Source of the DNA: a virus
IMG/VR virus record: IMGVR_UViG_3300005337_000003
Span: 65,799 to 129,798 of that record
Reading direction: 5' to 3' (one strand)
Length of the DNA: 64,000 nt
The notes beneath the pieces were generated by a model, which made no database searches, was not told the DNA's origin, and was given only the letters and a program-made list of their open reading frames with translations. Shown here piece after piece: positions 1 through 64,000 of the stretch. Made by a program: the position numbers and the translations under genes. Position 1 is the stretch's first letter. The number at the start of each line of letters is the position of its first letter.

Positions 1-2525
1 ACTGCGCCGCTATAACCAGCAGCCCGGATCTCTGCTACTATAATATCTTTACGATTCTGACTCTCGATCCACCGGGTCTTCGCATCAAACTCTAACTGCT
101 TCTCTTTTATCGCTGCCTCATTATTAGCCTTTTCAATCTCTAATTGTCTCTGATGTTGGGCTTCTACCTGTTCCTGCATGCGCTGTTTTATGCCATTCAT
201 CACATTAGATAATTCCCCTATTGAAGTTGCAGACTCTACATCCACCAAATCAAATATCTCAAAATTAGAAGTGTTATCTGAGCGTATTCTCTGCAATACA
301 GCGTCAACTACACCTCTGGAATATGAACTTGATTTAGGATAAACGTTGATTTGCCTGAGTTTTAATTCTGATCCATTTATCTGGAAATTTACTTTTTGTC
401 CGTGGGTGGTTGTGTATTGCAGGCGAACTGAGGGCTTGCTGGAATTATAATGCATTGCCAGGTCCGTCCGCATACCATGTACTCTAGGCATGAGCCAGTC
501 CGAATGCTGTACAAATATCATTTCAGTCTGGTTATATGAAGCGTTAAGGTTTTCCTCTACGCCTGTAGCTGTCTGGCGGCCTGTTTGCTGCCCCAATCGC
601 TGAGGATTTAATCCTACCGTAGAAAAAGCCGAAGATAAAAAAAACGCAGCCAATTCCATGCGAGACTTTAGCCTTCCGGTTTGGGAAAGATCTACTGACT
701 GAAGCTGCGAGTTTGAGGATGCTGCATCTTGTGTATGTTGAAGACGTTTATCAAGAGGCAACATCTGGTAATTACGCATGGTCGCGTAGGCTTTCGAATA
801 ATTATGCTTTCCCCAGTCATCACCCAAAGATTCAGTAGGCAACAGGTTTGGGTCAAACGCTACTACAGTCCCCAACTCATCCATAAGAATATCGGAAATC
901 TGGTTGTTGACAACATTGAAATTTATCTGGTAGGGCTCCATCAACTGTACCGGAGGTACAATCCGACCGTTGTAGTCGGAAAAAGTAGCTCCTTCAATAG
1001 GAAGACGAGCGCCGTATAAGGTACTGTCCTGATTAAATTGGTACCTGACAGGGCCAATCTTATTTTGATTAACCCCCAGATATATCGGATTGAAGCCAGT
1101 AACACCTGCTGGATTAACTGAAGACATGTTATTCCATGTAGGGATATTAGGTCCTATCTTGATAAATCCATATACCTGCGGAATCCAAGTCCAGTCAATA
1201 TGTTCACCGAATATCAATGTATCGGGATTCTCAACTGATATAAAAGTTTTGTTATACACTGGCTTATTGGTTATCACGTAACTCTCATCAACAATATCTA
1301 TTACCTGCTCCCCATTTTCCAAGATAGCTGTAAGCTTCCCTACCTTGCGCTGACTTTTCCAATACCCGGTAGTTACTCGGGCCATATAATTGGCTGGATC
1401 CTGAGTAGTATTGACCTGGTTTAATACTTTGTTGACAATACCGCCATCCATAATGTCCACCCCGGCAATACTTCGCTTCATATCCATGGAATAACGATCA
1501 TTTTCCTGTATGGTTTTAGATGTGTCGTACAGGGCGTCTTTGTCATAACCAGTTAAAGCATATCGGGTATTAGTGGTAGGATATATGGTCTCCATGCTCT
1601 TCTGCTGGTCTTCGTTCATCAACCACCCGAAATTATCTATAACATCAGGTACAGTTAAGAGAGAAACATTGATAGCTGCATACCCCTCGGAGTAATAATG
1701 CTTATCAGGAGACTTAAATATAGCAGTAAGTACAGGATTCCAGGATTCTACCACATAGTCATCTTCCAACATCCGAAAATGCCAGCACTCTTTATCGAGC
1801 TCAACAGAATATCTAAAATTACGGATCTCCTGCTCCTCCATATTAAAACGATCGATATCTACCTGTGTCTGGTGATCAGCCCACTGTTCAATATTGGAAC
1901 GGTAACTTGATTTGAACCAGGTTTGGATCTCGGGCAAAGATTTAGCCTGCTGCATTTGCTCCTGGTAGGCTTGCTGCCCTTCCGGGGAATCTATTGATAT
2001 ACCCATATCGGCCAGCTGGGCGTTAACCTTGGCTTCTGCCTCTGAGAGCAACACCTGGAGAACCTCATCACTCTTCATTTGCAGCAATTCATCATTGCTC
2101 CGCTCATCAGTTCCCTGGAACATGAATTCACTACGGCGCTGGGCAAACTCTGCCACAATAGAATTAACAAAAATGGGTGTGATCGGAAAAAACCTTAAAG
2201 AATCGTATCTTAAATCTTCGTCCGGCTGCATTAATATTTCCAATACATCCTGGTTTTGTGGATTGGTCGTAGGCATATAATCTGCCTTATCGATAACTCC
2301 TTTGGAAAGATTTATATTCTTTAATGCTCTCGGGGCAGTGATAAATATCTGCCTAAGTCCTTGCCATTCCCAATAATCAGCATTATTCTTAGCCCAATCG
2401 TCATCTTTTTCCTCACGGGGCAGAAATTGGAGGGGGGCTATAAAACTGCCTGTCTGGGTCCTGCCCCCTTTTAATTTTTTGCCCTGGGCTATCTCCGTGG
2501 AGGAGATTACAAGATTACCATCCAT
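1..2525 (-). CDS. Portal protein, crAss-like (3' end outside the window; absent from the ORF track)
   Basis: Manual translation from ATG at 2525: MDGNLVISSTEIAQGKKLKGG...FLPREEKDDDW...FFPITPIFVNSIVAEFAQR...; same frame at the window edge reads QNRKDIIVAEIRAAGYSGAV; directly after terL. Confidence 0.85.
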   Translation of the reverse strand, partial: MDGNLVISSTEIAQGKKLKGGRTQTGSFIAPLQFLPREEKDDDWAKNNADYWEWQGLRQIFITAPRALKNINLSKGVIDKADYMPTTNPQNQDVLEILMQPDEDLRYDSLRFFPITPIFVNSIVAEFAQRRSEFMFQGTDERSNDELLQMKSDEVLQVLLSEAEAKVNAQLADMGISIDSPEGQQAYQEQMQQAKSLPEIQTWFKSSYRSNIEQWADHQTQVDIDRFNMEEQEIRNFRYSVELDKECWHFRMLEDDYVVESWNPVLTAIFKSPDKHYYSEGYAAINVSLLTVPDVIDNFGWLMNEDQQKSMETIYPTTNTRYALTGYDKDALYDTSKTIQENDRYSMDMKRSIAGVDIMDGGIVNKVLNQVNTTQDPANYMARVTTGYWKSQRKVGKLTAILENGEQVIDIVDESYVITNKPVYNKTFISVENPDTLIFGEHIDWTWIPQVYGFIKIGPNIPTWNNMSSVNPAGVTGFNPIYLGVNQNKIGPVRYQFNQDSTLYGARLPIEGATFSDYNGRIVPPVQLMEPYQINFNVVNNQISDILMDELGTVVAFDPNLLPTESLGDDWGKHNYSKAYATMRNYQMLPLDKRLQHTQDAASSNSQLQSVDLSQTGRLKSRMELAAFFLSSAFSTVGLNPQRLGQQTGRQTATGVEENLNASYNQTEMIFVQHSDWLMPRVHGMRTDLAMHYNSSKPSVRLQYTTTHGQKVNFQINGSELKLRQINVYPKSSSYSRGVVDAVLQRIRSDNTSNFEIFDLVDVESATSIGELSNVMNGIKQRMQEQVEAQHQRQLEIEKANNEAAIKEKQLEFDAKTRWIESQNRKDIIVAEIRAAGYSGA

Positions 2526-2554
2526 TGTGTTGTGTGTTATACAAAAATAAGTAA

Positions 2555-4768
2555 TTATTTCAGATTCCGGAAGGGTTGTCTCTGTATAGCTCCATCCTCA
2601 TGGCTTCTCTGCTTAAAAAACTGCTTGGTAACTACAGGTGGGGGGGCCTTCGTTTTAGGGTTAGTATATATTTTCCTTTTGTTGTAACCATAATTAGCCA
2701 GGTAAATCTTCACATAAGCTACCAAAGCACAATAAGCTATAAGTCGGTCACAGTTGATACCTGGCACATAAGCTTCCGCCTCCTTCATGATCATTATGGA
2801 TGGTATCCGGTTTATTCCCCTAAGTACCACCACGTCCACACCTCCCTTATTAACAGTGTGTAGTTCTTCCTTCATGAAGCTGGTGCCATAGTTAATAAGG
2901 TGATTATCAAACATGCGGTTGGAATTATACCAACCGTAGTCCTGATAAGCATTAGAATTCGCCCCGATCTCAGCCAGAAATAGGATCTGCTTCTTAGGTA
3001 TAAGGTATTGCTGGCGGCGTTTACCAATCATATAAGTAATAAACTCTCCAACGTTATTTTCTACAACTGCTTTGGCCCCATACATCTCAAGTATCAACGA
3101 CGCCTGCTCAAAAGTCTCGTTAGGATCATCAAATCGGCCCGTCCACTCCAATGCTAGTTTACCAGGATGCACACTGCACTCGGCTGCCTCATCCCCCAGT
3201 TTCCAGACCTCCTCATCCATCCTGTAAACAAGAATACAGAATAATGATTCAGAATGTACGGTCTTGCCTGTCTTTACCGGGTCAATAGAAGCCACATAGG
3301 TTTTTCCGAACTCAAATCCCTCAACTGGCCTTTCATATACTTCCAGGCATCCTTCCTTATCCGGTGCTGTTTTTGATATCGGGTAATCCCTTATAGGCTT
3401 TTTAGCTGCTGTTTCAAACCTGGGCTTACCATCCTCCCCTCTTACAATTTTTAAATACTCAACAGGGAACTCACCATCCTCTATGCGTTGCTTCTGTTTT
3501 GCAATTAACTTCAACGGCCATAAGGATTCCTGGCGATAAGCGAAAGCTTCCCGGATAGAGAGTGGTCGCTGGGAGATATACATCTGGTAATTCTCCGGAT
3601 CCCGAAGCTCGGCCAGTTTTCGCCATTTATAAATCTCAGCAAGGGCTTTCTCTTTATTTGAATTACCCCACTCATCATAACACTTAAGTGCTTCTCCCAG
3701 TGTATTGCCTTGTTCATCCTCCTCTACGGAGGTATAATTCCACCATTCCGGAACGAAAAATCCAACCTCAGCGCCAAACTCTGCGTCATCCGGTATATTA
3801 TTCTCACAGGGTAGAAACCCGTAAACCGTTGGCTTGGTTACGAACTTCTTGAGTGGGGCAGCTGCAGTCAATTCCCCTACTGCCCCAGATACCATAACCA
3901 AACCTGTAATCAATCCTCCCATGGCAACGTTGGAAGATATGAACTCCATCGATTTATCTAAGGTGTCATTGGCGCCGGCCTCTTCCGCGTAGATAATAGA
4001 TGCATTTCCTCCAATGCCGTTTGTTGGGTCCCTGTGAGTGGTGAATCCTGCGATTATAGAATCATTGCCTTTATATGTGCCGTCGAGCTGTTTTAACCTT
4101 TGTTGCCAGTATATACCTTCTCCGGGATCAAAAGGTCTCCTAAACGCGCAGTGGTTATTAATGTGATTCCTATAACCTTCCATGAATACCCACGCATCTG
4201 TGACTTTAGATAAATCCTTAGCGAATATTTTACAAACTGCATTGTCTGAAAACCACGCGCGGCACAGAATTATGGCAATGTTTTTAAGCGTATACCCAGA
4301 TTGCCGCTTTTTAATCACTGCACTGTACTTACGCTCTATGATGCAGCGGTATATGTATAAAAAATAATGCAGATCTCCGTCCCATATATCTGCAAAATCT
4401 GGTCTGTTTTTTACCTTGTCGGGTATTGGGCAGTAATTGAGGTAAAAATAATAAACACCGGGAACGGCATATTCCAAACCCTCAGACGGCTTTTTATAAA
4501 TTATAAATCCAGAAAAATTACATTTTTCCTTTTCGAAATCCCAGTGTTTTCTGTAGTCCTTAGAGACCGTGCTATATACCGGGTAGGCTTTGGTATTTCT
4601 ATAAATATTAGCTTGCTCATTCCATACTCCTTCTGTATGTTTGAGGTTGTATTCCCCTGGGTATTTATATTTAGTCTTAATGAAGACAAACACATCTTTT
4701 CGAGTCTCGAAATCCGTGTATGACCACTCATTAGTATCTAGATCCAGTGTGGGGGCTCTTAGAAACAT
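2555..4768 (-). CDS. terL: Terminase large subunit
   Basis: 737 aa; KKRQSGYT Walker A, IYAEEAG Walker B, SIDPV and VVENN RNase H-like nuclease motifs. Confidence 0.92.
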   Translation of the reverse strand: MFLRAPTLDLDTNEWSYTDFETRKDVFVFIKTKYKYPGEYNLKHTEGVWNEQANIYRNTKAYPVYSTVSKDYRKHWDFEKEKCNFSGFIIYKKPSEGLEYAVPGVYYFYLNYCPIPDKVKNRPDFADIWDGDLHYFLYIYRCIIERKYSAVIKKRQSGYTLKNIAIILCRAWFSDNAVCKIFAKDLSKVTDAWVFMEGYRNHINNHCAFRRPFDPGEGIYWQQRLKQLDGTYKGNDSIIAGFTTHRDPTNGIGGNASIIYAEEAGANDTLDKSMEFISSNVAMGGLITGLVMVSGAVGELTAAAPLKKFVTKPTVYGFLPCENNIPDDAEFGAEVGFFVPEWWNYTSVEEDEQGNTLGEALKCYDEWGNSNKEKALAEIYKWRKLAELRDPENYQMYISQRPLSIREAFAYRQESLWPLKLIAKQKQRIEDGEFPVEYLKIVRGEDGKPRFETAAKKPIRDYPISKTAPDKEGCLEVYERPVEGFEFGKTYVASIDPVKTGKTVHSESLFCILVYRMDEEVWKLGDEAAECSVHPGKLALEWTGRFDDPNETFEQASLILEMYGAKAVVENNVGEFITYMIGKRRQQYLIPKKQILFLAEIGANSNAYQDYGWYNSNRMFDNHLINYGTSFMKEELHTVNKGGVDVVVLRGINRIPSIMIMKEAEAYVPGINCDRLIAYCALVAYVKIYLANYGYNKRKIYTNPKTKAPPPVVTKQFFKQRSHEDGAIQRQPFRNLK

Positions 4769-4791
4769 TTAGTGTGTTGTGTGTCTAAATT

Positions 4792-5310
4792 TTATTGGTC
4801 GTAGCCTGGCTGAAAACTTCCCCTATTTTTATTAGCCTTCATTTCTTCCAGTTCCTTCTCCACTTCCTTCTCTAATTTTCTAAACTCGGCTATCGTGGTG
4901 CCTGCTGATTTTATCTGAGCCTGGAGAGCTGACAAGTTCCCATCCCTTCCGTCAGTGATAGCCGCAGTGCCCGCATAATTTCCCACTTTCTCCAATAGCT
5001 TCTTGGTGGCCTTATAGTATCTCTGAACCGGCGTGATCTTCTCCTCGAACCACTCGCAGGCGTTTACCATAGCGGTATCCTCTAAAGTGTATTCCCCGGG
5101 AAAATCTTTAAGCACCCTATTCTGGATCTCATCCTCCGGATAATCGGCATACGGCCCCTGTATATCGTAGTAATATCTCAGGTACTGCAGGGCAGGTATC
5201 GGGTCCGTGTAAGCTTCCTTGACAGCCCGGAGTACCGGTATGCTTAATACGTGCACATTGATGGCAACTTTGCCATCAACTACTTCAAATAGCTCTCGAA
5301 AGTCGAACAT
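4792..5310 (-). CDS. Conserved crAss-like protein upstream of terL (possible packaging accessory)
   Basis: 172 aa; ITDGRDGNL motif; position typical of the crAss-like packaging block. Confidence 0.6.
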   Translation of the reverse strand: MFDFRELFEVVDGKVAINVHVLSIPVLRAVKEAYTDPIPALQYLRYYYDIQGPYADYPEDEIQNRVLKDFPGEYTLEDTAMVNACEWFEEKITPVQRYYKATKKLLEKVGNYAGTAAITDGRDGNLSALQAQIKSAGTTIAEFRKLEKEVEKELEEMKANKNRGSFQPGYDQ

Positions 5311-6121
5311 GGTTATTTTCTTTAATGTAGCTAATTCCTATTTCTACTTCTCTTTTCATGTAAGGCACATGGACATCTTCTATGTCCTTGATAATTGGCT
5401 CTCCGTTTTCGTCATATCTTACCAATGGGTAACCGTATTTATCCAAGCCCTCTAATTCAAAGGTAACATATTCTATTGTTAATTCCTCTACTGTGATCTG
5501 GGGATTGTGCCTGGAGATCATGTAGGCGCCTAAACTCAGCTGTAAGGCATAATCGGTAAGGTGAGTATCGTCCAAGTGCCTTAGCGGAGGATTCAGTTTT
5601 TTGGTCTCACCCTTCCAGTTCACATAAGCTGGCTCTTTTAAATTCTTGTTGGTTTTATAGTCCCGCATGTACAGCTTGGAATCTTTTATAATGGGCTTAT
5701 CGAATTGTCCGCAAGTACCGGCGGAGGCAATATATGTCAAATGCTCTGGGTAGACACCATCCTGTAATTTCTGATTAGGGGCGATCTTTACACCATTATC
5801 CCAAATAGGAGAAATCACAGGCAATTCTACACCCTTAAATGTGTACGTTGGGGAAGATAGCAGTAGCCTTTCCTGTTTGTCGTGATACCAGTTGCCTAGT
5901 TTTATGGATCTTGCATTCTCTTCCTTCCATATACGTTGTATTTCTTCAGGTGGAATTCCGTACCATTTGGATTTTTTAGATTTAGTAGAACTTAGCGATG
6001 TTTCTACCGGGTCAAATTTATCTTTGAATAGGCTACAGAATTTAGAAGCTGATAACCATTGAATGGTGGAGGCTGTATCGATATTCTCGTAATAATGCTT
6101 GTCTGGATAAAACCTTATCAT
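5285..6121 (-). CDS. PD-(D/E)XK (Cas4-like) nuclease
   Basis: GTCGQFD...MRDYKTNK...YALQLSLGAY motifs. Confidence 0.8.
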   Translation of the reverse strand: MIRFYPDKHYYENIDTASTIQWLSASKFCSLFKDKFDPVETSLSSTKSKKSKWYGIPPEEIQRIWKEENARSIKLGNWYHDKQERLLLSSPTYTFKGVELPVISPIWDNGVKIAPNQKLQDGVYPEHLTYIASAGTCGQFDKPIIKDSKLYMRDYKTNKNLKEPAYVNWKGETKKLNPPLRHLDDTHLTDYALQLSLGAYMISRHNPQITVEELTIEYVTFELEGLDKYGYPLVRYDENGEPIIKDIEDVHVPYMKREVEIGISYIKENNHVRLSRAI

Positions 6122-6492
6122 GTGTCGCGGTAATTGGCTTTTTGTTTTAGTTTTTGTTCCTGCTCATAATCCATAATTTCATCCCATAAGAAGTGACGTC
6201 CTTCTTCTTTCTTAAGAGAGCAGCTGCATGATAAGCAATGCGTCATGTATTTTATATTACAACCGCAGAAGCCACACGCAGGCTTTCCTTTTAACTCTAC
6301 AATATCCGCTGATCCGAATTTGTCGTAAAACCCGCAAACGTTACCCTCGCATATCTTGCGGCGCTCTGCTGCTATTCTTTTTATGTGCTGTTTGGGGAAA
6401 GTGCTATTCCACCACCCCTCCAGTATTTTCCACTTGCTTCTCCAGATTAGTCTGTAATTTATCGCCATACATTTTAATATTTCTATCTTCAA
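6118..6492 (-). CDS. Cys-rich putative Zn-binding protein
   Basis: RRKICEGNVC, CGFCGC, CLSCSC. Confidence 0.6.
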   Translation of the reverse strand: MKIEILKCMAINYRLIWRSKWKILEGWWNSTFPKQHIKRIAAERRKICEGNVCGFYDKFGSADIVELKGKPACGFCGCNIKYMTHCLSCSCSLKKEEGRHFLWDEIMDYEQEQKLKQKANYRDT

Positions 6493-6817
6493 AATATTTC
6501 TTTACTTCGGGTTCAAACCCCTTCATAATCTCCGCCCGTCTTTCCAATTCTAATCGTATCATCAGACTTCGTTCGTCAGTAAATTGACTGAATTTAGCTA
6601 TCAGCTTATTGATTACTTTTTGCCTGGTGAAAAATTTAATAGGCCTAAGTCTGATTATGCCAAGCCCGTGCACTCTAAACTGTATTGCCTGATAATTCAC
6701 CATGTCAGCCTTCAATTTACCATAATAATACTCAATTACATCCTGGATGTATTCCTCAGGCAAGTTCAGCTTGTCGGCTGTTTTTCTGAACAGCTCTTTC
6801 GGGTCCGTTGGATTCAA
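6404..6817 (-). CDS. IHF/HU-like DNA-binding protein
   Basis: KELFRKTADKLNLPEEYIQDVIEYYY...FRVHGLGIIRLR resembles the HU/IHF fold. Confidence 0.6.
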   Translation of the reverse strand: MNPTDPKELFRKTADKLNLPEEYIQDVIEYYYGKLKADMVNYQAIQFRVHGLGIIRLRPIKFFTRQKVINKLIAKFSQFTDERSLMIRLELERRAEIMKGFEPEVKKYFEDRNIKMYGDKLQTNLEKQVENTGGVVE

Positions 6818-7238
6818 TGTGCATCAATGTTATGTTAACTACTATATTCCCCTTGGTCAAAATGTTGGCTCCTGGATCCAGGTATATAATCTTCTTACCT
6901 ATTCCCTCCTTCTTAAGTATGGGAACTCTTTGGAGTTTATTGAGGGCAGTCTGTACCGATTGGGGAGAACTCAGTATACCCCGCTTAGCTGCCTCCTCAC
7001 AGAAAAATGTAACACGGCACTCCCCAAGCTCTCCTAGTAGGGATAAAAGCATCAACTCCGTATAATTCAGTATGATATTTTTTATAAAGCAATATTGCAT
7101 AATCTGATAACGTATGATTTCAGATCTGCTGCATTTGACACGCTTATTGACGGAGGTGGCGCCTCCCACCACCTGGCTATGCTGTTCCACTCTTAGTTTC
7201 CTCCTTTCCTTCCTTCGTGCTTTGTTCCTTCTGGGCAT
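6756..7238 (-). CDS. Winged-helix-like protein of the crAss-like IHF block (true start probably GTG ~7172)
   Basis: SPQSVQTALNKL...KKIIYLDP...KGNIVV pattern; 5' part of the ORF overlaps the previous gene. Confidence 0.55.
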   Translation of the reverse strand: MPRRNKARRKERRKLRVEQHSQVVGGATSVNKRVKCSRSEIIRYQIMQYCFIKNIILNYTELMLLSLLGELGECRVTFFCEEAAKRGILSSPQSVQTALNKLQRVPILKKEGIGKKIIYLDPGANILTKGNIVVNITLMHIESNGPERAVQKNSRQAELA

Positions 7239-7431
7239 TCTCTAAAGCATCCTTCTGCATCTGCAGTAACTGCAAATACCTGATATTGTAATGCTCCCGG
7301 TTGTATCGGTGCTCCATTATTTTAGCCTTAGCCTCCCAGTATTTCTCCTCCAGTTGTAGACTGGGCAGTTCTTTTTCCAAGCCTGATAGGTATTTCTCCC
7401 GGGCCTTAGGATCTGGTTGTTGATTTTCCAT
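7177..7431 (-). CDS. Small coiled-coil hypothetical protein
   Basis: 84 aa, promoter directly upstream. Confidence 0.65.
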   Translation of the reverse strand: MENQQPDPKAREKYLSGLEKELPSLQLEEKYWEAKAKIMEHRYNREHYNIRYLQLLQMQKDALENAQKEQSTKEGKEETKSGTA

Positions 7432-7435
7432 AAGG

Positions 7436-7467
7436 CAAATATAATACCACTTTATTACTTATGCAAA
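7436..7467 (-). promoter_or_regulatory. Bacteroidota sigma-A-type promoter
   Basis: TTTG-N20-TATATTTG, 4 nt before ATG. Confidence 0.7.
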
Positions 7468-7523
7468 TAAAAGTTTTACTTTTTTAGTAAAATAGTATAA
7501 ATGTAATATTGCTAATCAATAAA

Positions 7524-7553
7524 AACCCCAGGCACTTAATGACTGGGGCTTTT
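7524..7553. terminator. Intrinsic terminator-like hairpin
   Basis: CCCCAG/CTGGGG stem flanked by A and T tracts, downstream of the lysis genes. Confidence 0.55.
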
Positions 7554-7569
7554 CGCGGGGTCTCAACTG

Positions 7570-8118
7570 TTAGTGTCTCCATAATTTCCAGGCTCCCAGG
7601 CCCAGGAGCACCAAGATAGCCAGTCTACCTGCATATAGCTGGAAAATCTCAAAATCAGTAATATGCCGCCTATCACACCTGGCTGGAACCTCCACCTCCC
7701 TGTAATGCTCGGGCACGGTTGTCGTAACTACCGCTTTGGTTTTAAGACTGTCCACTGGGGTTGCTATGGACAGGGATCCACCCTGTACAGAAATAGTAGC
7801 TGTCGAGCCTACAGATGTCTTAACTTCTTTCCTAAACTCCTGCCTAAGATGCCCAAACTCATCACAGAGTTCAGCGCAGGGATTAGGAATAAACTCCCGG
7901 ATTTTAATCGTGTCCTTGATCATTACCGGAATTTCCTGCTCCACAGTCCTAATAACAATACTATCTTTTGTCCTGACGGGGCACTTCAAGCATGGATCAA
8001 TGGTCCTGCATGCACTAATTAATAGGATCAGAAGGCTTATCAAGCCTATTTGAATTTGTCTCATTTTGTTTGACTTTATCATTGTGTACCTGGCTGCTTC
8101 CAAAGTAAAATCCAACAA
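7570..8118 (-). CDS. Lipoprotein/spanin-like membrane protein
   Basis: LILLISAC lipobox-like signal, C-terminal TM helix; follows holin and endolysin. Confidence 0.55.
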   Translation of the reverse strand: MLDFTLEAARYTMIKSNKMRQIQIGLISLLILLISACRTIDPCLKCPVRTKDSIVIRTVEQEIPVMIKDTIKIREFIPNPCAELCDEFGHLRQEFRKEVKTSVGSTATISVQGGSLSIATPVDSLKTKAVVTTTVPEHYREVEVPARCDRRHITDFEIFQLYAGRLAILVLLGLGAWKLWRH

Positions 8119-8302
8119 TCAACATGGTAATGTTAGTCACACTATTAACTATGGTGATAGTGGTACTTTCGGTAGAGGCTGCCTGTTTAAAAAGCACCCA
8201 ATAGAATATACGAAAGGTAAAAAGGATAAACATCAGAGCTATTAAAGCTGTAATGTTCTCATTTAGCCATCCTTTTTTGGATTTTAATTTGTCTAAATTC
8301 AT
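8015..8302 (-). CDS. Holin-like protein
   Basis: Two TM segments, GFYFGSS motif. Confidence 0.65.
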   Translation of the reverse strand: MNLDKLKSKKGWLNENITALIALMFILFTFRIFYWVLFKQAASTESTTITIVNSVTNITMLIVGFYFGSSQVHNDKVKQNETNSNRLDKPSDPIN

Positions 8303-8847
8303 AAAGTTAAGACACCTTCAAGTTTTTCAATAATATGGGGCCGTATAAATATAGCACGCCTATATCTCCTATCAGCCCGCAACATAAACTCCCCTCCGTT
8401 ACTGTTATTCTTAAAAGAGGTATTACCCTCATAACAACAAAATAACTCAGTATTTATAGCTCCAGCAAATATTCCAGTGTGGTCAAATTTACCATCTCCC
8501 TCCCAATCAAAAATTGCAATGTCTCCCGGGAGGGGGTCGGTCACCTGACGTCCCCACGTTGGTAAATGAGAAACAGCATAAGGACAGTTCGCATAACCTC
8601 TGGTGTATCCTATATTACCCAAAGGAGCTCCTGCTTGTGCCATTATCCAAGATACAGCTGTAGCACACCACGGATATGTAGACCCCTGCTTATCGCCGTC
8701 AAATACCTCACGACCATAAAACCAAGTATTGAACTTTACATTATTACTACCTGGCGGGTTCTCAAAAATACCCACCTGCTGTTTAGCCACTTCCAAGATC
8801 TTCCTGCGTATGGGACTTAAAGTGCTTACATCCAACCTGGCCTCCAT
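8299..8847 (-). CDS. CHAP-domain endolysin
   Basis: PWCATAVSW...DHTGIF...EGNTS. Confidence 0.85.
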   Translation of the reverse strand: MEARLDVSTLSPIRRKILEVAKQQVGIFENPPGSNNVKFNTWFYGREVFDGDKQGSTYPWCATAVSWIMAQAGAPLGNIGYTRGYANCPYAVSHLPTWGRQVTDPLPGDIAIFDWEGDGKFDHTGIFAGAINTELFCCYEGNTSFKNNSNGGEFMLRADRRYRRAIFIRPHIIEKLEGVLTL

Positions 8848-8850
8848 AAT

Positions 8851-9189
8851 CTATTTATTTTTATTCTTCAGATAATTCAAAATGTACTCAAGTAAATCAT
8901 CCACCCTTAAAGTATATACCAGCCAATTTCCTACCTTTTCTCCCACTATGGTAATAGCTCCTATCACAATTGGGGAAACAGCATCGTCGAAAGATCGGAG
9001 CACCCACTTTCCTGACAAGAAAGCTGATCCCACTCCAATAACGAAAGAAAGTATAATGTTAAGCATAGATACTTTTTCTTTCTTCATTTGGATTGCTATC
9101 TTAACGCTCATAGCCACGCAGGCCACCAGTACCACCTTTACTAGGAAGTTCAGCCATTCGTTGGGAATATTCTTAAGTTTTTCTAACAT
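8851..9189 (-). CDS. Holin-like membrane protein
   Basis: 112 aa, three hydrophobic segments. Confidence 0.55.
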   Translation of the reverse strand: MLEKLKNIPNEWLNFLVKVVLVACVAMSVKIAIQMKKEKVSMLNIILSFVIGVGSAFLSGKWVLRSFDDAVSPIVIGAITIVGEKVGNWLVYTLRVDDLLEYILNYLKNKNK

Positions 9190-9664
9190 CTAGTACTCTG
9201 AGATTATATAAAAAAGTAATAAAAACAATTCCAATAACGACCCAATCATTCCATGTGAATACAGTAATGTCAAACCATACCCTATCCACAAAATCTCCTA
9301 CAGCAAACTCAATAGCTACATTCAGAAAAAGCGAAGAATAAACACTCACTTCCACTGGAATCTCTCGTAAAAAATTAATCTTTCTTATACCTAACATTAA
9401 TGTAAGTAAAAATAGAATAGAATTTATCCGAGTTCTGGTCTTCCACCAAACTTCAAGGGCCTGAGCCCTGTCATTGTTTTCAGATTCTACCCACTTGAAT
9501 AATCCCTTTACTCCGATATTTTTATGACTATCGGAGTATTCGATAAATTCAGACCCAAGGACATTAGTTCCGTTTGGCAAATAAATAAGCGTACAAACAT
9601 GCGAATGAGTAGTAAAAATCAAAGGCACGAGTACGCTTATAAATAGGTGGATCCTCTTAACCAC
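9173..9664 (-). CDS. Membrane protein
   Basis: Several TM segments. Confidence 0.55.
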   Translation of the reverse strand: MVKRIHLFISVLVPLIFTTHSHVCTLIYLPNGTNVLGSEFIEYSDSHKNIGVKGLFKWVESENNDRAQALEVWWKTRTRINSILFLLTLMLGIRKINFLREIPVEVSVYSSLFLNVAIEFAVGDFVDRVWFDITVFTWNDWVVIGIVFITFLYNLRVLDVRKT

Positions 9665-9923
9665 GGGTTTTAGGATAGGGCTGGTCTGGGTTTACTGTAT
9701 AGCTGACTGCGTATACGTCCTCTCCGAAAGATTCCTGGTCGGATATTTGGCTACAGTCCCAATAAAGATCATTAAGGTGATCTAGGGCTTCCTCTTTTTC
9801 TCCCTGTGTAGACTGGTCATCTGAAAGTACAGCTATTGCAGATTCTCCTGTACCTTTTTCGGGTCCAGAAGTCCAGCCTGATATTTCAGAGCTTAAATTT
9901 GATAATGCTTCTTCGTAAGTCAT
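9657..9923 (-). CDS. Small acidic hypothetical protein
   Basis: 88 aa, overlaps the next start codon. Confidence 0.55.
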   Translation of the reverse strand: MTYEEALSNLSSEISGWTSGPEKGTGESAIAVLSDDQSTQGEKEEALDHLNDLYWDCSQISDQESFGEDVYAVSYTVNPDQPYPKTRG

Positions 9924-9937
9924 GTTTTATTTTTGTT

Positions 9938-10366
9938 TTAGGTTAATTGTAAATCTATTTTATCCCATTCTAGTTGTCCCTCGTTCCAGACATAATAACT
10001 TCCATCCGAAGGGTAATCTAATGGAGGTTTCCATATCGCCAAATGCTCGTCAAACAACCACGAATTATATGGCTGAACTGGCGCGAATGCCTGTAGGCTC
10101 TCAATCCACCATCCCCCACTAGCTGCATAGTTCTTTCTAAACCCTTTGCTTCTTGCGTTTTTAGAAGTCTGGCGATATATGAAACGGTTGTTAGGAAAGT
10201 TTTTAGCTCCCCATGATTGCAAAAAAGCAATTCCCCTTGCCTCCAGCTCTTCTCCTCCCTCGCAAAGCCTGGAATCTGACACTCTAATCACATGAACCAC
10301 ATACATTCCTGTATGCTGTCCGCAAGGCATGGTCTGCTGTGTATCTATAATTGCAAAATGTGCCAT
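9938..10366 (-). CDS. Tail-fibre-associated (assembly chaperone-like) protein
   Basis: MAHFA...FRKNYA...QPYNSW...WKPPLDYP.DG..Y.WNE pattern seen beside Gly-rich fibre genes. Confidence 0.6.
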   Translation of the reverse strand: MAHFAIIDTQQTMPCGQHTGMYVVHVIRVSDSRLCEGGEELEARGIAFLQSWGAKNFPNNRFIYRQTSKNARSKGFRKNYAASGGWWIESLQAFAPVQPYNSWLFDEHLAIWKPPLDYPSDGSYYVWNEGQLEWDKIDLQLT

Positions 10367-10387
10367 AGGCTATAATACATAGTCAAT

Positions 10388-11674
10388 TTAGGATGGATTA
10401 AAATATCTAATGACGTTCTTACCAGAGCCGCCGTCGCCTCCTTTCACACCAACTCCGCCATCTCCTCCACAGCCACCACCTCCGCCGCCAGTATTAGGCA
10501 AACCATCATTTCCTGAAAAAAGAACATTCGAACCATCTCCTCCTCCGCCTAATCCACCCGAACCTGGGGTGCCTATACGTACCGCCCCGCCTCCTCCGCC
10601 TCCATAATTACGGATAGTTCCTGTAATTCCGCTACTTATACCATCCCCTCCATTAGAATTGGAAAAGCCACTTGACCCCGGCGTATCCGAACCACCTCCA
10701 CCTCCGGCATGCCATGTCCCATTATCAGTACCGTCTCCTCCCTTATTCCCCTGCCCGGCAACGCCGTTACCTGCAATCGCTGGAAGGCCTCCGGAAATAG
10801 AACCGCCTCCACCTCCACTACCGCCATCTGATCCGTTCGCATTAGTATTTGACTGACTAAAGGGTGCTCCTCCGGCACCCCCACCTTTAGCTACGATTGC
10901 TCCAAAAAAGCTATCTCCTCCATTGCTTGCAGGCGCAGCTCCTAAGCTTCCCTCAGCTGCTCCGATTCCTCCAGAACCGCCTGCTCCTACCATAACCGGG
11001 TAAGTTTGGGCTGTAACAACCAAGGTACCGGGCAAACTACCTCCACCGCCGCCCCCGCCTCCGGCAACTGATAGCCAACCAGGGCCGCCTCCACCGCCGC
11101 CTGCCTGTACTAAGTACTCAACCTCGTTATATGGTGCTATTCCTGGATAAATAACTTCAAAATCATCCGAATCGTTATATTCATGAACTGTATAATCTCC
11201 ATCCTGTGTGCGGGTTCCTCCTGTAGCTACAATGTATAATCCGAAATCTACCTCTCCAAATACTTGAATAACAAAAGGACTTGCTACACCTCCAGATAAA
11301 GTAAGAGTCTCACTAAAGTAATCTCCTCTAGGCAAACCAGCCTTAAGCCGTACCGCATATATTAATCCAGTAGTTAAGGATCCACCAGTATAGACAATAC
11401 TAAAAGAAGTCGAGCGCCAGATAGTTCCATCAAATACCTCAATATTGGAGGATGGGGTTACTGTTATGTTGCCTGCGGCCGGAGTAAGACCGTCGCCTAA
11501 TATTTGGAAATTTTGAGAAGCTGCTGATGGTCCTAATCCCTGCTGATAGTCGAGACCTATTATAAGCCGGAGTACACTATTGTCGAAAGCAATTAAATAA
11601 GGGGGGGCCGGGAGGGAAGAATCCGCCCCTCCCTGAGCAAAAAAGGGAGATATAGCTATTACCCGAGATCTCAT
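10388..11674 (-). CDS. Glycine-rich virion/tail-fibre protein
   Basis: VEYLVQAGGGGGG...NTGGGGGG...GGSGKNVIRY Gly-rich domain. Confidence 0.75.
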   Translation of the reverse strand: MRSRVIAISPFFAQGGADSSLPAPPYLIAFDNSVLRLIIGLDYQQGLGPSAASQNFQILGDGLTPAAGNITVTPSSNIEVFDGTIWRSTSFSIVYTGGSLTTGLIYAVRLKAGLPRGDYFSETLTLSGGVASPFVIQVFGEVDFGLYIVATGGTRTQDGDYTVHEYNDSDDFEVIYPGIAPYNEVEYLVQAGGGGGGPGWLSVAGGGGGGGGSLPGTLVVTAQTYPVMVGAGGSGGIGAAEGSLGAAPASNGGDSFFGAIVAKGGGAGGAPFSQSNTNANGSDGGSGGGGGSISGGLPAIAGNGVAGQGNKGGDGTDNGTWHAGGGGGSDTPGSSGFSNSNGGDGISSGITGTIRNYGGGGGGAVRIGTPGSGGLGGGGDGSNVLFSGNDGLPNTGGGGGGCGGDGGVGVKGGDGGSGKNVIRYFNPS

Positions 11675-12033
11675 TTTATTTTATAAAAATTGATGCTGCC
11701 ACTCATTAGTTGAATATTGGTAGCTAACATATCCATGGGGATTACATAGAGTATCCGGGCCTTCAGTACGTGCCCAGTTAATCCCATTATGCCTAATAGG
11801 TCAGTAGTTGTGTCTTGTGGAATTCCTCCGGATAAAACAGATATCACCGAGTCTGCCTCAGGCACAAAGGCATAATAATTCTTCCCTATGTGTAGTGTTG
11901 TGTCGGATATTACCTCCGATCCTCCCCTTGCTGTAAGTCTCTCCAGCTGAATACGCATGAGGTCTACCATGGCTTTCTGGTAGGGGGTGTTGGTCGTGCC
12001 TTGGCCGCTGTATGGGGTATTACCGATTGACAT
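11671..12033 (-). CDS. Conserved crAss-like structural-region protein
   Basis: MSIGN...PYQ N-terminus. Confidence 0.55.
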   Translation of the reverse strand: MSIGNTPYSGQGTTNTPYQKAMVDLMRIQLERLTARGGSEVISDTTLHIGKNYYAFVPEADSVISVLSGGIPQDTTTDLLGIMGLTGHVLKARILYVIPMDMLATNIQLMSGSINFYKIK

Positions 12034-12059
12034 GAGAATATATTTTTAAGAGTGTTTGA

Positions 12060-13808
12060 TTACCTGGTTACTTCCTGCCCTCCTACATAAGAAACCGTAG
12101 CTGTCCCGGTTGTTGCATATCTTATTCGCACATTAGCTCCGGCAGGTATCCAAGATACTATCTGTCCCGTTTGTCCCACCGTAAGTTGCAGTGTCACTGT
12201 TACGCCGACACCACTTGATGATCCAAAAGGCTGCAGACTGGCCCAACTGGAACCCCCATTAGTGGAATATTCCAAAAATACAGTGGCAGCAGAAGTTCCG
12301 ACTAACAACGGGTTAGTAGTACTGCAGGTCACAAAGTAGGATACAAATGCAGGCTTCGTAGATATTGTAAATCCTGTAGAGGATGTGCTGGTGGTTACAG
12401 ACCTGGCTGGATTATTAGTAATACTCGGCGCAGCTAATGATATTGTATAATTCGGATAACTTCCTGTTATCACAATGCCGTCTCCTGCTGTTAAGCTTAT
12501 GGCCGGGGCCGGAATAATTACAGAATTCCCACCACTAATCGCCAAAGTATTACCGTTAGTGGCTGAATTTGTAGTTAAGGATAAAGTCTGCAACTCGTTA
12601 GTTATACTACCATCTACTTCCGCCTGGAGGGGTATATAGCCTATGGCTGTTGTAACCTGAGCGGTTGTAGGCGTATAAGTGATCGGCTTGTAATTAGCAT
12701 CACTCTGTGCTTTAGTATAATAATTACTCAAATCTGTAGTAGGCAGCGTCACTGTGCCGCCTCCCAGGCTTAGCTGCAATGATCCTGAATTCAAGGATAA
12801 AGACTGCAATTCATTCGAAATATTACCATCTACCTCGACCTGTAAAGGTACATAATTCAAAGCCGTAGTCACTTGCTGAGAAGTGAGTGCGGCTGTCTGT
12901 GTTGGTATAACGAAAGAACCTCCGCCAACACTCAAGGATACAGTCTGCCCGGTTATAGAAATAGCTTGTATCTCATTTGTTGGATTCCCATCAACCTCCG
13001 CAGTTAAAAATCCGCTCGGGTTACCACTCAGCGGGTAGCCATCAGTTATACCATATCCTGCCAGTGTAGTTGGCTTTCCCGTCAAAGAACTGAATGCTTG
13101 GGCTGGAATAGCTACCGAATTGCCTCCGGCTGCATATATAGAATTACCTGCTACTCCTAGTGTCGGGGAGTATGCAGAAATGAAATTAAGGGGATTTGAA
13201 TAAGGATAGGGCGTATAGGTTAAGGCGCCATTAATATCAGCAGCAGTGACACCCGTAATGTATCCTGCATTGTTAGTCCACTGTGTAATGTTGCCTGATT
13301 TATTAGTGAACGTCATGACATTGTTGCTTGTGGCATACCCTGCAAGCGCGTGGTTTCCCCAACCAAAAGCTGAGTCCCAGTTACCTATACGTACTGCTGT
13401 AACGCTGCTGGCTGCAGATGCAGTAAATACAGGGTCAACTTCAGAGGATATGTAACCTGCGGGATTGGCCGCCGAGTAAGGAGTATAACTCAGTGCGGAG
13501 ATTATGGCGGCTGCTGTAAGAGAGACGCCTGGGGATCCTACTAGAAGCTTGCCTCGGCTATCAACACCTAGTACTCTACTAATAGTACCGTCACTTCGAG
13601 TAGAATCATAAGACAAAAAATGGACTCGATTAGCTTTCCACTTAGCAAAAGTAGAATCCAAAGCGCTCATGGTCCAGTTATCGCTATCCAGCATATACCA
13701 CTGGTAGGTTGCGTCTGGAAGGTTGATACGGGCATACATATATTGGGCCCTGGCCGCCAGGGGAATACCCAATACAAGCAAAATAATGACTATTTTTAAA
13801 ATCAGCAT
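12060..13808 (-). CDS. Tail fibre/spike protein with internal repeats
   Basis: EVDG..NE.Q.(I/L)S x3, EVDPVF, SLTGKPTTLAGYGITD fibre repeat. Confidence 0.7.
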   Translation of the reverse strand: MLILKIVIILLVLGIPLAARAQYMYARINLPDATYQWYMLDSDNWTMSALDSTFAKWKANRVHFLSYDSTRSDGTISRVLGVDSRGKLLVGSPGVSLTAAAIISALSYTPYSAANPAGYISSEVDPVFTASAASSVTAVRIGNWDSAFGWGNHALAGYATSNNVMTFTNKSGNITQWTNNAGYITGVTAADINGALTYTPYPYSNPLNFISAYSPTLGVAGNSIYAAGGNSVAIPAQAFSSLTGKPTTLAGYGITDGYPLSGNPSGFLTAEVDGNPTNEIQAISITGQTVSLSVGGGSFVIPTQTAALTSQQVTTALNYVPLQVEVDGNISNELQSLSLNSGSLQLSLGGGTVTLPTTDLSNYYTKAQSDANYKPITYTPTTAQVTTAIGYIPLQAEVDGSITNELQTLSLTTNSATNGNTLAISGGNSVIIPAPAISLTAGDGIVITGSYPNYTISLAAPSITNNPARSVTTSTSSTGFTISTKPAFVSYFVTCSTTNPLLVGTSAATVFLEYSTNGGSSWASLQPFGSSSGVGVTVTLQLTVGQTGQIVSWIPAGANVRIRYATTGTATVSYVGGQEVTR

Positions 13809-13828
13809 ACCATTTAAATCTAAAGAAA

Positions 13829-14182
13829 TTAAAGGATCTGAGGCATCAGCTTGATAGTATAGCTGGCAGAAGGCAGATTAACAGAGGAAGCTGAATAATT
13901 ATTCAATCTCACTGTTATCACTCCGTCAACTGCCACATAGCCATCAAAGAAAATATTAGCTGTTTTAACAGCTGGAATAATCTCTACTAAATCTTTAGTT
14001 GTAGCCGAGGGTTCCGATACGGTCAACACAGAACTGGTCTGTGGCAGTGTATTGGCAAAATTCAAAGCGGCAGAAACGGTCTTCACTGCAACAAACGGGG
14101 ATAACGTGTCTCCGCCCTTGGCGTGAATTAGTCCCTTCCAGTTTGATGATAGAGGTGTGGTGACTTGGGGAGCATAAATCAT
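13829..14182 (-). CDS. Small beta-rich structural-region protein
   Basis: ATG at 14182 after ACACACAAC; track start 14233 is probably too long. Confidence 0.55.
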   Translation of the reverse strand: MIYAPQVTTPLSSNWKGLIHAKGGDTLSPFVAVKTVSAALNFANTLPQTSSVLTVSEPSATTKDLVEIIPAVKTANIFFDGYVAVDGVITVRLNNYSASSVNLPSASYTIKLMPQIL

Positions 14183-14269
14183 GTTGTGTGTTTTTTTTGT
14201 GTGTAGTACAAAAATAACACAATTTGCTCCCATAAAGTAAAAAAGGCTAATAAATTTGTTAAAAAGGTA

Positions 14270-15928
14270 TCACAAACGAGACAATCCACTCCGTATGATC
14301 AGCTCATATAGTTCAGAGGCCCAATTCGAAGCCGAAAACTTGTCCCAGGCCAACTTAAATCCATTCTCAGCTATACTATTGCGTACGTCTGGATTTCTAT
14401 ACAAAAAGTCAAGGGCTTGGGTCAATTCGTATTTGTTCCTGTAGTAAACACAATGATACATGTCCATGAAATACTTTTCGATACCTGGAAATACCCGCAT
14501 AAGGGCACAACTGCCGGCAGCCATGGCTCCCAGGTTACGAGGAGTAAAATAATCCTCTACATCCCAATAATTATTCTCACAAATTACCGCATACGATTCA
14601 TTATATAATTTGGGGGTTTCACGAACGGGTAATACACCATTAACAAATCCTGATCCATAAAAAACAACCTGAGTCGGGTAATTAGCCTTCACCAACTCAT
14701 AAATTTCCTTACGACTCTCACCTCCAGGAAGATGGCTGTAGAGGTTGCCTGCGTATGCTATTTTACCCTCTTGCAGCTGTTGATTGGGTAAAAACCTCCA
14801 ACTCTGGATAGGCTCCCATATAAATTCGCATGGCTTGTTCAGGATTCTTCGATATACCTGGCGTTGTTCCCCGCTGAAGGGCACCAGGTAGAGATCCACT
14901 ATCGGTTGGAATTCAATAAAGCTTTGGGATGGGAAAGGGGAATAATCGCCGGTCCACATAACAAAAGAGGCGCCGGTTTGTTCCTTTAGGATACGACAGT
15001 GCTCCATGTACATAGATGCCTGGTATAGTATCGTATGGGGCTTAAAATCAATTGCCTTCTGTAGGTCACCATCAAACAGGAACACATTATACTTTTCCGA
15101 TAAGGCCCGGCTCAAATCCCCAAAATATCCATCATCCGAAATATGCAACTGGTAGTCCATGGGGATCCATAAAAGATTCTGCCGTACTTCCTGTTCCGGA
15201 ATCGCCGTGTAATTAAAGCGCGGGTGATCCTTAAGGTAATCAGGCATCTGTAATTTATCATAAACCATAGGCTCTCCCCATAAGTCAGGATATACCGGAT
15301 GCAGATCCGTATCTTCATTTCCGGGAGTCCAGGCCAGATATTTAGACATATAATTCTTACGTATCTCGGAACTATGAGAGAAAGTGCTCAACTTGTATCG
15401 GATAGTCTTCAGGCTTTGTGCCCAGCCAAAATGAAGCACTGTACCACTCAACAACTCTGTGTCGTCTGCCATAGCTACTACACGTTCCAATCTTACCGGG
15501 TGCTGATCATCCGCGTAGTAATGCTCCCAATCTCTAAAAAAATGCATGAACCCGGCCACTTTATAATACCGAGCCTGCTTAGATTCCAATTGCTCCAGCA
15601 GTTTTTTGGGTTCCAAATATATCTCATCGGCATCGATACGGAATATCACATCGAAGTCGGCAGAATGTTTATACCTCTCACTTATATGCTCTGCTTCCGA
15701 ACCAAACCGATCGTGGGCCTCCCAAATCAGCTTATGGCCTAGAACTTCTGAAGCGATCTTAAATATTTGAGCTTCCGTATCAGGACAAGTGAGGTTAGCC
15801 GAAAACCCAAAGGATGGCTGACGACTATAAGCAATGTGGAATTTATCAACCACACCGTAAACGCTGATTAATGCCTCTCTTAAAAGTTCAGCTCCGTAAT
15901 GAATGGCACAAAACCCAAGTACTTTCAT
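14270..15928 (-). CDS. Two-domain glycosyltransferase (GT-A-like + CgeB/YkvP-like GT-B)
   Basis: IDADEI DxD motif; C-terminal YFTPRNLGAMAAG...RNSIAENG typical of Glyco_trans_1_2. Confidence 0.75.
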   Translation of the reverse strand: MKVLGFCAIHYGAELLREALISVYGVVDKFHIAYSRQPSFGFSANLTCPDTEAQIFKIASEVLGHKLIWEAHDRFGSEAEHISERYKHSADFDVIFRIDADEIYLEPKKLLEQLESKQARYYKVAGFMHFFRDWEHYYADDQHPVRLERVVAMADDTELLSGTVLHFGWAQSLKTIRYKLSTFSHSSEIRKNYMSKYLAWTPGNEDTDLHPVYPDLWGEPMVYDKLQMPDYLKDHPRFNYTAIPEQEVRQNLLWIPMDYQLHISDDGYFGDLSRALSEKYNVFLFDGDLQKAIDFKPHTILYQASMYMEHCRILKEQTGASFVMWTGDYSPFPSQSFIEFQPIVDLYLVPFSGEQRQVYRRILNKPCEFIWEPIQSWRFLPNQQLQEGKIAYAGNLYSHLPGGESRKEIYELVKANYPTQVVFYGSGFVNGVLPVRETPKLYNESYAVICENNYWDVEDYFTPRNLGAMAAGSCALMRVFPGIEKYFMDMYHCVYYRNKYELTQALDFLYRNPDVRNSIAENGFKLAWDKFSASNWASELYELIIRSGLSRL

Positions 15929-16128
15929 TCTTTTTTGCCTTGTGATTTATAAAATGTATCTGCGGTGTATAAGGCGCGAGTGATCAACTCGTCAGCTATG
16001 GAAATATTTTTAGAGGTGGCTGTCTCAGAAATAGAAGCGTAAGCCATTCCGTTTCCATATACTCCGTTCAACATAGCTATCAATACCTTAATAGCCAGTT
16101 CTTCCTTTTTTTCTGATAATTCACTCAT
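15925..16128 (-). CDS. Small hypothetical protein
   Basis: 67 aa, ATGA-type overlaps on both sides. Confidence 0.6.
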   Translation of the reverse strand: MSELSEKKEELAIKVLIAMLNGVYGNGMAYASISETATSKNISIADELITRALYTADTFYKSQGKKE

Positions 16129-16829
16129 TGTTTTAGTTTTTCTATTTTAGCTTGCATCATATCACGGACTGTCGGCCATTCTTCTTTATCTTGCTCAATA
16201 ACCCAATCTATTCCCTTTATAGAATAAATAGTACTCGATCCCTCATGGAAAGATTTAAGTTTGTCATACATCACTGTGGGGAAGCCAAGTTCTCGACATA
16301 TCGAATATATCCAGTTATCTCCGAACCAGACCTTGATGTTTTTAGGTATGGGGTATACGCAGTGGGCATGCTGCCTGTTTAAAAATATAGCTATTCCTGG
16401 AAATCCTTCTGGGATCCACCTGTGCATATCAGATAAAAGATAATCTATATCGTGGAAAATTTCTTCCTTATTAACCTCTGTGGGAATAGGTACATAATTG
16501 GGGTATACCATCCAGAATTTTTGTAAAGCTCCTACAAAATCACGATGCAATATAATGTCAGAATTCAATATTCCCAAGTGCGTGTACTGCTCATTATTAA
16601 TAAATTCCTCCAAGAAGAAATTCCAGGCAGGATTCACATAAATATTCTCAGGCCTATCTACAATCTTGACATTGGGTAGATCCCTGTAATTATCAAATAA
16701 TATCTGTATTTCTTGGTTGTAACCATTAGCAAATAACATCACATCCACCGGGTGGTGAACAACCGACTCTATGCATTGTCGTGTAACATGCGGATTATTA
16801 ACTATAGGGATGCACAATAGAAGTTTCAT
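16125..16829 (-). CDS. GT2-like glycosyltransferase
   Basis: IPIVN...ILNSDI...WFGDNW...FHEGSST. Confidence 0.78.
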   Translation of the reverse strand: MKLLLCIPIVNNPHVTRQCIESVVHHPVDVMLFANGYNQEIQILFDNYRDLPNVKIVDRPENIYVNPAWNFFLEEFINNEQYTHLGILNSDIILHRDFVGALQKFWMVYPNYVPIPTEVNKEEIFHDIDYLLSDMHRWIPEGFPGIAIFLNRQHAHCVYPIPKNIKVWFGDNWIYSICRELGFPTVMYDKLKSFHEGSSTIYSIKGIDWVIEQDKEEWPTVRDMMQAKIEKLKQ

Positions 16830-17398
16830 ATCTTATTTACGCACTCCTTAAACTCATCTACCGTAATTACAGTCATCACTGGTGTATTTTTTCGATTAGC
16901 CTCATACCAGGCCCAATCAAATTTTGACATGTCCAGATTCGAACCCACAGGCTCGTGTCTGGGGAAAATCAATCCACATCCTTGATCGGTATCGATAATG
17001 AACATGACATCTTTACTTATCTCCTTTAATGCTGCCCATGCCTTCCAGCCATCTCCGTTGAGATAGGGATTCTGATGCTCTTCTGTTGGCGGTAAAAGAT
17101 CATGAACCATAACTATGCCTCCAGGACACACCTTGTAAGCGTTTAATATATCTTTAGCTACCTGATCCGATCCGTGCCAGCCATCTATAAAACAAATGTG
17201 AAATTGCTCCTGGTTATGAGCAAAGAATTGATCGGACGTCATCTTATGCGTAGCTGCGCTACCAATATCGGGGTCTACGCCTACTTTGTAATCGCAGCTT
17301 ATCTGGCTGAAGCACTCTCCCCACTGTACTCCTATTTCAAGGTACTTTTTAGCTCCCAGCTTGTCAATAAATAACTGTAGTATTTCCCAACGTTTCAT
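16826..17398 (-). CDS. Class I SAM methyltransferase (Methyltransf_24-like)
   Basis: YLEIGV...FIDGWH...GGIVMVHD. Confidence 0.8.
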   Translation of the reverse strand: MKRWEILQLFIDKLGAKKYLEIGVQWGECFSQISCDYKVGVDPDIGSAATHKMTSDQFFAHNQEQFHICFIDGWHGSDQVAKDILNAYKVCPGGIVMVHDLLPPTEEHQNPYLNGDGWKAWAALKEISKDVMFIIDTDQGCGLIFPRHEPVGSNLDMSKFDWAWYEANRKNTPVMTVITVDEFKECVNKI

Positions 17399-18126
17399 CG
17401 TATTATCTCCTTATTATAGTTAGGGTGCAGTTTCAAAAAATCTGGAAGAGTGGTCTTATCGAAGGGTGTTGTGGTTTGCCAGATTTGACGTGACACAGGG
17501 TGTAGCCATTCTGCTTTCTCGTTGAGCCAATTGTCGTAAATGACTTTCCATTCGGGACGTAATTCCGAACGATGGCCTGATAGGCGCCATTTATACTCGG
17601 CTATCTGGTCACTTTGTGCGTATGAAAAATGATAGACTGTTAGGTTGACTTCTCCCTGTCCGGAATTTCTTCGCAGATTAAAGAAGCGAATGGGCCTGAA
17701 GCCATCTGTGCAAACCTCATTAAATGAGCGCCAAAAATTGAGATAACCTGCCACGCCATAGGCTCTATAAGGACCTTCATATACTTCATCTAGTACTCTG
17801 GATAAGGCCCCAGGATGGAAGACCTCATCTGAATCTACAGCAACTAACACGTCAAATCCGGCAGCGTGAGCAAATGCAGCATCCCGGTGTTGACCTTCAG
17901 ACCTGTAAACCGCATGATCCCACACCAACTTAGAACCCAAAACCCTGTAGGCAATATCATAGAGCTCACCCTCTGTGTCTGGACAAGGAATATCTGTACT
18001 GTATCCCTGCGAACCTACAGGTGTGTAGAGTACTACAAACTTGTCTACTACAGCTTCTACACTTTTGAGGGAGGCCTCTAAATACTCTTTGCCGTAGAGG
18101 ATCGGCATATATCCGATTACTTTCAT
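17395..18126 (-). CDS. GT-A-like glycosyltransferase, paralog of the N-domain of 14270..15928
   Basis: MKVIG...YGKEYL...VDSDEV...YHFSYAQS aligns by eye with MKVLG...YGAELL...IDADEI...LHFGWAQS. Confidence 0.7.
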   Translation of the reverse strand: MKVIGYMPILYGKEYLEASLKSVEAVVDKFVVLYTPVGSQGYSTDIPCPDTEGELYDIAYRVLGSKLVWDHAVYRSEGQHRDAAFAHAAGFDVLVAVDSDEVFHPGALSRVLDEVYEGPYRAYGVAGYLNFWRSFNEVCTDGFRPIRFFNLRRNSGQGEVNLTVYHFSYAQSDQIAEYKWRLSGHRSELRPEWKVIYDNWLNEKAEWLHPVSRQIWQTTTPFDKTTLPDFLKLHPNYNKEIIR

Positions 18127-18728
18127 TTATATTGATTCATTACTTGTTTAACTTGTTCTGGTGTTAACCATTTATCTATCGCGTGGTAGGTCAAAGTCCC
18201 CAGGCTAAATACAGACTCTATTCCCCATCTAAGGCAAACATCTCTGGGCGCTAAATTGCCCAGGTTATGGTAGTACATTGTATTGCAAAAATACACATCC
18301 TCATTTATATTCTTCCAGGGGTGGTTATTAATTACCTGCAGCATGACATTAGGATCTCTTAAGCTGAGGCCTCCGTTACCTCCCCGAGCCTGGAACCCCC
18401 AAGGGGCACCAACATAGGAGTATTCAAAAAAATCCTGTATACCAAATCTCAGGAACCCGCTATCGCTTTGAAAAATCAATACCCGATCATAATTTATATA
18501 CTTTTCCCAAAAGGCAACAGAGGTTAACAATCGGTTGTATCCGCCTAACTCAGAAATCTCGCACTCAAAAAAAGTAGCTTCAGGAAACAAGTTAGACCAT
18601 TCCCGTATCTTCGAACCTGTAGTCCATATCACCAGATCGTGATTGTAATCAATATAGTCCCTGTGACGATTAATCACAGGAACTATATCTACATTGCGTG
18701 TTTCTACGATTGTTAAACAGAGCTTCAT
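18123..18728 (-). CDS. DUF5672-like glycosyltransferase-associated protein
   Basis: LIFQSDS...YVGAPW...GGNGGLSLR...NEDVYF. Confidence 0.75.
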   Translation of the reverse strand: MKLCLTIVETRNVDIVPVINRHRDYIDYNHDLVIWTTGSKIREWSNLFPEATFFECEISELGGYNRLLTSVAFWEKYINYDRVLIFQSDSGFLRFGIQDFFEYSYVGAPWGFQARGGNGGLSLRDPNVMLQVINNHPWKNINEDVYFCNTMYYHNLGNLAPRDVCLRWGIESVFSLGTLTYHAIDKWLTPEQVKQVMNQYK

Positions 18729-18730
18729 TG

Positions 18731-18984
18731 TTACATCAAATTAGCTGCAGAGGTATATATTGCGGTACCGACAGTGGGTTCTACATAATCTGAAAACCCT
18801 TTAGTTCCGATGCCTCCTCCGTATTCAAATTTCATTCCGCCTCCACAGGCACCTGTAATTCCGCTACTTGCGACCCTTCCGTGGGAAGTGAATTCATCAG
18901 AAATCACTTGGAATTTATTTAAAAGTGGAGAACTCTTGTATTTATCATCGTTATCCCTTAAACCTGCAGATAACGATGTTGCTA
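18731..18984 (-). CDS. Start-less open frame; putative -1 frameshift extension of 18982..19194
   Basis: 84 sense codons ending 2 nt before the next ATG; slippery site plus hairpin. Confidence 0.5.
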
Positions 18985-19194
18985 AAAAGGGCGAACGGCC
19001 ACCTCCACCTGATCCAGCTGCTCTTTATAATTGACAGGGATATTCATGGCAGCGGCCATTGATGCGCTGTGTTGACTAACAGAAAGTATTGTACTTAATT
19101 CTACAATTACCTTCGATTTAAGTCCTTCTTCTTTTTCCTGCTTGTCAGTAGGATGCCACAGGATCACATACTGAAATAGTTGTTGTTTTGTCAT
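18982..19194 (-). CDS. Small conserved phage protein ending VRPF
   Basis: LFQYVILWHPT...LDQVEVAVRPF. Confidence 0.75.
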   Translation of the reverse strand: MTKQQLFQYVILWHPTDKQEKEEGLKSKVIVELSTILSVSQHSASMAAAMNIPVNYKEQLDQVEVAVRPF

Positions 19195-19235
19195 GTTATT
19201 GCCGGTTAAACCTGTACGCCGGAAGGTTCTATGAT

Positions 19236-19619
19236 TTAACTTCTTATTACCTGGTAAAACTTAGGACGTCTAAACCGGTAATTAGCCCCGTCCTGATAAA
19301 CAATTGTAAAGCTGAAATAGTCATTATTCTCAGTAATACAAACAACACAATTTCTTCCAGCAAGATCTATACAGGAAGCAATTGAGCCTGAATCCACATT
19401 GATATACTTCCGAATAGTAAACGTCTGATCTAAATCATTGGCCGTGTCCTGTAGTCTAATAACAGAATACATCAATTCTACAACAACATGGGAAGATGGG
19501 TTTGGAAGTTTGACCTGGGTGTATGCGGCGCCGTTCCAATGCTCCACCTGATTATATCTGGATATTTCTACCTGGCCGCGAAGGGTCCAACTTATAAGTA
19601 TTAATAGGATTATTCGCAT
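19236..19619 (-). CDS. Secreted hypothetical protein
   Basis: N-terminal signal-like MRIILLILISW. Confidence 0.55.
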   Translation of the reverse strand: MRIILLILISWTLRGQVEISRYNQVEHWNGAAYTQVKLPNPSSHVVVELMYSVIRLQDTANDLDQTFTIRKYINVDSGSIASCIDLAGRNCVVCITENNDYFSFTIVYQDGANYRFRRPKFYQVIRS

Positions 19620-19816
19620 TCTTCTATTTGATTTATTTTCATTTCTAATTTTAAAAGCTTAAGCATCCTGGCAACCTCATGTATATAGAATTTGCCGCTT
19701 TCTAATTTCCGGTAATACGTTACCTGGTGGAAGCCTGCATATCTGGATATTCGCGGAATAGACACATTAAGTTCTTTACGCCTTGACTCTATTGTTTTTA
19801 ATATGTCCGTGTCCAT
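19610..19816 (-). CDS. XRE-like HTH protein
   Basis: RRKELNVSIPRISRYAGFHQVTYYRKLE. Confidence 0.65.
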   Translation of the reverse strand: MDTDILKTIESRRKELNVSIPRISRYAGFHQVTYYRKLESGKFYIHEVARMLKLLKLEMKINQIEECE

Positions 19817-20232
19817 AATTTACTCTGTAGATACTTTTCAAGGAAAATATTGTATACTCTATAGGCGTGTACCCTTTTATGGAAGTAAAAATTATAATCT
19901 GATGCGTCGCTAATATATACCAGCACTTTCCAGATGCCTTCCATATCTGCCTTCCATAAATCCACGGATCTTATATGTGTATAACTAGACGAACATATAA
20001 AAAAGTTAATACCTTCTTTAGCGGGCAAAATTGAATCTTCCTCCAGGTCTAAAGAATCAAAATCCCCATGAAATTCGAAGTGATCATAGTGGAGATGGAT
20101 CTCTAACTTTCGGCAGTTCGTAACCTCCTGCCTTTTTAATTTGACTGGTTGCAAGGTTATGATGGTAGCTACTTTAGGATCACTAGACTCCTTTATTGAG
20201 AATTCATGTATGATTTTTTGGTTGTCTTCCAC
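19798..20232 (-). CDS. Hypothetical protein
   Basis: 144 aa, GTG start. Confidence 0.55.
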   Translation of the reverse strand: MEDNQKIIHEFSIKESSDPKVATIITLQPVKLKRQEVTNCRKLEIHLHYDHFEFHGDFDSLDLEEDSILPAKEGINFFICSSSYTHIRSVDLWKADMEGIWKVLVYISDASDYNFYFHKRVHAYRVYNIFLEKYLQSKLWTRTY

Positions 20233-20338
20233 AGTGTGTTGGTTTAAAAAACATTAACACCAATGCCGAATCGGGCAAGAATATCCTTGCAGTAGTTCAG
20301 TTCATGAGTTCTTTCTTTTTGTGTGGTGGGGGATTTCA

Positions 20339-20821
20339 TTAGGGCTTAAGTATCAATTCGTAAAAGTCTTCATCGAATATATTCCTCTTGATATTCGGGT
20401 ATTTTTCTCCAACGTATTTGAGAATTAATTCCATACATTTAAATGTATTCCTTGCGTTGGTCTTGAACCCGTCAGTAATTTTGACATGAAATGTGCTTTC
20501 AAACTCATTACATATTTCCACTTTTCCGTAAGCAGATAGCAAGTGTTTTAGTGTAGATATATTTATATCAGCTTTTTCCATATTTGACTTGTCTTCACAT
20601 TGGTTCTTGTAAAACTGTTCCTCCTTGTCCCCAGTTACTTCCCCATAGAGTCTTATCCTCCAGTAAGCGATAAGCCTAATAACCTCTTTGTGTTCTTCTA
20701 CATAAACAACCTCGCACCCACACTGCATTTCCCCTTCAATTAAATAAAGGATAGCTAGTAAGCACTCAATATGCGCGAGTACTTTTGTGTTGGTGTATTT
20801 GCTTTCGGGCGTTGAACTCAT
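20339..20821 (-). CDS. Hypothetical protein
   Basis: 160 aa ORF in operon. Confidence 0.55.
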   Translation of the reverse strand: MSSTPESKYTNTKVLAHIECLLAILYLIEGEMQCGCEVVYVEEHKEVIRLIAYWRIRLYGEVTGDKEEQFYKNQCEDKSNMEKADINISTLKHLLSAYGKVEICNEFESTFHVKITDGFKTNARNTFKCMELILKYVGEKYPNIKRNIFDEDFYELILKP

Positions 20822-20830
20822 TTTTTCTTT

Positions 20831-21160
20831 TCAAGATTTTACTAACGCGTATTCCATGGCCTCATTAAAAGAACAGCCACCATTGTAATATGTAAGCACG
20901 TAATCAATTGAGCCATCATCTTGTCTAAAAGCCTGGAAAACATCTCCGCCTTCGCCATACCGCTTATTTTCCGTTCGGTATAATACATCATTGTAAAGAA
21001 TGTATTCCCGGTAGCCATCCTGTAACAGGCATTCCAGGAAATTGTTGTTGTATTCGTTCTTTACACCTTTGAGTATCCTCTTGGCATAGTCCTCATTTGT
21101 TTCACCTTCAAGAAGCTGAACTGGAATTAATTTCCCAATATTGGTTTCTGTTTCTGACAT
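20831..21160 (-). CDS. Hypothetical phage protein
   Basis: MSETE..IGKL...YYNGGCSFNEAMEYA. Confidence 0.65.
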   Translation of the reverse strand: MSETETNIGKLIPVQLLEGETNEDYAKRILKGVKNEYNNNFLECLLQDGYREYILYNDVLYRTENKRYGEGGDVFQAFRQDDGSIDYVLTYYNGGCSFNEAMEYALVKS

Positions 21161-21184
21161 AGTTTTTAAGTTATTGAATAAAAA

Positions 21185-21287
21185 ACACTAGCAGCTTCCC
21201 TACTTAGATATTTCAGTTCAGAAATTAGCCAAATTCCTGCTGTAAACTCACCTAGGTTATTACAGCTATTTGGTTACCGCCCAGTGT
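21185..21287 (-). ncRNA. Candidate structured RNA with a 23S rRNA helix-11-like module
   Basis: ACACTGG/CTAGTGT, CCAAAT/ATTTGG, GCTGTAA/TTACAGC stems; GAACTGAAATATCTAAGTA. Confidence 0.55.
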
Positions 21288-21296
21288 AAAGGTCAA

Positions 21297-21491
21297 GGTC
21301 TTTGGCAGAGTTTGATACCTGCATGACAACCCGATATTTATTTCGCCATAGGCCTCCTCCGAAAAGGTGTGTTCAGGTCGGGAATTTCATAACTAAGCAG
21401 TCATTCGGTGTTCCATATTAAGGCCACATTACCTAATGCTTAATCAATTATTGTCTTATTAAATTAGCGTCTATTCTTCCGCCACAAAGAC
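21297..21491 (-). ncRNA. tRNA-like RNA with a ~135-nt insert
   Basis: GTCTTTG/CAAAGAC acceptor, TGGCGGAAGAATAGACGC D arm, GCAGG-TATCAAAC-TCTGC T-like arm. Confidence 0.6.
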
Positions 21492-21503
21492 ATTTGACCA
21501 ATA

Positions 21504-21515
21504 TTTCAAAAGAAC
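21504..21515 (-). promoter_or_regulatory. boxA-like antitermination motif
   Basis: GTTCTTTTGAAA just before the tRNA-like element. Confidence 0.4.
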
Positions 21516-21518
21516 GTA

Positions 21519-21598
21519 AGCAGCGGTGACCATTCACCGGGGGCGCCAAACGAGATCGGCTTATCCCCTACGTCCTGTATTCGCCCAGGACTGCTGCC
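21519..21598 (-). ncRNA. Candidate four-way-junction RNA
   Basis: GGCAGC/GCTGCT closing stem plus three hairpins. Confidence 0.45.
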
Positions 21599-21607
21599 AT
21601 TTCAATT

Positions 21608-22411
21608 TTAATTCATCCGCTGATTAACAACAGTCTCGTCGGATGCCTCCGGTCCCCAGGCGGTTTCCACCAGATAATACTTCTCGCCATTATAACACAC
21701 CGGATGCAGAACAATAGGATCGTCGTCAATAATCTGGTGGCCTTTCACTGCCTTACGTTCCATATTAAAATACTTAACAGGGGCAACAATTTCTCTGGAG
21801 ACTTTAATTACTTTTTCTACCCAACGCACACCATACCCCCCATGCCCTCGGTATTGTTTTTCGCAGGAGATAAAGTCCTTATATGTAATTAGTTTAGAAT
21901 CAATAATAGTCCTTCCCATACTTGTTTTCATTTCTAATGCATAACATTCATCCTCCGGATTGATCTTAAACGCTTCCATTTCCTTGAGGTTCTTTTCCGG
22001 GATCTCACCGATAAAATCACTTACCGTTCCCAGTACCAATCCATATTTATCACATATATCCTTAACGGCATCCGCTGTAATAAATTTATATTGCGGATAA
22101 GTTCTGGAAAAGAATTCCAATGCGGTTCTTTGTTTTTCATAGAATGATAACTTTCGGTTCAACTGGAAAGCCCGTGTAACCTCCTTTGAACTTGTAAACC
22201 CTAAGGCTTCTAATCGTTTAGATTTTTCCGTGATTTCGGCGTGGCTACATTTCAAATCTGATATAGTGGATGTAGCGGCCTGGAGGACCAGACTACCTGC
22301 GCTGTTGAATTCACGATGTACCTCCTCCACCAGCTCCTGCTGGCTTTTGCCTTGGGACGCTGAGTACCTCGACTCTGTATCCGCTTTTTTGTTCCAGTTA
22401 AATAACCTCAT
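21608..22411 (-). CDS. Hypothetical phage protein
   Basis: ATG 22411 (MRLFNW) right after the promoter. Confidence 0.7.
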   Translation of the reverse strand: MRLFNWNKKADTESRYSASQGKSQQELVEEVHREFNSAGSLVLQAATSTISDLKCSHAEITEKSKRLEALGFTSSKEVTRAFQLNRKLSFYEKQRTALEFFSRTYPQYKFITADAVKDICDKYGLVLGTVSDFIGEIPEKNLKEMEAFKINPEDECYALEMKTSMGRTIIDSKLITYKDFISCEKQYRGHGGYGVRWVEKVIKVSREIVAPVKYFNMERKAVKGHQIIDDDPIVLHPVCYNGEKYYLVETAWGPEASDETVVNQRMN

Positions 22412-22415
22412 GACA

Positions 22416-22479
22416 CAAATATAAGCACAGAATTGCAAATATGCAAATTTATTTTGTGGTAATTTTTTTATTATATTTG
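22416..22479. promoter_or_regulatory. Divergent Bacteroidota-type promoters
   Basis: Minus: TTTG-N20-TATATTTG; plus: TATATTTG at 22472. Confidence 0.65.
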
Positions 22480-22502
22480 ATCAAACCAAAACACAAAAAT
22501 AA

Positions 22503-22658
22503 ATGGCAAAACATCCTGGCTTCAAAGCCGTACAAAACAAGATCGCCAGCAAGGAAGGTATCAGCAAGAAAGCAGCTGGTGCGATCCTGGCAACATCCAC
22601 CCGCAAGGCTAGTCCGGCGGCAAAGAAAAAGAATCCTAACCTGAAAAAGGTTAAGTGA
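22503..22658 (+). CDS. Small basic phage protein (51 aa; not in the ORF track)
   Basis: MAKHPGFKAVQNKIASKEGISKKAAGAILATSTRKASPAAKKKNPNLKKVK; own promoter and terminator. Confidence 0.7.
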   Translation: MAKHPGFKAVQNKIASKEGISKKAAGAILATSTRKASPAAKKKNPNLKKVK

Positions 22659-22676
22659 TCAATCACTAAAAAAAGA

Positions 22677-22703
22677 AAGGCCCAGCGATAAACTGGGCCT
22701 TAA
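22677..22703. terminator. Bidirectional terminator
   Basis: AAGGCCCAG/CTGGGCCTT between convergent genes. Confidence 0.7.
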
Positions 22704-22722
22704 TTATTTAAGAATACCTATG

Positions 22723-22938
22723 CTACTCTAGGTGGCAATCACTAATGCTGTAGTCTGCATTTCCCGGATCATTCCGGGACTCACACTTGGTCTTCGCATC
22801 GGACTTGGTGGACTCCGAAATAATGGAGCCTGATGAGTTTGCCCTGCCATAGGTAGTTACGGTACAGCGGCAAGTGTAATCCTTCTTGCAGCCAAATGCG
22901 ATCACTATGAGCGCAAACATTAAAACTGATTTCTTCAT
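22723..22938 (-). CDS. Small lipoprotein
   Basis: MKKSVLMFALIVIAFG-CKKDYTCRC lipobox. Confidence 0.7.
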   Translation of the reverse strand: MKKSVLMFALIVIAFGCKKDYTCRCTVTTYGRANSSGSIISESTKSDAKTKCESRNDPGNADYSISDCHLE

Positions 22939-23000
22939 GGTTATTGTTTTTTTATAGTTCCATGTTGCAAATATGCAAAAAGAGATCCAGATAAACAAAT

Positions 23001-23028
23001 AAAAAACCCGGCACTGGTTTGTGCCGGG
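23001..23028 (-). terminator. Intrinsic terminator
   Basis: CCCGGCAC/GTGCCGGG plus T tract on the minus strand. Confidence 0.65.
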
Positions 23029-23155
23029 CGCCCGCCTAACAGAAGGAGATGCTGACGGGAGGTTATCTTAACAAGAGATGCCTCAAATATATAAACAATA
23101 ATCCAGGTATACAAACACCGGCAATTAATTCTCCGAAGTTATGTCGGAAGATGGT

Positions 23156-23392
23156 TTAGTATTTACGCATGGGCGCACTGTCCTCCTGGAGGACCTTGAA
23201 TAGCCGGCTCATGATATCGTCCATGTCTGATACTGATGGCATGGGATACCGGGACTGCAGCTTCAGGAGCCTCTCTGGCTCCTCACCTGACAGGTGATTA
23301 TTGACTTTGATTGCTATGAAGAACCGGTTCAGCTCGTCCATGAGAGCCTGGTTCTTATAAATCCGTAATTCTTTTCGTGATCTTCTTTCCAT
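23156..23392 (-). CDS. Hypothetical protein
   Basis: 78 aa. Confidence 0.5.
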   Translation of the reverse strand: MERRSRKELRIYKNQALMDELNRFFIAIKVNNHLSGEEPERLLKLQSRYPMPSVSDMDDIMSRLFKVLQEDSAPMRKY

Positions 23393-23507
23393 ACCTGTTA
23401 TTATGCAAACAGGTTACACTGATCCGGGATAACCTCCAGATGGTTTAAAGGGAGATTTCCTATCCTCAAAAGGGAAGGAGGACTGTAAAATCCCTCCTTT
23501 AAAAACC

Positions 23508-23663
23508 ATGACAAAGTATGTCGTAAAGAACGGACAGTGCTATAAGCTACTGTTCAGGAAAACCGTTCGCCACTACCTGACCAAGAGGTTAATAACCTCA
23601 AGGAAAGGGAAGGTGATGGTCGTACCTGTCCAGGTAGACTGTTCCTTCTGTGGTTGCTGTTAA
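23508..23663 (+). CDS. Small Cys-tailed basic protein (51 aa)
   Basis: AAAAACC-ATG; MTKYVVKNGQCYKLL...DCSFCGCC; hairpin terminator-like sequence at ~23690. Confidence 0.45.
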   Translation: MTKYVVKNGQCYKLLFRKTVRHYLTKRLITSRKGKVMVVPVQVDCSFCGCC

Positions 23664-24109
23664 TAACAGCTTCCATCTGGATTAGGATGAGGTGGAGCTT
23701 ACACCCCACCTACTTTTCTTTCCGGTGGTCGCGCACGTATATAGTTACCCTCAAGGACGGTCTCATTAGCTGACAAATCTCCAGTTAGCGCTGGGTGTCT
23801 GAGATGTGAGGTAGAAGCTCACAACCGCTCTTCTTGTTAAAGTGATTGTTACCAAGGTGGGGTTTAAGTAGTCATTCCCTTAATGTGTCCACTGAGGTTC
23901 AATCCGCCCCAATCAGGTCATATGTTAACTGGTCGGGAATTAAAGCCGCACATGGCGGCTTCAAAAATATTGTTCTTTCGTTGCGCTCTGACGGCATCAT
24001 TATAGTCCGGGAGCGGCCGACCAGCGTTAGAACATAAAGGGCTCGTTAGGAAACTCGACCGGTATTTCCAACCGGATGGTGGGAACCTAGCTGGGCTCTT
24101 TTTCATTTA

Positions 24110-24141
24110 CGAATGTACGGACAAATTCTCATCCAACCAAA
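24110..24141 (-). promoter_or_regulatory. Leftward promoter
   Basis: TTTG-N20-TACATTCG, 3 nt before ATG of 23918..24106. Confidence 0.5.
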
Positions 24142-24549
24142 AATATATGGTGCCGTGGTGTTTAGATGCCGTGTCACGCGCGGTGCCGCTCATGGGTCCC
24201 CCAATCTACCCCGCCACCCAATCTCTCCGCTGGGCCCCACCCGGGGGGGTTCCAATCTCTCAAATTCCATCTATTAGGGCGATTTTCTAAAACCGGATTT
24301 TTTATGACAAAGATCAGCCCACCAGCTCGTCTCCAGGAACAACAACGGCCAACCAGAGCTGACCTGGCGGCTGGCAGACGATGCCAGGCCGTCTCGAATA
24401 CCTGGGGAGACAAGGAATGCTAAAACAGCTAAAAGCCACGATAGCACCCCTTAGCCCCCTTATCGCACACCCGGCGCCGCTCAATCTCTCGCATCCATTG
24501 TCTTAGCAATCAATCATATACAATATTTAACTTCTTAAAACCACAACAA

Positions 24550-24816
24550 ATGAATCACTTTAAAAGAGAAACAGTCACCGGTCTTACCGGCTGCCGCATC
24601 CGCCAGCAGTACAAGCTACTCTGGATTAAGATGCTGCATAACAAAAGGCGCACATGTAGCGTCTATCCGCTCACCCGGGATAACAGGGTGCCCGAGGAAA
24701 TACTGGAAGAGAGCCGGTTCGTCCCAGGGTTATTCAAGAACAAGGCAACAAAGGAGAGGTTTAAGCTGGTGCAGGGCAAAGACAAATACACCAACCTGAT
24801 ACCATGTACAGCGTGA
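24550..24816 (+). CDS. Early hypothetical protein
   Basis: 88 aa, A-rich leader. Confidence 0.55.
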   Translation: MNHFKRETVTGLTGCRIRQQYKLLWIKMLHNKRRTCSVYPLTRDNRVPEEILEESRFVPGLFKNKATKERFKLVQGKDKYTNLIPCTA

Positions 24817-24845
24817 TCGCCTTCATCCTGGGGCTGGGAAGAGTT

Positions 24846-24885
24846 ATAATAAGGCCGGCGTCGAAAGACCACGGCTTTTATTATA
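24846..24885 (+). terminator. Intrinsic terminator
   Basis: ATAATAAGGCCG...CGGCTTTTTATTAT. Confidence 0.6.
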
Positions 24886-25017
24886 GCCCCTCCCACAGCT
24901 CCCGCATCAAGGCCAAGCGACTGGCATTGCGTTAACCGCGCCCCCTTATCCCTCCCTATTCTGCCTATTCTCTCTCATTCATTATCCTAATCAATTAACA
25001 ATTAAAAACAAAAGAAC

Positions 25018-25362
25018 ATGAGCACATTAAAACTCACATCAGATGGCTCCTACTACAAGCGTAGCTCAGGAGTAGACGGCCTGACCACTGCCAAGCAGGT
25101 ATTCCGTTACAACGTTACCGGGGACGAAAAAGACATCGTTGAATACATTGCCGAGCGCGTGAAGGGCGGCGCCAAGGAAACATCGATAAAGACAGAGACC
25201 GGCGTTAAGTACTATACCGATCGCTTTGTTCCAAACGGCACCAGCCTGGACAAAACCCAGGATGGCCGGTTCTTTCCCAACACTGCCAAATGGGATCAGA
25301 TCCTGAGCCTGCAGAAACAGGGCCACTCCTACGAGGCTGCCGTGGCAATGGTGTCGGCATAA
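25018..25362 (+). CDS. Early protein of crAss-like phages
   Basis: VFRYNVTG...YYTDRFV...KWDQILSL pattern. Confidence 0.65.
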   Translation: MSTLKLTSDGSYYKRSSGVDGLTTAKQVFRYNVTGDEKDIVEYIAERVKGGAKETSIKTETGVKYYTDRFVPNGTSLDKTQDGRFFPNTAKWDQILSLQKQGHSYEAAVAMVSA

Positions 25363-25389
25363 GAATTGCACTGTATTTAAAAAAGCTAG

Positions 25390-25510
25390 GCCGGGAGACT
25401 TGTGCTCCCGGCATTTCACATCAAAAAAGCTCAGTTGTGTGGAGCAAAGTGGCCTGTCCTTTGTGTGGAGGCTGGCCGGCCCCTGGGAGTTGTGTCCCGG
25501 GGGCTTTTCT
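25390..25510 (+). ncRNA. Array of four hairpins with UUGUG loops
   Basis: Loops ACTTGTG, AGTTGTGTG, TTTGTGT, GTTGTG. Confidence 0.5.
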
Positions 25511-25518
25511 ATTTCACT

Positions 25519-25576
25519 GGGGAGTAGGGGTCAACCGGATCGTATACCGGGCGCTGTTCGAGTCAGCGACTCTCCA
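25519..25576 (+). ncRNA. Minimal tRNA-like element resembling the tmRNA TLD
   Basis: GGGGAGT/ACTCTCC-A acceptor with G3.U70; no D stem; CGCTG-TTCGAGT-CAGCG T arm. Confidence 0.6.
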
Positions 25577-25665
25577 CTAAACGAGGCGACAAGCCCACAA
25601 CATAACCACGGGACGGATCAGCTCCAGATAAGCAGCTGGTGGACACGTCTCCTTAACAATAAAAT

Positions 25666-25752
25666 GGAGAGCTGGATGCATGTTGGGCTGTCCGCATGGT
25701 GGCTTTGGGTTGCCACTCTTTTCTCCGGGTTCGATTCCCGGGCTCTCCACCA
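25666..25752 (+). tRNA. Atypical tRNA, Pro(TGG)-like, 8-nt anticodon loop
   Basis: GGAGAGC/GCTCTCC-ACCA, CCGGG-TTCGATT-CCCGG, GTGGC-TTTGGGTT-GCCAC. Confidence 0.65.
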
Positions 25753-25774
25753 GCAACACATTGCGCCTCGACAA

Positions 25775-25952
25775 GCACCGACGGGTGTTTCGTTGGTCAG
25801 ACGTGGTAGCCTTCAATAAGCTACTGATGTCCGTAAAATGGGAAAAAGCACCACATGGATACAGGGGTCCCAACGATAGAGGATGTAATTTACCAGCACC
25901 GAACGCTAATACCAAAACGGGCGTCGAGTACTATCGGAAGATAGTCGCTGGC
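25775..25952 (+). ncRNA. Candidate multi-helix RNA
   Basis: TCGTTGG/CCAACGA, GTAGC/GCTAC, CCAGC/GCTGG, ACTATC-GGAA-GATAGT. Confidence 0.4.
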
Positions 25953-25995
25953 TTATTTTGCCAATAACTTTTATTAATTTTAAAAATTGACAGAC

Positions 25996-26214
25996 ATGGA
26001 ACCCAGAGAAATAACACTTACCGGCACGATCCATATCGCACACTTCAGGTTCTATGATGGCCTGCATTATGTAAAGGACAAGCCTTTGAAACAAACCACC
26101 CAGTGGGAGGAACTGGACGGCGGCACAGGATATATGGTGGCCTGTGGCGATGTGATGGTGCGGGTGCCTGAAGACTATTGCCCGCACATCAAAAGAAGAA
26201 TAATAACCATTTAA
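25996..26214 (+). CDS. Hypothetical protein
   Basis: ATG 25996. Confidence 0.5.
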   Translation: MEPREITLTGTIHIAHFRFYDGLHYVKDKPLKQTTQWEELDGGTGYMVACGDVMVRVPEDYCPHIKRRIITI

Positions 26215-26227
26215 AAACCAAAAAAAC

Positions 26228-26650
26228 ATGACAACACACGAGATTATTGATGACACGGTTGCCTTTTACGGCGCCGATCCGGTGGGCCGGAGATCCCTGA
26301 AACTGACAGAGACAGAAGAGCACGATTTAGTTCAAAATGCTTGTTTATACATAGGACCTGGTGGGAAAAAATGTGCATTCGCAAGGTTTGTAAAGGAAGA
26401 AGATTTATACGAATTACGACAACGAGAGGGAACGTGTGCAGGATTTGTACTAGAATCAGTTACGCTGGAAGACAAGGTATCAAAAATCAAAAACAAAATG
26501 TTCTGGAATAGTGTACAGGCCATTCACGACCAGAGTTCTCATTGGGATGAAAATGGCATAACAGACCAGGGCATCGAGTTTGTCCAAGAGCTAAAGGATA
26601 AATATCCCAACGTGGAAGAACTTGCTGATAGGCGAGAAGAAGCCGGCTAA
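26228..26650 (+). CDS. Hypothetical Cys-motif early protein
   Basis: CLYIGPGGKKCAFARF. Confidence 0.65.
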   Translation: MTTHEIIDDTVAFYGADPVGRRSLKLTETEEHDLVQNACLYIGPGGKKCAFARFVKEEDLYELRQREGTCAGFVLESVTLEDKVSKIKNKMFWNSVQAIHDQSSHWDENGITDQGIEFVQELKDKYPNVEELADRREEAG

Positions 26651-26666
26651 AAACCGGCTTTTTTTA
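26640..26666 (+). terminator. Intrinsic terminator
   Basis: AGCCGG/CCGGCT plus T tract. Confidence 0.7.
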
Positions 26667-26783
26667 ACAAATAGGACGAAACACCGTATCCATTGAGTGA
26701 AGCTATAAGATTACCCGCATTTTACCATACTTTTTAGGCGTTTGGCTGAGTAAAGCGTCGTATGAATTGCCACAATTCAGATC

Positions 26784-26882
26784 TTTTCCGCCTTTATACC
26801 TGGTACCAGGCAACCTTTTAGCCTCCAGATCGGCACGTTTTCCGCCTTAAAGCCTGTCTGTTCAGGCATCAAGCCTCCAGAT
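26784..26882. repeat. Two ~54-bp imperfect tandem repeats with internal palindromes
   Basis: TTTTCCGCCTT...AGCCTCCAGAT x2. Confidence 0.6.
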
Positions 26883-27363
26883 AAAACTTTTTTCGGCTCT
26901 GTTCCGCGTCCCTCTAAGGCTACAGGCTCATTTTTGGCCTTTTTTAGGGGCAAATAGAGCGCATATTTGGCTTCCAGCTGTGCTGTGGGCCGGTTTATTT
27001 AATTCTGGCGCCATTAGCTGGCTTTTCGGTGTAAGTTATTGAGAATTAAGGAGATGAGTTGGGGTTTGGTCTTGAATTTTGCGGCCCGCCCCCACTTCAT
27101 TTCAACTGCGGCCTACCGGGCGGCTCTTATAGCGGCCCATCCGTAAATACTTTCTACTGTTCTTGGAGGTGGGATCAGGTATAATATCAAATAATAGTAT
27201 TCTTCCATAGTTGAGAGTGTAACCTGACAATATCAATATACGTATAAGCAGCATTAGGAAGATGATCCTGGGGCTTTGTGGGATGCTATGGCCTGTAAAC
27301 CGGCCAATTCCCGCTGTTTCACCAGCATTCGCCATACCTAACCACCAGCCACCTGTTAAATTT

Positions 27364-27394
27364 TTTGCGAGTATATCAAGCCGTACTATATTTG
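27364..27394 (+). promoter_or_regulatory. Bacteroidota sigma-A-type promoter
   Basis: TTTG-N19-TATATTTG. Confidence 0.75.
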
Positions 27395-27701
27395 CACGGG
27401 GATTGCCTTTATCTTAAAAGACTAAATATGAAAAAAATATCCACACTTACCGCCATAGCGGCCATGATGGAGGCTGCTGTCTTTTAACAAAGGAAGATAA
27501 TGAAGACATTAGCTTTATCAAAAATGCCAAGCTGCTAGCAGAAGGCTGAGTAGATCTAAGGGCGCGGCCTTTTTGCGAATCCAGCGGCATAACCTCCAAT
27601 CTGCAGCTCATAACTCATGAAGTAAAAGATTGCACTAAATTTCAACCTAAAGAATAAAAAGCATATTCAGATTTTACTACCCTCCAATAAAAAAATTAAA
27701 T

Positions 27702-28187
27702 ATGACACCAAGAATCCAAAAAGCAATTGACATTTTCCTCGACGCTATAAATGAGAGAACATTAACCAAAGGCAACTGCGCAGCATGTGCAGTTGGTAAT
27801 TTAGTGGCGACTGGAATGAACATAAAATTAAGACCCTATACGCTCTGCGAAAATTCAAACAGCGATTGGGGCAATCTATTTTATACTGACGAGACAGGCT
27901 GCCAGGTATACCGCAAAGATCTATTAAGCCCCACAGCATTAAAAAAGGCCATGGATAATATAGAGGCAACCGATTTCACAGAAACAGAGTTAATGCGCAT
28001 TGAACATGCATTTGAGACCAATACCAAAATTAGACATGAAAGCTACTATCGTTATCAAAAAGAACAAATACGCCAAGATCAAATAAAGGGCCTTGCAGCG
28101 GTAGTAGAAGTAATGCTCGAAATGGACAATTGCACAGAAAACACAAAAGAAGTATTTACCAAAAAAGCAGAGCTTATACCTATTTAA
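27702..28187 (+). CDS. Hypothetical Cys-motif protein
   Basis: GNCAACAVGNL. Confidence 0.7.
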   Translation: MTPRIQKAIDIFLDAINERTLTKGNCAACAVGNLVATGMNIKLRPYTLCENSNSDWGNLFYTDETGCQVYRKDLLSPTALKKAMDNIEATDFTETELMRIEHAFETNTKIRHESYYRYQKEQIRQDQIKGLAAVVEVMLEMDNCTENTKEVFTKKAELIPI

Positions 28188-28189
28188 TC

Positions 28190-37618: not shown

Positions 37619-38317
37619 ATGGGATGTGATATACACATGTTTTGCGAGATCCGCTTTCACAAAGAGGGAAAATGGCAGGAAGTCGGAAAGATTTTCAAAA
37701 ACAAATACCACAAGCCGGGCAAAGAAAATGTGGTTGATGAGGATGGCTATGAGTGGAATCCTGAATTTGTAAGAACTCCCTATGATATCCGGAATTACGA
37801 TTTATTTGCTATACTCGCTGATGTAAGGAATGGCCGTGGGTTTGCTAGCATAAAGACCGGCGAAGGGTTCGTACCAATCTGTGAGCCAAAGGGTCTGCCA
37901 AAAGATGTATCGGAATTTATCCGGGAACAATCCGACAGATGGGATGGAGACGGACATTCTCATAGTTTTTTAACAGTTCAAGAACTAAAAGATTATGATT
38001 GGGATCAAACCACAGTACTCAGAGGCAGTATACCGTTTGAGGACTGGAAAAAGCTTCATGTCGCTAAAAAGTGTCCAGAAGCTTATTGTGGGGCCATTTC
38101 GGGCCCAGGAATTGTAACGATAGACGAAACAACAGCCTCACTGATTCTGGACGGCAAAATCCCTAAAGATCTGGAGGGGAAAAGGATCTACGTGGATTAT
38201 TATTGGTCGGAAACCTATCGCAGCTGCTGTGATTTCTTCGTTGAAGAAACAATTCCGGAACTTGAAAAGCTAGGAGATCCAAAAGATGTGAGAATAGTGT
38301 TTTGGTTTGATAATTAG
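37619..38317 (+). CDS. Conserved hypothetical phage protein
   Basis: MGCDIH...RNYDLFAILADVRN...DGHSHS...RIVFWFDN. Confidence 0.75.
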   Translation: MGCDIHMFCEIRFHKEGKWQEVGKIFKNKYHKPGKENVVDEDGYEWNPEFVRTPYDIRNYDLFAILADVRNGRGFASIKTGEGFVPICEPKGLPKDVSEFIREQSDRWDGDGHSHSFLTVQELKDYDWDQTTVLRGSIPFEDWKKLHVAKKCPEAYCGAISGPGIVTIDETTASLILDGKIPKDLEGKRIYVDYYWSETYRSCCDFFVEETIPELEKLGDPKDVRIVFWFDN

Positions 38318-38447
38318 ATAAAAATTAACAAATAGCGGCATAGTAATCCTTTCTAACTTCCTAAACGTCAATACTAAAAACAACAAGCTTAAGCTGGATG
38401 CGTCAAGAAGGGGCTAAAACGTAAACAAAGAACGTCAAAAAAAGAGA

Positions 38448-39152
38448 TCAGAAGGACCAGGAATTCGGCAGCATCCTCATCACCCGCCCATAACGGTCCT
38501 GGTAGTGGTGCTTAAGGCAGGCAGATTCGGCAAATTGCAGAGCGCGGGAATTCCCGGTCAGTATGACCAGGGGTGCGTTCTTGATTTTCCGGGCTTTGCC
38601 TGCTTTGAGTAGCTTTTTCATGAAGTAGACCGCCGAGGTCTTCTTGGTCCCCAGGTGGGCCCCAATCCGCTTATAGGAGGCATAATACGTCGTTACACCA
38701 GGTAGCAGGGTAAACCTGCCGTGCTTTCTCTCCCGTCTCCGGGCGGATGCGTCATATCGGTCCGACTGTTGCCTCAAATGATCGAATTGTGCCTTTTTGC
38801 ACTTTAGGATCTCGTACTTTAAAATATCAATAACCTCCCGCAGGGTTTTCACATTCCGGGGTATTATAAACCCGATGCGGGATCTGCTCACGGTAATATC
38901 ATCAGCCAGGTCGTGCAGCTTGCGGAAGCAATAGTTGCCATTATGGTGTCTGACAAGGCCTGCCTTCTCTGCCCGCGCCAGGTATTTACGTACGCTGGCA
39001 GCTGAGATGCCCAGGGACTTGCCCATCTTACGCAGGGAGCCTGCATACAGGCAGGAATTGACAAACCTGAGCTTAAGGAACACGCATAGACCTAAAGCCT
39101 TCAGACCACCGCCTGAGGCAAAGTGTTCTATAAGGCGATAGGTTATACGCAT
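38448..39152 (-). CDS. HTH DNA-binding (Rep-like?) protein, antisense to its neighbours
   Basis: SLRKMGKSLGISAASVRKYL and a second HTH-like block. Confidence 0.65.
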   Translation of the reverse strand: MRITYRLIEHFASGGGLKALGLCVFLKLRFVNSCLYAGSLRKMGKSLGISAASVRKYLARAEKAGLVRHHNGNYCFRKLHDLADDITVSRSRIGFIIPRNVKTLREVIDILKYEILKCKKAQFDHLRQQSDRYDASARRRERKHGRFTLLPGVTTYYASYKRIGAHLGTKKTSAVYFMKKLLKAGKARKIKNAPLVILTGNSRALQFAESACLKHHYQDRYGRVMRMLPNSWSF

Positions 39153-39374
39153 AGGTGTATCCTGGAGAGGGTTAAAGTGTTGCGCAGTTTAACGACTCGT
39201 AAGAAAAAACAAAAACGGATACACCCGGACTGTTAATGTGTTTCATATTTTTGTTTTTTCATATTACATTCGTAACTGCGCAGTGTGAAGATAAGTAACC
39301 TTTAGGATCAAAATAGCTCTACACAAAAATAATTTCGTACTAATAACCAATAAATTACGTAAAAAAGAATAAAA

Positions 39375-40235
39375 ATGGCTAAAAAAGACAAGAGAGAGCC
39401 TATTATAGGCTACAAGGTATTTAATTCAGACTTAACGTGTCGTGGATTTCAATTTGAGATAGGTAAGAGTTACAAACACACAGGCGAGTTAAAGATATGT
39501 AACAGTGGATTCCACTTCTGCCTTAATGCATCACATTGTTTCTCATATTATAGCTTCGACCTTAAAAATGCAGTTTGCGAGGTAGAGGCCCTGGGGGACA
39601 TTCAAACACACAGTGAGGATTCAAAAGTTGTGACTAATCACATTAAGATCATCCGTCAGCTGACCTGGGATGAGGTATTAAAAGTTTCCAATGAAGGAAC
39701 TGGCAATACTGGACACGGCAACGCCGGTAATGACAACGCCGGTAATCGCAACGCCGGTAATCGCAACGCCGGTAATCGCAACGCCGGTAATTACAACGCC
39801 GGTAATCGCAACGCCGGTTATGGCAACGCCGGTAATGACAACGCCGGTAATTACAACGCCGGTAATCGCAACGCCGGTTATGGCAACGCCGGTAATGACA
39901 ACGCCGGAGCGTTTAACACTACCGAATCATTCAGAATGTTTAACAAGCAATCTAAATGGACATTTGAAGATTTCAGGAAATCGAAAGCATTTGAACTACT
40001 ACACACAATCGACACGACCATGTGGATAGCCTCCTACCAAATGTCAGAACAAGAAAAGAAGGATCATCCACACCATGTAACAACTGGTGGATATATTAAG
40101 AACATTCCATTTAAGGAAGCTTTCGTTAATAAATGGAATAATTGGAGTGAATCAAGTCAGGAGGCTTTTAAAAATCTGCCAGGTTTTGATTCTAAAGTAT
40201 TTGAGGAAGCCACAGGCGTTAAAGTAAAAAAATAA
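39375..40235 (+). CDS. Pentapeptide (NAGNx) repeat protein with DUF7666-like N-terminus
   Basis: GYKVFNSDLTCRGFQFEIG...GFHFC; NAGNR repeats. Confidence 0.8.
   Translation: MAKKDKREPIIGYKVFNSDLTCRGFQFEIGKSYKHTGELKICNSGFHFCLNASHCFSYYSFDLKNAVCEVEALGDIQTHSEDSKVVTNHIKIIRQLTWDEVLKVSNEGTGNTGHGNAGNDNAGNRNAGNRNAGNRNAGNYNAGNRNAGYGNAGNDNAGNYNAGNRNAGYGNAGNDNAGAFNTTESFRMFNKQSKWTFEDFRKSKAFELLHTIDTTMWIASYQMSEQEKKDHPHHVTTGGYIKNIPFKEAFVNKWNNWSESSQEAFKNLPGFDSKVFEEATGVKVKK
39720..39907 (+). repeat. 13 x 15-bp coding tandem repeat
   Basis: AACGCCGGT(A/T)AT-NNC units; 39781-39840 equals 39841-39900. Confidence 0.9.
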
Positions 40236-40586
40236 ATGAAAACAGTCACAAATCAAATCGAAGATTTACTCGAAAAAGCTAATTCGTTGGCTGAATACGA
40301 GGTAAATCGCCTCGCTCGGGAAGTACTGAAGAATAATCCGGAACTGGCGAGCTTCGTCATGGGAATGGGTAGTTATTTTTTCAGGGCTAATAAAGCTGCG
40401 TGCAGCTTATTTACCTTCGACGTAGGTAATATAATCCATACGTCTATGGGTGAAAATTTATCAATCTTGCGGAATATGACTGGCTATAAAGAACTGGAAG
40501 ACTTTATAGCCAGGTGGGACTACGAATTAAAGTTAACAGGATCTCCTATGATTCTTACAAGTAAAGAGATAGAAACAAATAGATAA
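40236..40586 (+). CDS. Hypothetical protein
   Basis: FVMGMGSYFF. Confidence 0.6.
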   Translation: MKTVTNQIEDLLEKANSLAEYEVNRLAREVLKNNPELASFVMGMGSYFFRANKAACSLFTFDVGNIIHTSMGENLSILRNMTGYKELEDFIARWDYELKLTGSPMILTSKEIETNR

Positions 40587-40588
40587 AT

Positions 40589-40969
40589 ATGAAAAAATTT
40601 GTAATCAAAAGTGTCGAGATAAGGATAGTGGAAGCCAATTATGAGAGTGGACAAATGCCGGAAACCGAGACTTCTCAATTCCCAACGTCGTTCAGAGGTG
40701 AAATGTTTAACACCGTCGAAGAATTAATATTAATTCTCGGTGAACCCACAATTAATAAGGAATGTTTTGTGGCTTTTGAGGATAGAATAATAGTCAGCTA
40801 TATGTGCGACGACCGCCAATTACCACTGTCTGCTCTTGAAGAGGAAGAGTGGAAAGCTGGCAGATTTGTAGCCTACCAAAAAACTATTGATGTTCAAGTG
40901 AGTGTTATCGAGGAATATAACGCTACTCAGAAAGAAATAGCAGAATTACTATTAATACAAAATTATTAA
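40589..40969 (+). CDS. Hypothetical protein
   Basis: 126 aa. Confidence 0.6.
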   Translation: MKKFVIKSVEIRIVEANYESGQMPETETSQFPTSFRGEMFNTVEELILILGEPTINKECFVAFEDRIIVSYMCDDRQLPLSALEEEEWKAGRFVAYQKTIDVQVSVIEEYNATQKEIAELLLIQNY

Positions 40970-40984
40970 ATCAAAAATGAAACC

Positions 40985-41359
40985 ATGCAAAAAGAGATAT
41001 TAACAGTAGAATTTCGTTACCAGGATGTGCCTAAAGATGAATATCTTGTCGATTATGTGACTAAGAGGATAACGATAGGCATATACGACACTTTGGAGGA
41101 GGCTGTTAGCGTAGGCAATCAGGTGATACAAATCCTGGCTGAAAAATTTAAGGTAAGGCCTGAGGATGATAATTTCAAACTTGTGTTCTTGTTCGGAAAT
41201 CCTAAAAGATTAGTATCTAATTGTTTTTATCCTACAAGGGGTATACAATTCTTTGCGAATATAACGCCACTAAAATTCGACAATCTGTCGGATACCATAG
41301 AAGAAGCTTTTAAAGCAGCCGACAGGTATGAAAAGTACAAGAAAGAAATAAATGAATAA
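40985..41359 (+). CDS. Hypothetical Bacteroidota phage protein
   Basis: LTVEFRY...TIGIYDTLEEA..GN. Confidence 0.65.
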   Translation: MQKEILTVEFRYQDVPKDEYLVDYVTKRITIGIYDTLEEAVSVGNQVIQILAEKFKVRPEDDNFKLVFLFGNPKRLVSNCFYPTRGIQFFANITPLKFDNLSDTIEEAFKAADRYEKYKKEINE

Positions 41360-41509
41360 CAATGGATGCAAGAACAATTTATTATTACTGGCGTATCTAT
41401 CGCCACTACCTTAGTCGCCACGGATTATTTGACGACAGCGATACTATTGGAAAAAGAAAAACTTCTTATTTTTTGCCTGGAGGCATATTAACTAAAAACT
41501 TAAAAGACA

Positions 41510-41923
41510 ATGATAAATAAAACACTAAAAGACCTCGTAATAAAAGAGGCAAAGAACCTCCGGAAGGCCGCAAGCCAGGAAGAATTACGTAAACTTAATT
41601 TTAGATCGCTACATCCCCAGTCCTCTAGTTTATGCATATACGGACAGATGACCGGGAGTTGTTGGTCGGGTAGGGCATTAGAGCTGATTCTATCGTGTGC
41701 AGAGGGGGTATATAAAGTGACACCTCGCATGGGTGATTACTTAGGAAATTCTGAACTCAGTGGTAAACCATATAAGCTACCCTCGGGTTTTACCAGGAAT
41801 GACAAATATTGCTCACCCATAGAAAAATTCATAGCATTAGCCAAAAGGACAGAGAGAGATATCTGGAATGAAGAACTGATTAAATACCTGCGGGGCGAGA
41901 TAAAAATCTTAAAATTCAAATAA
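41510..41923 (+). CDS. Hypothetical protein, paralog of 29223..29651
   Basis: CIYGQMTGSCWS...YCSPIE. Confidence 0.7.
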   Translation: MINKTLKDLVIKEAKNLRKAASQEELRKLNFRSLHPQSSSLCIYGQMTGSCWSGRALELILSCAEGVYKVTPRMGDYLGNSELSGKPYKLPSGFTRNDKYCSPIEKFIALAKRTERDIWNEELIKYLRGEIKILKFK

Positions 41924-42084
41924 AATGCAAATAGTGATAGTAATTAAGGACGGCAATATTGAGAAGATTCTGGCTGATTCCAAACGGGTTGAAGTATCGG
42001 TAATAGATGCAGATTTTGCTAATCCTCTAGCCTTTACTTATACTCCAGACGAAATCCTAACACCTGAGGCATTAAAGCATTTCA

Positions 42085-42471
42085 TTGATGGATATGAATA
42101 AGCATATTGAACTATTCAGTTCAGGGCTCTCGCTTCAGCGGGATCCCGATCTTGACTTTGGTCACCATTTCAAAGGGTACGGTATACACGATTCCTGGGT
42201 AAATATAAAAATGTGGGCCCATGGCCAGCAAGCTATTATACTGATCACCAACGGCGAAGGCACAAGCGTTACCAATGCAGCTGAGCAGATCTTAACGGAA
42301 GTATATAACAAGTCCATAAAGTACCAAAATTTCCACCATCTTAACTGCGTATGGATAGAGACCTACAATCCGCAGAAGGGAATAGACTTTATTATTCCCA
42401 AATGGGCATATAAAGGTCTGGAACCCATGGTGGAATCTGTAACGTGGAAACATTTAGGAAAACTATTATGA
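42085..42471 (+). CDS. Hypothetical protein
   Basis: GTSVTNAAE...WIETY. Confidence 0.6.
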   Translation: MMDMNKHIELFSSGLSLQRDPDLDFGHHFKGYGIHDSWVNIKMWAHGQQAIILITNGEGTSVTNAAEQILTEVYNKSIKYQNFHHLNCVWIETYNPQKGIDFIIPKWAYKGLEPMVESVTWKHLGKLL

Positions 42472-42698
42472 CAGAGGAGGAGTATAATGCGCTGCCAGAC
42501 TGCGAATACCAGTGTGAGCATGGCTGGCTGCCAGGTAAGTTTGTCCGACGAGCCTGGGCCTCGGTCAATGTAGCTATAAAGACCAAAACCTATGGTATCG
42601 TAATTACCAGGTATCTGGCCAGCAGAGTGCGTATAGGAGGGACTGTTCTGAGCAGGATCTCAGAATTTGATTTTACAAATCCATTTAAACCATTCTAA
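42468..42698 (+). CDS. Hypothetical protein
   Basis: MTEEEYNALP...GKFVRR. Confidence 0.5.
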   Translation: MTEEEYNALPDCEYQCEHGWLPGKFVRRAWASVNVAIKTKTYGIVITRYLASRVRIGGTVLSRISEFDFTNPFKPF

Positions 42699-42884
42699 AA
42701 AAATGAAAGCTAAAAAAATCCATATAGCAACCAACAGTAGAAAATACCGCGTGTTGCGCGCATCTGCATTAGATTATTACGTATGGGTTGAATTCCTGGA
42801 TGATCCAGGCAAAGAATACTTAGTCATGCACTACCAGTCTCAATAAGGGTGCGTTAAGCCCTTTTAACCTTAAAACACAGCAAA

Positions 42885-43073
42885 ATGAAAAAACCTTCGG
42901 TAAAACTAATTGGGGAAAATGGCAACACAATGAACTTACTGTCCATCTGCACTAGGGCACTTAAACGCGACGGACAGGCCGAAAAGGCACGGGAATTAAC
43001 CCAAAAAATATTCAACGCTGCGAGTTACAAGGATGCCTTAAAAATATTAGGCGAATACGTTAATATTAAATAA
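42885..43073 (+). CDS. Small phage protein
   Basis: VKLIGENGN...ASYKDAL. Confidence 0.65.
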   Translation: MKKPSVKLIGENGNTMNLLSICTRALKRDGQAEKARELTQKIFNAASYKDALKILGEYVNIK

Positions 43074-43108
43074 TGCTCCCCCTAACGCGGTGAATAACAT
43101 AAAAAACA

Positions 43109-43366
43109 ATGAATGTAAGTAAAAGCTATACTCTATTTAAAATTAAATATCGGGTTGAAATTAAATCCGACTCTATCATTCAAACAAAATGGTGCTTGCA
43201 AAATGATAGCGGAATTGGAAGTCCTGAATACACTATCTGCGGCTTGGCTACACCAGATTCCACACTTAAAATGGAAGATTTTGAGGCAACTGGACACAAA
43301 AGTGGTGGCACGATCACATGTCCCGATTGTTTGCGACATTTGAATTGGTGTAAAAAAGTAAAATAA
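43109..43366 (+). CDS. Small Zn-finger-like protein
   Basis: TICG...ITCPDC. Confidence 0.6.
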   Translation: MNVSKSYTLFKIKYRVEIKSDSIIQTKWCLQNDSGIGSPEYTICGLATPDSTLKMEDFEATGHKSGGTITCPDCLRHLNWCKKVK

Positions 43367-43385
43367 TAAATAAAAACTTATCAAA

Positions 43386-43790
43386 ATGAAAAAACCAGTA
43401 AACATGAGGTTGTGGTACCCAACAGAAAAACGAATGGTATATACAGGCATGATTACATTTGATTTGAGGGATTGTTCTTGGATGTGGGAAGGCAGACATG
43501 GTTCGTTCCATTCCCATTTTGGGGAGTTAATGTACGGTACAGGCATTATCATTATTCACAAAGGAAAAGAGCGTGAATTATTTGAGGGAGATATTATTCG
43601 TGTTGGAGGTAAAGAAGGAAATACGGTTGAAATTGTCAGAAATGAGCGTGGCGGCGGGTTTAATACTAAGCCAGAAATTACTTATGCCTCCTGGGGATGG
43701 GAAGAAACCATATGCGATCATTCAGATCGTATAGAATATCTCGGAAACGTTTTTGAAACTCCTGAATTGCAAACCTTCCCTGTTTCCTGA
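43386..43790 (+). CDS. yopX: YopX family protein
   Basis: LMYGTG...ELFEGDII...EYLGNVFETPEL. Confidence 0.75.
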   Translation: MKKPVNMRLWYPTEKRMVYTGMITFDLRDCSWMWEGRHGSFHSHFGELMYGTGIIIIHKGKERELFEGDIIRVGGKEGNTVEIVRNERGGGFNTKPEITYASWGWEETICDHSDRIEYLGNVFETPELQTFPVS

Positions 43791-43994
43791 TAAGTTCAGG
43801 GAACGCCTCCTAAGAGTAAGCGCCGAGAGATAATACGCTAAATACTCGGTATCTCTGCCCCCACCCGACATACAGCGGTGGGGGTTTGGAAAAAAGGTGA
43901 GACACTTGAAGATTTAAAATTATGGAAAACAGTCCGGTTTTAACCTTTGAATGTATGGCAAGTGAAATCAACTAAACTTTAACAGTTAAAAGAA

Positions 43995-44567
43995 ATGAAA
44001 ACAACTAAAACAATACACACAAACGCCGATATTTCTACAGAGTTAGCTAAGGGCATTGCTTTAAAGTTATTCCTAGATGAAGACTTCTTTATCATTGAGA
44101 ATGGCGAAGAAGTACTAGCGTTTGAGGGAGAGCTGAAAAAAGCTAAACAAAAATTTAAGGCCGCAGGTAACAAATCAGACGATTCATTTACGGAGTGGGC
44201 ATTAGAGAGCTTAATTAGAGTTACAGAAATTTTTAAAGATGAAGAATCCGATGGGTATATGGTGCTTACCGACGAAGAAGCGTATGAAAAAGCGGCGCAA
44301 AATATTGAAGATAGCCTGTGGGCATTTGACCCAAGTTTTTTATCTAATATGACTGGTATTGATATGTCAGTTTTTGAAGCAGTTCAAGCGAATGGGAAAT
44401 GCGAAGATAACAACGACGCCATTAGGAGTTGTATTGGTGATGTGGAGAACTTTGTTCAGGAGGCTATTGAAGCAGACGGACGAGGACACTTTATATCATC
44501 TTATGACGGGAAAGAACAAGAGCAAACAGTTAGCGATGTATTGTATTATATTTATCGACTGCGATAA
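43995..44567 (+). CDS. Hypothetical phage protein
   Basis: VLTDEEA...SLWAF...DGRGHFISSYDG. Confidence 0.7.
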   Translation: MKTTKTIHTNADISTELAKGIALKLFLDEDFFIIENGEEVLAFEGELKKAKQKFKAAGNKSDDSFTEWALESLIRVTEIFKDEESDGYMVLTDEEAYEKAAQNIEDSLWAFDPSFLSNMTGIDMSVFEAVQANGKCEDNNDAIRSCIGDVENFVQEAIEADGRGHFISSYDGKEQEQTVSDVLYYIYRLR

Positions 44568-44724
44568 TGGATAAAGTAATCATCTTGGAATGTCAAATCC
44601 AATACTGGCAGTCACGACAAAGTCATGCCTTCAGATCAACATTCGATTCGGAGCATTACATAAAAGTAATACAGGCCAAGGTGGATGCCTGCAATTCCAC
44701 CATTAATAAAGAGCACAAAAAGAC

Positions 44725-45030
44725 ATGAAGCCAGACTACGATAAAATGTACAGGATCCTCAAAGGCCCAAACGACCTGATGACTCAGCAGGCCCGCAGGA
44801 ATGCCTTATGGTTGAAAGCCCGGGCACAGGAGAGAATCAACCAGGCCAAACAGGAGATTCTCAACCGGTTCCTGGCTGACACATACCGACGTTATTTTCC
44901 AGATGCTACAGGAGAGTCATTGCCTATTATTACATCCCCTGTGATTGATAGTACGGTAGATATACCTACGATCCGATTTAATAAACATCAACTCTATGAA
45001 ATATTGGAGGAAAGTGGTATACTTGCCTGA
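44725..45030 (+). CDS. Hypothetical protein
   Basis: 101 aa. Confidence 0.55.
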   Translation: MKPDYDKMYRILKGPNDLMTQQARRNALWLKARAQERINQAKQEILNRFLADTYRRYFPDATGESLPIITSPVIDSTVDIPTIRFNKHQLYEILEESGILA

Positions 45031-45236
45031 TGTCATTCCCGGAACATAAGAAAGAACGCCTGGGCAAACTAATAAAAAAGCGGAACCGCAAGGCCTGGAC
45101 GGAGCAATCTATCCAGGCGTTGTTGGTAAAGCTGGAAAAACTATGGGACGGTAAACTAAAACCAGAGGATTTATATAGTCCAGGCGTAACATACCAGGAC
45201 CTGATAAGGGAGCTGGGCATACACAATGAATTATGA
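45030..45236 (+). CDS. Hypothetical protein
   Basis: Coupled ORF. Confidence 0.55.
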   Translation: MSFPEHKKERLGKLIKKRNRKAWTEQSIQALLVKLEKLWDGKLKPEDLYSPGVTYQDLIRELGIHNEL

Positions 45237-45574
45237 TACCTAAAAAAGCAATAGACCCTGAATTATTGGAAAGGTTTTCCATCCTCTTAAGGGAGCAAAA
45301 GGAACCCGCAGCCATAAAACAGGCACTGTCAATAAGCAACAATGACTATATCCGTTACCTTTCCGAGTACATTAAGGTAATGAAAGCAGCTACAAAAGTC
45401 AACAAGGTTCTATATAAAACACCCAGAGAAGAACAGGCAGCCGATACCTGGGAGAAAATTAATATCCTTATACAGTGTTACCAAAATACCAGTAAAATGG
45501 AAGACAGGATCCACTTCGAAAGGCACATCGACCACCTGGCAGAGTATTATGCCTCCTACCTTGTTCATCCTTAA
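45233..45574 (+). CDS. Hypothetical protein (possible HTH)
   Basis: Coupled ORF. Confidence 0.55.
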   Translation: MIPKKAIDPELLERFSILLREQKEPAAIKQALSISNNDYIRYLSEYIKVMKAATKVNKVLYKTPREEQAADTWEKINILIQCYQNTSKMEDRIHFERHIDHLAEYYASYLVHP

Positions 45575-45765
45575 AAATACAAACAATGGATACAAAAGAC
45601 AAAAAAGAAATATTGGAGCTATATATCCGGCAGGTCGATTCCCAAATATCAGAGCTGGAGGAGCTCAGATCAACGTTGGAGGAAAGGCTCAATAAGATTA
45701 AAGCTCAACACTTACTAAATAATACTGAATCTAGTATTAACTCAAAGACATAAAACATTAAAAAA

Positions 45766-45993
45766 ATGAAAGCACAATATATAAGTTTATGGGCAAATAA
45801 TGTAAGGGTAAGTACTTTATGTGAATACGAACCCCAAACCAATTTAGTTTTCAACATAGATACTGCTGATGTAGAGGGTTTGGAAATATTACTCAAAGAA
45901 TACGTAGAACTTCCAGACGGGACTCGTCTATTTACATTTACCTGCGAAGATGATCGAATTGTGATTAACGGCGAGGTACAAGAAGAGATTTAA
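45766..45993 (+). CDS. Hypothetical protein
   Basis: 75 aa. Confidence 0.55.
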   Translation: MKAQYISLWANNVRVSTLCEYEPQTNLVFNIDTADVEGLEILLKEYVELPDGTRLFTFTCEDDRIVINGEVQEEI

Positions 45994-46041
45994 TAAATTT
46001 TTAAGATTAGTGCAAAGTAAATCTATTAAGCGGGGAGAATA

Positions 46042-46072
46042 TTTGTAGGATTGCTGCAAAGTGGTATCTTTG
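46042..46072 (+). promoter_or_regulatory. Bacteroidota sigma-A-type promoter
   Basis: TTTG-N19-TATCTTTG, 5 nt before ATG 46078. Confidence 0.75.
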
Positions 46073-46077
46073 TGGCA

Positions 46078-46314
46078 ATGACAAAACTAATAACCAGAGG
46101 ATTCAAGTATAAGGGGTTCATGTTTGGCTATATTGGCCGGGGCCTATACCGGCTTCCTACCCAAATATATCGAAGGTCATACCCGTTGAAGAAGATTCCA
46201 ATGATCCAGGTAGGATCTCAAGGGAGGTTCGGATACCGGCTTATCCGGGACCGCAAATCCGAACAGCAAGTAAAACAAATGACCAGGAACTTTAAAAGAC
46301 CAATAGAAGTATGA
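46078..46314 (+). CDS. Small basic hypothetical protein
   Basis: GFKYKGFMFG...LYRLP. Confidence 0.6.
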   Translation: MTKLITRGFKYKGFMFGYIGRGLYRLPTQIYRRSYPLKKIPMIQVGSQGRFGYRLIRDRKSEQQVKQMTRNFKRPIEV

Positions 46315-46619
46315 ATTTAATAGATCTAAACATGGTAGCTCTCGTTCTGGAGAGCCTCAATGCAGAGATGATCTACAAGATCAACGACAATGAAGCAAAC
46401 CGCCCACCAACAGACTCAGTTATCTTCCTGACCACTGACGGTAAGAACCACATGGTATCTTTCATGGGGGATGCATTGTGGAACTCAGCCCAGGAGGAGC
46501 AATTAGAGGATACAATGTCAAGAGATCATCTCGATCTCAACGACAAGGAGCACTTCGAGACATTCATCCGCCAGGCGGTTAACTTTAAAATAAAGGAGTA
46601 TGACAATGTTACGCTCTAG
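46311..46619 (+). CDS. Hypothetical protein
   Basis: 102 aa. Confidence 0.6.
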   Translation: MNLIDLNMVALVLESLNAEMIYKINDNEANRPPTDSVIFLTTDGKNHMVSFMGDALWNSAQEEQLEDTMSRDHLDLNDKEHFETFIRQAVNFKIKEYDNVTL

Positions 46620-46923
46620 GGGCCGTTTATTCAACCCGCAGGATCAGGCAATCCTTGACGAGGACTTTATCCGCGCTATTGTGACGGTGCTGGAAATAAC
46701 TGATGATGGTGTGTTCGCTGTGATCCAGCTGGGCAATGAAAGACGTACAGTACCTACAGAAAGACTAACAACCTATAACCGAATATCACATGGAGAACGA
46801 AGGACAAATGGATCTGGTACACCCAGAACTGAACCAACTGGACGTAATACGGACAGCCGAGGCGATCGCCCTAAGAATAAAGGAGGGACAGGTAGATCCC
46901 CTGCAGGTCCTGGCAGCCTTTAA
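46600..46923 (+). CDS. Hypothetical protein (C-terminus overlaps the next gene)
   Basis: SH3-like N-terminus; low-complexity overlapping tail. Confidence 0.4.
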   Translation: MTMLRSRGRLFNPQDQAILDEDFIRAIVTVLEITDDGVFAVIQLGNERRTVPTERLTTYNRISHGERRTNGSGTPRTEPTGRNTDSRGDRPKNKGGTGRSPAGPGSL

Positions 46924-47263
46924 GCAGGTTGAAAAAATACAGGAAAAGATCAAGGAGACATTGCGAACCGCTGCCGTATCTGAAATGAGCAAATATGGCG
47001 AGAAGGAAGTAACAAAATATGGCATGACTTTCGAGCCTATGGAGGCAGGCGTAAGCTATGATTATTCCGTATGTAATGATCCTGAGTTAACGCAGTTACA
47101 GGAAGTACTGGCAAAGTACCAGGCAAAGCTGAAAACCCGTCAAACATTCTTACGGGCTCTTAAGGAGCCTGTAGAAATAGTGGATGAGGATACCGGGGAG
47201 ATAACAAAGCTGTATCCACCAGTTAAGACCTCAACATCAACAGTTAAATGTGTTATTAATTAA
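46790..47263 (+). CDS. Conserved Bacteroidota phage protein
   Basis: EAGVSYDYSVCND...DEDTGEI...PPVKTST. Confidence 0.75.
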   Translation: MENEGQMDLVHPELNQLDVIRTAEAIALRIKEGQVDPLQVLAAFKQVEKIQEKIKETLRTAAVSEMSKYGEKEVTKYGMTFEPMEAGVSYDYSVCNDPELTQLQEVLAKYQAKLKTRQTFLRALKEPVEIVDEDTGEITKLYPPVKTSTSTVKCVIN

Positions 47264-47265
47264 AA

Positions 47266-47538
47266 ATGGAAAATTTCGATAAACACTTTAAGAAGGCCGC
47301 TCTAAGTACGCTTATATTTGGTGCATTGCTAGCAGTTGCGACATTTGCGTCTTTGTCATACCTCTGTAGGTCCATAGAATCAGAAAAGGCTGAGATTGAA
47401 GCCAATATTGGAAAGAAAATAGTAGTGGAAAAAGATACACTGCTAGTTATTGACTACTCCAGAGTTTTTAAAACCTATAAGTTATCTAACGGCGTGGAGT
47501 ACAGTATAGACTTTGTTAAGCCCCGAATAATCAAATGA
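47266..47538 (+). CDS. Membrane-anchored protein
   Basis: N-terminal TM segment. Confidence 0.55.
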   Translation: MENFDKHFKKAALSTLIFGALLAVATFASLSYLCRSIESEKAEIEANIGKKIVVEKDTLLVIDYSRVFKTYKLSNGVEYSIDFVKPRIIK

Positions 47539-48194
47539 AGAGAATAGCACTATACGTAAACTATTACATTGACCAGCATACAGAGAGACATAGTGAACTG
47601 GAGACATGCCTGATGCACAACATCATGACTGATTTCGACGAAGTACATCTCATAACCACCCCGCAACACCGGAAGGAAATGTCTCTTAGGGGGGCAACCC
47701 ACGCACATTTCCACCAGGCAGACCACCGCCCTTCCGTAGATGAGTATATAGAGCTTGCCAATGAGAATAATGACGGTGATACTGTTGTAGTGATCTGTAA
47801 CTCTGATATATTTTTCCAGGATGATGCTGTCAAGCTACTAAAGGAATATCCCTGGGATAAAGTCAAGACCTTTATGGGGTTGTCCAGGCACGATGTGACC
47901 CCGTTAGGGGATCATGCGTTGTTGGATCGCAGGGATTCACAGGATGCTTTTGTGTGGCACGGCAAGTGTAATATTACGGGTATGGAATGCCCATTGGGAT
48001 TTCCTGGGGTGGATAATAGATTTATGCGGAAGGCTAGTGAGGCCGGATACAAAGTGCTCAACCCTGCCAGAGATATCAAAGCGCTACATTTACATAACGT
48101 AAAGATCAATAATTACCGGGACGCCAATAATAATGTGAAAGGAGATCAGATATGTCCTGAGCCTTATTATTTTGTTGCCCCACATCATTTATAA
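47535..48194 (+). CDS. GT-A-like glycosyltransferase
   Basis: ICNSDIFF...GLSRHD...SQDAFVW...GVDN...HLH. Confidence 0.65.
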   Translation: MKRIALYVNYYIDQHTERHSELETCLMHNIMTDFDEVHLITTPQHRKEMSLRGATHAHFHQADHRPSVDEYIELANENNDGDTVVVICNSDIFFQDDAVKLLKEYPWDKVKTFMGLSRHDVTPLGDHALLDRRDSQDAFVWHGKCNITGMECPLGFPGVDNRFMRKASEAGYKVLNPARDIKALHLHNVKINNYRDANNNVKGDQICPEPYYFVAPHHL

Positions 48195-48195
48195 A

Positions 48196-48435
48196 ATGAC
48201 TGAAGAAGTAAAAATAACCATCCATACGCTAAGAAAACTTACCTTGTTAGACAAGTTAGATTCTGATATGAAGCAACTGAAAGCTCGAATAAGAGCTAGG
48301 AGGGGCTACATTTTGAATAATAATCAGAAAATAGAAGCAAGTATAGACGAAGCAGTTTTGAAGTGTGTGCGTGAAGAATTAAAGGAATTGCAGAAAAAGA
48401 AAAAAAACAAATGGACGCTCGACAACTACGAATAG
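48196..48435 (+). CDS. Coiled-coil hypothetical protein
   Basis: ATG 48196. Confidence 0.5.
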   Translation: MTEEVKITIHTLRKLTLLDKLDSDMKQLKARIRARRGYILNNNQKIEASIDEAVLKCVREELKELQKKKKNKWTLDNYE

Positions 48436-48806
48436 ATCTACTTATAGAATATTTATATGAGGACCCCAGCAATGGCATTAAATGTTGGGTCGAAAGCCGG
48501 GTAAGAGCATCCGATGTTGTGGCCTGCGAGGAATACCCAAGCAAATACCGACCAATTCCCATCAGTGAGCACAAATTGTTAGAATTGGGTTGGCGGAAAA
48601 ATGGCAGACATTTCGAAAGGGGCGATTGGAGTGGATTGTTCCTGACCTATAGAATGTAGTGGTACCTCAAAAGAACACTAAGGAATGGTGAGGTTATAAC
48701 TATTTGTTATGGCTTTGAATATATCCACCAACTCCAAAATATATATCAAGCACTTGAAGGTGAAGAGTTGTCCTTAAAAAATTACCCCTGTAACCTAACT
48801 CTTTAG
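48411..48806 (+). pseudogene. Bacteroidota phage family gene interrupted by an in-frame TAG (48657-48659)
   Basis: PIPISEHKLLELGW before the stop and YIHQLQNIYQALEGEEL after it, in the same frame. Confidence 0.7.
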
Positions 48807-49004
48807 CCTGTTCAAAACTTTTTTGCCACAATAGGGTGTAAATTGCCACAATTGTCTGTATGTTTGTAACGCTGACACGGACAATGAGTAAATATTTCAA
48901 CGATTTTTATTGTTAACCAACAACCCGAAGGGGCACCGGGCAACTTTCCATGCTTCCGCATTGATCGTGCCAGCACCCGGTGACCCCCAAGGTTTTTTGT
49001 CGCT

Positions 49005-50042
49005 ATGCCTATCTGGACACCTAAACACGAGTCTTATAAGGAAACCCTTATATACATTAGGGGGAGAAAGGAAGGTAAAGTTAAATCTTTACTTACCCCC
49101 TGGAGGACAATGAATGAGATAAGTGTGGATGGTATAGAGTGGGGCTCGTGTGTATTATTTGGTGCCCGGCCAGGTGTAGGTAAGAGCTTAATGAAGTCCC
49201 AGCTGGTACGTGAGGCATTTAACTTAAATGCCGACCAACGATTCCGTAACCTGGCTTTTGAGTGGGAAATGCCGCTATTAATGGAAAATATCCGGGAGCT
49301 GGCAGCCTACCTGAACCGAAGCTACCAGTATATGTGTAGCGTTAAGGACGGGGAGGAGCAATTAACAGACGAGGAGATCATCAGGTGCCGGGACTATTTT
49401 AAGAGCCGGGTAAAGAAAAAGGATGATGTGTGGGACTCCCGGATCGATGTGGTTAACATTCCTCTTGAGGTAGACGAGTTTGAGAATACATGCATTGCAT
49501 ACGCTGACGCTTATCCGGAAGATAATATATTAGTTACCGTCGATCACATCCGCCTGGGCAAACGAAAGGATTTTCAATCCGAGCAGGATATGCTTTATGC
49601 TTATTCTGCAGCGGTGATACGGCTCAAGAAGATGGAACGGAAGAATAAGTTCATCTTCATTGTCTTAACCCATCTTAGGCGTGACATGGATGATCCAGGC
49701 AGATGTAAGCCCGGGGATGTGGGCAACTACGTAACAGATTCTGACATCCAGGGAGGAGACGCTTTCACCCAGGCCAGTGATATCATTATGGCCCTCGATG
49801 CCCCCTTCCAAAGACATATCAGCAGGTATGGAACCTATAAATATATCATTGAGGATGAACGCATACTGGTTGTCAGTTACCTCAAGGTGCGCAACGGAAG
49901 TAAATGTGTGAAGTTTATGAGGGGTTTATATGAGTCCATGCAGATAGTGGAAGCCAGGCAGCCCCCTAAAGAAGAAAAGATTAAATTGCCTAAAGTAAAT
50001 AACACAAGTAAAGAAATAAAAAAATCAAACCTATTTGACTAA
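49005..50042 (+). CDS. dnaB: DnaB-like (SF4) helicase
   Basis: GARPGVGKS Walker A, VTVDH, SDIQGGDAFTQASD, KVRNG. Confidence 0.85.
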   Translation: MPIWTPKHESYKETLIYIRGRKEGKVKSLLTPWRTMNEISVDGIEWGSCVLFGARPGVGKSLMKSQLVREAFNLNADQRFRNLAFEWEMPLLMENIRELAAYLNRSYQYMCSVKDGEEQLTDEEIIRCRDYFKSRVKKKDDVWDSRIDVVNIPLEVDEFENTCIAYADAYPEDNILVTVDHIRLGKRKDFQSEQDMLYAYSAAVIRLKKMERKNKFIFIVLTHLRRDMDDPGRCKPGDVGNYVTDSDIQGGDAFTQASDIIMALDAPFQRHISRYGTYKYIIEDERILVVSYLKVRNGSKCVKFMRGLYESMQIVEARQPPKEEKIKLPKVNNTSKEIKKSNLFD

Positions 50043-50350
50043 TGGATCCTAAAATTGTAGAGATGAACCTGGAGTTCATGAGCTTTATAGCCGAAAGAGA
50101 AACAGAAGATAATTGGTACTTGCCGCAACGCTTGCGGGATATCCTCCGGGTGGATGGTATTGCCAAGAATGTAAACCCCGAAAGCTTGCCATTTGATGTG
50201 AGCTGGGAATGGCTGATGTTGGTGGTGGAGAAGCTGAGCCGTGCAGGCGCGTTAGTGGATATGCACGACCTGACAGATATTGATTATATAACCACAGTTT
50301 ACTGGCGGACAGTAGACATCTACGATTATTATAAGAAAAATGGAAACTGA
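50042..50350 (+). CDS. Hypothetical protein
   Basis: LPFDVSWEWLMLVVEKL. Confidence 0.65.
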   Translation: MDPKIVEMNLEFMSFIAERETEDNWYLPQRLRDILRVDGIAKNVNPESLPFDVSWEWLMLVVEKLSRAGALVDMHDLTDIDYITTVYWRTVDIYDYYKKNGN

Positions 50351-50642
50351 AAATATCAAAAATATTAAGGGTATTGAGAATATAGAAAAACATTACCCTG
50401 GAATTACTCACGAAATTGAGGATTTAATATTTAGAGCACAGAACGGATTTACTCAAGGGTATACCTGTGCCTGCGCGAATTTAATTAGGCTTACCGGAGA
50501 CGCCACTGGTACCCATGAGGCCGAATTGTTACGATGTAATACGCATACTATAAGTGGACTAAGGGCAGCCGGCTGTGAAGAAAGCGATATTGACATTCTT
50601 AAACCCACAATTAAAGAAATTAATCGCAAATGGAAGATTTAA
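50340..50642 (+). CDS. Hypothetical protein
   Basis: GFTQGYTCACA. Confidence 0.6.
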   Translation: METENIKNIKGIENIEKHYPGITHEIEDLIFRAQNGFTQGYTCACANLIRLTGDATGTHEAELLRCNTHTISGLRAAGCEESDIDILKPTIKEINRKWKI

Positions 50643-50911
50643 TAGAAAATACGCCTGAGGATAAAGCTTATCAGATCCTGCATGGTGTGGAGTTTCTGGA
50701 CTCTCACTCTTTACATAAGGCAATGTATGCAGTCTTAGAACTAATCCTTACCCACGAAAAACAACTCGCTGACCAAACCAATCTTGCCGACGGTCTAGTG
50801 CAAGCAATCACGAAGGTAAAAGAAACGGCCTTTTACAAAGAATACCTTATATATTCCGTTATTGACAAATTACTTACTGAGGCATTAATCAAATACCAAC
50901 ATAGGAATTGA
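50630..50911 (+). CDS. Hypothetical protein
   Basis: Coupled ORF. Confidence 0.55.
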   Translation: MEDLIENTPEDKAYQILHGVEFLDSHSLHKAMYAVLELILTHEKQLADQTNLADGLVQAITKVKETAFYKEYLIYSVIDKLLTEALIKYQHRN

Positions 50912-50947
50912 CTATGAAATAAATAAATTTTTAAAAACACTTGAATA

Positions 50948-51178
50948 ATGGATGAAAACGCAGTAACAAGGTTGGGTCTTATACTGGCCAAGCAAGCCGA
51001 AATAGAAGGTATGAAGGCTTTAAATTATAGGCAAAAAGCCCGCTATAATGCAGAGCCTTTATACGGGCAGAATGATTTTGACCAAATGGCCATACAGCTA
51101 GAATTCTTATCAACCGCCGCAATAGAAGATATTATTAAGTCTTTAAACACCCACAACGCGAAGCAAAAGGATGGATAA
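50948..51178 (+). CDS. Hypothetical protein
   Basis: AEIEGMKALN..R. Confidence 0.6.
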   Translation: MDENAVTRLGLILAKQAEIEGMKALNYRQKARYNAEPLYGQNDFDQMAIQLEFLSTAAIEDIIKSLNTHNAKQKDG

Positions 51179-51455
51179 GATGTATATTGAAGACGTAATA
51201 GGAAATCACATAAAAGAGTTCGTTCAAAAACAAGACGAGTTCGTTATTGACAAATTAAATAAACAGAAAGGTTTTGTAAGCATTGAAGAAAGCAAACATC
51301 TGATAGAAGTGAATAAAATGATGCAAAACGGTCATTGGTTGGGCACAGATTATATTTTCAACGGAAGGCGTTTTTTGACAATATACCCACCGGAATTTAA
51401 TGAAACCCAAAGGCAGCTGATCTTGTCATTTAATTATTTAGAATACGACGAATGA
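51171..51455 (+). CDS. Hypothetical protein
   Basis: Coupled ORF. Confidence 0.55.
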   Translation: MDKMYIEDVIGNHIKEFVQKQDEFVIDKLNKQKGFVSIEESKHLIEVNKMMQNGHWLGTDYIFNGRRFLTIYPPEFNETQRQLILSFNYLEYDE

Positions 51456-51790
51456 AATACACCGAAGAACAAATACAGGAAATGGCTAAGGCGGCCTACC
51501 CAACGACCAGCAACGAAAGCACATTGTTTAATGAATTATCTATTGCAAAACAGGAAGCTTACATCAAAGGCTTCACCGCCTGCCAGGAACAAAACCCGTG
51601 GCGCATGGTAGAGGATGGGCTGCCACAATGCCTTTCTGGGTTTTCAGAAAGAGTATTATGTTTCTACGAAACAGGCCTTGTTCAGACAGCGTTTTACGAC
51701 TTTGAGATGAATAGGTGGTCGGGCCTAAATTTACCAAAAGTCACCCACTGGAAGTACCTCGACGCGCCGCCAGTCAACAAGGAAGGATAA
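51452..51790 (+). CDS. DUF551-like protein
   Basis: PWRMVEDGLP...VTHWKYL..PP. Confidence 0.7.
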   Translation: MKYTEEQIQEMAKAAYPTTSNESTLFNELSIAKQEAYIKGFTACQEQNPWRMVEDGLPQCLSGFSERVLCFYETGLVQTAFYDFEMNRWSGLNLPKVTHWKYLDAPPVNKEG

Positions 51791-51795
51791 AAGAG

Positions 51796-51978
51796 ATGAG
51801 CAAGACAAAGTATATATGCACAGAATGTGGAGGAGACGCTACAGTTGCCTACTGCCCACTAACGATAAAAAGAGGTAAAAACAAAGGTAAGGAAGTGGCT
51901 TCTTGGGGCGGCCTGATACAGCCAGGAGAGAGGATTTGCTTGCCGTGTGGCCGTAAACGAGGTGTTAATTTTTTTTAA
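51796..51978 (+). CDS. Small Zn-ribbon protein
   Basis: CTECG...CLPC. Confidence 0.55.
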   Translation: MSKTKYICTECGGDATVAYCPLTIKRGKNKGKEVASWGGLIQPGERICLPCGRKRGVNFF

Positions 51979-51988
51979 TTAGTAGTCC

Positions 51989-52570
51989 ATGAAATATCAC
52001 AACCCGATCATAAAACTAAAAGACGATAGCTTAGTGTTCTGCTACTATCCAGACCCGGAGCCTAAAATAGAGGACTTCTCACCGTACGCTAAAAAAAGTA
52101 TGAAAACGCACCACGTAATAGCTCATCAAATTTGGAAATCCAAATATCAGGAAGTGCCGTTCAGGCCTGAGGATAAAGCAGAGGCAATGGGTGCCTGCAT
52201 AGACGCGTCTGATTATGTGGATGACCACGGTGATTATAATTATTACACATATTTGATAGGAGCAGGCATCCCAGCCGACCCAATAGTAGATAGGGTAGAA
52301 ATAGTCAATATTTATACCTGGAATCCTGGCAACTACATGAACACCTGTGCTGTATGTAAAAGCAATTTTATGGGAGGCGTTAAGCTGCAACGTGTTTGCC
52401 AAGAATGCTGTGAGAGTACTAAGATTGCCATCCTAATTCCCCAAGAGGAGAAAGAATCTGATTTGTGGTTGATTGCTCATACTGAATTTTATGAAAATAC
52501 CGGAAGCAAGGATTCCGTCGAATTTCTTAGGTTTTTACGACAAAATTTCACAATAACACGTAATAAATAA
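51989..52570 (+). CDS. Hypothetical Zn-finger-containing protein
   Basis: PGNYMNTCAVC...CQEC. Confidence 0.6.
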   Translation: MKYHNPIIKLKDDSLVFCYYPDPEPKIEDFSPYAKKSMKTHHVIAHQIWKSKYQEVPFRPEDKAEAMGACIDASDYVDDHGDYNYYTYLIGAGIPADPIVDRVEIVNIYTWNPGNYMNTCAVCKSNFMGGVKLQRVCQECCESTKIAILIPQEEKESDLWLIAHTEFYENTGSKDSVEFLRFLRQNFTITRNK

Positions 52571-52596
52571 AATGAAGAAAATTCATTATTTAAACT

Positions 52597-52815
52597 ATGG
52601 AAAATCTAAAATACACAACTGTTAAAGTTAGTGGTATCATAATATCTATCTCAAAATTGACCCATATCCCAGGTTACACTGAGACAGTATTAAGTGTACA
52701 ACTACCATCTGATGAAGAACTAAAGAGAATGACAAAAAAGCAAGTGGATGCGTGGGCAAAAGAATCTAATACAACGATCCAAAAAGTTTGTGACCTAATG
52801 AACAAATATCTTTAA
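52597..52815 (+). CDS. Hypothetical protein
   Basis: 72 aa. Confidence 0.55.
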   Translation: MENLKYTTVKVSGIIISISKLTHIPGYTETVLSVQLPSDEELKRMTKKQVDAWAKESNTTIQKVCDLMNKYL

Positions 52816-52818
52816 AAT

Positions 52819-54117
52819 ATGGAAAAAGAAGTACAAAAAGTCGAAATAATGCCAGTTGACAAGATCACTCAGGAACTGGCAGCTAAAAACATTACTGAAT
52901 CCATCCTGAAGGAGATGGAAGAGAAGTTCCTACCGCTTACAATAGAAGGCATTGACGACAAAGTAGGATACGAGGCAGTGCATAAGGCCCGTATCGCCTG
53001 CAAAAATACCAGGATCCTCGCCACGAAAATATGTAAAGAAGGAAGGGAAGAGGCCATTGCAGTACAAAAGCAGTGGATCAATAAGGAAAAAGAAGTAGTA
53101 GCCAGGATAGAAGCTGTGGAGCAGGTACTGGAAGAGCGTCAAAAGACTGTAGATGAAGAGAAGAAGCGCCTCAAGGAAGTCGAGGAACGCCAAAAGCAGG
53201 AACGCCTTAACGATAGGGTGAACAGGCTGCTAAGTCTCGGCATGGTATACACAGGCACAGGCTACCAGCTGGAGGAACTCAGGATGGGGGTTCTGGAACT
53301 AAAAGAGGCCAATGACCTGGAGTGGACTGCCTTCCTGGCCTCTGTGGAGACGCGTAGCGCCGCGTTGCTGGAAGCTAAGCGCATTGAGGACGAGCAAAAA
53401 GCACAGCAGGCCGCCAGGATTAAGGCCCAGGCAGAAGAAAACGCCCGCAAGGAGGCTGAGATTAAAGCCAGGGAAGAAGCTATTTTTAAAAAGGAGCAGG
53501 AAATGAAAGCAGCAGCTGAAGCGCTGGAAAAAGCTGAAAAGGAGAAAAAAGAAGCTGAAGCCAGACGCCAAGAAGAGATTAGGGAGGCCAGGATCAAGGA
53601 GGCCAAGTCTCAGTTGTATTCAATTGGCTTTGCCTATCAGGGGGACACGTTCGTGTTTAATCGCCTTAAGGTGCCTCTGAAATGGGTTGAGGATAATGCT
53701 GAGAATAAGTGGGCAGACTCTATCATTCTGCTGCAAAAAGAAATAGCTACTATCAAGGAAGAAATGGAAGCTGAGCGTATAGCTGCGGAAAAGAAAGCAG
53801 AAGAGGAAAGGATAATTCGGGAAGAGAAAATACGCCTGGAAGCTATTGAGGCAGAAAAGAAAAGACAAGCAGAGGCTGCGGCTGCAGAAAAAGCGAAGCA
53901 GGAGGCCCTGGAGGCAGAGCGCAAAAGACTACAGGCCCTAGCTCCAGACGCAGATAAATTTGCTTCCATCATCCACCAGATTTTAGCTGTGAAATGGCCT
54001 GATTTTACATCTGTTGAGTACCAGAATATTGGTGTTGATGCTATAAACAAGCTACAGGGATGGGCAGGATATGTAAGGAAGCAGGAAAACACAATTAAAA
54101 ACCAACAAACCAAGTAA
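52819..54117 (+). CDS. Long coiled-coil protein
   Basis: GYEAVHKAR...; E/K/A-rich; ALAPDADK. Confidence 0.7.
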   Translation: MEKEVQKVEIMPVDKITQELAAKNITESILKEMEEKFLPLTIEGIDDKVGYEAVHKARIACKNTRILATKICKEGREEAIAVQKQWINKEKEVVARIEAVEQVLEERQKTVDEEKKRLKEVEERQKQERLNDRVNRLLSLGMVYTGTGYQLEELRMGVLELKEANDLEWTAFLASVETRSAALLEAKRIEDEQKAQQAARIKAQAEENARKEAEIKAREEAIFKKEQEMKAAAEALEKAEKEKKEAEARRQEEIREARIKEAKSQLYSIGFAYQGDTFVFNRLKVPLKWVEDNAENKWADSIILLQKEIATIKEEMEAERIAAEKKAEEERIIREEKIRLEAIEAEKKRQAEAAAAEKAKQEALEAERKRLQALAPDADKFASIIHQILAVKWPDFTSVEYQNIGVDAINKLQGWAGYVRKQENTIKNQQTK

Positions 54118-54118
54118 T

Positions 54119-54883
54119 ATGCTAAATTCAAAGCCCGTTGATAAATTAGTATTCTTAGATGTCGAGGCAACATCACAGTACAGAACTTTTGATGAAATGC
54201 CAGAAAAACTCAAGGAACTGTTTCGGAAACGCTTCAAAATAGAGTTTGATAAAATAGATCCGAACTGGGGACAGGAAAAGTCTTTACAGTACATAGAAAA
54301 CCTCTACAATGCCAAGGCGCCCCTGCATCCTGAGTGGGCCAAGATTATCTGCATCTCGGTTGGCCGCTTTGTTTCGCCTATTACTGCTGGAGGCGACTTA
54401 GAATTCAAGACCAAGGCATTTATAGGAGAAGAGAAGGAGATATTGGCTTCTTTTCATAAGGCTCTAAAACCGATACTGGATGTGACATTCAACCATCCCG
54501 AGCACTTAGTAGCTCACGCGGGGATGATATACGACTTTCCGATGATTGCCAAGCGCATGATCCTTAATCGTATGCCATTACCTCCAGCCCTGGACTACTC
54601 CGATCGTAAACCCTGGGACTTAGCTTATTTGGTCGATACAGCGACTACCTGGAAGTACGGACAGTTTGACGGTGGAGCTGCGCTGGATATGTTGGCATAT
54701 CAGTTCGATATAGCATCCAGTAAAACCACCATGGACGGCAGCATGGTGAAGGATGAATTTTGGGAGAAGGGGAATATTGCGGGAATTGCCCACTACTGTA
54801 ATTTAGATGTTTTCGTTTTGGCCCAAGTATATTTAAGGCTCAAGAACTTAAACAACAAAGTTATTATGACATCTGAGAATTAA
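54119..54883 (+). CDS. PolB-type 3'-5' exonuclease
   Basis: FLDVE (ExoI), YDFPMI (ExoII), YCNLDV (ExoIII). Confidence 0.82.
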   Translation: MLNSKPVDKLVFLDVEATSQYRTFDEMPEKLKELFRKRFKIEFDKIDPNWGQEKSLQYIENLYNAKAPLHPEWAKIICISVGRFVSPITAGGDLEFKTKAFIGEEKEILASFHKALKPILDVTFNHPEHLVAHAGMIYDFPMIAKRMILNRMPLPPALDYSDRKPWDLAYLVDTATTWKYGQFDGGAALDMLAYQFDIASSKTTMDGSMVKDEFWEKGNIAGIAHYCNLDVFVLAQVYLRLKNLNNKVIMTSEN

Positions 54884-54955
54884 CAAAAAACAGTTGCAGT
54901 TTCGAAATGAAATTGCCACATTGCAAACAAATAAGTAAACATAAAAAATAAGAAA

Positions 54956-55357
54956 ATGGCAACACAAAAAATCATCGTAGCATCTATTAAGAACAATGAT
55001 AAATGGCTGAATGTAACGGACTCTAATAATATAGAGTGGGGAATCAACAAGGAAAAGAATCCTAAACTGGCAGCATTAGTAGCTACACTCCAGCAGGGCC
55101 AGGAATTCACAGCCAACACCTGGGAGAAAGATAAGGGTGATGGCAAAATAGCACGTATGTTATTTGAGCCGGATGAGGCTAAGGACGGAGGTAAAAAATT
55201 CACTCCCAAAGTAACATCTGATGCAGACTACATGATGAGCTGCATTACAGCTGCCTGCCAGGCGTTTTCGCTAACCAAGGATGAGAATAAGACCAAAGAA
55301 AAAATAGCAGAGTGGGCAGAATATTTTTACACTAAAGTACAGGAGAAAAAGAAATGA
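54956..55357 (+). CDS. Putative ssDNA-binding/OB-fold-like protein
   Basis: Position in the replication block; sequence pattern only. Confidence 0.45.
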   Translation: MATQKIIVASIKNNDKWLNVTDSNNIEWGINKEKNPKLAALVATLQQGQEFTANTWEKDKGDGKIARMLFEPDEAKDGGKKFTPKVTSDADYMMSCITAACQAFSLTKDENKTKEKIAEWAEYFYTKVQEKKK

Positions 55358-56151
55358 TAACTACAAATAAAATACCGCTAACAAATGGCGCATTCACCAA
55401 GCCCTTCCTTGATCCAGGTAATCATAAGGTGAAGCTCAATGAATTGGAAATAAAAGCCGTTACAATCAAAGATCTTCCAGGTCACCGGCTGTATTTACAC
55501 GTAGAGACCCCTCCTGTGGGGGGCTCTTTCCAGGGAGCTAAGGACAAGTCAGGGAATCGTTATGCAGGCCAGATCGGGCGTATAGGCATGTCACAGTGGG
55601 CATATACAGACAATCCAGGTAAGGGCATTATTGGGGAAGATGAGGTGGCCAGGGCTGTAGGTTATCTATGTCGTGATCTGGGACTGGCAGACTGGTGGAA
55701 CAATAAGGAATTCGAAAGTCTCCAGACTATGGTGGATCAATTTAATAGTGATAAACCATACAAGGATGTGTATTTCTATGTATGCGCTGGAGGTCGTCCG
55801 TATAAAAGCGAAGATGGCAAATATGTTAATTATGAGCTGTTTTTGCCCCGTTATGAAGGCCCAAACAATAAACCCTTTGCCTTATCGAATTCATTTGTAA
55901 TTACCTTTAACAAGGATTTACACGTCCTGGCGGAGAATGGGCCAAGGCCTGCTGCAGGTAATGAGCCTAAGCCCGGCATTACAACCGAACTGCCAAAGGG
56001 GGACGTATTATCATTTTTGAACCAGAACGGGGAAAGCCCCAAAGCCGCCACACCCGAGTGGCCTAGCCGTGCGGATGATTTTCTGGCTAATAAAAAATCA
56101 GAAGAAAAAGCCATAGAAAATTCAGACGATTGGGACGAACTTCCCTTTTAG
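55354..56151 (+). CDS. SSB-like protein of crAss-like phages
   Basis: Acidic DDWDELPF tail; YVNYELFLP; directly before primase. Confidence 0.6.
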   Translation: MITTNKIPLTNGAFTKPFLDPGNHKVKLNELEIKAVTIKDLPGHRLYLHVETPPVGGSFQGAKDKSGNRYAGQIGRIGMSQWAYTDNPGKGIIGEDEVARAVGYLCRDLGLADWWNNKEFESLQTMVDQFNSDKPYKDVYFYVCAGGRPYKSEDGKYVNYELFLPRYEGPNNKPFALSNSFVITFNKDLHVLAENGPRPAAGNEPKPGITTELPKGDVLSFLNQNGESPKAATPEWPSRADDFLANKKSEEKAIENSDDWDELPF

Positions 56152-56159
56152 CAAAATAC

Positions 56160-57140
56160 TTGATCAACACCTCCAACATACTCCTGGACGTCAACACCAT
56201 CCCTACCGAGTGGGTCTTTCAGTTCTTTTTAGGGCTGGAAGAACCTCTTGCGGGGGAGAACATCATGGTTAGTTCTCCCTTTGCGGAGGATCCTAATCCG
56301 TCATTCTCAGTGTTCAAACCCAAGGGTAAGGATTTATATAGGTGGTGCTGCTTCTCAAGTGGCTGGAAGGGGGACGTGGTGGATTTGATAGCCAGGCTGA
56401 AGGCACCTACACCAGCTCAACCTATTCCCCGTCTGGAAGCCTCCAGGCTGCTCAAGGAGATCTATCTTGCCAAAAAAGACCCAGGCTACAAACCCAAAGC
56501 CCATCTTCCAAACTCTCGTGGGAGGGTCACTAAGTACGAGGTGCGTAAATGGGAGATGCGAGATACCAAGTTTTGGGGCGCTTTTGAAATTACAATCAAC
56601 ATGTGTCGTAGGTATAATGTCGCACCATTAGCCTGGTTTGAGATGGAGAAGATGAAAAGTGGTATATTGAGGACCTTTGTATTTACAGGCCTGATCTATG
56701 GGTATTTTACCGCCGATGGCCAGCTGGCTAAGATCTATCGCCCAGGTGAGAAAAAAGGCAAGTTCATTAAGGTCCTTGAGGCAGAATGGATTCAGGGTAT
56801 GGATCAGTTGAGGTATGAAACTGATGAGCTTATTATACACTCCTCTATGAAGGAAAACATGTGTTTTCTGTGTATTGGTTTTGAGGGAGAGTATGAGGTG
56901 GTTGCTCCAGATTCAGAGAACATACTCATAAGTCCGGGAATGATGACGTACTTAAAGTCCAGGTATAAGAGGATAAGAGGGTTGTTTGATAATGACACAG
57001 CTGGACGTAAAGCAGCTGCTTTGTATCAGGAAGTCTACCAGGCAGAGCCAATATTTTTTGAGATGTCCAAGGATGTGTCAGACTCTGCCAGAGATTACTC
57101 AGGAAGTGCTGTGAGAATTAAGTTGTTACAAATTTTATAA
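56160..57140 (+). CDS. DNA primase (TOPRIM), crAss-like
   Basis: Probable TTG start; APDSE, FDNDTAG, KDVSD. Confidence 0.8.
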   Translation: MINTSNILLDVNTIPTEWVFQFFLGLEEPLAGENIMVSSPFAEDPNPSFSVFKPKGKDLYRWCCFSSGWKGDVVDLIARLKAPTPAQPIPRLEASRLLKEIYLAKKDPGYKPKAHLPNSRGRVTKYEVRKWEMRDTKFWGAFEITINMCRRYNVAPLAWFEMEKMKSGILRTFVFTGLIYGYFTADGQLAKIYRPGEKKGKFIKVLEAEWIQGMDQLRYETDELIIHSSMKENMCFLCIGFEGEYEVVAPDSENILISPGMMTYLKSRYKRIRGLFDNDTAGRKAAALYQEVYQAEPIFFEMSKDVSDSARDYSGSAVRIKLLQIL

Positions 57141-57141
57141 A

Positions 57142-57597
57142 ATGGAAATTTCAAACGAAATAAAAGCGAGGGTGTTCGCCCATTATTTGGGGCAAAAAAT
57201 GAAAGATTATTGTGCTGAGCCAGAAAACGACATTTGCACGTTAACACAAGTTGATGTACAGCACGGCTGTGTGGCCGATGAACATGGTAATTTTGATATA
57301 AAGTTTAATGATGTTCGATTGCTTCTTAGGCCGCCAAACGCTATAACGGACGAGGATGCGATTGAGGTTGGTCGGATTATTGGGCATGACTTCGGGGACT
57401 ATGCAGAGGGGAAGAGTAAAGTCTTGTACTTCGGCAAAAAGTATATTCAGGAAGCATTTGACGTTGAGTGGATAAACAGACACGTCCAGACATCTTGGCA
57501 AGTTGGGCAGTTTCTTCAACTTCGTGGCTACGACCTTCCAAATTACTTACTTGGCGGTAAAACCCTTCACGAAGCAGGGTTGGCTGTTTATAAATAA
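57142..57597 (+). CDS. Bacteroidota phage family protein
   Basis: LLLRP..ITDEDA...FLQLRGYDLP. Confidence 0.65.
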   Translation: MEISNEIKARVFAHYLGQKMKDYCAEPENDICTLTQVDVQHGCVADEHGNFDIKFNDVRLLLRPPNAITDEDAIEVGRIIGHDFGDYAEGKSKVLYFGKKYIQEAFDVEWINRHVQTSWQVGQFLQLRGYDLPNYLLGGKTLHEAGLAVYK

Positions 57598-57622
57598 AAA
57601 CATATTTTAAAAACACAATAAC

Positions 57623-57880
57623 ATGAAAGACTTAACAAAAGAATTGGGATTACTGCAGGCAGCAGCCACCGAGATCAAAAGGTTGAGAGAGGTTAATTAC
57701 ACAATGCAGCTCCGCCTGGATATGTTTGATACCATTGTTAACCTTGTGGGCGCCAAGACCTCCTCTAAAGGCACAGGCATGACTGTGGATATATGCTGGG
57801 AAATTGAAGACCTTATTAGGCAAATTCAAGGTAGTGAAGATAAAGTAAATTACAAATCTTTAGAACCTATGCAAAAATGA
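57623..57880 (+). CDS. Hypothetical protein
   Basis: EIKRLRE.N..M..RL.MFD. Confidence 0.6.
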   Translation: MKDLTKELGLLQAAATEIKRLREVNYTMQLRLDMFDTIVNLVGAKTSSKGTGMTVDICWEIEDLIRQIQGSEDKVNYKSLEPMQK

Positions 57881-58467
57881 GTAAACTAAAATACATATTC
57901 GACGAATGTCAGAAGATGGGATTGAGCCCTGAAGGACTGTATGACCTCTACGTTATAGCCGGTAAAAAATATTCCCATTTGCGCCCTTTTACGCCCCTAC
58001 ACCTGGAGGGGTTTGTACTAGTAGATGGTGATACGTGGTCATTATCACAAAAGGGAGAAGAACTTCTTAAACACCTGGACACTCTAATCAAAGGTAAGGC
58101 CCCTAAAATTTCGCCTCCTATTGTCGTGTCAGAGGGCTTAGCAACAGAGTATCGGGAAATGTGGCCAGAGATCAAGTTCCCCAGCGGTAAGTACGCTCGT
58201 ACTAATGTCAAAAGCATTATAATTGCCTTCCAACAGTTCTTTAAAGAATACCCAGCATATACGGATTGGGAGATAATACTAAAAGCTACTGAATTATACC
58301 TGGAAGAATATCGCCAGAATAATTGGAAATATGCCTCTACATCTCAATACTTCATTGCTAAGAAGAAAGAGGGTGGCTATCAATATATCCTGGCAGATTA
58401 CTATGAGCGTATCCTTGGAGGTGAGGCGGTGCAGGAAGTTATTCATTTTGGGCCCAAGGTATCATGA
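57877..58467 (+). CDS. Conserved crAss-like replication-region protein
   Basis: PSGKYAR...ILKATELY...SQYFIAK. Confidence 0.65.
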   Translation: MSKLKYIFDECQKMGLSPEGLYDLYVIAGKKYSHLRPFTPLHLEGFVLVDGDTWSLSQKGEELLKHLDTLIKGKAPKISPPIVVSEGLATEYREMWPEIKFPSGKYARTNVKSIIIAFQQFFKEYPAYTDWEIILKATELYLEEYRQNNWKYASTSQYFIAKKKEGGYQYILADYYERILGGEAVQEVIHFGPKVS

Positions 58468-58646
58468 GAAAGCTCACATTACAAGAAATACAAGAACTCA
58501 AAAAGTGCCAAGAGGAGCCGTGGTACTTTTACAATAAGTATGTGAAGCCTCCAGAAGCCTTAGATATTACACGAGAAGACTGGGAACTACATATGCAATA
58601 TCCTTTGACAAATAAAGAATGTTATAAGCCAGATGAAATCAAATAA
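58464..58646 (+). CDS. Small hypothetical protein
   Basis: Coupled ORF. Confidence 0.45.
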   Translation: MRKLTLQEIQELKKCQEEPWYFYNKYVKPPEALDITREDWELHMQYPLTNKECYKPDEIK

Positions 58647-58824
58647 GGTGTGGAAAGCATTCATAATTATATTGTTATTAGTGTGTGTATGGCCTTTAAT
58701 GATGTTTCAATTTATGCTGGAAGGCTTCACACATAAAAATCAAATAAAATCACAAGTTAAAGATACCGTATTCATCACCAGGCAGTGTGAAGATACCATT
58801 TGGGTATCAGGCCCTAAAGAGTAA
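58633..58824 (+). CDS. Small membrane protein
   Basis: One TM segment. Confidence 0.5.
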   Translation: MKSNKVWKAFIIILLLVCVWPLMMFQFMLEGFTHKNQIKSQVKDTVFITRQCEDTIWVSGPKE

Positions 58825-58837
58825 TTAAACCCGGCGA

Positions 58838-60295
58838 ATGTACAAACCCATCATAGGCACCTGTGGTAATCCCGAATGCGGGAGGAAGGACTGGATACCC
58901 ACCAAGCGTGGGCTCTGCCGCAGGTGCCTTCTAAATTACAAAAATGACAGAAAAAACCAAAAGGGAACTGATACAGGAGTGGTTGAAGGAGCCGAAGGGG
59001 ATATTTGCACCTCTCCAAAAGTACCCAAGTCCGGACGTAGCTACATGGGCACTTTTCCTGGCCTATCAAGCAGGCGCAAACCTACCGGAGAACTCAAATT
59101 ATTCCAGTGGATCTATCAGAACAGGGCACACAGGTCAGAAGTATCAGGAGAACCAATAACATTTGATGTACGTTGTTTTAGCCATATTTTAGGGAAACAG
59201 GCTTTTGGTCAATTTAGACTAAGCTCAGACAATATCGTATTAAAAACGCCTCAGGAACACGACGACTGGCATAACCGGCGACACAAACTAAAAGATGATC
59301 CCCGCTGGGATTTCGTCTTTGAGAAAGAAGAAAGATTAAAGCAAAAATACTACAACAAAGCAATGAGTGATTATTCGATACTAAATGTCAGTTTAATGAA
59401 TAAGGCCTATCCGGAAATGGATGGGTGGCAGGCGGGAATCCGCAAGGTGTTTAAAAACGTAATGGATATTACGCCCAGGGCTGGATTTGAGGCGAGTCTT
59501 CTGCAAGCAGTCGAGGCGTTTAAACCCGACATTATATTTATGCAGATCCAGCACCCAGGTATCATAAGCACTCATACAGCTGCCAAGATCGCACAAAATT
59601 CCTTTGTGATCAACTGGTCTGGGGATATCCGGGTAGTTACTGAGCCTTGGTATATTGATATAGGGCGCCACATACAACTGACATGTTTCTCCAATATGCG
59701 CGATGTGAACAACCTGCGAATGCTGGGTATTAACTCTGACTACCTGGAGATAGGGATAGATCCTGAGATTTATAAGCCATTATATGAGCCACGACATGGT
59801 ATTGTAGCGATGTTTAATCATTACCATAATCAATATCCACTCAGCGCCTACCGCCACCAGGTAGTACACGCGCTAAAGGAAGAATTCAAAGATCAATTTA
59901 AAGTGTATGGCAATAACTGGGGGTCAGTAGCCTCAGGCAATCTCAATCATTCGCAACGTTTGGAAAATGAGATATATAACCAGGCACTCATAGGCATAAA
60001 TATCTCGCATTTTTCAGAGCCTCGTTACTCTTCCGACCGTTTATTGAGGTGTGCTGCTTCTGGGACTATGGTACTTAGTCACCAGTTCCCCGAAATGTCG
60101 CCCTGGGAACCCGGATTGAACTGCGATGTATTTCATGATACGTCTAGTCTGTTGTCTAAATGCAGTTATTACTTGAATCATCGAGAGGAATCTTATCAGA
60201 TAGCGGAACGTGGAGCAGATTTAGCCCGGACTTATTTTACGTTCGAAGCTATGGCTAAAAATATTTTAGAATTATATACTAAAAATAAAAAATGA
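58838..60295 (+). CDS. HNH/NinG-like domain fused to a CgeB-like glycosyltransferase (possible internal start 59363)
   Basis: SEVSG...FSHIL...NIVL...EHDDWH, then INWSGD...RYSSDRLLRCAASG. Confidence 0.7.
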   Translation: MYKPIIGTCGNPECGRKDWIPTKRGLCRRCLLNYKNDRKNQKGTDTGVVEGAEGDICTSPKVPKSGRSYMGTFPGLSSRRKPTGELKLFQWIYQNRAHRSEVSGEPITFDVRCFSHILGKQAFGQFRLSSDNIVLKTPQEHDDWHNRRHKLKDDPRWDFVFEKEERLKQKYYNKAMSDYSILNVSLMNKAYPEMDGWQAGIRKVFKNVMDITPRAGFEASLLQAVEAFKPDIIFMQIQHPGIISTHTAAKIAQNSFVINWSGDIRVVTEPWYIDIGRHIQLTCFSNMRDVNNLRMLGINSDYLEIGIDPEIYKPLYEPRHGIVAMFNHYHNQYPLSAYRHQVVHALKEEFKDQFKVYGNNWGSVASGNLNHSQRLENEIYNQALIGINISHFSEPRYSSDRLLRCAASGTMVLSHQFPEMSPWEPGLNCDVFHDTSSLLSKCSYYLNHREESYQIAERGADLARTYFTFEAMAKNILELYTKNKK

Positions 60296-60522
60296 AACGA
60301 TTAGATCAAGAACGACAAAAGAAGCTAGAACCTGAGCGTATGGAAATAGCGTTATTCGAACTTGGCGCACTTGGATTAGATGCCCAAAATAAAGATGGCA
60401 AAATGATAGAGTTCTTATACAAAGGCCACAAGGTTCAATATTTTCCTTATTCAGGCTGGCATACAGGCAAGAGCATTAAAGACGGTCGGGGCTTACAAAA
60501 TTTATTAAAACAGTTGAAATAA
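60292..60522 (+). CDS. Small conserved phage protein
   Basis: FPYSGWHTGKSIKDGRGL. Confidence 0.7.
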   Translation: MKRLDQERQKKLEPERMEIALFELGALGLDAQNKDGKMIEFLYKGHKVQYFPYSGWHTGKSIKDGRGLQNLLKQLK

Positions 60523-60532
60523 CTCGCTTATT

Positions 60533-60757
60533 ATGGCATCGCAGAAGACCAGAGGTAGTAAATGGGCTGAAATAGCAGCCATCCGGGACACACTGAAACT
60601 GGCCCTGAGTAGTTATAGGAATGAGCAGCAACTAAGGCGATATATTCAGGCGGTAGTTAACAGCTTGGACAAGCGGGTTAAGGAACTTGACCCTGACAGA
60701 AAAAATGTTCATGCAAACCGGATGCCTGAATCAACTGCCGGCTCGATCAACGACTAA
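60533..60757 (+). CDS. Hypothetical protein
   Basis: 74 aa. Confidence 0.5.
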   Translation: MASQKTRGSKWAEIAAIRDTLKLALSSYRNEQQLRRYIQAVVNSLDKRVKELDPDRKNVHANRMPESTAGSIND

Positions 60758-60835
60758 TTAACGAAACCCCTCTCCTTTCCCCCACCCCCAAAAAAACAGC
60801 GCGTCCGCTCAAACCCACTAAAAAACCTTTACAAC

Positions 60836-61093
60836 ATGAAAAAACAAATCTTAAAGACGTTGAGAGCTGAGCTTGTAGGCATCATGCCGGATAATCATAT
60901 CAGGAAAATTTGCGACGATATTATGGCGATCGTTGAAGATACGGCAGAAGGCTTCAAAGAAAGTCTTCGCGCAGAAATTGAACATTCTGAAGAGTGTCAG
61001 GAACAAGGGCAAAGACCAAAGTACAACCAAGGCAAAATTGAAGCTTCGGAATATGCGATCGAGATGATCAGCAAGCATATAAACATGGATTAA
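60836..61093 (+). CDS. Small hypothetical protein (cassette-like)
   Basis: Bounded by motif copies. Confidence 0.6.
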   Translation: MKKQILKTLRAELVGIMPDNHIRKICDDIMAIVEDTAEGFKESLRAEIEHSEECQEQGQRPKYNQGKIEASEYAIEMISKHINMD

Positions 61094-61114
61094 GAAACCC
61101 CTAACCCCACCGTC

Positions 61115-61366
61115 ATGAAAAACGTAATCCATCTGCTTACTACAAAGGCCGAAAACTACGAGAGCAAGGCCCGTGCCACCAGGCGCTTATTAGTATCACC
61201 TTCGGCCTGGGAAGGTTATAAGCGGGAAGCGGAAAATTTAGAAACACTGGCAAAGGAATGCCGCCTGGCGGTCGAAATATTGAAAGCTGTAAACCCGTCG
61301 CGTGAAAAGCTCGATGTAAAAGAAACACTAACACTGATAAATTCTGCGCTGGCCCAGCTCGGGTAA
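61115..61366 (+). CDS. Small hypothetical protein (cassette-like)
   Basis: Bounded by motif copies. Confidence 0.6.
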   Translation: MKNVIHLLTTKAENYESKARATRRLLVSPSAWEGYKREAENLETLAKECRLAVEILKAVNPSREKLDVKETLTLINSALAQLG

Positions 61367-61402
61367 ACGATAACGAAACCACTAACCGCCCCCTTAACAA
61401 AC

Positions 61403-61609
61403 ATGAAAATAGAAATAACAGAAACAGAACTGCAGAACATTGGCCAAATGGCTAACTCTTTTGAGCGAATGTTATCAGGTCTAGATGAGGAAGTAGAGAA
61501 AAGATACAGCCGATATATAAGACTTGTTGACAGGTTGCTGGAAAAGAACGGCTATGAGAGAATAGGTAAAGGCGCAATTAAAAAGGTCAAAAAAGCAGCC
61601 CGGCCATAA
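61403..61609 (+). CDS. Small hypothetical protein (cassette-like)
   Basis: Bounded by motif copies. Confidence 0.6.
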   Translation: MKIEITETELQNIGQMANSFERMLSGLDEEVEKRYSRYIRLVDRLLEKNGYERIGKGAIKKVKKAARP

Positions 61610-61673
61610 GGCCGGTAGCCGCAAGCAATAACAAGAAACCCCCTCCGCATTAACCAACCAAAAAAATTAAACG

Positions 61674-61946
61674 ATGAGCAAATCTGCCGACCCCAGCCTG
61701 TGCAGTGTAACAGGTGAAGAAAGAAAAAACGTGTTCACTTACCACATCGACGCTGGTAACGGCGAAGTGATAGTAACGCGCGAGCATTTAAACTACGGTC
61801 TAGAATGCGAGCTGCCGAGCGACTACGATATGAATAGCGAGCATGATGGACCAGACGAGGATGGTGTTATCATGACCGTAACGATCAAGATCAAAAAGTA
61901 CATGACGCAAGCCGAAGTAGAGGCGCTTCCTGAAAAGGACTTTTAA
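61674..61946 (+). CDS. Small hypothetical protein (cassette-like)
   Basis: Bounded by motif copies. Confidence 0.6.
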   Translation: MSKSADPSLCSVTGEERKNVFTYHIDAGNGEVIVTREHLNYGLECELPSDYDMNSEHDGPDEDGVIMTVTIKIKKYMTQAEVEALPEKDF

Positions 61947-61969
61947 CGAAACCCCTAACCCCCAACAAA

Positions 61970-62230
61970 ATGGAAAAATTAAACTACGACGAGTTCAAGG
62001 AGCTATGTAAACTATTTTACATGGCTGGCCTTAATAATGGAAAAAAGGCTGTTCCTATCATGCAAATACCAATGGGCTCGAGAATAAAACGCGGGACAGG
62101 CTTCGAAGACTATTTTGAACAATTTGTAAAAAGAGTAGGTACAAATTTGCCGCCCGGCCATAAGGCCGGTAGCGTCAAAAGTGATGCCACACCCCATCCT
62201 GGGCAAAATAATGCCGAAGGCTTAACATAA
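61970..62230 (+). CDS. Small hypothetical protein
   Basis: Follows the last motif copy. Confidence 0.55.
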   Translation: MEKLNYDEFKELCKLFYMAGLNNGKKAVPIMQIPMGSRIKRGTGFEDYFEQFVKRVGTNLPPGHKAGSVKSDATPHPGQNNAEGLT

Positions 62231-62239
62231 GTATTAATT

Positions 62240-62494
62240 ATGGATAGAATGGAAAACAATGAACAACCTAAAATGCTAAGCCAAGGCCAGGAAGTAATTA
62301 CAAAATCAGGCAAGATAAGAGCTGTGATTACCGGCGCCTGTATTCGGGGTGGGAATATAAGTTATGAGTTATCCTACTTCGATACCAATGATTATAAACA
62401 GTGTTGGGTTTACAGCTTTGAATTTGATGTGGACGACGCTGAGAAGAGTAATCCTGGATTTAAGCCGGCAGATCAAATTTTACTAAATCCGTAA
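62240..62494 (+). CDS. Small SH3-like hypothetical protein
   Basis: GQEVI...AVITG...YELSYF. Confidence 0.6.
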   Translation: MDRMENNEQPKMLSQGQEVITKSGKIRAVITGACIRGGNISYELSYFDTNDYKQCWVYSFEFDVDDAEKSNPGFKPADQILLNP

Positions 62495-62676
62495 TTATAA
62501 AAAAAATAACTGAATGAAAACAAAGGAAGAAATAAAGTTAGACCAGGATACTTTACATCTTATCGATGAATTAGGAATTCTTCTATCTAATTACGGACAC
62601 GAATGGTCAGATGAGCTTCGCATAAAATATACATCTGTAACTACTCAATTAAGTAACAACATAAACCATAATAACA

Positions 62677-63726
62677 ATGATTGACTTCACAAGAGCAACG
62701 CTAACACAGCTGGTAGTAAACTACGTAGGCAACAAAGGAATAGGCGAGGAACTTAAACTATCTGACAAGCTGGTAGAATTTAAGGAGGATTTTACTAAGG
62801 AGACGATTCTGAGATATTTCCTTTCTCCATTCAAAACAGACATCTATTATGAATTCAGGAAAAAGCCAGATATATCGCTATTCAGCGTGGCTAATGCCTG
62901 CGAGGATCTGTTCACATCCAGGCAGGAATTCCGACAGCTATCCTCCCAAATTGCTAATCATCTTTATGATCAAAGTATGCACCCTAAGATCAAAGGTGGA
63001 GAGTTTTATGTAGCTTATTTTAATAACGTGATGGTAGATGGTGAGTTATGTGATGCGGTGGGATTATTCAAAACAGAGAATCGTGAAACATTCCTCAAGG
63101 TAGAGGACAACCTGGGGGCTCTGGACATTGATTGCGATAATGGCATAAGCATCAAGAAACTGGACAAAGGATGTCTGATATTCAATACAGACAGGGAAAG
63201 GGGCTACAAGATCAGCATCGTCGATACTAACAATAAAATTGCTGAGTGTGCCTTTTATTGGTCGGAGGACTTCTTAAATACTAAGATCAAAGCCAGTGCC
63301 TACTACCATACCAATAACTTCATAAACGCAGCTGTAGGTTTCTGCGAGGAAGTGCTGACAGAGGCCAATAACGTGGACAAGCAGGACCAGAGGATGATGC
63401 TGAACAAGAGCACGTCGTATTTCAAGGAGCGGGATAACTTTAACCTGAAAGACTTTGAAAAAGAAGTGCTCGTGCAGCCCGAGGTCATCAGTGCCTTTAA
63501 CGATTACCGCAGCGATTTCAACAAGCGCATGGACCTTACTGCTATCGACGAGTTCGAGGTGTCGCCCACGGCTGTTAAGAAGAACCAGAAATACATGCGC
63601 AGCGTGGTGAAGCTGGATAAGAACTTCCATATTTATATCCACAGTCGTCATGATTATATCGAACGTGGGTTTGGTGAAGAGAAAGGATTGAAGTATTACA
63701 AATTATATTATGTTAATGAAGAGTAA
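62677..63726 (+). CDS. ndpA: Nucleoid-associated protein, NdpA/YejK family
   Basis: VGNK...HPKIKGGEFYV...GLFKTE...LDKGCLIFN...LDKNFHIYIH, Bacteroidota-type. Confidence 0.8.
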   Translation: MIDFTRATLTQLVVNYVGNKGIGEELKLSDKLVEFKEDFTKETILRYFLSPFKTDIYYEFRKKPDISLFSVANACEDLFTSRQEFRQLSSQIANHLYDQSMHPKIKGGEFYVAYFNNVMVDGELCDAVGLFKTENRETFLKVEDNLGALDIDCDNGISIKKLDKGCLIFNTDRERGYKISIVDTNNKIAECAFYWSEDFLNTKIKASAYYHTNNFINAAVGFCEEVLTEANNVDKQDQRMMLNKSTSYFKERDNFNLKDFEKEVLVQPEVISAFNDYRSDFNKRMDLTAIDEFEVSPTAVKKNQKYMRSVVKLDKNFHIYIHSRHDYIERGFGEEKGLKYYKLYYVNEE

Positions 63727-63844
63727 TTATAAAACAATTAAAGAATGGTTTGAGCTCCTGCCATTAAACAATAAAAGAAAGGCCATTAAAAATATAAACG
63801 CATAGAATATGGAAGGCAAATGTCCAAAAGATGGGCGAAAAAAT

Positions 63845-64000
63845 ATGCTCATTTATATTACTACAAATAACAAGAGAGTGTTAGCCATTGCTGATGGGGA
63901 TGGTCATGCGTATAAAGTTTATGGCGACGGTTATGACGCATACAATAGTGTTTGCAAGCCGGAAAACAAATATAGCCCTGCCGAATATGAATTTGAAAGA
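63845..64000 (+). CDS. Hypothetical protein (partial)
   Basis: Open to the window end. Confidence 0.4.
   Translation, partial: MLIYITTNNKRVLAIADGDGHAYKVYGDGYDAYNSVCKPENKYSPAEYEFER

Follow-up and report, generated by a model that had tools for sequence, protein, structure and literature searches.

A candidate programmed −1 ribosomal frameshift at the end of a small non-structural gene family of phages

Conserved ribosomal frameshifts in phages are on record for tail assembly chaperones and for capsid or tail proteins that carry C-terminal extensions (PMC5009743), and single phage cases have been described in lysins, methyltransferases, polymerases and other genes (PRFect paper, PMC10885494). 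The tail chaperone gpG/gpGT of lambda and other long-tailed phages (Xu, Hendrix and Duda 2004, cited in PMC5009743) relies on a −1 shift, shared across the family, close to the 3′ end of a small gene; a short and a long product result, presumably at a constant ratio. In gene 10A/10B of phages T7 and T3, and in the major head protein of Lactobacillus phage A2, the slip takes place at the gene end, and a complete short product and a −1 tail are obtained from one mRNA; all of these are major capsid proteins, and the T3 and A2 extensions are folded Ig-like domains that are displayed on the virion (PMC5009743). The NS1′ protein made by West Nile virus and Japanese encephalitis virus (bioRxiv 10.1101/2024.10.16.618579; Firth and Atkins 2009, cited in PMC5009743) uses the heptamer C CCU UUU with an RNA structure a few nucleotides downstream. 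In E. coli, the most efficient heptamers include those of the H_HH.U_UU.Y class, to which C_CC.U_UU.U and C_CC.U_UU.C belong; of the tetramers, U_UU.C ranks second and U_UU.U third (Sharma et al. 2014, PMC4066793).

The locus described here lies in a stretch of 64,000 nucleotides (the window) that makes up the latter half of an uncultured phage's genome, which is complete at 129.8 kb and has direct terminal repeats. It would share with lambda G/GT a −1 shift near the 3′ end of a small gene that is found throughout a family and gives a short and a long form, with T7, T3 and A2 a slip at the gene end that leaves the short product complete and adds a −1 tail from the same mRNA, and with NS1′ the identical heptamer followed closely by RNA structure. 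The NS1′ system, however, belongs to a eukaryotic RNA virus and has a pseudoknot at a site inside a polyprotein, whereas the present site is at a gene end in a bacterial virus and is followed by a simple hairpin.

All components of the site are on the minus strand. The zero-frame gene (18982–19194; 70 codons plus TAG) encodes, on the basis of ORF reading and AlphaFold2 modeling, a small alpha/beta domain ending VRPF. Its 3′ end reads CGC (18993–18991), CCT (18990–18988), TTT (18987–18985) and TAG (18984–18982). The slippery heptamer C CCU UUU, which has the form X XXY YYZ in the zero frame, was assigned to 18985–18991 from the sequence and from synonymous-site conservation in homologues, and the zero-frame TAG at 18982–18984 abuts it and ends the short product. 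The heptamer is followed by a spacer of 6 nt (TAGCAA) and by the stem arms CATCGTTATC (18978–18969) and GATAACGATG (18955–18946). The coordinates that a first-pass annotation had given for heptamer, spacer and arms were all exact on re-reading of the minus strand. The same annotation had described a stem of 10 bp; the arms are as it described them, but RNAfold adds a U-G pair, giving a predicted stem-loop (18946–18978) of 11 bp (10 Watson-Crick plus one U-G) whose loop is 11 nt long and whose centroid energy is −13.6 kcal/mol.

The −1 frame extends for 84 codons after the Phe (18734–18985; LATSLSAG...AIYTSAANLM), as established by translation and codon-usage score, and its last ten codons (18734–18763) encode a motif, AIYTSAANLM, that was recognized by a motif count across the family. 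Its TAA (18731–18733) lies 2 nt before the ATG (18728) of the next gene, which encodes a DUF5672 protein by family match (18728–18123, minus strand). Both the length of this frame and the distance of its stop from the ATG had been annotated exactly. The absence of an ATG near the start of the frame was also borne out, since a scan for ATG, GTG and TTG placed the earliest possible start at a GTG (18905–18907), 27 codons in. A 58-aa product (P0003) is called by the gene caller from this GTG, and it would still contain the end motif.

Evidence for frameshifting from this genome by itself was only suggestive and did not go beyond chance. The hairpin had z = −1.4 against shuffles of a 71-nt stretch, and 17/200 shuffles folded as well. 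In-frame heptamers numbered 236 in 39,408 codons, five of them within 3 codons of a stop, and in a phage genome as dense as this one a −1 frame is often open after a stop. With both features this frequent, such statistics are non-discriminating. A second slippery heptamer at a stop is present in the window itself, in the form A AAA AAA TAA at 40226–40235 on the plus strand, where it ends a 286-aa ORF (39375–40235); this ORF was rejected as a candidate, its −1 frame running for only 16 codons. Some support from within the genome came from codon usage between the slip site and GTG 18907. Only when read in the −1 frame do these 26 codons resemble coding sequence, with a score of 0.22 (reference for true coding, 0.27 ± 0.16); the other two frames give −1.1 and −1.6. 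Comparison with homologues lifts the case far beyond chance.

Relatives of the 70-aa product were abundant. A phmmer search of 1.84 billion representative proteins returned at least 251 clusters at 50% identity, whose members are nearly all 66–73 aa long and match up to the C terminus, ...[VI]RPF. Longer homologues of the 70-aa protein were searched for and none was found. For comparison of the nucleotide sequences, loci were gathered from IMG/VR (13 loci, reached via the closest relative), from the huge phage LR756501 (735 kb) and from metagenomes (80 loci). The metagenome loci were found with the N-terminal pattern [FY][QE]Y[AV][VI][IL][WF]HP, and because this pattern is N-terminal only there was no selection for the 3′ end among them; the locus search used a 12-sequence alignment, the full family alignment being too diverse. 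Removal of duplicates left 81 unique loci, the window included, while a contig from a metagenome-assembled genome (MAG), L096, was handled separately. Searching IMG/VR directly with the window's own two peptides gave no match, and relatives of the window's extension were found neither by word search nor in GenBank phages. Among GenBank phages the family was present only in the unannotated huge-phage records LR756501 and LR756503. The habitats represented are soil, freshwater (lakes), sludge and sediment, in addition to the 735-kb huge phage.

The sole match in 185,579 species genomes was L096 (JADLHV010000195.1), a 23.6-kb contig binned as a Bacteroidia MAG. It reads CGC CCT TTT TAG, as in the window, and has a 68-aa −1 extension ending LATYTNASSLTN. 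The binning of this contig gives a weak hint that the hosts of the family are Bacteroidota.

The codons at the end of the gene proved to be conserved at synonymous sites. Variation of the Pro and Phe codons among homologues was looked for, and the last Pro codon is CCT in 78/78 loci, against 55/244 (22%) for Pro codons elsewhere in these genes; NCT is also used by the three loci that encode Ala or Ser there. The preceding Arg codon is CGC in 65/77, against 13/86 (15%) elsewhere in the gene. The Phe codon is TTT in 71 loci and TTC in 8 (79/81 together), and the two loci in which Phe is replaced by Leu (L083 and L095) retain C CCT TTG and C CCT TTA; the pattern in the nucleotides thus outlasts the amino-acid change. 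Third-position information at the R, P and F codons is 1.0, 2.0 and 1.35 bits, compared with 0.1–0.76 bits at the ten upstream codons. A U_UUN tetramer is present in 81/81 unique loci and a canonical X XXY YYZ heptamer in 65/81; in the other 16 the first triplet is non-canonical (A, T or G before CCT; GCT; TCT), and these would rely on the U_UUN A-site tetramer alone. Selection at the nucleotide level on the slip site is thus shown by these comparisons of homologous sequences.

The heptamers seen were C_CC.U_UU.U (the majority), C_CC.U_UU.C, C_CC.U_UU.G and C_CC.U_UU.A. All of them belong to patterns measured as shift-prone in E. coli (PMC4066793), although those values come from E. coli reporters with an IS3 pseudoknot and the host here is possibly one of the Bacteroidota. 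A stop codon directly follows the heptamer in 78/81 loci. In L072 and L088 sense codons follow instead, with zero-frame stops 5 and 4 codons further on, and the −1 frame is still open from the heptamer to the end motif. By these two loci an adjacent stop is not required, and the slip is tied to the heptamer rather than to the stop codon.

The frame entered by such a slip was examined in the same loci. Closure of the −1 frame was seen in none: it is open, exactly from the slip site, in every complete locus, with a median length of 62.5 codons (range 30–188) compared with a median of 7.5 for the +1 frame, and where examined it stops shortly ahead of the following gene. Lengths and sequences vary greatly among the extensions, in which Ser, Thr, Gly and Asn are plentiful. 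Nevertheless, a shared end motif, [ST]-Y-x-x-A-[AS]-x-[LIV]-[LM], occurs within the last 30 residues of 69/75 unique extensions, where an estimate from residue composition gives a chance expectation of ~8% of extensions. Among close relatives, similarity at the protein level begins right after the slip site, and in the L014 group 7/8 substitutions within the first 14 codons after the site are synonymous in the −1 frame. By comparison of the loci, the −1 frame is shown to be coding from the slip site onward, usually without a usable start.

In at least one relative the two parts are naturally fused in frame. P0125 (149 aa) contains the domain, a linker and ATYTCAAAVL in one ordinary ORF without a slip site, and a second relative, P0018 (the same locus as L066), is possibly another such fusion, with an in-frame RPF-L... 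encoded by CGT CCT TTC TTG and an end motif that is only loosely similar. An AlphaFold2 model of P0125 was confident for the domain and had a pLDDT of ~50 in the tail, and the motif was not docked onto the domain; the linker of the extension is accordingly predicted to be disordered. As a separate observation, the locus of the 735-kb huge phage (L002; LR756501.1, 2705–3270) has a −1 extension of 188 aa with a long collagen-like G-X-Y repeat (GTSGTSGTSGSSGTSG...). This repeat matches tail-fibre and collagen-like PHROGs, and the usual end motif is absent from this extension.

One alternative is that two separate genes are present, the first being a 70-aa gene that ends at TAG and the second a 58-aa gene that starts, by initiation or reinitiation, at GTG 18907, with the heptamer as a by-product of the R-P-F sequence. 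The gene caller did predict the 58-aa ORF, and a subfamily (L003–L010 and L036) has an ATG or GTG 4 codons after the slip site, from which the tail alone could be made. Moreover, R-P-F is conserved as protein too and forms the last beta-strand of the fold predicted by AlphaFold2, and therefore part of its conservation is structural. The choice among synonymous codons is left unexplained by that, however, and it is at the synonymous sites of CCT and CGC that the heptamer is fixed, while the Phe-to-Leu variants retain it. An internal start was tested as the source of the downstream frame and was rejected: ATG, GTG and TTG are all absent from the −1 ORF of five loci, the first such codon is more than 10 codons in for 43/74 loci, and in many the ORF ends just a few codons after it (for example codon 45/50 in L046, 59/64 in L049 and 66/73 in L075). 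Two further points stand against separate genes in that the frame is open from the slip site itself and, in the window, the stretch ahead of GTG 18907 scores as coding; the in-frame fusions also speak against them. Taken together, an arrangement of two independently translated genes was considered improbable.

A second alternative is transcriptional slippage, in which the polymerase would add one U in a run of five T and the fusion would be translated from the edited mRNA. Such a run is present in most loci (CCT TTT TAR), and a one-base insertion within it would give the same frame. Polymerase slippage usually needs ~7 or more A or T, and the homopolymer is T5 here, which is short for such a site, and only T3 in ten relatives. 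Since those ten loci (CCT TTC, TTG or TTA) retain both X XXY YYZ and an open −1 frame, transcriptional slippage is unlikely, and the C preceding CCT, contributed by the conserved CGC, fits re-pairing of tRNA and not slippage of a polymerase. This reading was given very little weight. Finally, a single 155-codon gene broken by a one-base assembly or sequencing error in the T run, or a decaying gene, would also yield these frames, one extra T being enough to fuse them as a few relatives (L066, P0125) are fused, but this is practically negligible as an explanation because the same break and stop position are shared by ~80 independent assemblies from soil, lakes, sludge and sediment and by the Bacteroidia MAG contig, which excludes sequencing error, and because the 70-aa form is the norm in 251 clusters.

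It is therefore concluded from the comparative data that a programmed −1 ribosomal frameshift is very probably real in a widespread non-structural phage family. We infer that the slip is ribosomal and tandem. In the proposed mechanism, most ribosomes would read the 70 codons and stop at TAG, releasing a compact alpha/beta domain ending VRPF, while a fraction would slip back by one base, tRNA-Pro and tRNA-Phe moving from CCU UUU to pair with CCC UUU. The hairpin, which begins after the 6-nt spacer, would pause the ribosome and probably aid the slip, and the adjacent TAG may also help. Ribosomes that had slipped would decode UUA (Leu) and continue for 84 codons. The resulting long product of 154 residues would have a flexible hypervariable linker after the domain and, near its C terminus, the conserved motif AIYTSAANLM, and would carry the junction peptide ...VRPFLATS... 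(VRPFLATSLSAGLR). Two products of 70 and ~154 aa had been proposed from the window sequence, and the comparison of homologues supports them. The tail motif would then dock a partner, tailed and untailed forms being made in a set ratio.

The role of RNA structure was assessed by scoring, in each locus, the strongest local hairpin starting 2–10 nt past the heptamer, with controls taken from the same loci. The best hairpin 3′ of the site averages −13.2 kcal/mol, and the control offsets of −150, −90 and +90 nt gave −9.7, −10.8 and −7.4 kcal/mol (Wilcoxon p = 8e-7, 0.003 and 1e-8, respectively). The hairpin was more stable than shuffles in 67/79 loci, and several relatives have only weak structure 3′ of the heptamer. 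Stem sequences differ among subfamilies, as would be expected if the signal lay in structure and not in sequence. From these folding comparisons it is probable that the hairpin stimulates the slip.

In dnaX of E. coli, a Shine-Dalgarno-like element upstream of the slip site stimulates a −1 shift. A GGAGG at comparable spacing is present in the window at 19006–19002 (minus strand), 10 nt before the heptamer, where it arises from E-V codons. Such a motif was found in only 19/81 loci, and because of this the upstream stimulator was dropped as part of the signal.

The 70-aa product itself gave few clues from homology. AlphaFold2 returned a model with a pLDDT of 96.6 and a beta-alpha-beta-alpha-alpha-beta domain. 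Neither the 70-aa part nor the extension was matched in Pfam or PHROG, and the 70-aa family had no sequence match among solved structures in the PDB. A Foldseek search with the model of the domain returned nothing at E ≤ 0.001, and the best VIA-align scores (Z ~6; PaaB, PurS and the N-terminal part of ribosomal eL20) are within noise for small alpha/beta folds. Neighbours in the ESM Atlas were viral 'hypothetical protein' clusters only.

The window and the other loci have only the 70-aa gene in common. The nameable neighbours in relatives are a MazG-like pyrophosphatase, sliding clamp, clamp loader, ribonucleotide reductase, methyltransferases, HNH endonucleases and GroEL, and these genes point to an early or DNA-metabolism role, as opposed to a virion part, as far as gene context can indicate. 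The replication-module context of some relatives is not universal, because a T4-type clamp loader (phrog_168) is absent from this phage. The clamp profile (phrog_223) matched neither this phage nor the controls of the search.

It is on account of these neighbour genes, which belong to DNA and nucleotide metabolism in relatives, that the protein is judged to be neither a tail chaperone nor a capsid protein. Unlike lambda G and GT, the gene does not lie between those for the tail tube and the tape measure, and its neighbours are not tail genes. The PHROG and Pfam searches gave no chaperone match to either part, nor did the fold search with its best Z of only ~6. The first-pass annotation's description of a gene outside the tail chaperones was thus sustained. 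The capsid-extension class was considered as well, and the 70-aa product had no capsid family match and no structural-gene neighbours in relatives. In contrast with T7, T3 and A2, the extended protein here would be a 70-aa non-structural one, and what is added would be a disordered linker with a short motif.

The use of frameshifting by the 70-aa family was not found in PMC5009743, in PMC10885494 or in the full-text literature on CCCTTTT or C CCU UUU with phage. The mechanism itself is canonical; what is new is the gene family that uses it. A more tentative proposal, which is possible but on balance doubtful, is that this family represents a third large conserved class of phage frameshifts beside the tail chaperones and the capsid extensions, and the first to affect non-structural genes of the early or DNA-metabolism kind. 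The slip would add not a folded domain but a hypervariable disordered tether (collagen-like in the 735-kb phage) ending in a short linear motif, and would set a fixed ratio of the untethered to the partner-docking form. If this is true, one possibility is that the two forms behave as adaptor and competitor towards some factor of the host or the replisome.

Because gene callers split the locus into the 70-aa gene and either a 58-aa gene or a gap, the proposed 154-aa product is absent from the searched protein sets, as is the corresponding long product in hundreds of related lineages of phages (251 clusters at 50% identity). The combination of a folded domain, a disordered tail and a short motif offers a concrete handle on a family that has no annotation, and P0125 and L066 would serve as natural 'always long' controls. 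Bacteroidota ribosomes ignore Shine-Dalgarno sequences. The compact, well-conserved site, in which the heptamer and a simple hairpin occupy ~50 nt, could thus be a clean −1 frameshift model for Shine-Dalgarno-ignoring hosts, in probable Bacteroidota-type phages.

Upstream of the 70-aa gene on the minus strand are two genes that overlap by 10 nt, at 19236–19619 (127 aa, with a hydrophobic signal-like N terminus, MRIILLILISW...) and 19610–19816 (68 aa), neither of which had a family match. The 70-aa gene had been annotated as lying just upstream of a glycosylation cluster, and this is correct for the window; the relatives, however, adjoin DNA- and nucleotide-metabolism genes and not glycosyltransferases, and adjacency to glycosylation genes was dropped as a family trait, being seen only in this window. 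The downstream run (14270–18728, minus strand) consists of five overlapping or abutting sugar- and methyl-transfer genes, in which the DUF5672 gene is followed by genes for a GT2-like protein (18126–17395), a methyltransferase (17398–16826), a second GT2-like protein (16829–16125) and a 552-aa Glyco_trans_1_2 protein (15928–14270), all on the minus strand. This run may be a virion or DNA glycosylation module. Beyond it are genes for tail-fibre-like and glycine-rich proteins (13808–12060 and 11674–10388).

What the first reader, a model, noticed from the sequence alone, without database searches (positions are those of the whole stretch)
25519..25576. 58-nt tmRNA tRNA-like-domain mimic with alanine identity and no mRNA domain
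Seen: GGGGAGT pairs with ACTCTCC (G1-C72, G2-C71, G3.U70), discriminator A73, unpaired D region AGGGGTCAA(C), short CCGG/CCGG stem with an 8-nt loop, canonical T arm CGCTG-TTCGAGT-CAGCG; 3' end reads ACTA, so CCA is not encoded. Known: G3.U70 and A73 are AlaRS determinants; the tmRNA TLD has no D stem; jakobid mitochondrial tmRNAs lack the tag domain. Inference: an alanylatable TLD-only RNA that could titrate SmpB, block trans-translation or rescue ribosomes without tagging.
Basis: partly seen in the sequence, partly recalled or inferred. Interest (0 to 1): 0.8.

Follow-up and report, generated by a model that had tools for sequence, protein, structure and literature searches.

The report
Anticodon-less alanine-type tRNA-like phage RNA
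A distant crAss-like phage carries a 58-base gene shaped like the alanine-accepting top half of a tRNA with no anticodon arm. This resembles the tag-less "mini-tmRNA" of mycobacteriophage DS6A, which blocks bacterial ribosome rescue, so it is a plausible but unproven new example of a known trick.

Summary
A geometry scan finds only two acceptor-plus-T-arm modules in the 130-kb phage: this one and a neighbour at 25666-25752. Shuffled genomes give 0.06.

A "TLD only" tmRNA is published for mycobacteriophage DS6A (PMC4131195, PMC11915505), and a similar molecule inhibits tmRNA in E. coli. One pattern scan of IMG/VR returned 14 more anticodon-less alanine-type forms of 59-80 nt. This scan has also reported the same kind on at least 8 other genomes.

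Membership is unproven:
- The element has the full alanine acceptor set, a consensus T arm and a stemless G-rich D region.
- Its D region is 3-4 nt shorter than in the class, and it lacks the invariant A of the junction before the T stem.
- It scores 5.8 bits on Rfam tmRNA, against 43.2 for DS6A.
- On my model of the class it scores below ordinary tRNA-Ala genes.
- Its acceptor and T loop match Bacteroidia tRNA-Ala, not Bacteroidia tmRNA.
- No homologue was found, so conservation and expression could not be tested.

Best reading (about 0.4): a processed, CCA-completed, alanylated non-decoding RNA that acts on host SmpB and trans-translation.

The parts
25519..25576 (+). el1: 58-nt anticodon-less tRNA-like RNA gene, from G1 to discriminator A73
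   Evidence: Sequence; MFE equals centroid fold; one of only two acceptor/T-arm modules in the genome, against 0.06 expected; best hit of TLD-only model R2 in the window, 28.7 bits, E 2.6e-4.
25519..25525 (+). Acceptor 5' strand, G1-U7
   Evidence: Pairs with 25569-25575. G3 (25521) lies opposite U (25573). Residue -1 (25518) is U, the base bacterial RNase P is said to prefer at that position (own knowledge)..
25526..25534 (+). Stemless 9-nt G-rich D region
   Evidence: Unpaired in MFE. Aligns to the D loop of TLD-only RNAs with a 3-nt gap.
25535..25550 (+). 4-bp stem with 8-nt loop, at the position of the tmRNA helix 2 stub or a tRNA anticodon/variable arm
   Evidence: Aligned to the P2 stub of model R2. 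The loop is not a 7-nt anticodon loop.
25552..25568 (+). T arm: 5 bp with G53-C61 and a 7-nt consensus T loop
25569..25576 (+). Acceptor 3' strand plus discriminator A73
   Evidence: The same 3' strand, discriminator and CTAA trailer occur in Bacteroides tRNA-Ala(GGC) genes.
25577..25579 (+). Trailer CTA in place of CCA
   Evidence: The same A-CTA end is seen in the DS6A TLD-only gene, in the full tmRNA of locus L008 and in 3 further TLD-only forms.
25478..25505 (+). Terminator-like hairpin with T tract ending 8 nt before el1
   Evidence: It bears on how el1 is transcribed, which remains unresolved.
25577..25665 (+). 89-nt non-coding spacer between el1 and el2
   Evidence: No convincing tag reading frame; ARAGORN finds no tmRNA.
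25666..25752 (+). el2: 87-nt non-canonical tRNA-like gene with encoded CCA. Its acceptor differs from el1's at 3 of 14 positions and has A3-U70.
   Evidence: ARAGORN tRNA-Gln(UUG); no Rfam tRNA hit at gathering score; geometry scan; model R2 23.9 bits.

Best explanation
el1 is a real phage gene for a small non-decoding RNA that keeps only the acceptor/T-arm 'top half' of an alanine tRNA. Its overall layout is that of a tmRNA tRNA-like domain without the mRNA part, the 'TLD-only' or CDS-less mini-tmRNA type known from mycobacteriophage DS6A. Inferred pathway: it is transcribed in the early/middle plus-strand unit together with el2. RNase P cuts before G1. The CCA-less 3' end is trimmed after A73 and completed by the host CCA-adding enzyme, as the CCA-less tRNA-Ala and tmRNA genes found here in Bacteroidia must also be. 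Host AlaRS charges it through G3.U70, G2-C71, G4-C69 and A73. Having no anticodon and no resume codon, it cannot decode or tag. The most likely action is competition with host tmRNA for SmpB (and EF-Tu), which would dampen or redirect trans-translation during infection. Shown here: the structure, that it is not chance, the alanine identity set, the absence of a tag frame, and the absence of phage smpB. Inferred: expression, processing, charging and SmpB binding.
For: The fold and geometry are far beyond chance. The complete acceptor identity set for AlaRS is present (the identity rules are as summarised in PMC3968760). The D region is stemless and contains GG, and a short helix sits just before the T arm, as in TLDs. 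There is a published precedent of a phage TLD-only RNA, and a similar molecule inhibits tmRNA. The DS6A element was located at L034:28478-28560 and also ends A-CTA. Fourteen further anticodon-less alanine-type forms turned up in IMG/VR; two are as small as el1 (59 and 63 nt), and one lies directly beside a tRNA array, as el1 lies beside el2. None of 13 such virus records encodes SmpB, and neither does this phage, so all would depend on host SmpB. A distant relative (L008) carries smpB immediately followed by a full tmRNA, which shows that this wider phage group does carry trans-translation genes. All three stems are perfect, which argues against an old decayed relic. TerL places the phage among Crassvirales-like phages of Bacteroidota, whose tRNA-Ala and tmRNA genes lack an encoded CCA, so the CTA trailer is no obstacle.
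Against: No homologue of el1 was found, so there is no covariation or conservation evidence. Rfam tmRNA gives only 5.8 bits (E 4.3) against 43.2 for DS6A, and ordinary tRNAs reach 19-28 bits on that model. On model R2, built from 15 TLD-only RNAs, el1 (28.7 bits) scores below phage tRNA-Ala genes (30-43 bits). The A in the junction before the T stem is invariant in all 15 TLD-only RNAs and present in the five bacterial tmRNAs read (four of them Bacteroidia) and the L008 tmRNA, but el1 has a single G there. The D loop is 3-4 nt shorter than in the class. Acceptor and T loop are identical to Bacteroidia tRNA-Ala(UGC/CGC), not to Bacteroidia tmRNA. A terminator-like hairpin ends 8 nt upstream and no promoter was recognised. 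The nearest look-alike in a related phage (L019) has G3-C70.
Confidence: 0.4

Rival explanations
1. Non-functional relic. el1 is what remains of a phage-borne tRNA-Ala (or tmRNA) gene after internal deletions removed the D arm, most of the anticodon arm and the variable loop. It may be transcribed but does nothing.
For: Acceptor stem and T loop are exactly those of Bacteroidia tRNA-Ala genes. No homologue was found anywhere and the flanking gene is an orphan, so nothing shows selection. A terminator-like hairpin lies directly upstream. Neither ARAGORN nor Rfam recognises the element.
Against: All 16 base pairs are intact and the T loop keeps every consensus position. Several separate deletions that each leave a clean compact three-way junction are unlikely without selection. 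Equally small anticodon-less forms recur in unrelated phages.
Confidence: 0.2
2. A functional tRNA-like module that does not act through SmpB. One option is an RNase P / RNase Z 'punctuation' signal that matures the neighbouring non-coding RNAs (the hairpin cluster upstream, the spacer, el2). Another is a decoy for host enzymes or defence toxins that act on tRNA acceptor ends. On this view the alanine identity is inherited from a tRNA-Ala ancestor rather than selected.
For: el1 lies in a 624-nt ORF-free stretch packed with other folded elements. tRNA-like features that matter for processing are intact, while tmRNA-specific ones (the junction A, D-loop length) are not. The L019 look-alike has no alanine identity.
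Against: All four acceptor determinants plus A73 are present together, which processing alone does not need. No defence-related or toxin-related context was found. The idea is purely inferential.
Confidence: 0.2
3. el1 is not a unit of its own. With el2 it forms one 234-nt 'two-headed' RNA (25519-25752). The 5' strand of el1 pairs with the CCA-ending 3' strand of el2, again giving G3.U70, and the inner strands pair with each other, which gives a reduced tmRNA-like molecule or a switch.
For: The two acceptor stems differ at only 3 of 14 positions. For the 234-nt transcript the crossed topology is the MFE (-83.2 against -79.8 kcal/mol for the two local folds), with pair probability 0.97.
Against: The z-score of the 234-nt fold is -1.08, not significant. 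The crossed inner stem has a C-A mismatch, whereas both local stems are perfect. Each element has its own T arm. Co-transcriptional folding favours el1 closing first. No credible tag frame and no ARAGORN tmRNA call.
Confidence: 0.1
4. A decoding, D-armless tRNA that uses the 8-nt loop as an expanded anticodon loop.
For: The hairpin sits roughly where an anticodon arm would, and the loop has U at its second position.
Against: The stem is 4 bp, the loop 8 nt, and the junction to the T arm is 1 nt. ARAGORN calls nothing in bacterial or mitochondrial mode. As far as I know (own knowledge), no D-armless decoding tRNA is described in bacteria or phages.
Confidence: 0.03

Closest known systems
TLD-only ('standard, no CDS') tmRNA of Mycobacterium phage DS6A (JN698994: 28478-28560; tmRNA Website tmID 11587; Mao et al. 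2009 as cited in PMC4131195 and PMC11915505)
   Same: Phage-encoded. 7-bp acceptor with G3.U70 and A73. Stemless D loop. Short helix before a consensus T arm. No tag reading frame. 3' trailer CTA instead of CCA. No phage smpB found in el1's phage.
   Different: DS6A is 83 nt, has a 14-nt canonical D loop, a longer P2 with an inner hairpin and the conserved junction ending in AC, and scores 43.2 bits on Rfam tmRNA. el1 is 58 nt, has a 9-nt D region and a 1-nt junction, and scores 5.8 bits. The hosts are in different phyla. There is no detectable sequence homology.
Uncultivated-phage TLD-only forms found here in IMG/VR (for example L087 59 nt, L078 63 nt, L088 and others about 80 nt)
   Same: Same size range and three-way-junction layout. 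L078 has a closely similar D-loop core. Some end A-CTA. One sits beside a tRNA array. None has smpB on its record.
   Different: All of them keep the junction A and a 13-14-nt D loop. They were retrieved by a pattern that forces GGGG, the T loop and CTCC, so their alanine identity is by selection. el1 was not retrieved because its own record is withheld.
CDS-less organellar tmRNAs (jakobid and oomycete mitochondria; about 65-bp Mallomonadaceae plastid forms; PMC11915505)
   Same: tmRNA reduced to the tRNA-like domain, with no tag frame and of similar length.
   Different: The organellar forms co-occur with an SmpB targeted to the organelle, and mitochondrial ones are usually permuted two-piece genes. 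el1 is a phage gene and is not permuted.
tRNA-Ala of Bacteroidia (for example L233 UGC, L222 CGC; Bacteroides GGC genes)
   Same: Identical acceptor stem, discriminator and T-loop sequence. CCA is not encoded, and some genes have the same CTAA trailer.
   Different: These are full cloverleaves with a D arm, a 5-bp anticodon stem, a 7-nt loop and a 5-nt variable loop. el1 has none of these.

Membership tests
TLD-only (CDS-less) tmRNA | 7-bp acceptor stem with G3.U70 and discriminator A73 (alanine identity) | tested here: met
   G1-C72, G2-C71, G3.U70, G4-C69, A73.
TLD-only (CDS-less) tmRNA | tRNA-type T arm (5 bp, G53-C61, 7-nt T loop) stacked directly on the acceptor | tested here: met
TLD-only (CDS-less) tmRNA | Reduced, stemless D loop with the conserved GG...UCGAC-type sequence | tested here: inconclusive
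   The D region is stemless and contains GG followed by UCAAC. It is 9 nt against 13-14 nt in the 15 members, and aligns with a 3-nt gap.
TLD-only (CDS-less) tmRNA | Helix 2 stub closed by a 3-4-nt junction ending in AC before the T stem (A invariant in all 15 aligned members) | tested here: not met
   A 4-bp stub is present, but the junction is a single G with no A. The four Bacteroidia tmRNAs read have TGGAC there; the L008 tmRNA has ACAC.
TLD-only (CDS-less) tmRNA | Recognised by tmRNA covariance models, and better than ordinary tRNAs are | tested here: not met
   RF00023 gives 5.8 bits, E 4.3, against 43.2 for DS6A and 19-28 for ordinary tRNAs. Model R2 gives 28.7 bits against 30-43 for tRNA-Ala.
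TLD-only (CDS-less) tmRNA | No tag reading frame or mRNA-like domain | tested here: met
   There are 58 nt between the acceptor strands. ARAGORN finds no tmRNA. No tmRNA-like hit in the neighbouring RNA clusters.
TLD-only (CDS-less) tmRNA | Binds SmpB and interferes with trans-translation | not testable with these tools
   Needs biochemistry. The complex predictor takes proteins only.
Canonical decoding tRNA | D arm, 5-bp anticodon stem with 7-nt loop, variable loop of at least 4 nt, detection by ARAGORN or Rfam tRNA | tested here: not met
Full or two-piece tmRNA | Tag ORF with resume codon, pseudoknots, and (for the permuted form) acceptor piece upstream of coding piece | tested here: not met
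   The RF04321 hit of 14.8 bits (E 0.85) lies downstream of el1 (25725-25875, el2's T arm and 3' end onward), and its proposed 5' strand does not pair.
Phage attP fragment of a tRNA/tmRNA gene | Only the 3' part of the gene, next to an integrase | tested here: not met
   Both acceptor strands are present, and no tyrosine integrase is found in the genome.

The most novel reading that the evidence does not exclude
el1 and el2 are one device. The two adjacent tRNA-like heads have near-identical acceptor strands that can swap partners, so the 234-nt transcript can exist either as two small RNAs or as a single CCA-ending, G3.U70-bearing mini-tmRNA-like molecule. That would be a structural switch, or a new reduced tmRNA gene form, in crAss-like phages.
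Probability: 0.08. Interest if true: 0.65.

Novelty: new member of a known kind. Interest (0 to 1): 0.33.

Why it matters
If el1 is expressed and charged, it extends the DS6A-type mini-tmRNA from actinobacteriophages to crAss-like phages of Bacteroidota. It would also add a very small (58-nt) form that has lost features thought to be needed for SmpB recognition. That makes it a useful natural test of what the minimal SmpB or AlaRS ligand is, and of whether phages inhibit ribosome rescue or only borrow an alanine acceptor. The by-product may matter more than this single unconserved copy: one pattern scan showed that such forms are common in uncultivated phages and never come with smpB.

Tried and rejected
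- **Close homologues:** none found. An exact 16-mer in IMG/VR gave 4 chance hits. A structural pattern in IMG/VR gave only L019 and two ordinary jumbo-phage tRNAs. A D-loop pattern in JGI metagenomes gave 5 chance hits without stems.
- **Flanking genes:** the upstream gene is an orphan in 5.8 billion proteins. Single-protein locus searches failed. blastn against GenBank phages found nothing.
- **Related phages:** 26 loci reached through the frameshift-gene alignment share nothing else with window 17-33 kb. Model R1 found only L019. A whole-record search with R1 found nothing, and its first look also missed the known L019 hit, so it is uninformative.
- **Exact T arm plus acceptor in 185,579 genomes:** none.
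- **Rfam on the element alone:** no hit.
- **Separate mRNA-like domain in the neighbouring RNA clusters:** no tmRNA-like hit.
- **Permuted tmRNA reading:** rejected, because the proposed 5' strand does not pair.
- **attP reading:** rejected.
- **Coding reading:** rejected.
- **Promoter search:** nothing usable.
- **Mao et al. 2009:** not held in the library, so it is cited only through PMC4131195 and PMC11915505.

Full report
**What is there**

The window is the second half of a 129,798-bp IMG/VR virus record with direct terminal repeats. Its large terminase is about 26% identical to those of Crassvirales and other phages of Bacteroidota: Bacteroides, Flavobacterium and Azobacteroides phages. 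It is therefore a distant crAss-like phage, and its host is probably in Bacteroidota.

The element lies in a 624-nt ORF-free stretch between a plus-strand orphan gene (25018-25362) and the next plus-strand genes. ViennaRNA returns the described three-way junction as both MFE and centroid.

The folding-energy z-score (-1.66) is unremarkable, so I tested the geometry instead. I scanned for a 7-bp stem directly abutting a 5-bp stem that closes a TTCRANY loop. This occurs exactly twice in the whole genome, at 25519-25575 (el1) and 25666-25748 (el2). The mean for 100 shuffled genomes is 0.06. The structure is not chance. ORFs overlapping it match no protein family.

**What the standard tools say**

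- ARAGORN finds no tRNA or tmRNA at el1 in any mode. It calls el2 an 87-nt tRNA-Gln(UUG) with encoded CCA.
- Rfam has nothing at gathering score.
- In E-value mode the tmRNA model gives 5.8 bits for el1 and 18.4 bits for el2.
- Ordinary tRNAs in bacterial genomes reach 19-28 bits on that model, so these hits carry no weight.

**Precedent**

The tmRNA literature already describes a phage case. Hudson et al. 2014 list "Mycobacterium phage DS6A (TLD only)". They state that a similar molecule, chargeable or not, strongly inhibits tmRNA, perhaps by titrating SmpB (PMC4131195). The 2025 tmRNA database paper repeats this and adds plastid forms of about 65 bp (PMC11915505). Both cite Mao et al. 2009, which I could not read.

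I located the DS6A element at JN698994:28478-28560. It is 83 nt, scores 43.2 bits on Rfam tmRNA, and ends A-CTA like el1.

**How common the kind is**

Among the pattern matches with a closing 7-bp acceptor stem (69 candidates), about 50 were ordinary tRNA-Ala genes and 14 were anticodon-less forms that ARAGORN does not call as tRNAs. One of the 14, L096, lies inside an ARAGORN tmRNA call, so it may not be a stand-alone TLD-only gene. Two are minis of 59 and 63 nt (L087, L078) and about a dozen are 74-80 nt. One sits directly upstream of a tRNA array. None of 13 such records encodes SmpB, and 3 of those records are at least 97% complete.

This scan's own earlier notes report the same kind on at least 8 other genomes. 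The category is therefore known and recurrent.

**Does el1 belong to it?**

For membership:
- It has the full alanine acceptor set: G1-C72, G2-C71, G3.U70, G4-C69 and A73.
- It has a consensus T arm with G53-C61.
- It has a stemless G-rich D region whose core resembles that of L078.
- A short helix sits where tmRNA helix 2 emerges.
- It has no tag frame.
- The phage has no smpB.
- Its size is within the range of L087 and L078.

Against membership:
- In the alignment of 15 TLD-only RNAs, the A in the short junction before the T stem is invariant. It is also present in the five bacterial tmRNAs I read (four of them Bacteroidia) and in the L008 phage tmRNA. el1 has a single G there.
- Its D region is 3-4 nt shorter than in the class.
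- A covariance model built from the 15 (R2) gives el1 28.7 bits (E 2.6e-4 in the window). Phage tRNA-Ala genes score 30-43 bits on the same model, so the score reflects acceptor and T arm only.
- A scan of 185,579 genomes shows that el1's acceptor stem, discriminator and T loop are exactly those of Bacteroidia tRNA-Ala(UGC/CGC). Some Bacteroides tRNA-Ala(GGC) genes even share the trailer CTAA. Bacteroidia tmRNAs have a different acceptor and T loop.

The layout is TLD-like, but the sequence ancestry looks like tRNA-Ala. That does not change what AlaRS would do. It does leave SmpB binding open.

**The CCA-less end**

The tRNA-Ala and tmRNA genes I read in Bacteroidia lack an encoded CCA. DS6A, the full tmRNA of L008 and three other TLD-only forms end A-CTA. 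The missing CCA therefore fits the likely host and is not a sign of decay.

**Relatives**

The flanking gene is an orphan. Twenty-six loci of distantly related phages were reached through a conserved 70-codon gene 6 kb away. They share nothing else with this region.

- L008 carries smpB immediately followed by a bona fide tmRNA.
- L019 carries a 49-nt acceptor/T-arm minihelix, 230 nt upstream of a tRNA-Met. It has a similar 5' end and an identical T loop, but G3-C70.
- Homology of L019 to el1 is not established. If it is homologous, alanine identity is not conserved.

No other homologue was found in IMG/VR, JGI metagenomes or the genome collection. Expression could not be examined either.

**el2 and the crossed topology**

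The acceptor stems of el1 and el2 differ at 3 of 14 positions: one compensated pair, plus G3/A3. This suggests duplication. For the unprocessed 234-nt stretch, the MFE pairs el1's 5' strand with el2's CCA-ending 3' strand. It is 3.4 kcal/mol better than the two local folds. However, the fold is not better than shuffles (z -1.08), the inner crossed stem has a mismatch, and each head has its own T arm. I keep this as a low-probability alternative.

**Transcription**

A strong terminator-like hairpin ends 8 nt before el1, and no promoter was recognised. crAss-like phages bring their own RNA polymerases (own knowledge), so the bearing of a host-type terminator on el1 transcription is unclear. This remains an open weakness.

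**Verdict**

Membership in the TLD-only class is unproven because two defining features fail. No conservation or expression evidence exists.

Best reading, at about 0.4: a processed, CCA-completed, alanylated non-decoding RNA that competes for host SmpB and trans-translation factors.

Rival readings:
- decayed tRNA-Ala relic (0.2)
- tRNA-like processing signal or decoy acting without SmpB (0.2)
- half of a two-headed 234-nt RNA (0.1)
- decoding armless tRNA (0.03)

Noticed in passing
window 25666-25752 (+): el2 is an 87-nt tRNA-like gene with encoded CCA, a poor D arm, and an anticodon hairpin that closes either on 8 nt or, with G-U pairs, on a 7-nt loop read as UUG. It gets no Rfam tRNA hit at gathering score. 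Its acceptor is nearly the same as el1's but has A3-U70.
   Followed up: partly
L008:1491-2328 (IMGVR_UViG_3300032265_001425): A distantly related phage encodes SmpB (PF01668, 170 bits). Its stop codon directly abuts a full 406-nt tmRNA (Rfam 79 bits) with an unusually long 28-residue tag ending AVAA, and the 3' end reads A-CTA rather than CCA.
   Followed up: partly
IMG/VR loci L052, L056, L060, L066, L076, L078, L081, L087, L088, L095, L098, L105, L106: Thirteen anticodon-less, alanine-type TLD-only RNAs of 59-80 nt appeared among the first 120 rows of one pattern scan. ARAGORN calls none of them as tRNAs, and none has smpB on its record. The roughly 80-nt group shares a conserved inner hairpin. 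The class is far larger than the 9 'standard, no CDS' entries in the 2025 tmRNA database.
   Followed up: partly
L019:5269-5317 (+): A 49-nt acceptor/T-arm minihelix has a 15-nt linker, no middle hairpin and G3-C70. It lies 230 nt upstream of a tRNA-Met in a distantly related phage. It could be a non-chargeable counterpart of el1.
   Followed up: partly
window 21505-21578 (-): An 18-nt stretch matches el1 positions 6-23 at 14 of 18 bases. It sits inside a 74-nt three-way junction (z -2.14) whose closing stem also has G.U as its third pair, but its second hairpin has no T loop. The fold changes when more flank is included.
   Followed up: partly
window 25519-25752 (+): At equilibrium the unprocessed el1-spacer-el2 transcript prefers swapped acceptor partners (-83.2 against -79.8 kcal/mol; pair probability 0.97).
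   Followed up: partly
window 30499-31740 (+): A 413-aa protein of unknown function (phrog_1362, no Pfam match) has its best GenBank phage matches (33-35% identity) in Mycobacterium, Gordonia and Arthrobacter phages. From my own knowledge, not checked here, some of those Mycobacterium phages carry large tRNA sets and tmRNA.
   Followed up: no
DS6A (L034:28557-28560), L088, L105, L106, L008, Bacteroides tRNA-Ala loci L198 and L239: The trailer CTA after the discriminator recurs in phage TLD-only genes, in a phage tmRNA and in host tRNA-Ala genes, far more often than other non-CCA triplets in this small sample. It may be a preferred context for 3' processing.
   Followed up: no
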